Shown piece after piece: positions 1 through 64,000 of a DNA stretch of 64,000 nucleotides. How positions within the stretch are numbered: the first letter of the stretch is position 1; the number at the start of each line of letters is the position of its first letter. The position numbers were made by a program, and so were the translations under genes. The DNA comes from Mobula hypostoma (lineage: Eukaryota), in contig NC_086097.1 in assembly GCF_963921235.1 (NCBI RefSeq), forward strand, positions 7,998,001 through 8,062,000, read 5' to 3'. The notes under the pieces were generated by a model. It ran no database searches. It was not told where the DNA came from and saw only the letters and a list, made by a program, of their open reading frames with translations.

Positions 1-904
1 GGAAGGTAACTGTTTTTGAATCTAGTGATCCGACAAAAGAAGCTTTATATTCAGAAACATGCTCCAGAACAGTATAAGAATTAATAATTTTAAAACTGAT
101 TTGTTGTATCGCCAGTGAAATTTGATTTACTAAGCAATATAATATTTAAACTTGAGAATTCTTTAAAAAAGAAGTCATTCTGAATCGATTACTGGTTTTA
201 TGGATGTCCATTAGACAGTTTCTTAGTAAATTGAATAGGGTTTTAATATTTAAAAAGTTTTAAACCATGACCACTCTGTGTCTGATTGCCTTAAACGATA
301 AAAAGTAAATTTGAAGAGCTCCTTCAAACTGTCACAACTGAGTAAGTTTGGCAGAACTTTGCCACACTTATTATGCAATCTGGCCATGAGCGTAACTGAG
401 GGCAGCTTCTCGTGAAATGTTTTCCAAAGACTGTATTAAAGTTTGGAAAGTTTACTTTTTCATCATGAAAGGCATTGTAAACTCTCTGGTCTTTCAGCAG
501 TTCACAAATTGCTTGATGTTGGATATCTGCAATAAATGCAGAAAGTATTAGAGATGCTCAACAGGACAAGCAGCATCTATGGAGAAGTAAAAAGACACAG
601 TGCTATTACTTCAAATCAATGGCCTGTTAAACAAAACTTGGGAAAGTAAGAAATCAAGCAAGTTTTAATCTGAAGAGAAAGTGACAACAGACAGAGAGAA
701 CAGTCTGTGATGGTATACAGGTGGAGAAGGATGTTAGACACAGTAGTGGTGGGATTAAGTAAGAGGGTGATAAAGTTTTGTCTGACAGGAGATGATGAAA
801 TTTGTTGGAAGTGAAAGTGCAGAAGAATTGTGAATGAGCTTCTATTGTCCTGAAAAGCTAATTTGTGACATCATAAATCTCACAGGAGATTTGTTATGTC
901 ACCT

Positions 905-1383
905 ATGTACAGTGCAGAGCATTCTAACTGCTTCCATCAGCGTCTGGTATGGAGGCGCCACTACATGGGACTGGAAAATTGGAAAAATCTACAGATAATT
1001 TCAAACTTAGCTAGCTCTATCTTGGGTACTAACCTCCCCAGCATCAAGGGCATCTTCAAAAGGTGACGCTTCAAAAATGTGGCATCCATCGCTGAGGACC
1101 CCCAACACCCAGGACATGCCCTCTTCTGTCAAGGTGGATGCACAGGAGCTTGAAGACATACACCAAATGTTTTGGGAACAGCTTCTGCCTTTCTGCCAGC
1201 AGATTTCTGAATGGACAATGAACCCATGTACACCTACCTCACTATTTTTGCTATCTTTATGTAAAATTACTTATTTTTTCTATATTGCTTATTGTAATTT
1301 ATATACTTTTATGTATTGCACTGTACTGTTAAAACATTTTGATGACATACAATATGTCAGTGATATTAAGTCTGATTCTGATT
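905..1383 (+). mobile_element. Rex1/Babar-type LINE, degraded 3' fragment
   Basis: Same 3' ORF end and UTR as other copies in the window (e.g. 45800-46320). Ends in a TCTGATTCTGATTC tail. Confidence 0.7.
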
Positions 1384-1457
1384 CACATTTAAAACAACAT
1401 TTAAATAGTTTTAAAATATTACAGCAAATCTAAGTAAATGCAATGAAACTGATCTTT

Positions 1458-1932
1458 ATTAGATTAGATTAGATTCAACTTTATTGTCATTGTGCCGAGT
1501 ACAGATACAAAGCCAACGAAATGCATTTAGCATCTGACCAGAAATGCAAAGAATATTGTTATTTACAAAATAACTGCAAATAAAAAAAGTGCTACAGCAC
1601 ACAAATATAAAAGTACTGAGATAGTACAATATGGATGCAATATTGCTTAGCCCTGTGATGTGAGGTTCAGCAGGGTCACAGCCTCAGGGAAGAAGCTCTT
1701 CCTGTGCCTGCTGGTGCGGGAGCGGAGGCTCCTGTAGCGCCTACCGGATGGGAGGAGAGTAAAAAGTCCATGGTTAGGGTGAGATGCATCCTTGATAATG
1801 CTTTTCGCCCTGCCCAGCAGCGTTTATGGTAAATGTTCTCAATGGTGGGAAATTGGGTGCCGATAATCCGCTGGGCAGTTTTCACCACACTCTGGAGTGC
1901 TTTGCGGTCCGACACAGGACAATTGCCATTAT
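1458..1932 (-). mobile_element. Rex1/Babar-type LINE 3' fragment
   Basis: Minus-strand peptide DRKALQSVVKTAQRIIG..P.IE.IY..RC is typical of the Rex1 ORF C-terminus. TGACAATAAA plus (TCTAA)n tail at 1458-1490. Confidence 0.8.
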
Positions 1933-2254
1933 ATGGCTGAGGAACCGACAGTACATTCAAATGAATAGATTTCTGATTTGGTATTCAACTCGGCAGGATC
2001 TGTAAGCAATAAACTTTCAAAATCCATATTGAGTGTAGCACAGGAGCATCATTACAACCCTGACGCAAAATCATCTCGAAACATTAACAATTCCTTTGCT
2101 GTCACAAAGGCTGCTCAACCCAATGAGTAATTAAAAATAGTTTCTTGCTCCTGGTTCCAGCTCTGCTGTCTCCTTTGTCAGCATCATAGCAGATTCCAGG
2201 GCAAAAATCTGACAGCAGGTCTCTTACGTCCTTTTTCAGAAGCTACGTATAGCT

Positions 2255-2990
2255 CAAATACTATCTATAAATTTGCTGTTGATACAACTGTAGTTGCTGG
2301 AATCTCAGATGGAACAAGAGGGTGTACATGAGGGAGATAAACAGGCTAGTTGAGTGGTGTTGTGACAACAACCTTGCAGTCAACATCAGTAAGAAAAAAG
2401 AGTTGATTGTGGACTTCAGGAAGGGTGAGACGAGGGAACACAAACCAATCCTCATAGAGGGATCAGAAATGGACAGAGTGAGCAATTTCAGGTTCCTGGG
2501 TGTCAAGATCTCTGGGAACCTGACCTGGTCCCAACATATCAATGTAGCTATAAAGTAGGTAAGACAATGGCTATATGTCATTAGCAGTTTGAAGAGATTT
2601 GGTTTGTCACCTAAAACACGTGAGAACTTCTATAAATGTACCATGGAGAACATTCTTACTGGTATGGAGTGTGTGTGGTGGGGAGGGGGGAGCGGTTATT
2701 GTACAGGACCAAAAGAAGCTACAGAAAGTTGTAAAATTAGTAAGCTCTGTAGTATCCAAGACATCTTCAAGGAGCGGTGCCTCAGAATGGTGGCATCCAT
2801 TATTAAGGATCCCCCTTACTCAGGTTATGTCCTCCCCTCATTGTTACCATGAGGTAGGAGGTACAGAAGCCTGAAGGCACACACTCAGTGATTCAGGAAC
2901 AGCTTCCTCTCCACTGCCACCCGACCGCTGCTGCTAAGTTAACAAATTCCACGACACATGCCGGTAATAATAAACCTGATTCTGATTCTG
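2255..2990 (+). mobile_element. Rex1/Babar-type LINE, RT C-terminal half, degraded
   Basis: Peptide WCCDNNLAVNISKKKELIVDFRK...FRFLGVKIS..LTWSQHI with stops and frameshifts, followed by a (CTGATT)n tail. Confidence 0.85.
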
Positions 2991-3077
2991 ACAAAGTCCA
3001 GAATTTGCTAACATGAACCGACAAGTACAAGTCCATTAACTTTAGGGAAGTATGTATTTTAATAAAAATAAATAGTA

Positions 3078-3530
3078 TGGCCACTTTATTAGGTACAACA
3101 ATACACCCGCTTGTTACTGCAAATATTTAAACAGTCAATCATGTGGCAGCAACTCAATGCATAAAAGCATGCAGACAACGTCAAGACATTCAGTTGTTGT
3201 TCAGATCAAACATCAGAATGAGGAAGAATTGCAATTTAATTCCCGTTGTCTGTGAAATGATTGTTGGTGCCAGGCAGGGTAGATTGAGTATGTCAGAAAC
3301 TACTGATCTCCTGGGATTTTCAGGTTCAAAAGCCTCTGGAATTTACAGGGAATGGTGCTAAAAGCAAAAAAAAAAAAATGCACCCAGTGAGTGGCAGTTC
3401 TATGGGTGAAAATGCCTTGTTAATTCCAATCAGCACATGTTATAATAGTGGAGTACAGAAGAGTGCCGCTGAATGCATCACACAGCGAACAGGAGGTACA
3501 GGAGGTACCTAATAAATTGGCCACTGAGTG
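3078..3530 (+). mobile_element. Internally deleted Tc1-family DNA transposon
   Basis: TIRs TGGCCACTTTATTAGGTAC (3078-3096) and GTACCTAATAAATTGGCCACTGAGTG (3505-3530). Remnant transposase N-terminal HTH MIVGARQGRLSMSETTDLLGFS...IYREWC. Confidence 0.85.
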
Positions 3531-4134
3531 AATATTTAACTTATTAAACATCTTTGATAACCTTCACTAAGAGACCTTTACTTTGTTTAAATTTGTTTGG
3601 TGCTTTATGTGATTAAACTGCTAAATGAATGATTAGTCTGTTGTTCAAAGATCTATAAATCAACCGTATTTATCTGGTGTTTATACAGTTCAGAACGAAA
3701 ATGAAAATTCTACAGGTTGAGTGATACTTTATCAGGTTTCAGCTGTGATGTTTTCCATCTGCTCTTATGTTAAGTGAGTTACTCGAGCAGATATGAAATT
3801 GTAATCTATATGGGTGCAAAAATTCTGCAAAATGTATCAAAACGTTTGCTGATATGTTATGTTACCTGAAGGTAGAAGTGTTTTCAGTGTCAAGGTTCAG
3901 AATAACTGATATAGTTGTTCATTTCCTCTTCCCCATCTGGAGATACAACAATAATTCAAGGGTGTGAAAATAAAACATTAAGAGTGGCCTCAGTGGATTA
4001 TATTTCAAGATTTTTATTTGATAGTGTTCCTTCAGATTCATTCTAACACGCACTTACAGTCAGCTATACCTAAATATGTAGGGGTCACTGAACCGAGCAG
4101 TCTTGTTCGCCAGTTTCTCATCACTTTAATCCCA

Positions 4135-4400
4135 CTGTAACTTGGGGTAAGATGAAAAGGGAACATGAGGGGAAACCTCTTCACTCAGAGTGTGGTGGAA
4201 CGAGCGGCCAGTGTAGGTGGTGGATGTGAACTCGATTTCAATGTTTAAGAGGGATTGGATAGGTGAATGGATGGTAGGGGTATTGAGGTCTATGGTTCCG
4301 GTGCAGGTCGATGTGAGTAGGCAGTTTAAATGGATCAGCATGGACTAGATGGGCCAAAGGGTCTGTTTCTGGGCAGTGCTTTTCTATGACTCGATGATTA
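4135..4400 (+). mobile_element. CR1 LINE 3' end
   Basis: Matches the CR1 ORF2 C-terminus/3'UTR seen at 13770-14065 and 22200-22990. TATGACTC-type tail. Confidence 0.75.
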
Positions 4401-4469
4401 TATGGATAGAAAGTGTGTTGTTCTCCCAGACTAACGAACATAAACACTGAAACTTGAAAACCATTGAAC

Positions 4470-4700
4470 AGCATGTTACTGAACCTACAGGGGAACATGT
4501 TATCTTAGATCTGGTCCTGTGTAATGAGACAGGTAAAATTAGTGATCTTGCAGTTAGCGATCCTCTTGTAGAGAGTGATCACAGTATGACTGAGTTTCTC
4601 ATACAAATGGAGGGTACAATAGTTTAATCGAAAACCAGAGTATTATGGGATGAGGGAGGATTTGGCTAGTGTAGTCTGGGAACACAGGCTATATGGTGGG
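4470..4700 (+). mobile_element. CR1 LINE endonuclease (APE) fragment
   Basis: Translates EPTGEHVILDLVLCNETGKISDLAVSDPLVESDHSM, containing the LDL and SDH APE motifs. Confidence 0.75.
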
Positions 4701-5970
4701 AATGACGGGATGGGTCTGCCCCGACCCAGCACAGTCTCTACCATGCTCACACACCTCTATTCTCTCCTTCATTGCCTCCGACGTTTATCCCCTGGGTGGT
4801 AGCAACAAGCGATCCCGTGTCCTGCGACAACTGAAACCACGCAGCTCCCCAACTGTCGGTTATTCGCCATAAAAAAATAGTGAACCGGACTTGTTTTATT
4901 CTGCATTACCAGTGTCCAACAGGGTCCTGCAATCACAAGAGAAACATCCAAGCCAATCAATTGCTCTGTCAAACTGCATACTCTCCCTATGCACCAACTC
5001 CAATGCTTTCCTGTGGTCACATGGTCCACACCAAATCCAGCTTCTCCATTGAGTGACTCATTAGTGGGGTAGATCCAAAGTATTTGATGTTCTTGATAAC
5101 CAGCAGTGTCTTGCGATAATAATTTAAAAAAGATGTAAAGGATGAACAAATACACCTTTGGTTGGGCCTGGAGTGGCTGCTGCAACTACTCCATCTTACA
5201 GATGTTTTAAACATCGACTGTTATTCATTTCCACAGATGCTGCCTGGCCTGCTGAAGTCCTCCAGCATTTTGTGTGTGTTGCTCTGAGATATAAGTGCTG
5301 GGGCTATTACTCTACTTGCAATGCAACCACTGGAAAATTGATATCCTAATTCTCAGATTTGACACAACCACATTCTAAACCCAATGACTAACTCAGAAGT
5401 CTGGTAGTTCTTATTGAATGATAGAAAATAATATTCTTCTGTTTAGATGTTAAGGAGTGAAGCACTCCAGAGCAGAAAAAAAGCTATTTAACTTCTGCGA
5501 CCAGAATTTGTTTCTGTTGCAGAGAAACCTTCCATTTTACCAACAATGAATACTGCCTATTGAATGTGCTCACAACAAGATGGCCTTTGAATTGTCAGTG
5601 AAGTTTATTACTACGTATTTTACTTGTGTTTTGGATAGAGTGCTAAAGAAAGGTGTAAAGTTCAAAGTTCAAGTGAATTTATTATCAAGGTACATATACC
5701 GTACTGTGCTTAAGTCTCAGGCACATACACATACATACATAGGCAAGGTCATTTGATTCCAAGTAATCGGCTTATTGATCATTGCAGAATGTCTCTCTGG
5801 TCCACCCCTCTCCATTGCCCTTTTCCCAGCCATGATTCCACTCTCCCTACCCCCTTCCCACTCTCAGTCCACAATAGAGACCCATATCAGAATCAGGTTT
5901 ATCATCACTCACACATGTCATGAAATTTGTTTTTTGAGTCAGCAGTAGAGTACAGTTCATAAAATTACTA

Positions 5971-6033
5971 CAGTACTGTGCAAAAGTCTTAGGTATCCTA
6001 GCTATATATACCTAAGACTTTTGCACAGTACTG
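5971..6033. mobile_element. 63-bp Tc1-type micro-MITE (hairpin), right end of a composite repeat spanning about 5700-6035
   Basis: Perfect 25-bp TIR CAGTACTGTGCAAAAGTCTTAGGTA / TACCTAAGACTTTTGCACAGTACTG, with TA on both sides. Confidence 0.85.
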
Positions 6034-6596
6034 TATGTCACCATAGAAAACTCTGAGATACATTTTCATGTGGCGTTCACAGTAAATAAAATAAACAAAA
6101 GAATCAATGAAAGACTGCACTTAACAGGACGGACAAATAACCAATGTTCCAAGGACAACAAACTGTGCGTATGCAAAAAATAATCATCATAAACAATAAC
6201 TGAATAAGCAATAAATAAGAAGGATATGAGCTGAAGAGTCCTTGAGAGCAAGCCCATAGGCTGCAGGAACATTTCAATGATGGGATAAGTGAAGCTGAGT
6301 GAAGTTATCCCCTTTGATTCACGAGCCTGATGGTTGAGGGGTAATAACTGTTCCTGAACCTGGTAGTGTGAGTCCTGAGGCTCCAGTGCCTTCTTTTTGA
6401 TGGCAGCATTGAGAAGAGAGCACGTGGCCTCTCTTCTAATCTACTGATAGAGATTTTGCATTCTTGCTTAGTTATGCTGAAGTATTCAGATACGTTGCTG
6501 AATTGACTTCAATTATCACTATTTGTAGACATAGAGATATTGTTTCAGTTTTGAGATTTACATTTAACAATATGAAAAGAATTTGTCCCTTTGGTT

Positions 6597-8075
6597 AGAA
6601 ACATAGAAACATTTTAAAAAACCTACAGAACGATACAGGCCCTTCGGCTCACAAAGCTGTGGCAAACATATCCTTACATTAGAAATTACCGAGGGTTACC
6701 CATAGCCCTCTATTTTTCAAAGTTGCATATACCTGTCCAGGAGTCTCTTAAAAGACCCTATCGTATCCGCCTCCACCATTATCGCCGGCAGCCCATTCCA
6801 CGCACTCACCACCCTCTACGTAAAAATTTACCTCTGATATCTCCTCTGTACCTACTTCCAGGCACCTTAAAACTGTGCCCTCTCGTGCTAGCCATTTCAG
6901 CCCTGGGAAAAAGCCTCTGACTATCCACATGATCAATGCCTCTCATCATCTTATACACCTCTATCAGGTCACCTCTCATCCTCCACCACTCCAAGGTTTT
7001 TTCGGCCTTTTTTGGCCGAGTTCACTCAACCTATTCTCATAAGGCATGCTCCCCAAACCAGGCAACATCCTTGTAAATTTCCTCTGCACCCTTTCTATGG
7101 TTTCCACATCCTTCCTGTAGTGAGGCGACCAGATCTGGAGTCCAAGTGGGGTCTGACCAGGGTCCTATTTAGCTGCAACATTACCTCTCAGCTCCTAAAC
7201 TCAATCCCATGATTGATGAAGGCCAATGCACCATATCCCTTCTTAACCACAGAGTCAACCTGCGCAGCAGTTTTGAGTGTCCTGTGCACTTGGACCCCAA
7301 GATCCCTCTGATCCTCCACACTGCCAAGAGTCTTACCATTAATACCATATTCTGCCATCATATTTGACCTGCCAAAATGAGCCACCCCACACTTATCTAG
7401 TTTGAACTTCATCTGCCATTCAAAGCCCTGTTTTGCATCCTTTCAATGTCCCGCTGTAACCTCTGACAGCCCTCCACACTATTCACAACACCTCCAACCT
7501 TTGTGTCATCAGCAAATTTACTATCCCATCCCTCCACTTCTTCATCCAGGTCATTTATAAAAATCATGAACAGTAGGGGTCTCAGAACAGATCCCTGAGG
7601 CACACCACTGGTCACCAACCTCCATGCAGAATATAACCCATGTACAAACACTCTTTGCCTTCCGTGGGCAAGCCATTTCTGGATCCACAAGGCAATTTCC
7701 CCTTGGATCCCATGCCTCCTTACTTTCTCAATAAGCCTTGCATGGGGTACCTTATCAAATGCCTTGCTGAAATCCATATACACTACATCTACTGCTCTAC
7801 CAACATCAATGTGTTTGGTCACATCCTCAAAACATTCAATCGGGTTCGTAAGGCATCACCTGCCTTTCCTGAAGCCATGCTGACTATTTCTAATCATATT
7901 ATGCCTCTCCAAATGTTCATAATTCCTGCCTCTCTGGATCTTCTCCATCAATTTACCAACCACTGAAGTAAGACTCACTGGTCTATAATTTCCTGGACTA
8001 TCTCTACTCCCTTTCTTGAATAATGGAACAACAGCTGCAACTCTCCAATCCTCCGGAACATCTCCCGTCCCCACT
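6597..8075 (-). mobile_element. CR1 LINE, 5'-truncated RT region, degraded
   Basis: Peptides [56 protein letters not shown] and MRGDLIEVYK. (TTCTATGT)n tail. Confidence 0.95.
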
Positions 8076-8721
8076 GAGGGAACGTATTCTGGTTTTCCAC
8101 ATTACAACCAGACATTTACTACCTGTAAGGGATTGGTGTGTTGCTGTGTGCTTGACATCCGAAAGTATAGCTAACAAAGCTTCTTTCATTTGTATTACCT
8201 CAGTATTATTTCAAACTTTAGTAACATGATGTAGTTCATTTTATGCATAGTTAGGATTTGATAAAGGACTACAAACACTTGCATTGTAAAACTGCAAGTT
8301 GCTGTTCCAAATGCAGCATTGGAAATGTTATTATGAATTGAAATTCATCATGACCACATACCTTTCTTTTTTTAATCCTTCATGTTTCAGAATTAGATTT
8401 ATTGTCACTGGTGTAGAGCGTGAAATATGTTGTTCGCAGCAGTGGTAGAGTGCAAGGCATAAAATACATACATTACATAAAAATAAAAAGTGAAATATTA
8501 ACAATTAATGAGGTACTTATTCTTAGGTTTATGGACCATTTAGAAATCTGATGCCAGAGGGGAAGAAGCTGTACCTAAAACATTGAGTGTGTGCCTTCAC
8601 GCTCCTATACCTCCTCCTTGGAGTCTAGTTGGCTATCGTGTTATAGGCTGAGAAATCTTGGGAGTGGAATGAAGTGAGTCACTCTGAGTGAGAATGTGTA
8701 TTTTAGAAAAGATCAGAGACT

Positions 8722-8985
8722 TTTATTTATTTATTATTCATTGAGATACAGCGTGGAACAGACCCTTCTCGCCCTTCAAGCTGCACTACCCAGCAATCCC
8801 CAATTTAATGCTAGCCTTACCACAGGATAATTTACAAAGACCAACGGGAAGGAACTGGAGAACCCGGTGGAAACCCAGATGGTCATGGGGAGAACCTACA
8901 AACTCCTTACATGAGGCTGCGGGAATTGAACCCATGTCTCCTGCACTTTCAAGCATTGTACTAACCTCTGTACTACAGTGCCACC
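8722..8985 (-). mobile_element. tRNA-derived V-SINE (HE1-like)
   Basis: B-box-like GGTTCAATTCC, V-domain GGGTTTCCACCGGGTTCTCCAGTTCCTTCCC, CR1-like 3' end with (TAAA)n. Confidence 0.7.
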
Positions 8986-9224
8986 CCTTGGGAAGTGAGG
9001 AGCCCCTCAAGCTTCACAGTGCATCAGTTCAACTGGAGCAGGTAACTAATCTGATGGCTTTGGAAAAAATGAGAAGACAATATCAAGCCAATGGGACACC
9101 TATGCAAAACTGTTTAATGGCTACTGAGCAGCTGCCTGAGTTGGTGAAAGAACGGACAACACAGGATAAGGCTTTCTATGTTTCTATGTTTCTATGTTAA
9201 GTACAAACAGTAATATGCAGGGGA

Positions 9225-10037
9225 AACCTACGATAGGTCAAACACCTAGAGAGCTGGCGCAGGGATAACAACTTGATGCTTAATGTCACCAAAACCAAGG
9301 AGATGATCGTCGATTTCAGACGGTCTCAGCCTGAGCACACACCCCTCAGCAATAGCGACTCCACAGTGGAGAGAGTGGAAAATATCAAGTTCCTTGGGGT
9401 GCAGATCTCAGACAATCTCACCTGGTCCAGGAACACCACTGGGATTGTGAAACGGGTCCAGCAGAGATTGCACTATCTGAGGAAGCATCACTCCCCACTA
9501 ACATCTTAACTACATTCTACAGAGGCGTGGTTGAGAGTGTGCTGACCTTTTGCATCACAACCTGGTACTCCAGCTGCAGTGCTGTCGACAAAAAAGCCTT
9601 GCAGAGGGTGGTTAGGGGAGCAGAGAAGGTTATTGGGGTCGCCCTACCTTCTGTCCAAGAGTCGATGCCTCCAGAAGACACGGTACATCATTAAAGACCC
9701 CTCACACCCTCTCCATGAACTGTTTGTTCTTCTGCCATCAGGCAACGTTACAGGAGCATCAAAACTAAAACCACAAGGCTACTAAACAGCTTCCTCCCAC
9801 AGGCAGTCAGACTGCTAAATAGCTGCTCTACCTGACTCTGCTTTGGACACTTTTAACTTGCACTGGACACTTACAACTTGATTTTAAATGACATGTAGCT
9901 GTTGTGTTTTACTATTTATTGTTATGTTTATTATTTAGTGTTGCATTTGTTATGTTATGAAACGCTGTCTCATTCTGCCCTGCAGAGCTGATGTACGGTT
10001 AGAATGACAATAAAGTTTTTTGATTTGATTTGATTTG
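9225..10037 (+). mobile_element. Rex1/Babar-type LINE 3' part
   Basis: Peptide LNVTKTKEMIVDFRR...IKFLGVQISDNLTWS. TGACAATAAAG plus (TTTGA)n tail. Confidence 0.9.
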
Positions 10038-10282
10038 ACAGCTGAGGAACGTGTGGAAGAAAGGTCTTTGATCTGAATTGTTAACTCTGTTTCTCTTTCC
10101 AAAGATGCTACTGACCTGTTTAGTGTTTCCAGCATTTTGTGTAGAGCTGAGTAACAAGTCGGCCAGATAACTGAGACGTTTCAGAGGAAAACCCATCCAC
10201 AAAGAAAGTCAGTCCAGTTTATAGCAGACTGCAATAAAGGTCTCACCTTGGCAGAGCAGTGGTTTAAAACAATAGTGCTTTT

Positions 10283-10620
10283 CCCTCTCCCTTCCCTCTT
10301 CTTCTATTCCCCACTCCGGCCTCTTACCCCTTCTCCTCACCTGCCTATCATCATCCTCCATCTTCCCTTTGGCCTGTGCCCACTCTCCTCTCCAATCAGA
10401 TTCCTTCTTCACCAACCCTTCACTTTTCCCACTCCCACCTGGCTTGACCTATCACCTTCTTGCCATTGCTCCTTCCCCTCCTCCGACATTATTATTCTGG
10501 CATCTTCCCTTTTCCTTTCTAGTCCCAATGAAGGGTCTCAGCCTGAAACATTAACTGTTTGCTCATTTCCGTAGATGCTGCCTGACCTGCTGAGTTCCTC
10601 CACCATTCTGTGTGTGTCAT
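10283..10620 (+). mobile_element. Penelope-like element pLTR/3'UTR copy with degenerate hammerhead
   Basis: Pyrimidine-rich UTR, then AGTC CCAATGA AGGGTCTCAGCCT GAAA CATT AACTG and the conserved AGATGCTGCCTGACCTGCTG block. Confidence 0.75.
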
Positions 10621-10754
10621 TCACAAACCTTGATGGAAAGCTGTTCACAGGAAAATCTTGAGATGCATGAACCTGTAGAGTGGGTGCACTACCACAAGAG
10701 TCTGTGAACATGGAGAGGAGAAACTGGCTCAGCATGAGGTGATAGGGTGATGTC

Positions 10755-11000
10755 TTTATTTACTTATTTAGACATACAGCCCAGAACAGTCCCTTCTGGC
10801 TTGATGAGCTGCACTGTCCCTAAACTCACCTATTCAACCCTAGCCTAATCAAAGGACTAATTAACCTACTAACTGGTATGTCTTTGGACAGTGGGAGGAA
10901 ACCAGAGCATCTGGAGGAAACCTTACAGATGATGCCGGAATTGAACTTTGAACTCTGAGAAATAATAATGTTACGCTAACTCCAACACTATCATGACGCT
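10755..11000 (-). mobile_element. tRNA-derived V-SINE (HE1-like)
   Basis: V-domain reverse complement GTGGGAGGAAACCAGAGCATCTGGAGGAAACC. Same family as 23005-23305. Confidence 0.7.
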
Positions 11001-11363
11001 CAGTGACTGCCAGGATTGTTGTTAATCAAATGCTGACCAAGCCGGGTATTTCAAAAGAGGACAGCACTGAAATGTGGAGGAAATTCTAAATTGCTGGAGG
11101 ATATTGCAGCAAGTTGGGATATACTAGTGTGACAGGATCGACCAAAATCATGCATGTCAGAGTTGACAGCCTTGGCAACAATCCAAATAAATGGAAAGGT
11201 AAAAGTGATGACAGCTGGAATGAAGAAAAATCCAGTGTTTACAGGAAGTCAAAAAGGGATCAATCAATTATGAATTCATTCCATCTCCAGATCTCCAGCT
11301 CACAACACTCTTCAGAGCAAACTGCAGCTGAGAAACCTGAAGTGTCAGATTCAGATTCCCTTA

Positions 11364-12940
11364 TTAGTCATAGTCATAGTCATACTTTATTGATCCCGGG
11401 GGAAATTGGTTTTCGTTATAGTTGCACCATAAATAATAAATAGTACTAGAACCATAAATAGTTAAATAGTATTATGTAGGTTATGCCAGTAAATTATGAA
11501 ATAAGTCCAGGACCAGCCTATTGCTCAGGGTGTCTGACCCTCCAAGGGAGGAGTTGTAAAGTTTAATGGCCACAGGCAGGAATGACTTCTTGTGACGCTC
11601 TGTGCTGCATCTCGGTGGAATGAGTCTCTGGCTGAATGTACTCCTGTGCCCACCCAGTACATTATGTAGTGGATGGAAAACATTGTCCAAGATGGCATGC
11701 AACTTACACAGCATCCTCTTTTCAGACACCACCGTGAGAGAGTCCAGTTCCATCCCCACAACATCACTGGCCTTACGAATGAGTTTGTTGATTCTGTTGG
11801 TGTCTGCTACCCTCAGCCTGCTACCCCAGCACACAACAGCAAACATGATAGCACTGGCCACCACAGACTCGTAGAACATCCTCAGCATCGTCTGGCAGAT
11901 GTTAAAGGACATCAGTCTCCTCAGGAAATAGAGACGGCTCTGATCCTTCTTGTAGACAGCCGTAGTGTTCTTTGACCAGTCCAATTTATTGTCAATTCAT
12001 ATCCCCAGGTATTTGTAATCCTCCACCATGTCCACACTGACCCCCTGGATGGAAACAGGGGTCACCGGTACCTTAGCTCTCCTCAGTTCTACCACCAGCT
12101 CCTTAGTCTTTTTCACATTAAGCTGCAGATAATTCTGCTCACACCATGTGACAATGTTTCCTACCGTAGCCCTATACTCGGCCTCATCTCCCTTGCTGAT
12201 GCATCCAAATATGGCAGAGTCATCAGAAAACTTCTGAAGATGACAAGACTCTGTGGAGTAGTTGAAGTCCAAGGTGTAAATGGTGAAGAGAAAGGGAGAC
12301 AAGACAGTCCCCTGTGGAGCCCCAGTGCTGCTGATCACTCTGTCGGACACACAGTGTTGCAAGCACACGTACTGTGGTCTGCCAGTCAGGTAATCAAGAA
12401 TCCATGACACCAGGAAAGCATCCACCTGCATTGCTGTCAGCTTCTCCCCCAGCACAGCAGGGCAGATGCTGTTGAACGCACTGGAGAAGTCAAAAAACAT
12501 GACCCTCACAGTGCTCGCTGGCTTGTCCAGGTGGGCGTAGAAACGGTTCAGCAGGTAGACGATGGCATCCTCAACTCCTAGTCGGGGTTGGTAGGTGAAC
12601 TGGAGGGGATCTAAGTGTGGCCTGACCATAGGCCGGAGCAGCTCCAGAGCAAGTCTCTCCAGGGTCTTCATGATGTCGGAGGTCAATGCCACCGGTCTGT
12701 AATCACTGAGGCCGCTGGGGCACGGCGTCTTCGGCACAGGGATGAGGCAGGACGTCTTCCACAGTACAGGAACCCTCCGGAGCCTCAGGCTCAGGTTGAA
12801 GACATGGCGAAGTACTCCACATAGCTGAGGGGCACGGGCTTTGAGCACCCTGGTACTGACACTATTCGGTCCTGCAGCCTTGCTTGGGTTGAGACGTTTC
12901 AGCTGTCTTCTCACCTGTTCAGCTGTGAAGCCCACTGTGG
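11364..12940 (-). mobile_element. Rex1/Babar LINE, 5'-truncated, nearly intact RT domain (young)
   Basis: ORFs 11997-12935 and 11481-11984: KAAGP, DYRPVALTS, DPLQF.YQ, FFDFSSAFN, TGAPQGTVLSPFLF, FSDD, YKYLG. One small deletion/frameshift. (ATGACT)n tail at 11364-11384. Confidence 0.95.
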
Positions 12941-13119
12941 TTTATCATATGTAAATTGTAGCATGGAGTGAAAGGTGTCATTAGGGTTAACAACCAACAC
13001 TAGCTAAGGATGGGCTGAGGACAGCCGGCAAATGTCACCACTTATTCCAGCGCCAACATAGCGTTTCCACAATGTTCAGCAGAGCAACATCAGCAAGAAA
13101 AGAACAACAGTAAAACAAG

Positions 13120-13430
13120 CCCCCTCCCCCTTCACTTACCCACTCTGACCCATCACTTACCCCTGAGTAACCCCCTACTTCCCTTTCTCCTCTGACCCTC
13201 TCTTCTCTCCAAGCAGATTTCTTCTTCTCGAGCCCTTTCCCTCCCACCTAGCTTTACCTATCACATTCTAGCTATCCTCCATTCCCTCCCACCAACTTAC
13301 TATTCTGGAATCTTTCCCCTTACTTTTCAGTCCTAAGGAAGAGGCTCAGCCTGAAACATCGACTGTTTATTCATTTCCATATGTGCTGCCTGACCTGCTG
13401 AGTTCCTGCAGCATTTTGTCTGTGCTGTAC
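13120..13430 (+). mobile_element. Penelope-like pLTR copy with degenerate hammerhead
   Basis: CAGTC CTAAGGA AGAGGCTCAGCCT GAAA CATC GACTG plus the conserved downstream block. Confidence 0.7.
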
Positions 13431-13764
13431 AGACATATCCCTCCCATCCACCGATCCACTCGCGTACACAGGCAGACTTTCATCCCCCGGACAGGCCACA
13501 CCCAAGCCTCCAGCCTTCAGTTCCTGGTCTGGACTTGCAGATTTGTAAGCATTGGATATCCACTGCAGATAACTCCCACTGAGCCTCGTAAATATGGCCT
13601 CACATCCTTCTCTTCAACTACTCCCTCAGCAGAAGTGCCTTCATCTTTTTTTATTTCAAGCAGAACTGTTTTTGCAACTTTAAGTTGTGTGAGCATTATG
13701 AATCATCACATTCTTGGTGTCACTAGTAACGTATTTACTTGTTCATTTTAAAAATAATGCACAA

Positions 13765-14065
13765 CTGAGACTAGAACTAGAGGTCGTGGGTTAAGGGTGA
13801 AAAGAGAAATGTTTAAGGGAAACATGAGGGGGGAGGGGGAGCTTCTTCTGTCAAAGAGTGATAAGAGAGTGGAACAAGCTGCCAGTAGAAGTGGTGGATG
13901 TGGGTTTGATTTCAACATTTCAGAGAAATTCAGATGGGAACATGGATGGGAGGGGTATGGAGGGCTATGGTGTAGGTGCAGGTTGATGGGACTAGGAAGA
14001 TGAATGGTTCAGCATGGAATAGAAGGGCCAAAGGGCCTGTTTCTGTCCTGTAGTGTTCTCTGATG
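13765..14065 (+). mobile_element. CR1 LINE 3' end
   Basis: Homologous to the other CR1 3' ends (AGAACTAGAGGTC...GGGCCAAAGGGCCTGTTTCTG). Confidence 0.75.
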
Positions 14066-15499
14066 CTGTAACACACAACGTACAATGTAAATGTGGCTCC
14101 TCCGACTGAGTTTCTAATCAGTTGTGCAAAATAAGCCAGGCATAAAGGCACTAACTCTTGGCAGTGAGCAGATAGACCACCTGTTCTCAGTGGTTTGTCG
14201 AAGGGCACTTGTGCAGCTCAGATGTTTTTAAGTGCAAATCAGCTCAAGTCTGGATGTCGTTCTGGTCTAGTTTCTTGTGAGTATTTCATGGATACTTGTC
14301 TCTGGGGGCTATTCTTTGCATTACCCATTATTTAAAAAAATACTCCGAAAGATTAATAGTTATTTTAGCAATCACAGCTATCAAGCATTATAAATTGCAA
14401 AGATATCAGGGGATCTACAATCTAAGGCTTGTAAAGTTGTCACATAATCCAGTCAGAATCAGGTTCATTTGTCATTAACAAATATTGTTGGGGTTTGTCA
14501 TTTCACTGCAGTAATACATTACAATACATAAAAAATCCTGTGGGTTACAATAATAAATAGATAGATAGTTAGATAGTGAAGAAGCATAATAGATAGGTCG
14601 TGTTCTTGTCCATTCTGAAATGTGATGGTGGAGGGGAAGAAGCTATTCCTAAAACATCGACTGTGTGCCTTCAGGCTCCTGTAACTCCTCCTTGATAGTA
14701 GCAATGAGAAGCGAGCATGTCCTGGGAGATGGGAATTCTTAATGATTCGTGCTGCCTGTTTGTTCATGGTCTTGACAAGTTCAGAGCTAACTTTTGCATA
14801 CGTACAGCATTGCATTCATTCATGAGATGACTGCCAGATGGAAGGTGAAACCTATACTACAACAAAGCTTTGAGCTTATCATGAAATTGCTAATGATTTG
14901 TTTTTGACTTTTTCCAACCTACTGATGTGGCAATGTAGGAATAGTTGCTTTAGTGGCAGCTACTGTTCAGTACCTCAGCTTTTTCTTGGGAGGGATAATA
15001 TGTATTAACTGGAGGTGCAGCACTTTTATCGAACTTGGTAGGCCCACTGGACAATAATCATAGCAGGAATTGTATTCCTTTTTTTTCAACCTTCACCTCC
15101 TTAATGCAAAGCATTGAGGTTAAATGCTATAATGTCTTCACCAAGTAACTCCTCATGCTGATGACTGAACAGGGAGCTTTTCTGGCCGATGCAGATCATT
15201 GACACAACAAATTTCTTGCCATGCCTTTAGTTTTCCCACCTCAAGTTCAAGTTTATTGTCATTCGGCTGCATATGTCCACTGCCAAATGAAACAGACTTC
15301 CTCTGAACCAGGGTGAATCATACAATACATACAACTCACACATTTAACACATAGAGTAACATTACCACAAATAAATTAACAAATAATAAAGGGCATTTAG
15401 GATGCAAGTTAAAAGTAAGCAGTATAACGCCACTGTCACTTCACACGTGGGTTGCAGCAGAGAGTTCAGTAGTCTCATTAGAATCAGTTTTAATAAGTA

Positions 15500-16162
15500 A
15501 GAGGAAAAGGAGGGATTGGGACGTGATGCAGCTCGCAGCAGCCACTGCGGTGAATGATATCTGTTATTTGTCAAGTAGGGTGCCGTGCACAATCCTGATT
15601 TGATGGAGACAGAAGGGAGAAGCACGGAGGAACATCTGGTGAAATTTCTGAAATGCCTGTTTTGCTACTGCTGCTACTGCGTGATCCAGAATCTCCGGAG
15701 GAGAAGGCCCCGAGTCCTTGGCTTTGCTTGTTGCTCGGCGGCCGGGATGGGGTCGAAGCGCTCGGCAGAGGATGATGCTTGAAGAGGCTGTATCGGAGGA
15801 GCTGGTCGGAGGCTTGAAGTTTTCGGACGGACTCAGAGTCGGCTGTGGTCAGGTGCTTCCAATATATCGGCAGTTGTCGGCGCCTGGAGGTTTATGGCAG
15901 GGAGAGTTTCTCCCTTTTTCCACCTGCTATTGGGACTATCGGGAGTCGATCGGAACATTGATACCTTTTTTTACCCTGGTATTGCTTTGCACTGCTGTAA
16001 CTATATGTTATAATTATGCAGTTTTGTCAGTGTTAGTCTTTGGTTTGTCCTGTTTTTTTTGTGATATCACTCTGGAGGGACATTGTATCATTTCTTAATG
16101 CATGTATTTCTAAATGACAATAAACGAGGGCTGAGTGCCCTCATAATCTAATCTAATCTAAT
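15500..16162 (+). mobile_element. Unclassified CpG-rich non-autonomous element with Rex1-type 3' tail
   Basis: No RT similarity and CpG-rich body. Ends TGACAATAAA...(ATCTA)n like the Rex1 tail at 1458-1490. Confidence 0.55.
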
Positions 16163-16779
16163 ATCATGAGCATATGTTGTGGCAGCAGTACAGTGCAATA
16201 CATAAGAATCTATAATTTGCAATAAAATACACCATCATTCAAAGATACAAAGATTCAAAGTACATCTATCTATATACACAGATGCTTACATATTTCATGA
16301 CTTTCATGAAATTTCATGACGTATGCGAGCGATAATCAACTGATTCTGATATGGGTCTCTATTGTGGACATATATATAGACTTATGCACAGTACTGCATA
16401 AAATTATGTAATTAGTGCAAAAAGAGAAACAATAATGAGGTAGCGTCCGTGAGTTCAGTGTCTATTCAGAAATCTGACGGCATTGGGAAAGAAGCAGTTC
16501 CTAAAACATTGAGTGTGTCTCCTCCCTGATGGCAGCAGTGAGAAGGGGGCATGTCTTGGCTGATGGGGTCCTTAATAATTGATGCTCCTATTTAGAGGCC
16601 CCCCATGACCTGACAGAAGATGTTTCCTATTCCAACAGTTGTGGTCCTAATGCTAATGGTACCTCCTGCCTGATGGTAGGGAGATATTTGATACCTGATG
16701 ATACTTCTTTATTATCTCCTGGGCTAGAAATTTACCCTTAACTGACAATGTCTTGTGCTCAAACAGTTGGTCATTATGT

Positions 16780-17152
16780 GCCATACCATATGATGTAGGC
16801 AATCATTTTTCTTCCCATGATCATGTTTGTTCTTGACGAATTTTCTACAGAAGTAGTTTGCCATTTTCTTCTTCTGGTGAGTATCTTTACAAGATGGGTG
16901 GACCCAGCTATTGTCGATACTCTTCAGAGATTGTCTGCCTGGTGTCAGTGATCACATAACCAGGCCTTGTGATACACACGAGCTGCTCTTATGACCATCC
17001 ACCACCTGCTCTCATGGCTTCACATGGCCATGATCAGGGAGGGGCAAAGCAAGTGCTATCTATACCTTGCCCGAGGGTGACCCCCAGGCTAGCAGAGGAA
17101 AGAAGTGACTTAAGCCTCCTTTGGTAGAGATGTATCTTCATCCTGTCTCCCA
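16780..17152 (-). mobile_element. RTE-related SINE-like repeat
   Basis: Reverse complement of 24020-24395. Contains GAAGAAGAAAATGGCAAACTAC, a motif typical of RTE-derived SINEs. Confidence 0.65.
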
Positions 17153-17210
17153 AAGATGATCAATTATTCTCCACTTGCAAAATTCTGTTTCGTTGAATGG
17201 AAGTGGAGCA

Positions 17211-18055
17211 CTTTACTTTACTTTACACTTTATTGTCACCAAACAATTGTTACTAGAACGTACAATCATCATAGCGATATTTGATTCTGCGCTTCCCACT
17301 CCCTGGATTACAAATCGATAGTAAATATTAAAAATTTAAATTATAAATCATAAACAGAAAATAGAAAAATGGAAAGTAAGGTAGTACAAAAAAACCGAGA
17401 GGTAGGTCCGGATATGTGGAGGGTACGGCCCAGATCCGGATCAGGATCCGTTCAGCAGTCTTAGCACAGTTGGAAAGAAGCTGTTCCCAAATCTGGCCGT
17501 ACGAGTCTTCAAGCTCCTGAGCCTTCACCCGGAGGGAAGAGGGACGAAAAGTCTGTTGGCTGGGTGGGTCGTGTCCTTGATTATCCTGGCAGCACTGCTC
17601 CGACAGCGTGCGGTGTAAAGTGCGTCCAAGGTCGGAAGATTGGTTTGTGTGATGTGCTGTGCCGTGTTCACGATCTTCTGCAGCTTCTTCCGGTCTTAGA
17701 CAGGACAACTTCCATACCAGGTTGTGATGCACCCTAGAAGAATGCTTTCTATGGTGCATCTATAAAAATTAGTGAGGGTTTTAGGGGACAGGCCAAATTT
17801 CTTTAGTTTTCTCAGGAAGTAAAGGCGATGGTGGGCCTTCTTGGCAGTGAACTCTGCTTGGTTGGACCAAGACAGGTCATTTGTGATATTGACCCCGAGG
17901 AACTTAAAGTTTTGACCACCACCGATGTAAATTGGGTCGTGCGGTCCACTACTCCTTCTGAAGTCAACAACCAATTCCTTCGTCTTGCTGATGTTGAGGG
18001 ATAGATTATTGTCTTCGCACCATGCCACCAGGTTCTTAATTTCCTCTCTGTACAT
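17211..18055 (-). mobile_element. Rex1/Babar LINE 3' part (young subfamily)
   Basis: WCEDNNLSLNISKTKELVVDFRR...FKFLGV..RLYFLRKLKKF. Near-identical to 42548-43430. Confidence 0.95.
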
Positions 18056-18477
18056 CCAAGTCAGAATAAGATTCATTATCCCTGACTTATATGATCTGAA
18101 ATTTATTGATTTTTGGTCACAGTACACAAGACATAAAATTACTATAAATTGCAAAACACAACAAAAAAGAACGAGTTAGTGTTCATGGACCATTCAGAAA
18201 TCTGATAGTGGACAGAATGAATCTGTTCCTGAATTGTCAAAAGTGGATCTTCAGGTTCCTGTCCCTCTTCTGTCCATTGACACAACATTCCCAGCATCAA
18301 TGGATGATATTACATTGAATATAGAACATTACAGCACAGTGCAGCCCCTTCAGCCCACAATGTTGTGCTGACCCTTTAACTTACTCTCAGATTCATCTAA
18401 CACTTCTCTCTTACATTATTCTATCATTGATGTGCCTTATAACTATTGGTCAAAATGTGAGCCATGTCAACCTTTCA

Positions 18478-19100
18478 TGAACACTAGGCATTCAGCAGGT
18501 GCTGGAAGTTTTAGGCAACACTTACAGAATGCTGTTGAATTTGACATGTCAGGAAGCATCAATGGAGGGAAACAAAAAGCTGACATTTTGGGCTGAGACC
18601 CTTCATCAGTGCTGGAAGGGAAGGGGGAAGGAGCCAAAATACGAAGGTGGAGGAGGGAAGGATGACTAGCTGGCAAGTGAAGGTAAGACCAAGTGAGGGG
18701 GTAGATGGACGGCTGTGGGAGGGTTAATGAAGTAAAAAGCTGAGAGGGAAGAGGTGGAAGGGGAAAAGGGCTGAAGAAGAAGGAATCTAATCGAAGATGA
18801 CAATCTACCTTAGAATAAAGGGAAGGAGAAGGGAAACCAGAGGGAGGTGATGGGCATTTGAGGAGAAGAGAATGCGTGAGAGGGTAACCAAAATAAGGAA
18901 TGGGAAAAAGAGAGAAGGAGGTACAGGGTAAAAATTAACGGTTGTTAGAGAAATCAAGGATCATGCCATCAGGTTGGAGACTACCAGATGGAACGTGAGG
19001 TATTGCTCCTCCAACCTGAGATTGAGCTCATCGTGGCAGTAGAGGTGGTCACAAGCAGACATGTCAGGATGGGGCTGAAATGGGTAGACACTGAGAGGTC
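18478..19100 (-). mobile_element. Penelope-like element 3' end (GIY-YIG C-terminus, UTR, degenerate hammerhead)
   Basis: Minus strand of 18940-19070 encodes a decayed ...YCHDE..RLEEQ.L.F...LQPDGM..DFSN. Hammerhead remnant CTGATGA AGGGTCTCAGCCC AAAA TGTC at about 18578-18612. Confidence 0.8.
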
Positions 19101-19374
19101 CTGCCTTCAGTATTTGGCAGACTGAAGGTGGTACGACTTTTTAAGTTTAATTATCATTCAGCCATTCATGAAACCAAAGCACCAAGCAAATTCCAGAGGG
19201 CAGCACTGATGGATTCCAGCATGCCCACAAAGGCCTCTGCTGTCTGATGCACTGTCTCTGCAACTGCTCTTATTGGCGGCTGCAACAGGTGATCCCGTGG
19301 CATGTGGACCTTATCTACACCACAACTGAGGTAGCACAGCTCATCAGTGAACCAGGGATGCAGTATTCTACGTT

Positions 19375-19530
19375 ATAACCATATAACAATTACAGCACGG
19401 AAACAGGCCATCTCGGCCCTTCGAGTCCGTGCCGAACTCTTACTCTCACCTAGTGCCACCGACCTGCGCTCAGCTCATAACCCTCCATTCCTTACCTGTC
19501 CATATAGCTATCCAATTTAACTTTAAATAA
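19375..19530 (-). mobile_element. CR1 3' tail fragment
   Basis: Reverse complement of 20670-20830. (TATATGGT)n tail. Confidence 0.85.
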
Positions 19531-19908
19531 CATCAATGTGATCACAAGAAAAATGGCAAAGACAATCACTTGTACTGTTTGTTGAGCTGTTGACTGCCTC
19601 GGCACAACAGCGGTATGCAACAATTCGAGGAGACAACACAGCAACCCGCTGCTTTGGTAGACCTGCAGTACTTGATTCAAGATTCAAGATGGTTTAATAC
19701 CACTCTCTGTACACATGTGTGAGGAGAACGAAATAGTTGTTACTCCGGATCCAATGCAGCACAAAAATAACCCCACAAAAATCAAGATAAAGTAAATTCA
19801 AAGACAAAGTAAAAATTTATTATCAGAGTCCATATATGTCATCACATACTACCCTGAGATTCTTTTTCTGCAGGCATACTTAGCAAATCTATAGAATGGT
19901 CATTGTAA

Positions 19909-20830
19909 ATGATACTAAGATAGGTGGAGTTGTGGATAATGAAGTAGGTTTTCAAAACTTGCAGAAAGATTTAGGCCAGTTAGAAGAGTGGGCTGAAAGA
20001 TGGCAGATGGAGTTGAATGCTGATAAATGTGAGGTGCTACATTTTGGTAGGACTAATCAAAATAGGACATACATGGTAAATGGTAGGGTATTGAAGAATG
20101 CAGTAGAACAGAGGGATCTAGGAATAATGGTGCATAGTTCCCTGAAGGTGGAATCTCATGTGGATAGGGTGGTGAAGAAAGCTTTTGGTATGCTGGCCTT
20201 TACTAATCAGAGCATTGAGTATAGGAGTTGGGATGTAATGTTGAAATTGTACAAGGCATTGGTGAGGCCAAATCTGGAGTATTGTGTACAGTTTTGGTCA
20301 CCGAATTATAGGAAAGATATCAACAAAATAGAGAGAGTACAGAGAAGATTTACTAGAATGTTACCTGGGTTTCATCACCTAAGTTACAGAGAAAGGCTAA
20401 ATAAGTTGGGTCTTTATTCTTTGGAACGTAGAAGGTTGAGGGGGGACTTGATAGAGGTATTTGAAATCATGACGGGGGATGGATAGAGTTGACGTGGATA
20501 GGCTTTTTCCATTGAGAGTGGGGGAGATTCAAACAAGAGGACATGAGTTGAGAGTTAAAGGGCAAAAGTTTAGCTGTAACATGAGGGGGAACTTCTTTAC
20601 TCAGAGAGTGGTAGCTGTGTGGAATGAGCTTCCAGCAGAAGTGGTTGAGGCAGGTTTGGTGTTGTTGTTTAAAGTTAAATTGGACAGCTATATGGACAGG
20701 AAAGGAATGGAGGGTTATGGGCTGAGTGCAGGTCGGTGGGACTAGGTGAGAGTAAGAGTTCGGCACAGACTAGAAGGGTCAAGATGGCCTGTTTCTGTGA
20801 TGTAATTGTTACATGGTTATATGGTTATAA
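19909..20830 (+). mobile_element. CR1 LINE, 5'-truncated, young
   Basis: ORF 19896-20486 DTKIGG..LQKDL..W...WQM..N.DKC...LYKALVRPNLEYCVQFWSP...LRGDLIEVF. (TATATGGT)n tail. Inserted in a Rex1 3'UTR. Confidence 0.95.
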
Positions 20831-22009
20831 ATAGGATCAGTGGACAACAAACTGCGCAAATGCAAATATAAATAAGTAGCAATAAATAATGAGCATGAAA
20901 GAACAAGATAAATGAGTCTTTGAAACGATAAAGAACACAATAAGTACATAAGATAGCTCATATTCAAAAAGTAATTTTTCACTGTAATGCCTTAAATAAG
21001 AATTCTAAAAATTCTACAAAACTCAGGTCTAGTATTTGTCTGTTTTTTCGTACTCTGCAAGGGTACGTATATGGCATTTACAAAGCAATCACTCAACCTT
21101 TGAGATTTCCATCTTATGAAGGCACCAGAGTGCTATCTACACTCCAGATCACTGGAGCTATTCAATCCATGTGTGGCTGTTGTGGGGAGGGCGGTCGTGG
21201 GGGGTGGAGGAAGTTGAGTGCATGAATAAGAGGCACTGCAAATCCTACAGGCAGAAGAACAGTGTCAATTAGTCTTAACTCTCGCTTGATAGCCGCCGTG
21301 GGGGATGTTGTTGTAGAAGTGTAAAAAAAAGATCTCAGACAGGTTATTCAGGTAGGGAGACAAAAAGAGTTTTTTGCTTAATGGTGTGGACTCGACAGGA
21401 TGTAAAAGGTAAAAAGGTAACAGTTGTAAATTAATATAGCAAATCGTGAACTCTGAGGGGAAGCAAGGCATCTGGAAAAAATTCATTGTATGTGAGTTGT
21501 GTCATAGTTCACTTCAAATTCATTTGTGAGGTAAACCAAAGATATTTTATAGTTTGTACAAATAAGGAAATAATATGATCTTAATTGAAGTCAAACAAAA
21601 TAGGAATTATTTCTAAACTAATATAAGCCATATTTATGTTGCTATTTTCTGACGTGGGAACATATAAATCCTGAACCATATGTTATTCCATGATATATGT
21701 GGTACCTACTGAAATGCGCAATTGATGTTCAGAACAATTGAATCCATGCTACAAATAGTTATTTGAAATATGTGTGTGTTTTGCATGAAAGCTACAGCTT
21801 TCTAACAAATTTGTAATGATTATCATTTTGCAAAGTGGAAGTCTGAATTATCATTGAAGTTAAACTACTGAAATGAAAAGCAGCTCTGCTCTTCATCAGT
21901 TTCCTTTACTTTCTGCATTTTACTCGATAAAACAATGAATTCTATCTTTCTCATTTGATAATTCTATTGCAAACCTTTCAGACTTTGCCACAAAGAAAAA
22001 GTCACTGAA

Positions 22010-22995
22010 ATTTACAAGGATGTTGCTGGGTCTGGAGGACCTGAGTTATAAGGAAAGACTGAATTGGTTAGGCCTTTATTTTTTGGAACATAGAAGATTG
22101 AGAGGTGATTTGATAGAGGTATACAAAATTATGAGAGGTATAAATTTTTCCACTGAGATTTGGTGGGAATACAACCAGCAGTCATGGGTTAAGAGTGAAA
22201 GGTGAAAAGTTTAAGGGAACATGAGGGGAAACTTCTTTATTCAGAGGGTGGTGAGAGTGTGGAATGAGCTGCCAATGCAAATACTACATGCAATCTTGAT
22301 TTCAATGTTAAGAGGAAGTTTGGATAGTTACATGGATGGAAGGCATATGGAGGGCTATGTTCCCGGTGCAGGTTGATGGGAGTAGTTTAAATGGTTCAGC
22401 ATCGACCAGGGGTGCAGTGCTAGCCAGAGCACACCCAGCACATCTTTAAGAAAAAAGCTGAAATAAACAAGCTAATTAATTAGGTGCTGCCTGGCACGTA
22501 AATGTCGGCCCAGATCAGAGGCGATTGCTGAGTTCGCTTGCTCTAAATGACGTTCTCTCCTCTTTCCAAGGCGCTGGAGCCTTTAGCTGTTCCATTGTTT
22601 GGTCAATTTAAATGCCACCCCAGACAGGCTGAAAAGATAGGGCTGTCAGGATCGAGGTGACATGTTGAATCTACACAAACTTCAAACAAAGTATAGGTGC
22701 TGCCGTGCTTTCTTTGTAATGACAGTTACGTGCTGGTCCAAGAACGGATCCTCTGACACTTTTCAGGGAGAGAAATGTCGATCCTTAATGCCGAAGAATT
22801 TAAAGTTATTGACCCTCTCCACCTCAGTTCCTCTAATAAAGACTGGCTTCTGGGCGGCACCTAATTAATTAACTTGTTTATTTCGGCTTTTGTCTTAAAG
22901 ATGGCTGGGTGCGCTCCAGCTATCACTGCACCCCTGGCATGGACTAGATAGGTGAGGGGCCTGTTTCTGTGCTGTACTTTTCTATGATCCTGACT
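22010..22995 (+). mobile_element. CR1 LINE 3' end interrupted by a hAT MITE
   Basis: LSYKERLNWLGLYFLEHRRLRGDLIEVYK. The UTR resumes at 22937. Confidence 0.85.
22407..22936. mobile_element. hAT-superfamily MITE
   Basis: Ends CAGGGGTG...CACCCCTG with about 85-bp imperfect TIRs. 8-bp TSD GCATCGAC (22399-22406) / GCATGGAC (22937-22944). Confidence 0.85.
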
Positions 22996-23004
22996 ATAAT
23001 AAGG

Positions 23005-23305
23005 GCAACTTGGTGTGTTAGTAGCACAACGCTATTGCAGCGTGCAGTATTCTGGAGTTCAGAGTTCGATTCCGCAGCCGTCTGTAAGGAGTCTTTACAT
23101 ACTCCCCATGACTGCATGCGTTTCCTCTGGGTGCTGCAGTTTCCTCCCACATTCCAAAGGCACACCAGTTAGTAGGTTATTCGGTCCTTGTAAATTGCCC
23201 TGTGAATGGGCTAGGGTTAAATATGTGGTTGCTGGATGGTGCAGCTTGGTGGGATGGAAGGGCCTATTCCATGATGTATCTCTAAACAAATAAATAAACA
23301 AACAA
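23005..23305 (+). mobile_element. tRNA-derived V-SINE (HE1-like)
   Basis: B-box GAGTTCGATTCC, V-domain GCGTTTCCTCTGGGTGCTGCAGTTTCCTCCCAC, CR1-like 3' end and (TAAA)n tail. Confidence 0.8.
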
Positions 23306-23904
23306 TCAGCCATTTGGTTCTAAGTGTATGCTCTTTCCTGAGCGTGTCTGTGTGCTAATAAATTATCCGCAACAACAGCTAACGTAGCAAAGTTGCAATC
23401 ACCTACAGAGGGTCACTTAGAGCAGGTATTTTGTGGAGTTCCTATTTCAGTGAGGTTGTAAAGATCTACCCATGATGAGTTGGAGACACCAATAGCACGT
23501 TTGAAAATATTTCCTTTCAAAACATTGATGATTAATTGTCCTTTCCCTTGAAACACGGAGAAAGTAATCTGCACAATAAGTGGCAGCAATGCTTGGAGAG
23601 AGTGGAAGGTCTTATTCAGTTCAAAAGATGAATAAGGGGACCTGTTTTAGCCAAAAGGCTCATTGTGATCTGCTGGGAGAAGTTGGTGTGTTAGAGTTGC
23701 TACTGGAATAACTAATCAACTCCAAACTGAAATTCAGTTATTGAGAAGTGGATTAAATGATACCATATTAGCGGACACCTCAGGGGATTTTTCCCTGTTC
23801 CATACAAAATAGGGATTAGGGCATTCTATTCAATCTGTCAAGTACATTCTGACATTCACTAGTTGACCTATAACTCTATTTGCGTACTGTAAGTTGATCC
23901 AGGA

Positions 23905-24605
23905 ATTTATTTATTTTATTTTATTTGGAGACACAGAACGGAACAGGCCCTACCGTCCGAACAAGCTGCACTGCCCAACAACGCTTATTTAACACTAGCC
24001 TATTCACAAGATAGTTGGTGGGGATCTACCAAAGGAGATGTAAGGCACTCTTTCCTCCCACTCGCCAGCAGGTCACCCTTGGACAAAGAGTAGCACCTGC
24101 TTATCTCCCCCCACCAACAAACCCCACAATCAGGGTCACATGAAGCCATGGGAGCAGGTGGTGGATGGTCGTGTGAGCAGCTGGTGCATATCACAAGTCC
24201 TGGGTATGCGACCACTGACACCAGGCGGACAGTCTCTGAAGAGTATTGATAATGACTGGGGTCACCCATCTTGTAAAGACACTGCCCAGAAGAAGACCAT
24301 AGCAAACTGCTTCTGGAGAAGCTTTTGCCAAGAGCAATCATAGTCATGGAAAGACCATGATCGCCCATGTCATATGACGTGACATATAACAAATGAACTA
24401 CTGACAGGACAATTTAAATGAACAATTAACTTACTCACTGATATGTCTTTGAAATGTGGGAGGAAACCGGAGCATCTGGAGAAAACCCACACATTCACGG
24501 GGAGAAACGTACAAGTACCTTATAGGGGATGCTGGAATTGAACTCCAGCCTCTGATGCACTAAGCTGTTAGAGCATTGTACAACCACTACAGTACCGTGG
24601 TTCTC
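23905..24605 (-). mobile_element. V-SINE interrupted by an RTE-related SINE
   Basis: Tail at 23905-24005 and head/V-domain at 24400-24605 flank the 24020-24395 insertion. Confidence 0.7.
24020..24395 (+). mobile_element. RTE-related SINE-like repeat
   Basis: Four copies in the window (16780-, 24020+, 32205/33330+, 47190+). RTE-type GAAGAAG..AATGGCAAACCAC motif, clearest in the sister copies. Confidence 0.65.
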
Positions 24606-25164
24606 AATCAGTACCAATGGCCTGCAAAAACCTACCAATCTCTTACTTAGAACTGTGTACAGAGCACTGTTGCTGAAAGGATGTCAAATTTCCACTGCAC
24701 ATTACTATTGCCCAACTTCTCTCTGTGATGGTTTTGTTCCTTTTTGTTTAGATAGACCAGCAAAATTTTTTTGTTCTTCTGGTGGATTTTCAGTTCCTAT
24801 CAAACAGTTAAACAGTGTTATAATTACAGAAATATAACATTCCAGAAGGAGGCTACTTTATCCATCATGGCCCACCACCTATGGAATATTGGCAGGTCTG
24901 GATAGAGTGGAATTGGAGAGAGTAGGGAAGTCTCGGGCACAAGCTCAGCATAAAGGGATGTCCCTTTAAAATTAAAATGAGGGGAATTTTCTTCTGCCGA
25001 AGGGTAGCAAATCTGTGTAATTCCTTACCACAGACATTGGTGGAGGCCAAGTTATTGAATGTACTTAAGGTAGAGTTTGAATATCCTTGAATCAGAATTA
25101 GAATTAGTTTTAATATCACTGGCAAATTTGGCAAAATTTGTTCTTTTGTGGCAGCAGTGTTGAT

Positions 25165-25450
25165 ACTGTGGTAGTGTAGTGGGTAGCATGATGCTATCAC
25201 ATATCAGGGAATTTCGGACTTTGGAGTTCTATTCTGGCACTGTTCTGTAAGGAGCCACTGTACGTGTTCCCAGTGGAATGTGAGTGTTTTCTCCTGGTGG
25301 TCCAGTTTCCTCACACTGTCTAAAGACACCCCGGGTAGGTTAATCCATCCTTGTAAATTGTCCCATGATTAGGTTAGGGTTAACTGGGGAAGCATGGCTT
25401 GAAGGGCCAGAAGAGCCAACTCCATGCTGTATCACTAAAATAAAATAATA
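25165..25450 (+). mobile_element. V-SINE (HE1-like)
   Basis: Same head, V-domain and tail as 23005-23305. Confidence 0.7.
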
Positions 25451-26509
25451 AAACACTATATATTGCCATAAGAAATATTGCAATAATTGTCATGTAAAAA
25501 GAAAGTAAAAATATTGAAGTAGTGTACATGGGTTCATTGTCCATTCATAGATCTAATGGCAGAGGTGCAGAAGCTGTACCTGAAAGGTTGAGTGTTTGCA
25601 TTCAGATTCCTGCATCTCCTCCTTGATGGTAGCAATGAGAAGAGGGCATGTCCTGGGTGATGGAGGTCCTTAATGAGGGATGTCGCATTCCGAGGCATCA
25701 CCTTTCGAAGATATCCTTGATGCTGGGGAGTCTAGTGCTATTGATGGAGTCCGTGATTGGTAAAGGGGGTTAAAATTTACAGGGAGAAAGTGGGAGAATA
25801 GGGCAGAGAGACAGAAAAAAGTAGCCTTCATTAAATGGCAGAGCAACTCAATGGACCAAATGGCCCTATTCTCCTTCTGTGTTTTATGGTGATCTGCTCA
25901 TAACAGATCTCTGCAAGAACAATCCAATTAGATTCATTTCCATGTTCACTTCCCTTGGCAACGGTTCTGATTGTTCTTTTCCAAGGAACTGTTATGGTTA
26001 TTATACTATAGATTTATTATGTCCACAAGAAAATAAATCTCTGAGTTGTATGTGGTGACATTTATGTACTTTGATAATAAAATTTACTTTGAACTTTGAA
26101 CTCATCATGCATGAAGTACCAGTAGCATTATACTTTTTTAACTTGTGTTGTAAATACACCTTATTATTTGTTATCTGTGGTCTATTGTTTTATGTGTTGT
26201 GTGTGAGTTATATGTACTGTGTTATGCACTTTGGTCCAGAGGAACATTGTTTTATTTGGCTGTATACTTGCATATGGTTGAATGACAGCAAACTTGAACT
26301 TGAACTTCAAATCACTTTCTAATGCTCTGAACACATGGGCGTAGTACATGCTTGGTTTGTGGCAATTTGTGTGTTTTCCCCTCAATGTTTACCACTTGGT
26401 TATTGATAAGATCGGAAAGATAAAACTCTGACAATCTGCTATCTGACCATTCAAAGATCTCAATAGAGCAACTTCTGATTTACTAGATGCCCATTCTTAT
26501 GCTCAGTTC

Positions 26510-26905
26510 CATACCATAGAAACCATAGAAAAACTACAGCACAGAAAGAGGCTTTTTGGCCCTTCTTGTCTGTGCCGAACCATTTTCTGCCTAGTCTCAC
26601 TGACCCGCACACGGACCATATCCCTCCATACACCTCCCATCCATGTATCTATCCAATTTATTCTTAAATGTTAAAAAAGAACCCACATTTATCACCTCAT
26701 CTGGCAGCTCATTCCATATCCCACCACTCTCTGTGTGAAGAAGCCCCCGCAATGTTCCCTTTAAACTTTTCCCCCCTCATGCTTAACCCATGTCCTCTGT
26801 TTTTTTTCTCCCCTTGCCTCAGTGGAAAAAGCCTGCTTGCATTCACTCTATCTATACCCATCATAATTTTATATACCTCTATCAAATCTCCCCTCATTCT
26901 TCATA
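26510..26905 (-). mobile_element. CR1 LINE 3' end
   Basis: MRGDLIEVYKIMMGIDRVNASRLFP...RGHGL. (TTCTATGG)n tail. Confidence 0.9.
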
Positions 26906-28006
26906 CCATGGAGCTCCATTCTATCCTACCTTTCACACATCAGGGTCGCAGTTTCTTCACAAGTTTTCAGTCACCAGGATCCTGGTTTCCACACTCCTTC
27001 TCGCGTTCAGGGGTCTCAGTTTCCCAAGTTCCTTTGAAGTCCTTGGAGTCTATACTCTTCCATTCCCTTTAAACTCACTGAGATCCTGGTTCCCACACTC
27101 ATTTGAAGTGTGGTTCTGTCTTGCAGTGCTCCACAGACAGCTGTGGAGGCAAAGTCATTGGCAATGTTTAAAGAGGAGGTTGATAAATTCTTGATTAGTA
27201 AGGGCGTCAAAGGTTATGGGGAAAAGGCTGTAGTTAGGGTGTCTAAGGCTTTTGCACAGTACTGTATTTGTCAATGTGGAACAGAGAGCAAGTTCGTAAA
27301 TCTGGTGGGAGCAAAGGATGGTGGGAATGGTGAATTTGGAGTAGCGTGGGACAGGTGGCAGAGAAAGAGTGCTGGGGTGGGGTAGGGGGCTGTGTCATGG
27401 GTGCAGACACACAAATTGAAATTTGTGTTCTTTTTATGTCCAGAACTTGAATATAATGGGAATATGCGAGGGGTGATTGATAAGTTTGTGGCCTAAGGTA
27501 GAAGGAGTCAATTTTTATTTTTCAACATAGTCCCCTCCTGCATGTACACACTTAGTCCAGCGGTCGTAGAGCATACGGATCCCTTCTTTGTAGAAGTGGG
27601 CCACAGCAGGGAGTGATTGATAAGTTTGTGGCCTAAGGTAGAAGGAGATGAGTTATTAACTTAAAACTTTCTGCATTAACACTCAAAGAGTTGAACTGCA
27701 CGTGCATGTAACGAGAGTGTCTTGGACCTCCAGGTGGTCCACAGCAGGGAGTGATTGATAAGTTTGTGGCCTAATGTAGAAGGAGATGAATTATACAGCT
27801 CTCATTATATGCACGTGCAGTTCAACTCTGAATGATTCTGCAGAAAGTTTTAAGTTAATAGCTCATCTCCCTCTAACTTAGGCCACAAACTTATCAATCA
27901 CCCCTGCTGTGGACCACTTTCTGGAGGTCCAAGATGCCGACTTCTACAAAGAAGGGATCCGTATGCTCCACGACCGCTGGGCCAAGTGTGTAAATGTAGG
28001 AAAAAT

Positions 28007-28182
28007 TAATCACTTTCATACCTCTTACTAGTTCTTCCTTCAGTTAGTCCTGACGAAGGGTCTCGGCCTGAAACGTCGACTGTACCTCTTCCTAGAGATG
28101 CTGCCTGGCCTGCTGCGTTCACCAGCAACTTTGATGTGTGTTGCTTGAATTTCCAGCATCTGCAGAATTCCTCGTGCTTGCG
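28007..28182 (+). mobile_element. Penelope-like pLTR fragment (young subfamily)
   Basis: Near-identical to 33150-33315, 61930-62066 and 55476-55590. Confidence 0.85.
28046..28082 (+). ncRNA. Minimal type I hammerhead ribozyme motif
   Basis: AGTC | CTGACGA | A GGGT-CTCG-GCCT | GAAA | CGTC^ | GACT(G). The core is complete, with a GUC cleavage triplet and palindromic ACGT in place of stem III. Confidence 0.8.
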
Positions 28183-29184
28183 TTGAAAAATAAATGTGCT
28201 AGGGTTTCTAAAATTGACTCCTTCTACCTTAGGCCACAAACTTATCAATCACCCCTCGTACATAATGCCATGAATTTCTGTATTCTGTTCTTGGTGTTGC
28301 ACTTTAGAAAGAAAATTTTCATCTCAGAAAGAATGCAGAGTTTCTGCAGATGATGAAAATCCAAAGCAACAGACACAAAATGCTGGAAGAGCTCAGCAAC
28401 TCAGGCAACAGTTATGGAAAACATTACACAGTCTATGTTTTGGAGACACGGTCATTTGATTCCATACAATTAGTTTATTGATCATTTCAGAATGTATCTC
28501 TAGTGTTTTCTGCTCCCCCCCTTCTCCCTTCCCCATTTCCTTTCCCATTTCCCAAACATAGTTTCCTCTCCCTGCCCCCTTCCCACTCTCGGTGCACAAT
28601 AGAGACCCGTATCACATCACTCACATATGTCAAAGATGACCCTGGATTCCAACTCAGTCCTGCTGGAATGCAATGAAAAAGCAATAATATGCATTGAGGG
28701 AACATGGGCAACTTTTTTATTTCAAAATGTTCGTTCATTCTCAAGGCAGTTGCAGTGAAACACCACAATGGATTTAAAACGCTTTACATTTAATCGACAC
28801 CATTCACATCCCTTTTTGAACACTCCAGAGAGATTTCCAACTGCCTAAGTATCTCTGAATCACAGTCAATCTTTTGAAATCAGAATTAGGCAATTTATGT
28901 ACAGCAAGCTTCCACAAGCAACAACATGTAAGTGACCGGATTAGTACTTCATCCAAATTTTTATAAAGTGGTTTTGCACAGTTTTCCGGAAAATAAACTT
29001 TGATTTTTTTTTGTGTAACACACACAAACTGCTGGAGGAACTCAGCATATCAGACAGCCTCTATGGCAATGAATAAACATTCGACATTTCAGGCCTAGAC
29101 CTTCCACATTTTGCCTGTTGCTTTTTTTTTGGATTAAATAATTGCCGATGAAAAGCACGGAAGTAAAATCATAAATCAACCATG

Positions 29185-29383
29185 CAACACACACAGAATG
29201 CTGGAGGATCTCAGCAGATCAGGTAGTATCTATGCAAAAGAGCAAACACCTAAAGTATCCTGAAGAAGGGTCTCAGCCCGAAATGTTGATTGTTTATTCA
29301 TTTCCATAGATGCTGCCTGACCTGCTGAACTCCTCCAGCGTTTGATGTGGATTTCCAGAATCTGCAGATTTTCTTGTGTTTGT
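29185..29383. mobile_element. Penelope-like pLTR, small fold-back insertion (older subfamily)
   Basis: Antisense arm 29185-29250, then sense arm with CTGAAGA AGGGTCTCAGCCC GAAA TGTT (29260-29287). Confidence 0.75.
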
Positions 29384-30346
29384 AATCAGCCTTACATTTG
29401 TGTAGGGTGATATTTAACAATGCACATTTCAGCTTGTTTTCTAGGGCCCAAACATTTAATATAAGCAACACACACGAATTCTGAAATGAACAATTTTGAT
29501 GTTACATGAGTAAGCTTCTGATTGTCAATACAAGTTCTTGCATTGGTGGAAAACTGGTGGGATAAATACACACAAGAACACAGATGGATGGGCAGATTTC
29601 CCTGTCTCTGCATCTGAGGCTGATGGACTGTCTGTGCACCGCCAATACAGGAGGGGCAAGATGTGACCCTGAATGGTCCCTGCTTAATGTTGCTGCCTGT
29701 TAGTTTAAATAAGCAAAAAACAGAACAGATCCCTGATGAGCACAGACCCATCACAGTCCAATTTCATACATTTGTTGTGCCAAGAAAGAAAATGAATCTT
29801 AGGGTAGTATATAATGCCATATACTGCAAGTACTTTGATAATACATTTACTTTGAACTTTGAACTTTGAAATAATCCACTAGAACCAACCAATAAATCCA
29901 AGTTTTCTATGACACAGAGAGTTGTGCTGTGATAGGTAGTGTAGATAGGAGCATAAAATTGCCACGTGTCATTGACTCGTTAAAGTCTCTGTTAACCTGC
30001 CAAAACCAAAAGGTATGACTAAACCTAATATATTAAATGCTCTAAAGGTATGACTAATATTATGCTAGAAAAGGACTAGTAACATCATGAAGGATCCTAC
30101 CCCACTGTTCATAGACTGCTTTTCCCATTTCCGTCAGGGAGAAGGCTACACAGTATCCACAGCAGGACTACCAGACTCAAAAACAGGTACTTTCCCCAAG
30201 CAGTAAGGCTGATCAACACCTCCACCCACTAACCCACCCCGCCACACTCCCAACCACCACTACTTTATCGTTTCCTGTCAGAGCCATCTTATCTACAGAC
30301 ATAGACCAATGCAAAAACTTGAATTGACAATCACAAGCTTATTAAG

Positions 30347-30722
30347 AAACATAGAAACATAGAAAACCTAGATCACAATACAGGCCCTTCAGCCCACAAT
30401 GCTGTGCTGAACATGTACTTACTTTCAAAATTACCTAGGGCTACCCATAGCCCTCTATTTTTCTAAGCTCCATGTACCTATCCGGGAGTCTCTTACAAGA
30501 CCCTATTGTATCCGCCTCCACCACCACCGCTGGCAGCCCATTCCAAGCACTCACTACTCTCTATGTAAAAAAATTACCCAACATCTCCACTGTACCTACA
30601 TCCAAGCACCTTAGAACTGTGTCCTTTTGTTTTAGCCATTTCAGCTCTGGGAAAAAGCCTTTGACGATCCACATGATCAATGCCTCTCATCACCTTATAC
30701 ACCTCTGCTAGGTCACCTCTCA
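30347..30722 (-). mobile_element. CR1 LINE 3' end
   Basis: Same subfamily as 6597-6980. (TTCTATGT)n tail. Confidence 0.85.
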
Positions 30723-30814
30723 AATGACCTTGCCTGGTGTCTCAGGGCTGGGTGTGTCTGCACCTATGCCACCCCCTGCCCCTGGCACTCCTTCTGTGCC
30801 ATCTGTCCCACACC

Positions 30815-31165
30815 CATAAGATCATAAGATATAAGAGCAGAAATAGGCCATTTGGCCAATCGAGTCTGCTCCACCATTCAATCATGGGCTGATCCAATTC
30901 TTCCAGTCATCCACATTCCCCTGCCATCTCCCCATACCCTTTGATGCCCTGGCTAATCAAGAACCTATCTATCTCTGCCTTAAATGCATCCAATGACTTG
31001 ACCTTCACAGACACTCATGGCAACAAATTCCACAGATTTACCACCCTCTGACTAAAGTAATTTCTCCGCATCTCAGTTCTAAAAGGACATCCTTCAATCC
31101 TGAAGTTGTGCCCTCTTGTCCTAGAATCCCCTACCATGGGAAATAACTTTGCCATATCTACTCTG
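30815..31165 (-). mobile_element. CR1 LINE 3' end, different subfamily
   Basis: Reverse complement gives RGHNFRIEGCPFRTEMRRNYFSQRVVNLWNLLP. (ATCTTATG)n tail. Confidence 0.85.
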
Positions 31166-31724
31166 TTCAGGCCTTTTAACATTACTACCTCCTACGGCAC
31201 TCCATATTCTTATATATTCTTATTTGTAATTTATATTTTTATTATACATTGCAATATACTGCTGCAACAAAACAACACATTTCACAAGATATGCCAGTGA
31301 AAATAGCGTGATTGTGATTCTGATTCCATTTTTGTTTAATGTATTCTTCACTGTCCCTATTGTAATTGGTAAATAGATAATCTGATAAATTTAGCTGACT
31401 GCATCATTGAAACAGCACTGTACTTCCTCAGGACACACAAAATGATGATTTTTTTTACCATTCTCAGGTATCAAGATCTAGTGATTGCAGACAGTTGGGA
31501 GTAATTGCCCCAGCTCAGTCTCGAGGTTAAGGCCCCCCTGCTAGATTTTGACAGTTACTTTGCAAATAGTCTGCCCTTTGATTAGCAAGGTTACTACTTT
31601 ACAGAACACAATACAACTATGACATTCCAGAATGCTGTAGCATTTCTTGTCTTTGGGTTATGGTGTCCGATAACTAAACTGTTAAACAGAAGTGTTCTGT
31701 TGCCGATCACCTCTTAAGCAGAGG

Positions 31725-32010
31725 TGCCACATTAGCGTCACGGTAAGCACAAAGCTATTACTGCTCGTGGCATCAGCTTTCAGAGTTTAATTCCAACACC
31801 GTCTGTAAGGATGCTCTCCTCGTGAACAAATGGGTTTCCTCCAGGTGAGCCAGTTTCCATCCACAGTCCAAAACTGTACTGGTTAGTAAGTTAATTGGTC
31901 ATTGTAAATTGTCCTGTGATTGGGCTCGAGTTAAATAGGTGGGTTGCTGCATGGTGTGACCCTTTGGGCTGGAAGGGTCTGTTCTGTGATATATCTCTAA
32001 ATAAATAGAT
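31725..32010 (+). mobile_element. V-SINE (HE1-like)
   Basis: V-domain GGGTTTCCTCCAGGTGAGCCAGTTTCCATCCCAC and (TAAA) tail. Confidence 0.7.
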
Positions 32011-32358
32011 CAACATAAATAGCTGGAAAGTTCATGTGGCACCTGTCAAGAAATAAAGGGAATTAATGATGAAGGTTTTCAACCTGAAAATTCATTAACA
32101 CTTCCTTCATGTTTGCTGCTTGTCCTGCTGAGTATCTCCAGCATTTAAATCTATGGCAAAAATGGTGTGGTAAGACAGGGATATAAGGAGGAAGGTGGTG
32201 GCGTGGAGTTACATTTCTACCAAAGGAGATGTAAGGTGCTCCTTCCCTCTGCTCCCTGCAGCTCACCTTTGGGCAAGGGGTAGCACCTGCTTAGACCCAT
32301 GAAGGCACGGAAGATGGTGGTGATAGATGGTCTATGAGCAGCTGGTGCACTATCACAA

Positions 32359-33313
32359 CACACATTAAAGTTGCTGGTGAACGCAGCAGGCCAGGCAGCA
32401 TCTCTAGGAAGAGGTACAGTCAACGTTTCGGGCCGAGACCCTTCGTCAGGACTAACTGAAAGAAGAGCTAATAACAGATTTGAAAGTGGGAGGTGGAGGG
32501 GGAGATCCAAAATGATAGGAGAAGACAGGAGGGGGAGGGATGGAGCCAAGAGCTGGACAGGTGATTGGCAAAAGGGATATGAGAGGATCATTGGACAGGA
32601 GGCCCAGGGAGAAGGAAAAGGGGGAGGGGGGAAAAAACCCAGAGGATGGGCAAGGGGTATAGCGAGAGGGACAGAGGGAGAAAAAGGAGAGAGAGAAAAA
32701 GAAAAAGAATGTGTGTACATAAATAGATAACAGATGGGGTACAAGGGGGAGGTGGGGCATTAGCGGAAGTTAGAGAAGTCAATGTTCATGTCATCAGGTT
32801 GGAGGCTACCCTGACGGAATATAAGGTGTTGTTCCTCCAACCTGATGACAAGAACATTGACTTCTCAAACTTCCGCTAATGCCCCACTTCCCCCTCATAC
32901 CCCATTCGTTATTTATTTATATACACACATTCTTTTTCTCTCTCTCCTTTTTCTCCCACTGTCCCCCTCGCTATACCCCCTTGCCCATCCTCTGGGTTTT
33001 TTCCCCCTTCCACCTTTTCTTTCTCCCTGGGCCTTCTGTCCCATGATCCTCTCATATCCCTTTTGCCAATCAACTGTCCAACTCTTGGCTCCATCCCTCC
33101 CCCTCTTGTCTTCTCCTATCATTTCAGATCTCCCCCTCCCCGTCCCACTTTCAAATCCCTTACCAGCTCTTCTTTCAGTTAGTCCTGATGAAGGGTCTCG
33201 GCCCAAAACGTCGACTGTACCTCTGCCTGTAGATGCTGCCTGGCTTGCTGCGTTCACCAGCAACTTTTATGTGTGTTGCTTGAAATTCCAGCATCTGCAG
33301 ATTTCCTTGTGTT
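32359..33313. mobile_element. Penelope-like element inverted (tail-out) insertion, about 1-kb palindrome
   Basis: Antisense arm 32359-32845 encodes GIY-YIG C-terminus RLEEQHLIFRQGSLQPDDMNIDFSNFR*. Sense arm spans 32834-33313. 13-bp TSD TGCACTATCACAA (32346-32358 / 33314-33326). Confidence 0.9.
32417..32453 (-). ncRNA. Minimal type I hammerhead ribozyme motif
   Basis: Reverse complement AGTC CTGACGA A GGGT-CTCG-GCCC GAAA CGTT^ GACTG. Intact core with a GUU triplet. Confidence 0.75.
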
Positions 33314-33542
33314 TGCACTATCACAATTGCTAGTTATGACACCAGCCGGATGATCGGGGTGACCATCTTGTAAAGACACTGTCCAGAAGAAGTCAATGGC
33401 AAATCACCTCTGTAGAAAATTTTACCAAGAGCAATTATGGTCAAACACCATGATTACCCATGTCATACAACATGACAGGTAATGAATGAATGATATATGG
33501 AGCAAAGTACAGAGATGAACAAAAGGAAGGCTGGTGATATCA

Positions 33543-33655
33543 AGGCAACACACACAAAATGCTGGGGAAACTCAGCAGGTCAGGCAGCATCTATGGAAAT
33601 GAATAGATAGTCGACGATTTGTGCTGAGACCCTTCTTCAGGGCTGAGAGGGAAGT
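33543..33655 (-). mobile_element. Penelope-like pLTR fragment, degenerate hammerhead
   Basis: Reverse complement CTGAAGA AGGGTCTCAGCAC AAAT CGTC GACT plus downstream block. Confidence 0.7.
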
Positions 33656-34839
33656 CGTGACATCAAGAATACTGAAGTACAATGGAAGTGAGTAAATAAA
33701 CATCAGGTCAGTGAGTATCTATAAAAGGAGAAGTAAGTGTTAACATTTCAAGCCTCTTTCTCTTTTCACTGATGGTCCTTAAACTGTTGATTGTTTCAAA
33801 CATTTTCTATTTGTATTTTATTTCCAGTTTCTGCATTACTTTTTTAAAATTTTCATGATTAAATAGCATCAGGGAATGATGGTGTATAGCACAAAGGGAT
33901 GGTGGGGACTTTGAGATAAAGAATAAAATCTTGTGTTTCTTTATTCTGCTCTGATGGAGTGTCCCACCTGAATGATTAATCTGCCTTCTCTCTTGAAGTG
34001 CTCTACTTGTGTACTCTAAAGGTCAACTATTAGTCAGTTTTGAAAGAATGTAAAATAAGGATATGTGTCTGTTTCACATCAAAGTAATTGTCCATGTCCA
34101 AGTATATTGAGAGATAGACTATTAAGCTGACCTCATTCTCAAAACAGATTAATTTTCTTCAGACTGAAAATTTATAAGGAAATTATAAAAGGAATCAGCG
34201 AGAAAAACCCAATCAGTTGGATTCTGGAGTAGTTAGAAAGACATTTTTCATTAAAGTTTTTCTTTTTAATAAAGCAAACAATATTTAATTCAGGGTAATG
34301 TCTTTAAATAATTATCTATTGGTGATTCACATGCATCTCAAGGTGATAATATCTCCATCTAGATTGCAGCCTAGATACAGCATTGATCTATGCCCTGTTT
34401 TTTTAGGAAATGTTTTTTTGCAGAAATTGGCCTGACTTGGAGCAATTTTCATTGGTGATCATTTCTGTGTGAAATTGCACCTGTTGGGGAATTGGAGCAG
34501 GCAATGTTAGGCGCGATTCAACACTGTGCATGTGATTTTTTTTTTTACTAATATCGGATGTCTTAGGGGTCATTCTGGAGTTATGACATTATAGGTTGCA
34601 TAATTATGGATAAAGTAAAATGGGAACCTGTTTTCAGGAAATAAAACATAGTATACCATTTAACTTCCACTGATAACTTGTGGTTAGTGAAACCAATTAC
34701 TCGATGTGTCAAATTCCGATTCCATCTCATTAAAACAACATAGGGAAGACAATGAATACATGAATGCTTCTGCATTGTTAAAAGTCTATTCATGTCACTG
34801 AATACACAGTTTAGGACAAGTTTGTACCGTTGCTTATCC

Positions 34840-35150
34840 AATGCCCTCTTCCCAATGCTACCATCGGGGAGGAGGTACAGAAGCCTGAAGACACACACAC
34901 TCAACATTTCAGAAACAGCTTCCTCCCATTTGCCAGATTTTTGAATGGACATTGAACCCATGAACACTATCAAACTACTTTTTTTTCTTTTCGCACTACT
35001 TATTTACCTTAAGAAAAAAAATATATGTATGCTGTCTATACCTCTATAGTTCACAGTTTCTATTATTATGTGTTGCAATGTACTGCTGCCAGATAACAAC
35101 ACATTTCAAGACATATGTCAGTGATATTAAACGTGCTTCTGATCCTGATA
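34840..35150 (+). mobile_element. Rex1/Babar 3' end
   Basis: LPSGRRYRSLKTHT..FRNSF motif and UTR as at 46000-46320. Confidence 0.75.
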
Positions 35151-35309
35151 AACTTTCTGGATAGTTGTATATCCTTGGAGCCGTCCCTCGACACTGTAAC
35201 AAAATAGCTATGTTCTGGGTGTCAGGAGTTTGTACTCAGAAGCTGTTGGGTCAGACACCGGTAATGAATATTGAAAGAGGTTCTGCTAGTTGGGCTGTGC
35301 CACATTGTG

Positions 35310-35944
35310 CGAGGGGTGATTGATAAGTTCGTGGCCTAAGGTAGAAAGGGTCAACTTTAGAAAACCTAGCACATTTATTTTTCAACATAGTTCCCTCCTA
35401 CATTTACACACTTAGTCTAGCGGTCGTGGAGCATACGGATCCCTTCTTTGTAGAAGTCAACATCTTGGACCTCCAGAATGTGGTCCACAGCAGGGGTGAT
35501 TGATAAGTTCGTGGTCTAAGGTAGAAGGAGATGAGTTATACAGCTCTCGTTACATGCACATGCAGTTCAACTCTGAGTGATTATGCGAAAAGTTTAAAGT
35601 TAATAACTCGTTTCCTTCGACCTTAGGCCACGAACTTATCAATCACCCCTGATGAGTTATTAACTGATCAGTTATTAACTTCAAACCTCTGCATAATCAC
35701 TCAAAGAGCTGACCTGCATGTGCATGTAACAAGAGCTGTATGACTCATTTCCTTCTACCTTAGGCCACAAACTTATCAATCACCCATCTGTGGACGCTTT
35801 CTGGTGGTCCAAGATCCGTATGCTCCACGACCGCTGGACTAAGTGTGTCAATGTAGGAGGGGACTATGTTGAAAAATAAATGTGCTAGGTTTTCTAAAAT
35901 TGACGCCTTCTGCATTAGGCCACGATCTTATCAATCACCCCTCG
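35310..35944. mobile_element. Mariner-derived fold-back MITE (second copy)
   Basis: CGAGGGGTGATTGATAAG...CTTATCAATCACCCCTCG followed by TA. Near-palindromic. IRMLHDRWTKCVNVGGDYVEK* at 35815-35880 and its inverse at the left end. Confidence 0.9.
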
Positions 35945-36336
35945 TAAGTGTGTAGCGACACTAGTGTTTGTGTTGTAGTTATCATAACATGATTACAGTA
36001 CCAGAAACCTGGCTTCAATCCTCCCGCTGTCTGTATGTACTCCCTGTGTCCACGTGCATTACCTCTGGGTGCTCCCTCATTCCACAACGTACAATTGGGT
36101 CAGTAAACTGCAGGCATGCTAAGCTGCTACTGGAAGCATGATGATACAGGTACTTGCCAGCTGCACGGTCCTCCGATAGTGTTGGACCTTGATGCAAACA
36201 CACATTTCACTTTATGTTTTATGTTGTAGGCACATATATTTTTCTCTTCTAATATTTATATCTGTGCACTTCAAATGCTACTGTGACACTGTAATTTCCT
36301 TTTGGGATCAATAAAGTATCTATCTATCTATCTATG

Positions 36337-36922
36337 AAGCTAGGGTGCCTAAGACTTTTGCACAATATTGCAGTTATTTTTACGTATTGCGCTGTACTGT
36401 TGCTGCAAAAGAAAAGAATTCAAGACATATGTGAGTGATGGGGTACCTCACACAGCATCCACACAAACGAATTACCCAGATTGCGGGGGCCGAGGGCTGT
36501 TTCCCTAGACGACAGTGAGCCGAGCGACCCTGAGGGTGGCCGGGGGTGGGGGGGGGGGCGGGCTACACATGATTCTGATATGGGTTTATATTGTGGACTG
36601 AGAGTGGGAAGGGGGCAGGGAGAGTGAAATCAGGATTGGGAAAGAGGGGAGGGAGTGGCGAGGGAGCAGGAAGCACCAGAGGGACATTCTGTAATGATTA
36701 ATAATCCAATCCTTTGGAAACAAATGATCTTGCCTGGTGTTTTAGGGCTGGGTACATCTGCGCCTGTTCCACCCACTCTTTCTCTGCTCCCTGTCCCACA
36801 CCCCTCCCACTGCACTCCACCCTCACCAGTCCCAAAACCCTTTGGTCCTGCCAGACTTAAAAACTCACTTTCTATTCCACAGTGACAAATACAACAATGA
36901 GCTCAAAAATTATAGGCATCCT
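36337..36922. repeat. Composite Tc1-micro-MITE-bounded repeat
   Basis: Starts with CCTAAGACTTTTGCACA. Body is shared with 5700-5970, 16330-16400, 27235-27415, 28450-28630 and 30722-30815. Confidence 0.6.
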
Positions 36923-36938
36923 ATCTCTCTGCCCCCCC

Positions 36939-36971
<33 letters not shown>

Positions 36972-36975
36972 CACA
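36939..36975. repeat. (CT)n(AT)n microsatellite
   Basis: Directly visible. Confidence 0.9.
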
Positions 36976-37043
36976 GGCTTAAACACCAAACCCACTTAAT
37001 CAATTCTTAGGGCAATCACACAGCGTTCAATGAATTGAATCCC

Positions 37044-37849
37044 TGACATGCCCCCACAACGATGAAACCTCTTTTTACTGGGCATCTCTGGAAAACTGGC
37101 TCATTAGCCCTTCGCTAACAGCCACTGGACTCCACAGCGAGAACACGCCTTTCTCGGGCTTTGTACATTTAAGGTGTATACGACTTTGGTCCTGCCAAAC
37201 CTGTGAGGTTGAATGTCTCACCCACCCAAACCCCAGTTTGTGTGAATGCTGTGTGATTTACTCCCCTCGGCAATCGCCTTTCAGCAAGAAATAACATCAT
37301 GCACTGCATTCAGTTATAAAGAAGTATATTTAAGAATTTTAACTTAAGCAAACCGTTATTAAAGGAAAGAAAGAAAAATAATAAAAAGGGCCCATTGTTC
37401 TTAAAAAGTGAAATGTGCACTTAAGTTGGAGCTTATCTTGAACTTGTCTGTAAGTCAGGCGCGGAACCCTCGGTCTGTGTGAATGTTGCTCAAAATCCAT
37501 CTTGAACAAACAGGTCTCCCACGGGAGTATTGGTCCTTCCTCCTTGAAGATATTCATCTGAATAAAACACCTTGTGCAAAAGAGATGCCATCTTCCCTCC
37601 TGTCTTCTCCCAGCTCCCTCCAAAAAAGATCTCAACTGACACGAGTGCCCCTCACAAAACCTCTCTGCCCAGAACCTTCTCCCAATTCCACCATCCTGAT
37701 TGGTTGACACCACGTTCCTAAATTGAATAACAAAGCCTCTAATCTCAGCTCAAACCTAAACAGGCTAAAAGCAGAACAGAGCGCTCTTACAGAACTGCTA
37801 AAGTGAAATACCTACAGCAGAGCAGTAAAATCTTAACCAGGACATTATA
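37044..37849 (-). mobile_element. Possible solo LTR (Gypsy-like)
   Basis: Degenerate inverted termini TGACATGCCC...GGACATTATA and a CCAAT box on the minus strand. Shares GTTTGTGTG.ATGCTGTGTGA with the TGTAGC-starting fragment at 36440-36568. No TSD seen. Confidence 0.4.
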
Positions 37850-38434
37850 TACTATATATCAAATTGGGACTGAAAGGTCCACGATACGATGTCTGCAGGT
37901 GAGTCTCGATGTAAACCAGGAGCACTTTGCTTTAGTTAATTGTTTTCTTCATCATTTAAAGAGGCATTTTGCAAAAACGAAAAAAAAATAATAATAATAA
38001 ATAAGTAATAAATATTGGGAACATGAATTGTAGAGTCCTTGAAACTGAGTCTATAGGTTGAGGATCAGTTCAATGTGGAGTTGAGTGATGTTATCCCCAC
38101 TGGTTCAAGAGCCTGATGGTTGGAGTGTAATAACTGTTTGTGAACTTGGTGTGTGGTCCTGAGGCTCCTGTACCTCCTTCCTGATGACAGCAGTGAGAGA
38201 AGAGCATGACCTGGATGGGTGGGGGTCCTTGATGATTGATGCTTCTTGTAGATGTGTTCAATGGTGGGGAGGGTTTACCCGTGATGTTCTGGGCCATATC
38301 GATCGCTTGTTGTTGGCTTTTCTGGATATTAAATCTAGAAAAGCCTACCCCTTTTGGATATTTAAGGAGTATGAGGCAAGTTGAGGTGAACAAAAACCTG
38401 CCTTGATCTTATAGAGTTATAGAGGCTGAATGGC

Positions 38435-38570
38435 CCAGTCCTGAAGAAAGATCTCAGCCTGAAACGTCAACTGTATATTCATTTCCAAAGATGCTGCCAG
38501 GCCTGCTGAGTTCCTCCAACATTTTGTGTGTGTTGCTTTGGATTTCCTGCATCAGTAGAATCTCTCGTCT
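38435..38570 (+). mobile_element. Penelope-like pLTR fragment
   Basis: CAGTC CTGAAGA AAGATCTCAGCCT GAAA CGTC AACTG (stem II damaged) plus downstream block and tail. Confidence 0.75.
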
Positions 38571-39422
38571 CTTTACTTCTTATCTTTGCATGTGGAGTAT
38601 CAATTGATAAGGGCATGAGGGATATAGATAGGATGAATGCAGACAGTCTTTTACTCAGGGATGGGAAAATAAAAATGTGGAGGCAGAGTCTAAATGTGAA
38701 AGTTGAAAAATTTAAAATGAGCCTGAGTGGAAACTTTACCTCGAGGGTGGTGATATATGGATTGCATTGCCAGAGAAAGTTGTTGAGGTGTGTGCAATAA
38801 CTAGTAAGACATAGACATAGAACAGCACAGCACAATACAGGCTATTTGGTCCTCAACACTGTGCGAATCCTTCAACTCACTCCATTGTCAATCCAACCAC
38901 TCTTTTCCATACTGCCCTCCAGTATTCCCCCATCCAAGAGTCTCCCAAATGTCCCCAATGCACCTGCCTCCACCAACACCACAGGCAGCATGCTCCACAC
39001 ACCAACTACTTAGCACAAAAAACCCTCGGATATTTCCTCCCCCTTGTCTTCCCTCAATCACCCTAAAATTGCCCCTTGTACCTCCACCAGGGTAAAAATT
39101 CTCTGGCTATCCACTCCATCCATGCCCCTCATCATCTTAATCACCTGCATCAAGCGAGCTCTCATTGTCCCGCACTTCAAAGAGAAAAGCCTTAGCTCGC
39201 TCAACCTTTCCTCACAAGACGTTATCACCAATCCAACACTTTTGGATAGGTAAATGAATAGAAGGGATTTAAAGCAATGTGGGCAAGTGGTCTTCATGCA
39301 TACGTTTGACCAAGGGCCTGTATCCATGTTGCCTCCCTCTATGATTCTGTAAATAAAATTCTCCCTGCCAGACGTTCTTATTAGAGGCTGCAGCAATGTA
39401 CTGCACGTCTGATCACCAGTCT

Positions 39423-39670
39423 TGTTGTGAATTTAATATTTCAATAATATTTCATTAATCTTGTATATATATTGTTCGATTAAGCATTTTTATTTATTTA
39501 AATAATTTATTACTTGTATATGTAAAAGTGCATTAATTGCATACGTCATCACGCTACCATGTGATATGTGTGGGCCTCGCTTAAAAGTAGAGACAGTTTT
39601 AGACTTGCATTTTGGACTCCCATGTCTTCTTTTTAATTAGTTTAATATTCTGAAGTTACAAAGCATAACA
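39423..39670. mobile_element. Solo LTR, 248 bp
   Basis: TGTTGTG...CATAACA inverted termini. 5-bp TSD AGTCT (39418-39422) / ATTCT (39671-39675) with 1 mismatch. Confidence 0.65.
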
Positions 39671-42547
39671 ATTCTCTCCTGCATTACAACACTCTCGAGA
39701 AGTGATATTCTAATACATTATTCACCCACACCAAGCCATTTCAACAGATGCTCTGGGACTTAGCTAATGCTTTTGGTTCAAGCCAGTAGAAGCCTTGAGG
39801 CTTGCTGGTTCAATACCATGTACCTCCTGGCAATGGCTGTTTGTGTTCTTGGGCTGACATTGGAGATTTGTCCCGAAAGATAGATGTAACATCGAAGTGA
39901 TTTCACTTTCTTCAAAACTGGGCAATCCTGATTGCATTTACTGAAGGAGTCTGCAGGCCTCTCCAACACTGACTCCTTCCTCAGAAAAATTCTTCATGTT
40001 CGAGAGGTTCTTAAAGTTGAAGAATTCATTATAGCAGTGCCTGTCTCTGTGTTATTGTGGGAGTAAATTCTATTATTCAATGCCAAATATATCCTACAGG
40101 GACTACATTAACTATCCTTTGAAAAGAAAAAGGAAAAATGTAGCTTAATGAAAGTAAATTAAACAAGGCTAAAATCCTATCCTAATAATGATATGACTCA
40201 AAACACTAATTATTTCCACCGATTTCTATAAATAAATGACAATGGGGAATTTGGCTCAGAGTTAAAGCTAGGTCATTATTTCCATTATTTCCCCCGATTG
40301 CGATAAATAGGCAGCAATGGAAAAACCTTCACTCAGCAACTAAGCAACACCTACTCTAGTTTGCAGTTCTATAAAACATTTGTCCTGTTCCAGTTGTACA
40401 AGATTCAAGATTCAAGATTGTTTAATGTCATTTCCAGTACACAAGTGTAAAGGAGAACAAAATAATTTTAACTCTGGATCTCATGCAGCACAAAAAACAC
40501 ACAGCAATAATAATTAAAAAAAAGCACAATTTATATAAATATAAAAGATAGCTTATAGACTTAGATTGATTGTTTGTCCATAAAGTGATGCTAGGCACAG
40601 GAATATCTATACATAAGATGAATCTGAAAGGGAAATTATAAAGCAGTGATGGTTGAGAGCGTGGAGGGGTGGGTTAGTGGGTGGAGGAGTTGTTCAGACT
40701 CACTACTTGAGGAAAGTAATTGTTCTTATGTCTGGTGGTTCTGACATGGATGGTTTGTAGTCTCCTCCCTGATGGAAGTGGGACAACAGTCCATGAGAAG
40801 GGTGGGTGGGATCCTTCATGATGTAATTGACCTTTTTTCTGGCATCTTTCTGTACATATGTCCTTGATGGTGGGTAGGCTGGTGCCTACGTTGCATTAGG
40901 CAGTTTTGACTACCTGTTGTAGAGTCTTTCTATCGTGGCAGTGCAGTTTCCTGTTGGTCACTTTACAGTTGGTTGCAAAACATTGGTCAGGCTGCACATA
41001 TGCTGAAGTCAGCAAAGACAAAAGCAGAGGACAAGCAGGTTTTCATTGTCGACCTATTTTTACCGGTCTTCCTCTCCCTTTTGGTAGCTGCTTTCGGAAG
41101 AAAGTTCAGAAATTTTGGGATCTACGTTGCAAGGATTGATCAGAAAGGTTCTGCACCCACTTTGGGAACTTTGAGGTTCATGTTGAATGTGTTTCTGGAT
41201 TCTTGTTACCTTGTTTTGTTGTTTTTGAGCAGTTTGATGAGAGCGATGGAAACGGGTTGTGGCGCTTCGGCAAAGAATGTCTTTGTGATCTGCAATTGGC
41301 TAGTGGCATGGTGCTGAACTGCACTAGACCCAATATTACTGTACTCTTAGTTTTACGTTTGAAATTCGATGTTCTGCTCACTCACTTTTTGCCGTTTGAA
41401 CAATTTGTGCTTTTCTCACGCGTTGGGAGTCTGATGTTTTCTTAAGTGTGCTCCAAGGTGTTTCTTTGTTTCCTGGTTGCCTGTGGGAAGATGAATCTCT
41501 GAGTTGCATTCTGTACACATACTTTAATGATAAATGTACTTTGAATCTTTGTATAGATTATTTTACATAGCTCTGTTTGTTAAATTACAAGGAAGATATG
41601 ATTACGTGATGAGGAGGTGCAGAAAAGATTCAGAAGCATGGAGCCTGGTGTGGTGGGCTTGAGATAAAAGAGATAGGTTAGGCTTGGATTTTATTCATTG
41701 TTGGTTAGTTTATTTGTGGTAATATTACTTTATGTGTTTTGTGTGAGTGTATGTACTGTGTTGTGCAACATTGTTTCCTTGTACATGTGTATGGTTGAAT
41801 GACAATAAATTTGAACTTGAACTTGAATATTTACTTAGAATAAAGGAGGAACTGAGTAAAATGAGGGTCTTGAGGCTCCTGTATCTTCCTCCTGATGGCA
41901 GCAGTGAGAAGAGAGCATGGCCTGGGTGGTGGGGGTCCCTAATGATGGATTCTGTTTTGCTGTGACAGCGTTTCATATAGATGTGCTCAATGTCGGGAAG
42001 GGCTTTCCCTGTGATAGACTGGGCTGTATCCTCTAATTTTCTGTTCAAGAGCATTGGTAAGGGTCTCTAAAACTAGAGGTTATAGGATTAAGGTGGAAGG
42101 GGGTGGATTAAAGCTAATCTGAGGAGAAATTTCTTGTGCTAAAAGAAATTGCTGTACCAGAAAAACAAATATGATTTGCAGAAGGATATTTCAAGGGCAA
42201 AGAGACAATTTCGAATGAGGTGGGAGGCGACATCGGATGCACGGCAACTTTGACAGTGTCTGCAAGACATTACTTCGTACAAAGCAAAACCCAATAGCGA
42301 GAATGGCAACAATGCTTCACTACCGGATGAACTCAACTCCTTCTATGCCTGCTTTGAAAGGGAGAATATAACTACAGCTGTGAAGATCCCTGCGGCACCT
42401 GATGACCCTGTGATCTCTGTCTCAGGGGTGGATGTTAGGCTGTCTTTAGAGAGTGTGAACCCTCATAAGGCAGAAGGTCCTGATGGAGTACCTGGCAACG
42501 TTTTGAAAACCTGTGCCAACCAACTAGCAGGAGAATTCAAGGACATT

Positions 42548-43630
42548 TTATACTTTATACTTTATTGTCATCAAACAATTGATACCAGAGCGTACAATCA
42601 TCACAGCGATATTTGATTCTGCGCTTCCTACTCCCTGGATAGCCAATATTAAATATTAAAAATATTTAAATAGTAAACATTAGTAAATATTAAAAAATTA
42701 AATTATAAATCATAAATAGAAAATAGAAAAATGGAAGGTAAGGTAGTGCAAAAAAGACCGAGAGGCAGGTCCGGATATTTGGAGGGTACGGCCTAGATCC
42801 GGATCAGGATCTGTTCAGCAGTCTTATCACAGTTGGAAAGAAGCTGTTCCCAAATCTGGCCGTACGAGTCTTCAAGCTCCTGAGCCTTCTCCCGGAGGGA
42901 AGAGGGATGAAAAGTCTGTTGGCTGGATGGGTCGTGTCCTTGATTATCCTGGCAGCACTGCTCCAACAGCGTGCGGTGTAAAGTGAGTCCAAGGATGGAA
43001 GATTGGTTTGTGTGATGTGCTGCGCCGTGTTCACGATCTTCTGCAGCTTCTTTTGGTCTTGGACAGGACAGCTTCCATACCAGGTTGTGATGAACCCTAG
43101 AAGAATGCTTTCTAAGGTGCATCTATAAAAATTAGTGAGGGTTTCAGAGGACAGGCCAAATTTCTTTAGTTTTCTCAGGAAGTAAAGGTGCTGGTGGGCC
43201 TTCTTGGCAGTGAACTCTGCTTGGTTGGACCAAGTCAGGTCATTTGTGATATTGACCCCGAGGAACTTAAAGCTTTTGACCTGTTCCACTTGCGCACCAC
43301 CAATGTAAATTGGGTCGTGTGGTCCGCTACTCCTTCTGAAGTCAACAACCAATTCCTTCATCTTGCTGACGTTGAGGGATAGGTTATTGTCTTTGCACCG
43401 TGCCACCAGGTTCTTAATTTCCTCTCTGTATTCAAACTCATCATTACCCGAAATATAGCCTACAATTGTTGTGTCATCAGCAAACTTATATATTGAGTTT
43501 GATGGAAACTTGGCTACACAATCATGGGTGTACAGTGAGTACAGCAGGGGGCTGAATACACAGCCTTGTGGGGCACCGGTGCTCAGAGTGATTGTAGAGG
43601 AGAGCTTATCCCCTATTTTTACAGCCTGGG
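42548..43630 (-). mobile_element. Rex1/Babar LINE 3' half, young, open frame
   Basis: ORF 42804-43630: TGAPQGCVFSPLLYSLYTHDC..KFADDTT...FKFLGV...SFFPTVIRLLN. (TAAAGTA)n tail. Confidence 0.95.
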
Positions 43631-44069
43631 TTTTAAAACTCTCACTACTCGGGGTGGAAGTTCCCACTTGCTTCAAAACCAGTGCCTAAGAAGAATTTTG
43701 TGAGCTGTTATAATGACTATCGCCCAGTAGCACACACATCTACAGTGATGAAATGCTTTGAGAGGTTGGTCATGACTAGACTAAACTCCTGCCTCAGAAA
43801 GGACCTGGACCCATTGCAATTTGTCTATTGCCACAGTAGGTCAATAGCAGATGCAATCTCAGCGGCTCTTCACATAGCTTTAATCTACCTGGACAACACA
43901 AACACCTATGTCAGGATGCTGGTTATTGACTACAGCTCAGCATTCAATACCAACATCCCTACAATCCTGATTGAGAATTTGCAGAACCCGTGCATCTGTA
44001 CCTGCCTCTGCAATTGGATCCTTGACTTCCTAACCGGAAGACCAAAGGAAGCAGCCCAAGAAACAATGG

Positions 44070-45103
44070 ATGCAAACGGGACCTTTTCAGAATGGCAGGC
44101 AGTGACCAGTGGGGTACTGTTTATAATATATATTAATGACTTAGATGAGGGAATTAAATGCAGCATCTCCAAGTTTGCGGATGACACGAAGCTCGGTGGC
44201 AGTGTTAGCTGTGAGGAGGATGCTAAGTGGATGCAGGGTGACTTGGATAGGTTAGGTGAGTGGGAAAATTCATGGTAGATGCAATTTAATGTGGATAATT
44301 GTGAGGTTATCCACTTTGGTGGCAAAAACAGGTAAACAGATTATTATCTAAATGGTGGCCGGTTAGGAAAAGGGGAGGTGCAACGAGACCTGGGTGTCAT
44401 TATACATCAGTCACTGAAAGTGGGCATGCAGGTACAGCAGGCGGTGAAAAAGGGAATGGTAGCCTGGCATTCATAGCAAGAGGATTCGAGTACAGGAGCA
44501 GGGAGGTACTACTACAGTTGTACAAGGCCTTGGTGAGACCACACCTGGAGTATTGTGTGCAGTTTTGGTCCCCTAATCTGAGGAAAGACATTCTTGTCAT
44601 AGAGGGAGTACAAAGAAGGTTCACCAGATTGATTCCGGGGATGGTAGGACTTTCATAGGATGAAAGACTGGATTGACTAGGTTTATATTCGCTGGATTTT
44701 AGAAGATTGAGGGGGGATCTTATTGAAACATATAAAATTCTAAAGGGATTGGACAGGCTAGATGCAGGAAGATTGTTCCTGATGTTGGGGAAGTCCAGAA
44801 TGAGGGGTCACAGTTTAAGGATAAAGGGGAAGCCTTTTAGAACCGAAATGAGGAAAAACTTCTTCACACAGAGAGTGGTGAATCTGTGGAATTCTCTGCC
44901 ACAGGGAACAGTTGAGGCCAGTTCATTGGCTATATTTAAGAGGGAGTTAGATATGGCCCTTGTGGCTAAAGGGATCAGGGAGTATGGAGAGAAGGCAGGT
45001 ACAGGGTTCTGAGTTGGATGATCAGCCATGATCATACTGAATGGCGGTGCAGGCTCAAAGGGCCGAATGGCCTACTCCTGCACCTATTTTCTATGTTTCT
45101 ATA
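44070..45103 (+). mobile_element. CR1 LINE, 5'-truncated
   Basis: [27 protein letters not shown]...RGDLIETYKILKG. (TTCTATGT) tail. Confidence 0.95.
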
Positions 45104-46524
45104 TAATCTGTGCGGATTGGTGATAACATCTCCTTGTCGCTGATGATCACCACTGGTGCACATCAAGGGTGTGTGCTTAGCCCACTGCTCTAATCTCTAT
45201 ATCCCCATGACTGTGTGGCTAGGCTTAGCTCAAATACCATCTATAAACTTGCTGATGATACAACCATTGTTGGTGGAAACTCAGATGGAGATGAGAGGGC
45301 GTACAGGAGTGAGATAAGCCAACTAGTGGAGTGGTGTCGCAGCAACAACCTGGCACTCAACATCAATAATACGAAAGAGCTGATTGTGGACTTCCAGAAG
45401 GGTAGGATTCAAGGTTCAAGATTCAAAAAACTTTATTGTCATTCTAACCGTACATCAGCTCTGCAGGGCAGAATAAGACAGCATTTCCCAGGGGCAGTGC
45501 AATCATAACATAAACGCAACACTAAATAATAAACATAACAATAAATAGTAAAACACAACAGCCACATGTCAGTTAAAATCAAGTTATAAGTGTCCAGTGC
45601 AACATGAAGGAACACGTACCAATCCTCACAGAGGGATCAGAAGTGGAGAGAGTGAGCAGTTTCAAGTTCCTCAGTGTCAAGATCTCTGAGGATCTAACGT
45701 GGTCCCAACATATCGATGTAGTTATAAAGAATGCAAGACAGTAGCTATACTTCATTAGGAGTCTGAAGAGATTTGGTATGTCAACAAATACTTCTGTAGA
45801 TGTATCGTCGAGAGCATTCTGACAGGCTGCATGGGGGGAGGTTGCTACAGCACAGGACCGAAAGAAACGGCAGAGGGTTGTAAACTTTGTCAGCTTCATC
45901 TTGGGTACTATCCTACAAAGTACCCAGGACATCTTCAAGGAGCGGTGTCTTAGAAAGGCACGTCCATTAGTAAGGACCTCCAGCACCCAGGGCATGCCCT
46001 TTTCTGACTGTTACCATCAGGTAAGAGGTATAGGAGCCAGAAGGCACACACTCAGTGATTCAGGAACAGCTTCTTCCCCTCTGCTACCCAATTCCTAAGT
46101 GGATATTTTACTCATGAACACTATCTCACTTCTTTAATATATATTATTTCTACTTTTGCACAGTTTTTAATCTATTCAATATACATTTACTGTAATTTAT
46201 TTATTTATTATTATTTTATTATTTTTTTCTTCCATATTATATATTGCACTAAACTGTTGCTGCTAAGTTAACAAATTTCACGACACATGCCGATGATAAA
46301 AAAACCTGATTCTGATTCTGAAGTTGGTATCTGAAATGAGCTGCCAGAGAAGGTGCTGAAGGCAAGAACGGTAATAATAATTAGGAGGAAAATTGACAGA
46401 TTGTTGAATGAACAGGACACAGAGGGATGTGGAATTAATGCAGATAGTCATGATGGCATCAACATAATGGGCCGACGGGTCTGTATCTATGCAGTACAAA
46501 TCTATCACTCCCAATCCATAGAGG

Positions 46525-46812
46525 GTGACATCATAGCGTAGTGGTCAGCACTGTGTTTTGCAATACAGGTGGCCCAGTTTCAATTCCCTCTGCTGTCTGT
46601 AAGGAGTTTGTTTGTTCTCTCCGTGACCACATGGAGTTCCTCCCGGTGCTCCAGTTTCCTTTCACAATCCAAAAAAGTACTGATTTGTCAGTTAATTGGT
46701 CACTCTACATTGTCCTGTGATTAGGCTAGGATTGAATCAGGGATTGCTGGATGACATCGCTCAAAAGGCTGGAAAGGCCTGTTCTCTGATTTATCGCTAA
46801 ATAAATAAATAA
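46525..46812 (+). mobile_element. V-SINE (HE1-like)
   Basis: A-box-like TAGCGTAGTGG, B-box-like GTTTCAATTCC, V-domain and (TAAA)n tail. Confidence 0.8.
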
Positions 46813-46952
46813 AACTCCATCAACACCTATGAAGTAGGTTTGAAAGGGAGCACATTAAAATCAAGGACTAATTTCTTTATCCTCTGGCTGTAATTTTCAT
46901 GACACATACAATCGATGATGTTATTAAAACTATTGAAATGCTTAGTCTTATA

Positions 46953-47190
46953 CAGTGGTCCCCAACCACCGGGCCGCGGACTGATACCAGGCCGCGAAGC
47001 ATGCAGGTGTGCAGTGGTAGCCAGGACGCACCCAGCACGTCTTTAAGAAAAAAGTCGAAATAAACAAGCTAATTAATTAGGTGCCGCCCGGCGCATTAAT
47101 GTCGGCCCAGATCAGAGGCGATTGCCGATTGCATAGAGCAAGTGAAATCGGCAATTGCCTCTGATCTGGGCCGACATTTACGTGCCGGGC
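46953..47190. mobile_element. Nested, truncated hAT MITEs
   Basis: Charlie-like end CAGTGGTCCCCAACC at 46953. From 47004 it is the same MITE as 22407, with a palindrome at 47086-47190. Confidence 0.7.
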
Positions 47191-48254
47191 TGGGGTCAGC
47201 CGTCTTATTAAGACATTGCCCAGAAAAAAGTAATGACAAACCACTTCTGAAAAATTTGCCAAGACCAATCATGGTCATGAATGTGGCACATAATGATGAT
47301 GATGAGCCTTGTAAAAATTTGAATTTTATAGCCTAGAAAGTGGCGTTTGTCCTTGCTGGGGTGCTAAGTTGGCACTCATGCTCAATCAGGGACTTGCAAA
47401 AGAAAAAATTGGTGTAAAACCTATTTTTAAAAATCTGGATATGGTTTTACCTGAGTGGTTCCCAGTACCGTAGCATTGATGTCACATTTTTGGTTCAATA
47501 GCTAGAGCTCTGGACCATTGATCCAAAGACATGAGATTGTTCCTGCCCATGGTAGCTCAAGAATTTGATTTCAGGTCTTAAATAAAAGATTTGTAATTAA
47601 TGCAATAGATCTATCAAATGTGTCATTAAAAGTTGTATTTATTAATGCCTTGTTCTAACCTGGATGGTTGACTTTTAGGAGCCTCTTTAGAACAAGGATA
47701 ATTGAGTACGGAGAGAAAATGGTACCATTTCTGATGACACCTACATTGCATGAGCAGGTAACAGCCACCTGAGGTTGTCACATTGACCACTTGGAAGTGA
47801 ATCAGCTGTTAAAGGAGAATTCCTTCTGCCGTCATGGAGGTGGAGGAAATCAGGGAGACTGACATAAATGTGGCCTTCCCCTGTGTGTCTATGCACTCCC
47901 CAGGTAATATTCTGGCCTAATAACATCTGTGTGGTGGATGGCATCAGAGTACAATGAGGGATATGCTCAGCAGGGGAGCGTCAAACGCAGGTCTTACACT
48001 CAGGTACATGACATAGAAACGCTGTTCTTTCTGTCACTGACTGCAGGCAAAGAAGAATGATGCCTTAGTGGGTGATTTTGCATTTGATCTTCTTGCCAAC
48101 TTGACCTTTTTCTTCACTGAAAGTGAAGGTCATTCACAGTCTGTATTCCATGATGATTAGGACAACAACAAGAGACCTTACTCAAACTCACAAGCTCTTA
48201 AAGAAGTTTAACAGAGTGGACGTTGCGATGTTTTTATCAGTAGGATTGTCATGA

Positions 48255-48681
48255 ACCCACCAAGAGGACCACAACCTTGTTGTGTTTTGGAGCCTTGCGT
48301 GCCTTAGTGACCCCAGAGAGCTATACAGGCTGGAGTCTGGGTTTTATGTTTTGGCTCTGGATAGGGTTACCCATGCCAAACAGGTCAAAGAGTAGACCCC
48401 AGACAAAGAGTGGACCACTGGTCCTCCAGGTTCGGGAGTTCAGCTCAGGGCTAACAACCTTGGCTGGTAAAACAAAATTGTTATGGAAACAGCAATGAAG
48501 AATCTTCTACATCTGAGTGCGTTAGTATTCCTGAGTTTCCACCTGGGACTTGCATGACCGACACTAGTGAAAACTGAGAGGAAGCAATTGGCATGATGAA
48601 GGAAGCCCTGAACGCTACCAGAGATGGGGGACCTTCATCGCTGCCCTAATCATCAACAACATAGCTGGCAGTAGTAAGTAA
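48255..48681 (+). mobile_element. Bipartite non-autonomous RTE element (5'UTR plus 3' tail)
   Basis: RTE-like 5' motifs ACAACCTTGTTGTG..GCCTTGCGTG..GAGCTAT..GGGTTACCCATG..CAGGTC and GGTCCTCCAGGTT..GGGCTAACAACC. 3' end reads W.TF.AAL-like with a (GTAA)n tail. Confidence 0.65.
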
Positions 48682-49514
48682 CCGAGTCATGAACAACAGA
48701 CACAGTTACAAATAATGGGGCTAGTCAATTGGACAAGAAGTGCATAAAAGCATTGCTGAGATCATACTGAACCTCTAAATTCAACATTCAAAAATGTATT
48801 ATCAAAGTACACATATGTCACCATATACAACCCTAAGATTCATTTCCTTGTGGGCATATGCAGTAATTTCAAGAACCATGATACAGTGTACCCAAAAGGA
48901 CAGACGAACAATCAGTGTGCAAAGACATCATACTATGCAAGTACAAAATAATAATAATAATAATAATAATTAATATCAAGAACATGAGAAGAAGAGTCTT
49001 TGAAAGTGAGTCTATAGGTTATGGGAACAGTTCAGTGATGGGACAAGTGAAGTTGAGTGAAGTTACCCCCACTGTTTCAAAAGCCTAATGGCTGAGGGGT
49101 AATAACTGTTCCTGAACCTGACAGTGTGGGTCCTGAGGCTCCTGTACCTGCTTCCTGGTGTCAGCAGTGAGAAGAGGGGATGAGCTGGGTGGAACGCGTC
49201 CTTGACGATGGACACAGCTTTCCTGAGTCTCTGTCCCAAAGGCTGATGCAGATCAGATGACAAGTATATTGGAAGTGTACATTAATAAATACCTGAAAGA
49301 TCAAGAAAGTGAGAGTAAGAGGGAAGAGGTGCTGAAAAGGAATTGGAACTAATCTTAATCAACCGTGATCATATTGAATGGTGGGACTGGTGGCATTACT
49401 CTAATCTTGATTTTCTCTGTCCTTATGTGAAGATTGCAGGTTGGAAGTTGCTCTTGTATCTGCTAATTTCTATCAGTAAATGTGGAAGTAACTACTCTCC
49501 ACTGAATGAAGTTT

Positions 49515-49775
49515 TTTTAAATCTAGAGGCACATCTCAGACCAGGTCCTTCCTGCCCAACAAGCAGCATTGCGTAGCAACCCACCTATTTAACTCTAGCC
49601 TAATCACAACACAATTTACAATGACCAATTAACCTACTAATCAATACATCTCTGGACTGTGGGCGGAAACCAGAACACTCGGAGAAAACCCATACATTCA
49701 TGGGAAGGACCTACAATCTCCATACAGACGACGCCGGAATTGAACTTCCTACCCCGAATGCCACACTATTGTGGC
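49515..49775 (-). mobile_element. V-SINE (HE1-like)
   Basis: Reverse-complement V-domain GTGGGCGGAAACCAGAACACTCGGAGAAAACCCA. Confidence 0.7.
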
Positions 49776-49956
49776 ACCATTATCATATATTAAAAGTGCA
49801 ATTGATCAGAATCAGAACAAGAACCAGATTTATCACTGACTTATACGATGAGAAGTGTGTTGTTCGATGGCTGCAGTACAGCGCAAAGACATAAAAGAGG
49901 CTGACAAAGGGTCTCAGCCCGAAACATTGACTGGTTATTCGTTTCCGTAGATACTG

Positions 49957-50633
49957 GGATCCGAGTCCATAGGACACTCAAAGCTGCTGCGCAGGTTGAC
50001 TCTGTGGTTAAGAAGGCAAATGGTGCATTGGCCTTAGTTTAGTAGCAGAGAGGTAATGTTGCAGCTATATAAGACCCTGGTCAGACCCCACTTGGAGTAC
50101 TGTGCTCAGTTCTGGTCGCCTCACTATAGGACGGATGTGAAAACCATAGAAAGGGTGCAGAAGAGATTTAAAAGGATGTTGCCTGGATTGGGGAGCATGC
50201 CTTATGAGAATAGATTTAGTGAACTTGGCTTTTTCTCCTTGGAGTGATGGAGGATGAGAGGTGACCTGACAGAAGTGTACAAGATGATGAGAGGTTTTGA
50301 TCGTCTGGATAGTCAGAAGCTTTTTCCCAGAGCTGAAATGGCTAACACGAGAGGGCACAGTTTTAAGGTGTTTGGAAGTAGGTACAGAGGTGATGTCAGG
50401 GTTAAGTTTTTTACGCAGACAGTGGTGAATGCGTGGAATGGGCTGCTGGCAACGGTGGTGGAGGCGGATACGATAGGGTATTTTAAGAGACTCCTGGACA
50501 GGTACATGGAGCTTAGAAAAATAGCGGGCTATGGGTAACCCTAGGTAATTTCTAAGGTAAGGACATGTTCGGCACAGCTCTGTGGGCCGAAGGGCCCGTA
50601 TTGTGCTGTAGGTTTTCTATGTTTCTGTTTCTA
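49957..50633 (+). mobile_element. CR1 LINE 3' part inserted in a Penelope pLTR (49900-49956, 50634-50715)
   Basis: LYKTLVRPHLEYCAQFWSP..MRGDLTEVYK. ATACTG on both sides as a possible TSD. The pLTR block resumes after the tail. Confidence 0.9.
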
Positions 50634-51349
50634 TACTGCATGACCTGCAGAGTTCCTCCAGCACTTTGTGTGTGTTGCTCTGATTTCCAGCATCTGCAGA
50701 CTTTCTTGTGTTTATGAGACTCCTATAAATTCCACAAGTAATTAAATACTGCAGTAAAAAGTAATCATGAGGAAGTGTTCATGGACCGTTCAGAAATATG
50801 ATGTTGGAGGGGAAGAAGCTGTTCCTAAAACATTGAGTGTGCATCTTCAGGCTATAGCACCTCCTCCCTGATAGAAGAGGACCTGTCTTGGATGGTACGG
50901 TCCTTACTGATACTGGATAGGCAAAAGCTATGTTAAGGTGAATAAAACTCAAAAGTACTCAAACCAATTTCTCAGTTGATCCAGAAATTCACCAAAGAAA
51001 TGTACACAATTAAAGTCAATTTCCAGTTTCATCTGCCTGACATCAAGAAATAAAGTTCTAAATTATCATTCTTCTTTACAAATGTGTTTGTTGAGGAAGC
51101 TACATACATGTAAGAAATATGAACATATGTGCATATAAATGAACTTGACTGGCTGCATCATGCCTAGAATGGAAACACCAGGGCCTTTAATTGGAAATGT
51201 CTACAAAAAAAGTAGTGGATACAAACCAGTCTATCATGGGTAGAGCCCTCCCATCCATTGAGCACATCTACATGGAGTTCTGTCGCAAGAAAGCTGCATC
51301 TATCATCAAAATTATGATGGCATAAATAGTGATTTCTCCTTCCGGTAAA

Positions 51350-51680
51350 ATAAAATTCTCTCTCTCTGCTTCTATTCTCTGCTTGAGCATCTTAACTCTT
51401 CTCACTTGCCTATCACATCCCCCTGGATTCCCTCCTCATTTCCTTTCTCCTATGGTCCACTTTCCTCTCCTATCAGACTCTTTCTTCTTCAGTCCTTTAC
51501 CTTTCCCACCCATCTGGCTTCACCTATCACCTTTGAGCTAGTCCTCCTTCTTTTTCCCCCATCTTTTTATTCTGGCATCTTCCCTCTGTCTTTTCAGTCC
51601 TGAAGAGGGGTCTCGGCCCGAAATGTCAACTGTTTATTCAGTCCCATAGATGCTGCCTGACCTGCAGTGTTTTGTGTATA
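51350..51680 (+). mobile_element. Penelope-like pLTR copy with near-intact hammerhead core
   Basis: CAGTC CTGAAGA G GGGT-CTCG-GCCC GAAA TGTC AACTG at 51595-51632. Confidence 0.75.
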
Positions 51681-54034
51681 TCATCTATCATCAAGGACTA
51701 CCCGCTACCCAGGCCATGCTCTCTTATCACTGCTGCCACCCAGATGGAGGTACGGGAGCCTCAGGACCAACACCACCAGGTTCAGGAACAGTTATTACCC
51801 CTCAACCATCAGGCTTTTGAACCAGAGGGGATAACTTCACTTAAGTTCATTTACTCCAACACCAAGCTGTTCCCACACCTATGGACTCACTTTCAAAGAC
51901 ACTTCATCTCATGCTCCTGATGCTTATTGTTTGTTTATTATCATTATTTTATTATTATTATTATTATTATTATTAATTTCTTTATGTTTACTGTGATTGC
52001 CTCCAAGAAAATGAATATCAGGGTTGCATATGGTGACATATATGTACTTTGATAATAAATTCACTTTCAACTTTGAAATGTGCATTACTGTAAGGAATGT
52101 CAGGGATCTCAGAAAGGGACAAATTACAGTGAAGAGATTCGATATGGTGGTTTAAATGTCTGAAAGCCCATACAATACAGGGACTTTCAAGTGCATATGC
52201 TTGAATTTTCTTTTATTAATATTGTCCCTTGTCAATTATTTCATCTTTCTGGGCATAAACAGTTAAAGTGCTCTGCTGCATCTGTTAGCCAAGACTATGC
52301 AGATAAAGTAATTATTAAACTCACATTCCTCCAGAAATATCACTTTGGAAATGCTCAGGGTAAGTCAAACAATATGCACTAATTCTTATAATGGATAATG
52401 TGGTGTGATTACTTGGTCTTTCAGTAGTAGCATATGTTTTCTTCTTTGCCATGTGTTTTTTTTTGAGTATTTTCCCAGCAGGAGGTAGAAAGACGGTAGC
52501 TAGATGTCAGAATTGGCTGTCAGTGCAATTGTCTGTGACTGCACGGCAAGCTGCCTGGACCTGTATCCTTGGTAACGCATCAGTGATCATGGGCTAGCAT
52601 TGATAGGTAGCACTGGTCTGAGAAAGATTCTCATCAGCCAAGATAACCCTCACCAGACTCTTGGACGACCCAGTTCCTCGCCGATTTCAGCAACTGAAGT
52701 GAAACCCTGAGACAGCAGGCAGTGTGTGCTGCTGTTAGAAGAAGGCACCTGAACTCCAGTGATCCCTATCTCTCGCTCTCTCTCGCTTTTGATGGAGACT
52801 GAGAGCCTGTCGGTCCCTGAGACAGTGGGGGGTGGGTGAGGAGAAGCAATGCAGACCATTGCAACATCAGAACAGCAAGTTGGGGGTCTCACGCTCGTTG
52901 TTGCAGGAGTGACCTGTCTCTCCCTCGCTGTCTGAGACACCAAAGTGCTGGGTTATAGATTGTAGTTTTGATGGACTCTGGATCAAGATCTCTGTGGGGG
53001 TCTTTTGCTGTTGCTTGCGTGGTGGGGAGGTGGGGGCTTCAGTACTTCTGCTGGCACAAGTGGTGGGAAGGGAGGGATCAATCCTTTTGCAGCTCCTTGT
53101 GCCAAGGGAAGGGAGCTTTAAGAGCTCAATGTTCCTATCATTCATTCTATGGGGTTCTGGTTTCGTGGATGTTTGTGAAGAGCAAGAATTTCAGGTTGTA
53201 TTCTGTAGAAATTCTCTGATACTAAAATGAAGCTCATGAACCACGTAACTTTTGTAGAGGAGCTTTGTGTAATTACAAATGATCAATATAAAAAGCACAT
53301 ACAGCCCAACACGGAGAGAAAGTAAAATCTCTTTACAGACAGAAGTGGGAAGCAAACCCCAATTTTACAGCTGACACACTGTGAGGGGTTGCACTAACTA
53401 CTGTGTTATTGTGCTGCTTTCTCTTTTCACAGGTTCCACAGCTCCTTATAGATGTGCTCAATGGAGGCCTTGACTGTGATGAACTGGGTTGCGTCCACCA
53501 CATTCTGTAGGCTTTTCCATTCTTGGTGTTTCCATCCCAGGCTGTGATGTAACCAGTCAGGATACTCTCCACTGTGCTTCGAAAGAAGTCTCTCAAAGTT
53601 TCAGATAGCATGCTGAATCTGCACAGACTTTGACAAGTACGATTCACCACGCTGTAGAATGACCAATGCTGAATGTTTACAATGATGCACCTGCATTTCT
53701 TATTTAATTTAACACAGATTAAATATCACAACGTCGCTGCATACACAGTTCTATCAAACCTTCTCTGACGGTGACTTTAACAGGAAGGAAAACCAAATTC
53801 AAATTTCACCCCAAAATGATCATACCAATTTGGAATTTAGGTATTTATTCCCTCGAAGGTAGAACAAAGAGGGGTGATTGGGTGAGATTATAACTGAAGG
53901 TCATGGGTTAAGGGTGAAAGTTGAAATGCTTGAGGGGAAGCTAAGGGAGAGGTTCTTCGCTCAGAGAGTGGTGAGAGTGTGGAAGGAACTGCCAGCAGAT
54001 GTCGGGATGCAAGTTTGAATTCAACATTTCTACT

Positions 54035-54240
54035 GCATGGTACTGTAGTGGTTAGCATAACTCTTTACAGTACAGGCGATCTTGTTTCAATTCCCACCAC
54101 TGCTGTAAGGAGTTTGTACATTCTCCCTGTCACTATTTGTGTTCCCTCTGGGTGCTGCATTTTCCTGCCACAGTCAAATGACTTGTCGGATAGTAGGTTA
54201 ATTTGTCATTGAAAAAATGTCCCATGATAAATTGTCCCGT
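54035..54240 (+). mobile_element. V-SINE, 3'-truncated
   Basis: tRNA-like head and V-domain as in the other copies. Confidence 0.65.
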
Positions 54241-54261
54241 TGCTGTCCCTGAGCCATGCAA

Positions 54262-57242
54262 ATCCCATGAGACTTGGATGGCTCAGAGGCAGGAATGGTT
54301 ATTTAGAGTGCCAGGCTTTAGTTGTTTCAGAAAAGACAGGGAGGGAGGCAAAAGAGGTGGAGGCATGGCAATGTTGATCAGAGTTAGTGTCACGGCTGCA
54401 GAAACGGAGGAAGTCATGGAGGGATTGTCTACGGAGTCTCTGTCGGTGGAAGTTAGAAACAGGAAGGGGTCAATAACTCGACTGGGTATTTTTTATATAG
54501 CCACCCTATAGTAACAGGGACATCAAGGAGCAGATAGAGAGACAGATTCTGGAAAGGTGTAATAATAGCAGGGTTGTTGTGGTGGGAGATACTAATTTCC
54601 CAAATATTGACTGGCATTTCGTCAGATCAAGGGGGCTTAAATGGGGTGAAGTTTGTTAGGTGTGTTCAGGAAAGTTTCCTGTCACAATATGTAGATAAGT
54701 GTACAAAGAGGAGAGGCTGTACTTGATCTGGTATTGGGAAATGAGCCTGGTCAGGAGTCAGGCCTCTCAGTGGGAGAGCATTTTGGAGATAGTGATCACA
54801 ATTCTATCTCCTTTACCAGAGCATTGGAGGGGGATAGGAAAAGACAAGTTAGGAAAGCATTTAATTGGAGTAAGGGGAAATATGAAGCTATCAGGCAGGA
54901 ACTTGGAAGCATAAATTGGGAACAGACGTTCTCAGGGAAATGTACGGCAGAAATGTGGCAAATGCTCAGAGGATATTTGCATGGTGTTCTGCATAGGTAC
55001 GGTAAGGATGGTAGGTTACAGGAACCGTGGTGTACAAAGGCTGTTGTAAATCTACTCAAGAAGAAAAGAAAAGCTTACGAAAGGTTCAAAAAACTAGGTA
55101 ATGATAGAGATCTAGAAGATTATAAGACTAGCAGGAAGGAGCTTAAGAATGAAATCAGGAGAGCCAGAAGGGGTCATGAGAAGGCCTTGGCGGACAGGAT
55201 TAAGGAAAACCCCAAGGCATTCTACAAGTATGTGAAGAGCAAGAGGATAAGACGTGAAAGAATAGGACCAATCAAGTGTGACAGTGGAAAAGTGTGTATG
55301 AATCAGAGGTGTCAGCACAAGTACTTAATGAAAACTATGCTTCACTATTCACTAGGGAAATGGATCTTGGTGATTGTAGGAACACACATCAAAGTTGCTG
55401 GTGAACGTAGCAGGCCAGACAGCATCTCTAGGAAGAGGTACGTCGATGTTTCGGGCTGAGACCCTTCGTCAGGACCTGAAACGTCAACTGTACCTCTTCC
55501 TAGAGATGCTGCCTGACCTGCTGCGTCCATCAGCAACTTTGAAGTGTTTTGCTTGAATTTCCAGCATCTGCAGAATTCCTCGTGTTGGCGATTGTAGGTA
55601 TGACACAGCGGATTGAAAAGATTGAGCATACAGACATTAAGAAAGTGAATGTGCTGGAGCTTCTGGAAAACATCAAGTTGGATAAGTCTCTGGGACTGGA
55701 TGAGGTGTTCCCCAGGCTACTGTGGGAGGCGAGAAAGGAGATTGCTGAGTCTCTGGAAATGATCTGTGCATTGTCAGTGGGGATGGGAGAGGCTCCAGAG
55801 GATTGGAGGGTTGCAGATGTTGTTCCCTTATTCAAGTAAGGGAATAGGGATAGCCCAGGAAATTATAGTCCCATAAGTCTTACTTCAGTGATTGGTAAGT
55901 TGATGGAAATGATCCTGAGAGACAGAATTTATGAACATTTGGAGAAGCATAATATAATTAGGAATAGTCAGCATGGCTATGTCAAAGGCAGGTCGTGCCT
56001 TACACGCCTGACTGAAGTTTTTGAGGATGTGACTAAACACGTTGATGAAGATAGAGCAGTGGATATAGTGCATATGGATTTCAGCAAGGCATTTAATAAG
56101 GTACACCATGCAAGGCTTATGAGAAAGTAACGAGGCATGGGATCCAAGGGGACATTGCTTTGTGGACCCAGAACTGACTTGCCCACAGAAGGCAAAGAGT
56201 GGTTGTAGACGGGTCATATTCTGCATGGAGGTTGGTGACCAGTGGTGTGCCTCGGATCTGTTCTGGGACCCCTACTCTTCGTGATTTTTATAAATATCCT
56301 GGATGAGGAAGTGGAGGGATGTGTTAGTAAATTTGTTGATGACACAAAGGTTGAAGGTGTTGTGGATAGTGTGGAGGGCTGTCAAAGGTTACAGCGGGAC
56401 ACCGGTAGGATGCAAAACTGGGCCGAGAAGTGGCAGATGGCGTTCAACCTAGATAAGTGTGAGGTGGTTCATTTTGGTAGGGAAAATATGATGGCATAAA
56501 TATGGTATTAATGGTAAGACTCTTGGCAGTGTGGAGGATCAGAGGGATCTTGCGGTCCGAGTCCATAGGACACTCAAAGCTACTGCTCAGGTTGTCTCTG
56601 TGGTTAAGAAGGCATAGAGTGCATTGGCCTTCATCAACTGTGGGATTGAGTGTAAGTGTTGAGAGGTAATGTTACAGCTACATAGGACCCTGGTCAGACC
56701 CCACTTGGGGTACTGTGCTCAGTTCCGGTCACTTCACTAAAGGAAGGATGTGGAAACTACAGAAAGGGTGCAGAGGAGATTTACAAGAATATTGCCTGGA
56801 TTGGGGAGCATGCCTTATGAGAATAGATTTAGTGAACTCGGCTTTTTCTCCTTGGAGTGATGGAGGATGAGAGGTGACCTGACAGAAGTGTACAAGATGA
56901 TGAGAGGTTTTGATCGTCTGGATAGTCAGAAGCTTTTTGCCAGGGCTGGAATGGCTAACACGAGAGGGTACAGTTTTAAGGTGCTTGGAAGTAGGTACAG
57001 AGAAGATGTCAGGGGTAAGTTTTTTTATGCAGAAAGTGGTGAGTGTGTGGAATAGGCTGCCGGAGACGGTGGTGGGGGCGGATAGATAGGGTCTTTTAAG
57101 AGACTCCTGAATAGGTACATGGAGTTTAGAAAAATAGAGGGCTATGGGTAACCCTAGGTAATGTCTAAAGTAAGCATGTGTTTGGCACAGTGTTGTGGGC
57201 CGAAGTGCCTATACTGTGCTGTAGATTTTCTATGTTTCTTTC
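54262..57242 (+). mobile_element. CR1 LINE with almost complete but disrupted ORF2 (APE + RT)
   Basis: ETW..FRKDR..RGGG, VGD.NFPNIDW, LDLV..GDSDH, PKAFYKYVK, DWRVADVVPLFK, MDFSKAF, FVDDTK. Many stops and frameshifts. Confidence 0.95.
55381..55589. mobile_element. Penelope-like pLTR fold-back insertion in CR1
   Basis: Antisense arm 55381-55475 and sense arm 55475-55589. TSD GATTGTAGG (55372-55380 / 55590-55598). Confidence 0.9.
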
Positions 57243-57514
57243 TTTTCTATTAGGATAGTGTTAAATTGGGGGTTACTGGGCAACACAGCTCAAAGGTCAG
57301 GAGTATGGCCCAGGTGCAGGTTGATGGGTCTTGGCAGTTTAGTTCAGCACAGATTAGATGGGCCAAAGGGTCTGTTTCTGAGCTGTAGTGTTCTATGACT
57401 CCGTGACCCTTGGGCAGACCACTCACTGAATCCATTCCATTACCTTCCACATATCATCAATAGGAAAGGCAAAAACAGACTAACAGGTGCTCCCATTTGC
57501 TCTCCTTGAGTCAT

Positions 57515-57945
57515 AACCTCTCATCAGTGACTTTACTGTGGAAGACACCAGCAGGACAGCAGAAGTTCCAGGTGCCAGGGGGCATGACGTGTGTGAAGTT
57601 AACGTAATTAGAGAGAAGGTTTTTCTGAAATTGTATGGTCTGAAGTTAGATATGTTACCAGGACCAGATTGTGTACACTTCAGAGTTCTGAAAGAAGTGG
57701 TTGAAGAGATCATGGACGCATTAATAATGATCTTTTAAGAATCACTAGATTCTGGAATCGTTCCAGAAGACTGGAAAATTGAAGATCTCGCTCCACTCTT
57801 CAAGAAGGGAGAGTGCAGAAGAAAGGAAGCCATAGGTCAATTAGTCTGACCTCAGTGGTTGATTATTAAGGGTGAGGTCTCAGGGTACTTGCAGGCAAAT
57901 GATAAAATAGGCCATCGTCAGCATGGTTTTATCACGGGAAAGCTG
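57515..57945 (+). mobile_element. CR1 RT N-terminal fragment
   Basis: PGPDCVHFRVLKEV.EEI.DAL..IF...G.VPEDWK...PLFKKG. Confidence 0.8.
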
Positions 57946-57947
57946 GA

Positions 57948-59045
57948 GATGGTATTTGATCTATGCCTAGCCACACAGTCATGGGTGTAGAGAGAGTAGA
58001 GCAGTGGGCTAAGTACACATTCCTGAGGTGCATCAGTGTTGATCATCAGCGAGGAGGAGATGTTATCACCAATCCGCACAGATTGTGATCTTTTGGTTAG
58101 GAAGTCAAAGATCCAATTGCAGAAGGAGGTATAGAGGCCCAGGTTCTGTAACTTCTCAATCAGGATTGTGGGAATGATGGTGTAAAATCCTGAGCTATAG
58201 TCAATGAATAGCATCCTGGCATTATTGTCTGTACTGTCCAGGTGGTCTAAGGCCGAGTGAAGAGCCATTGAGATTATCTCTGCCATTGACCTATTGTGAT
58301 GATAGGCAAATTGCAATGGGTCCAGGTCCTTGCTGATGCAGGAGTTCAGTCTAGTCATGACCCACCTCTCAAAGCATTTCATCACTGTAGTGCTACTGGG
58401 CGACAGTCATTAAGGCAGCTCACATTACTCCTCTTAGGCACTAGTATAATTGTTGCCTTTTTAAAGAAAGTGGGAACTTCCACCTGTAGCAGTGAGAGGT
58501 TGAAAATGTCCTTGAATACTGCTTCCAGTTAGTTAGCACAAGTTTTCAGAGCCTTACGAGGGACTCCTTGGGGCCTTCCGCTTTGCGAGGGTTAACCCAC
58601 TTTAAGGACAGCCTAACATCGGCCTCTGAAACAGAGATCACAGGGTCATTGGGTGCAGCAGGGATCTTCACAACAATAGTTATATTCTTCCTTTCAAAGT
58701 GGGCATAGAAGGTGTTGAGTTCATCTGGTAGTGAAGCATCACTGCCATTTTCGCTTTGTAGGAAATAATGTCTTGCAAACCCTGCCAAAGTTGTCATACA
58801 GCCAATGTTGCCTCCAATCTTGTTCAAAATTGTCTCTTTGCTTTTGAAATAGTCTTCCACAAGTCATCCCTCGTTTTCTGGTACAGGCCCATGTCACTAG
58901 CCTGTTTGCCACAGATCTGGCCTTCAGCAGATGACGTACCTCCTGGTTCATCCACGGCTTTTGATTTGGGAATGTACAGCAAGTCTTTATATGCACACAC
59001 TCATCCACACAGGTTTTAATGAAGCTAGTAACAACTGTAGCATAA
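57948..59045 (-). mobile_element. Rex1/Babar LINE internal fragment
   Basis: FPNQKPWMN, LPDELNTFYAHFE, MKCFER..DPLQFAY..FIDYSSGF. Same subfamily as 42145-46321. Confidence 0.9.
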
Positions 59046-59057
59046 CAAATGACTCAT

Positions 59058-59512
59058 CATATGAAGAGTATTTGATGGCTCTGGACTTGTATTCACTAGA
59101 ATTCAGAAAAATGAGGGGAGACCTCATTGAAGCTTATTGATGTTGAAAGGCCTTGATAGAGTGGATGTGGAAAGGATGTTCCCTATGGTGGGAGAGTCTA
59201 AGACCAGACGACACAGCCTCAGAATAGGAAGGAGTCCTTTTAGAATGGAGTTGAGGAGGAATTTATTTAACCAGAGAGTGGTGAATCTGTGGAATTCTTT
59301 GCCACAGTCAGCTGTAAAGACCGAGTTATTATGTATATTTAAGGCAGAGGTTGATAGATTCTTGATTGGTCAGGGAATGATAGGATGTGGGGAGAAGCCA
59401 GGAGATTGGAGCTAAGAGAAAATTTGGATCAGCCATGATGAAATAGAGGAGCAGACACGATGGGCCAAATGGCCTGATTCAGCTCTTATATCTTATGGTC
59501 TTATGGTCTTAT
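59058..59512 (+). mobile_element. CR1 LINE 3' end
   Basis: LYSLEFRKMRGDLIEAY..LDRVDVERMFP..QRVVNLWNSLP. (TCTTATGG)n tail. Confidence 0.9.
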
Positions 59513-61845
59513 CAATAGATCGTGAACGAACAAAAATATTCTGCTATGGATTTTATTGACCCTCTAAGGACCCATCTGCAAATACAAACCAGAAGTGTTT
59601 AAAGGAAGAAGTGATTTCAAATGCAAAGCCTGTCCTCAATGGTCCTGCAAGCTTAGATCTTCAAACAGTGTTCTGCTTATTTAAATTTATTACTCCAGAC
59701 ATTTTTACAGAGCACATTTATCATGAAATTATTATATTCCCACACAAAGGTCTGTCATTTTAGACTCTCCTGTGACAGTGCATGGAAAACATATTCATGA
59801 TATGTCACCGTTCTGATTATAAGTCCTACTCTCTTTGCAGTAGTGATGGAACACACCTGTATAAATTGCCGGCTTTTATCTAGAAACATTTTGTCTTTTA
59901 TTTTTATGTTTGCACTTTATCCATTGTAAAACACTTTGAATTACATTGTCTGTATTAAAAGTGCTCTATAAATAAGTTATTATTGTAATTTTTATTTTTT
60001 CTCAGTTCAAGCTGGTAGAATATGAGGTATGGACATTACCAAGCACACTCATTTCTCAATTTCAAGGAAATCTCAGACTACTCTAGTGATGTTTAATATC
60101 ATAGCTTTCTGAAGATTTACATAAATATTGCTGTGTAGGCCCAATTGTTTAATGCTAATGTGTAGTGACTTTGGGATGATAACTGTTGTAGATACTACTC
60201 TCGGAACAATGTACACCCTGTTCATGTTCCACAGTCTTTCAATTTCCTCTTTTAATTCAGCATCAGTGTTTTTCACTTACTGATTTCTTTATGTTATGTC
60301 TGTCTGGAATGGCTATATCTATTAAGTTAATTGTTCTTGCTTGTTTATCCTGTATTTTTATATCTGGCTGGATATTATGAGTTGTTCTATTTGTAATAAT
60401 GGATTGCTCATAATACAACTTGCAGGACTCTGACTAAAACTGGTTCAGGCTTGTATTTAGAGTAAGGTATGGTGTCTTTTCTGAGTTTGCATTTTAAAGC
60501 AAGACTTGATTGTGCCTGTGTATGAAATCAGATTGAGCTAAACTGCGACACAGAGGCATAGTGCGCTTTTGCTTTTTTAAAGAAGGTACATATAATTTCA
60601 TTTCATCCATATATAGAGGGTGTGTTAAGGTATAATTAATTTGGTGGTCTCTGATCTGATACCCTATTTTCATCCAATTCAGTGAATTTGAGAGTGGATT
60701 CAAAGCTAGACAAAAACATAGTGGACTTAGAAAGTCACCCTAGAAAATGCTTCAGGTTATTTTGATAACATTGATAATTCTTTTTCAGTTGTCAATAGAC
60801 AGGGTGATTATAGTGTGCCAATGCTTCATCAGATGTTGAAGGAATTTCACAAGAGTTGGATGTAGTTTATGTATATTAAGAGCTTCTATTAACCATGAGT
60901 TTAGGACGGTCAAATGTTTTTTGGTGATCATTATAACAACATGAAAAAGATTTCTGCTTTTCCACCAGTTAGAATTATGGAATCAATTGTCAGTTGTTCT
61001 TTACATCCCTTCATACCTTTATAACATCCTTTCTGCTCTCCTGAAAATATATCGTGGGTATCGAAGTGAGTGGTGATTAGTTGCAAGATACATGATGTTA
61101 CAATTTTATACATGATTTGCAAATTGCAAACAAGGATGGTATTTTGATGGGCTCTTTGTGATTTCTCGTTCAGCTGAGAGATATGTTTTAACTTATGTCA
61201 AAATTCCAGGCACTGTTTCAGGATTGTTGATATTTATTAATAGAGTCGTAGAGTCATAGAACACAACCAACACAGAAAGAGGTCCTTCAGCCCGTCTAGT
61301 CCATGCTGAAATATTTAAACTGCTTACTCCCATCAACCTGCACTGGCACCGTAGCCCTCCATACCCTTGCCATCTATGTACCTATCCAAACTTCTCTTAA
61401 ACATTGAAATCAAGCTTGCATGTACCACTCGCACTGGCTCTCATTCCACAAGCCCATGACCCTATGAGTGAAGAAGTTTCCCCTCATGTTATCTTTAAAC
61501 TTTTCATCTTTCACTCTTAACCCATGACCTCAGGTTGTAGTCCCACCCAACGTCAGTGGAAAAAGCCTGCTTGCATTTACCCTATCTGTGTGCTTCACAA
61601 CTTTTGTATACCTCTATTAAATCTCCTCTCAATCTTCTATGTTCCAAGGAATGAAGTCCCAAACTAATCAATCTTTCTTTATAACTCAGGTCCTCTAATC
61701 CTTGTAAATTTTCTCTGTACTCTTTCAACCTTATTTTTCATATTTCCTGTAAGTAGGTAACCAAAACGGCAAACAATACTCCAAATTAGGCCTCATCAAT
61801 GTCTTATAAAATTTCAACATACCATTCCATCTCCTATACACAATA

Positions 61846-62066
61846 TCCCCTTTTGCCTATCACCTGTCCAGCTCTCGGCTCTATCCCTCCCCCTCCTGTC
61901 TTCTCCTATCATTTTGGATCTCCCCCTCCCCCTCAAACTTTCAAATCCCTTACTCACTCTTCCTTCAGTTAGTCCTGACGAAGGGTCTCGGCCTGAAACG
62001 TCGACTGCACCTCTTCCTATAGATGCTGCTTGGCCTGCTGCGTTCACCAGCAACTTTGATGTATGT
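61846..62066 (+). mobile_element. Penelope-like pLTR insertion in CR1
   Basis: 14-bp TSD TCCTATACACAATA (61832-61845) / TCCTGTACACAATA (62067-62080). Confidence 0.9.
61971..62007 (+). ncRNA. Minimal type I hammerhead ribozyme motif
   Basis: AGTC CTGACGA A GGGT-CTCG-GCCT GAAA CGTC^ GACTG, identical to 28046-28082. Confidence 0.8.
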
Positions 62067-63257
62067 TCCTGTACACAATAGTTTGATTTATGAAGGTTAA
62101 TGTGCCAAAAGCTTTCATTAGAACCCTAGTAACCTTTGATGCCACTTTCAATGAATTATGGACCTGTATTTCCAGATACCTTTGTTCTACCATACTCATC
62201 AGTGCCCTACCACTCACAGTATAAGACCTATACTTGTTAGGGCTACTGAAGTGCAATACCTCGCACTTGTCGGCATTAAATTCAATTACGTCTGCCATTT
62301 TTTCAGCCAATTTTTCCAGATGGTCCATATCCCACTGCAAGCCATGATAATCTTCCTTGCTGTTCACTACACCCTCAATTTTTTTAGGTATAGATAAAGA
62401 GAAGTCAATTTTTTTAGACCAGCAATTAGGAATATTATCACAGCCAGTACTTTTCGACTGGTGGGTATATTTTATAACCTCTTTCAGCAAATCCATTTTA
62501 AGCTCAGGTGTTTGCATTTCTTCAATCATGTGTGTGTGTTCTTTTCCCTCCCCAATCCAGCTTGCTCCTTGACTGTGTGTCACCCTATTTGACTGGATAT
62601 TAGAACAAACTTTCATTAACTCCGTGTTTGTTCGTAATTCTGTGCTAGGGTTGGTGATATTTTTGTTCATCAAATTTAGTTTTAATGTCCTATATAAACC
62701 TTTTTCATTGTTTTTGAACTGATAGTTCTGTTTTCTTCATCCGGTGCATTCCATGTATCTATTTAGTCTGGTTTTGTATGCACCAAGCTTTTGTTTTAAT
62801 GTATCTATAAACTCCACAGTGCTTTTGCTAGGTTGGTCATATCTTGTGTGGACTTTATATTTCCTTACTATTTCCTGAACTTTTCTCTTACCTTTCTTAT
62901 TCTTGTTCTTCTTTGAGCACATCTACATAAAACACTATTGTAGGAAAACAGCATCCATCATCAGAGATCCCCACCACCCAAGTCCTGTTCTCTTCTAATT
63001 GCTGCCATCAGAAAGAAGGTAAAAGAGCTTCAGGACTTGCACCAGGTTCAAAAACAGTTATTACCTCTCAACCATCAGGCTCTTGAATAGAAGGGGATAA
63101 AAACCCTCCCTTGCCCTGTCATTGAAATGTTTCTACAATTAATAATCTCATTTTAAGGACTCTTTATCTCATTATCTCATGGTCTCGTTATTTATATTCG
63201 CATTTGCACAGTTTGTTGTTCCTGCACTCTGGTTGATCTTTCATTGATCCTGTTATA

Positions 63258-63372
63258 GTTCTTCATCTTCTGCTTCATCTTCATCTTCTTCTGCTTCTTC
63301 TTCTTCTTCTTCTTCTTCTTCTTCTGCTTCTTCTTCTTATTATTATTCTTATTCTTCTTATTATTATTATTA
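63258..63372. repeat. Compound (TTC)n/(TTA)n microsatellite
   Basis: Directly visible. Confidence 0.95.
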
Positions 63373-64000
63373 ATGAGGAAAAAGACTTCATGTTGAATCC
63401 TGTCTTGGATGTCATTACAGAAATAACTTAGGGAATTAATTCCACTAATCGACTTCATCTCTTTGTCCACCTCAAGTCATTTTATAATACTTTGCTATTT
63501 TTTCCCGTAACATTAGTTACCTAGTAATTTCTAAAGTAGGGACATGTTCGGCACAACTTTGTGGGCCAAAGGGCCTGTATTGTGCTGTAGGTTTTCTATG
63601 TTTCTATGTTTCTATTAATATAACAGCAATGTAAATATCAGTGATTTTTCAGCTGTAGGATTCAGTTAGTATTGTCAGCAAGTATTTCAATCGGAAACTG
63701 GAATTTTCAGTGTCCATAAACCCGGTTTTGAATGTGGATATAAATCACATCTAGGTTTGTCACTTTTGCAGGATATCCAAGTATTTTGCAGGATATTACA
63801 GGACACTGCTAAGGGAAAATAAATCAACAGGTCCTCATGTGTAAGTGATTTTATGCTCCAAGGCTACTGCTGCATTGTCTTGAAGAGGAAATACGGCTGT
63901 CGTTAGCTAATTGTTAAATGGGTGTATTTAATTTTGAGAATTTCAGAAAAATGCACTCCAAACAGCACAGACAGCTGTCTAATTGTGTTCATGCCCACTT

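Follow-up and report, generated by a model that had tools for sequence, protein, structure and literature searches.

At positions 28002–28181 (+) of the window, the 64,000-nucleotide stretch of Mobula hypostoma DNA analysed here, a 180 bp piece of a Penelope-like element (PLE) is inserted in a mariner-like transposon. The piece is a 3′ tail whose 5′ part has been truncated. When compared with the rest of the window by blastn, its homology to other copies begins at ~28011–28021 and stops at 28181, and since it runs to 28181, this copy possesses the optional ~36-nt "tail" extension of the family (28146–28181, +). Its alignment to a complete tandem unit of the element, of the kind described below, stops at +138, where + and − positions are counted from the start of the hammerhead core and the cut site is +28. 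Furthermore, in contigs of all four public runs 28001 is followed immediately by 28182, the mariner-like repeat being present there in its empty-site form. The runs come from four coded organisms and were used as contigs; their "RNA" label is a guess, and they are therefore uninformative on expression or RNA ends. The host itself (27456–28271) is what remains of a mariner-like DNA transposon and contains inverted duplications; related copies lie at 35306–35946, and the uninterrupted form of the host in public contigs has ~9–12 extra letters at the position of the PLE fragment.

Judged from its sequence letters, the segment at 28045–28082 (+) of this fragment is a letter-perfect minimal hammerhead motif. 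Its helix I would pair the 5′ strand UAGUC (28045–28049) with the 3′ strand GACUG (28078–28082), and the layout is the open type I, with a helix I of 5 bp including one U:G (at least 4 bp being expected). The core strand from C3 to A9, CUGACGA with C as N7, occupies 28050–28056 and is followed by an unpaired extra A (28057) between A9 and position 10.1. Such an extra A is typical of PLE minimal hammerhead ribozymes (min-HHRs; PMC4209133), and its column is at least 90% conserved across 37 aligned copies of the family. Helix II consists of 4 bp, GGGU (28058–28061) with GCCU (28066–28069), has a G:U at 10.1–11.1 and a U:G on top, and carries the loop CUCG (28062–28065). The second core strand comprises GAAA (28070–28073; G12, A13 and A14, then A15.1), C-G (28074–28075), U16.1 (28076) and C17 (28077), and within it the palindrome ACGU (28073–28076) replaces helix III. 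The invariant core, CUGANGA ... GAAA ... U16.1 H17, is complete in this copy and is also kept in the majority line of the 37 copies. The predicted cut at the GUC site falls 3′ of C17, between 28077 and 28078. The first-pass annotation had described the core strands, the extra A, the tetraloop stem II, the ACGT palindrome and the GUC site, and we found each of these features as it had been read.

One pair of helix II differs from the published pattern. G10.1–C11.1 is a trait of the min-HHR class (PMC4209133); in the 28045 copy the pair is G:U, not G:C. Among 33 distinct copies of the family, it is GC in 14, GU in 11, AU in 2 and something else in 6. In the four public runs, T28069 reads C in 26–66% of the depth, and the C-to-T change at this position sits at a CpG. 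G10.1–C11.1 is probably the ancestral state in the family, and the G:U of the 28045 copy would have arisen by a CpG change. A third variant of the motif, altered in two letters at the top of helix II and in its loop, was present in 4 of the 37 aligned copies (L020:3467–3504, L024:6243–6280, L019:94–131 and L024:4707–4744).

Downstream of the motif, a second tail block (28095–28145, +) was delineated by per-column conservation, and the 3′ ends of short-form copies (+92 to +95) fall at its end. Across subfamilies, these ~50 nt after the hammerhead are conserved at least as well as the hammerhead itself. The predicted fold of the block was not better than that of shuffles (z = −0.50). The block may be a recognition or start region for reverse transcription.

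Further copies of the motif are scattered through the window. A search with the 28-nt core, allowing up to 3 mismatches, gave 5 matches vs. 0 in 100 shuffles, and a looser gapped pattern gave 3 matches vs. 0 in shuffles. A strict min-HHR descriptor, which requires the core, a helix II of at least 3 bp, a palindromic 15.2–16.2, U-H and a helix I of at least 4 bp, with the bulge optional, found 8 loci in a contiguous 264-kb part of the genome vs. 0 in 20 first-order Markov simulations. Three of these loci are inside the window, at 28045 (+), 61970 (+) and 32417 (−). An nhmmer search of the window gave 22 tail fragments; 17 of these retain the hammerhead block in whole or in part, in agreement with the earlier estimate of about 17 fragments. 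The closest same-strand, letter-intact copy to 28046 is the one at 61970, 34 kb away; it belongs to a truncated copy (61956–62070, +) with a letter-identical hammerhead (61970–62007) that ends at +95 and has no tail.

Two ~500-bp truncated copies of the same PLE family form a head-to-head inverted pair at 32217–33335, with the last codons of the GIY-YIG open reading frame (ORF) at their junction. The hammerhead block of one (32417–32454, −) is intact by the strict descriptor, and that of the other (33180–33217, +) is mutated at G12. A tblastn search with the family ORF as the query located the last ~30 GIY-YIG codons at 32852–32760 (−) and part of them at 32790–32879 (+), bearing out the earlier observation that two copies are fused to a GIY-YIG C-terminus. 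The same search revealed an older, stop-riddled piece of this ORF at 19130–18935 (−), beside the copy at 18.6 kb. No GIY-YIG match came from a Pfam scan that covered 150 of the 157 ORFs of at least 78 aa in the window, and a regular expression for the YIG motif gave no relevant match. Another inverted pair of this family, at 55378–55590, has its junction within the hammerhead block. Some head-to-head pairs, this one and those in L001 and L002 (around 1430–1600), have the junction in or up to ~20 nt from the block, and minus-then-plus pairs no more than 1 kb apart occur at least six times among the exact genome matches listed. The window as a whole consists almost entirely of transposon remnants, including LINE-type reverse transcriptase (RT) fragments at 7412–8101, 11484–12941, 17699–18175, 42807–44275, 55840–56496 and 57921–58406. 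In several of these, Pfam ALKBH8_N matches directly follow the RT domain.

By tracing longer copies upstream, we reached an open frame with a GIY-YIG match that ends ~300 nt before the motif. Complete units were found in two arrays, L039 (G000:C40:575501–585500) and L040 (G000:C21:136336501–136346500), in which hammerheads in direct order are 3,510 and 3,516 bp apart, one per unit, and the tandem units are 99.5–99.6% identical. In these units, the hammerhead is located ~300 nt past the stop codon of an ORF with RT and GIY-YIG domains and ~60–140 nt ahead of the open frame of the next unit, that is, in the terminal repeat, where PLEs carry this motif. A 785-aa open frame matched RVT_1 at residues 276–438 (E = 4.3e-5) and then GIY-YIG at residues 688–762 (E = 3.2e-3), both with Pfam scores under the curated cut-offs. 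Its nearest protein-atlas clusters (score 0.98) are eukaryotic, of the same length, and have the architecture HTH_animal + DUF8422 + RVT_1 + GIY-YIG; a PDB sequence search with the element protein gave 0 matches. The coding region of L039 is open in two overlapping frames of 304 and 785 aa, which could be due to a frameshift, to an intron or to the presence of two ORFs; other copies have single frames, the longest being 1,039 aa.

The 5′ ends of the copies vary from −3 to −3,510 on a common 3′ end. Of 23 copies, 5 have their 3′ end at +92 to +95, 3 at +102 to +106 and 10 at +127 to +138, 4 continue into the next unit, and the remaining diverged copy aligns only to +59. The family exhibits partial tandems that form pseudo-LTRs (pLTRs), an inverted 5′-truncated copy at the upstream end (as in L039) and an optional 30–40-bp 3′ tail. 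Taken together, the RT with its C-terminal GIY-YIG, the pLTR tandems, the inverted truncated partners, the tail and the hammerhead in the pLTR identify a canonical EN+ PLE, and the carriage of the motif by a PLE pLTR, which the first-pass annotation had proposed, is supported by these units. At 1567/1568 of L041, an older truncated copy (90%) begins exactly where a younger one (98% to the unit) stops. PLEs tend to insert at or beside existing copies, and this arrangement fits that tendency.

How large is the family? The searched genome comprises 3.48 Gb and 200 contigs. In it, the 28-nt core with up to 2 mismatches gave 110,559 matches, and an intact 34-place IUPAC family pattern, which demands all invariant core letters, the pairs of helix II and three of those of helix I, gave 53,078 exact matches; the reversed control of each gave 0. 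The high copy number suggested earlier is thus borne out. The N-terminal part of the ORF gave 32,816 first-look candidates, and open frames reach 1,039 aa among the 150 that were scored. In 264 kb, we counted 72 tail fragments, with the hammerhead block whole in 44, partial in 22 and absent in 6; all invariant letters are kept in 21 of the 45 rows that are gapless in the core. A rough extrapolation of 72 fragments per 264 kb, from this one region, amounts to ~0.9 million fragments genome-wide. By comparison, the min-HHR counts of ~4,000 in the coelacanth and ~9,000 in Xenopus were termed remarkable (PMC4209133), and a study of amphibians gives 126,247 canonical type I hammerheads for the ~28-Gb axolotl genome (PMC7229834). 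With at least 53,000 intact motifs, the family is far above the coelacanth and Xenopus counts and comparable in number to the canonical hammerheads of the axolotl.

The motif shares its unusual features with the min-HHRs described by Cervera and de la Peña in 2014 (PMC4209133), which supports the earlier assignment to the PLE-type minimal hammerheads. Similarly to the motif studied here, those ribozymes combine a type I topology and a full core with a helix I of 4–5 bp and with a nucleotide left unpaired between A9 and 10.1; they lack a helix III loop, and their 15.2–16.2 is palindromic. They are likewise located in PLE terminal repeats and occur in many solo copies of truncated PLEs and in opposite-strand pairs 100–700 bp apart. 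By contrast, helix II has 4 bp in the Mobula hypostoma family and 7–8 bp in the Schistosoma families (PMC4209133). We found no cartilaginous fish in the text of that paper or in its supplement file 2, and a query of searchable literature text gave one unrelated paper and none that prints the sequence of the family.

The Poseidon PLE PAc of the green anole (Frangieh et al. 2024, PMC11167929) is likewise a vertebrate EN+ element of the form pLTR-ORF-pLTR with a hammerhead in the pLTR. PAc has two RT start sites that give rise to an optional 30–40-bp tail, matching the two clusters of 3′ ends in the Mobula hypostoma family, and such a tail is named as a PLE signature in PMC8557442. The elements differ in that the hammerhead of PAc contains the start of its ORF, at stem II (PMC11167929), whereas in the Mobula hypostoma family the entire motif is upstream of the open frame. 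The amphibian non-LTR retrozymes and satellites (de la Peña et al. 2020, PMC7229834) also occur in very many copies in a vertebrate genome; they are tandem units of 330–350 bp with a short looped helix III, loop–loop contacts and circular RNAs. The Mobula hypostoma family, unlike these, has 3.5-kb protein-coding units and is without helix III.

What does the sequence say about activity? The hammerhead models of Rfam, Hammerhead_1 among them, have the same catalytic core letters; they gave 0 matches at the gathering score in the whole window and none at E values up to 10 in 27900–28250; these models expect a helix III. The predicted minimum free energy (MFE) structure of the monomer, at −12.2 kcal/mol, is an alternative hairpin, and hammerhead helices I and II together reach −7.6 kcal/mol. 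In this hairpin, G5-A6-C7-G8 pairs with C15.2-G16.2-U16.1-C17, hiding both core strands. The C7 of the 28045 copy is what lets G5–G8 pair with C15.2–C17 in a more stable, inactive hairpin, and a naturally occurring copy in which position 7 is A has helices I and II as its MFE structure. The monomer fold had a z-score of −0.24, giving no thermodynamic support. By nearest-neighbour folding, the double-hammerhead dimer reaches −12.7 kcal/mol vs. −32.7 kcal/mol for the best dimer MFE.

The alignment of the copies (37, of which 33 are distinct) gave no covariation. Paired cells amounted to 83.1% vs. 82.8% in shuffles, a value equalled or exceeded by 215 of 500 shuffles, and the covariation score was 0.166 vs. 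0.169 in shuffles, reached by 272 of 500, with double changes in 4 cells. This test has low power, because the sample consists of decaying copies of essentially one lineage. The helices are 83% paired vs. 13–43% when the partner strand is slid; given that paired cells are not in excess over the shuffles, the helices rest on the complementarity of a shared sequence and not on covariation. Of the two family-level properties that the first-pass annotation had named as conditions of its reading, the conserved core is present in the majority of the 37 copies, and the covarying stems gave no signal in this sample.

Among the copies of the family, the hammerhead block is kept no better than the next 50 nt, and most of the variants in the four runs are transitions at CpG sites, G12-to-A and C17-to-U among them; such CpG-type variation, extending even to G12 and C17, indicates that inserted copies decay neutrally. 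Two subfamilies with barely alignable flanks nevertheless have the 38-nt hammerhead block in common despite the divergence around it, which speaks for selection on the source elements. Within the block, the subfamilies differ at N7, in loop 2 and at positions that tolerate wobble pairing. Contigs have loose ends before the block, at 28046, in four of the four runs and behind it, at 28083, in three of the four.

We consider it very probable that the motif is a min-HHR of a PLE-family pLTR and that the 28045 copy is a truncated, partnerless fragment of such an element. This copy, at 28045–28082, has an intact sequence but no tandem partner, its C7 permits the inactive hairpin, and it is most likely catalytically silent at its locus. 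Lacking helix III, a single motif cannot by itself close the three-way junction, and so two copies would be needed. By analogy with related elements, two motifs in one long transcript would pair through their ACGU palindromes (4 bp) and their helix I strands into a double hammerhead, in which each core would use the C17 and the helix I 3′ strand of the other RNA. This double hammerhead, probably aided by the element's own protein, would cut after C17 and thereby trim or separate the unit RNAs. Protein-assisted cleavage was demonstrated for PAc only (PMC11167929).

Reverse transcription would start ~65 or ~100 nt downstream of the cut, two sites seen in this family as the two clusters of 3′ ends, and would often stop early. 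With the RT start 3′ of the motif and with such early stops, short dead-on-arrival fragments would inherit the motif passively, which would account for the tens of thousands of solo copies. Since the cut site (+28) is upstream of both 3′-end sites (~+93 and ~+130), an RNA cut at the downstream pLTR would lose the RT start; the template must consequently stay uncut there, as was described for the anole element (PMC11167929). Cleavage could thus serve only at the upstream pLTR, by freeing the unit from an upstream co-transcript or by separating tandem units.

Could the block instead have been kept for a role other than cleavage, for example as a structure for protein binding or template recognition or as promoter DNA, or do the hammerheads merely hitch-hike on PLEs? 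We regard this as unlikely, though with some evidence in its favour. Catalytic mutants of the anole hammerhead left in vitro insertion unaffected (PMC11167929), hammerhead-free PLE clades proliferate well, a situation in which the authors raise parasitism (PMC8557442), and in the present family the adjoining block, which is not a hammerhead, is equally conserved. However, all 11 of the 11 invariant catalytic letters, together with the bulge and the palindrome, are retained in two subfamilies whose flanks can hardly be aligned, and PLE hammerheads of fungi, plants and protists cleave well (PMC4209133).

Could the tens of thousands of solo motifs, on the other hand, be active ribozymes that cleave themselves or each other and cut host transcripts, as the first-pass annotation had supposed for any transcript running through them? 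Each of the 53,078 sequence-intact copies would in principle be enzyme and substrate at once, since within a double hammerhead each RNA's C17 is cut by the core of its partner. Dimer-dependent cleavage has been published for related motifs (PMC7229834 and PMC6765202), including amphibian type I hammerheads that are weak as monomers and better as dimers (PMC7229834). Against this, cleavage of min-HHRs was undetectable for single motifs and low for dimers (PMC4209133). Moreover, the anole PLE hammerhead required the element's protein for cutting, and no RNA-seq ends were detected at its site (PMC11167929), the active fold of the 28045 copy is not its predicted fold, and its dimer would be held by only 9 intermolecular bp and is predicted to be ~12 kcal/mol less stable than two monomer hairpins. 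Given the undetectable monomer cleavage, the low dimer cleavage and the dependence on protein in the anole element, the proposal that host transcripts are cut is unsupported, and we consider activity of the solo motifs improbable.

We would also give only a slim chance to a more elaborate reading, in which the family, with ~8 times the per-base hammerhead density of the axolotl, is very young and possibly mobile, the self-inhibition by C7, its dominant variant, is an adaptation, and the dispersed copies are cleavage sites in host RNAs that can be switched by a protein or a partner. If this were true, self-inhibition by C7 would spare the 3′ pLTR from a cleavage that removes the RT start sites, and it would explain both the success of the family and the weak activity of min-HHRs.

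That the ~100–180-bp fragments form an independent non-autonomous element, either a non-LTR retrozyme or a SINE-like repeat, is very improbable. Most fragments are indeed short, and a preprint (10.64898/2026.07.22.740005) derives vertebrate retrozymes from PLE pLTRs, one chondrichthyan example being included. The 5′ ends are, however, continuous from −3 to −3,510 on an autonomous unit, and a same-strand pair 460 bp apart proved to be two independent truncated insertions of different age. A non-LTR retrozyme proper, with non-coding tandem units of 150–450 bp, was rejected on the spacing of 3,510 bp with an ORF and, among the two close pairs examined, on the 460-bp one. Finally, a chance resemblance to a hammerhead, for which one could cite the lack of an Rfam match and of covariation, is hardly credible and was rejected by the descriptor simulations of 264 kb (0 loci in 20, vs. 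8 found) and by the position of the motif exactly where PLEs carry hammerheads.

The min-HHR of a PLE pLTR thus remains our preferred reading of the motif. For the locus at 28002–28181 itself, nothing unusual follows from it; the fragment is dead. For the class described in 2014, the family is a large and apparently young addition, probably from a cartilaginous fish, with no fewer than 53,000 intact motifs in a genome of 3.5 Gb. Furthermore, its near-identical tandem units could offer a natural setting in which to learn what PLE hammerheads, whose role PMC8557442 calls unclear, do in vivo.
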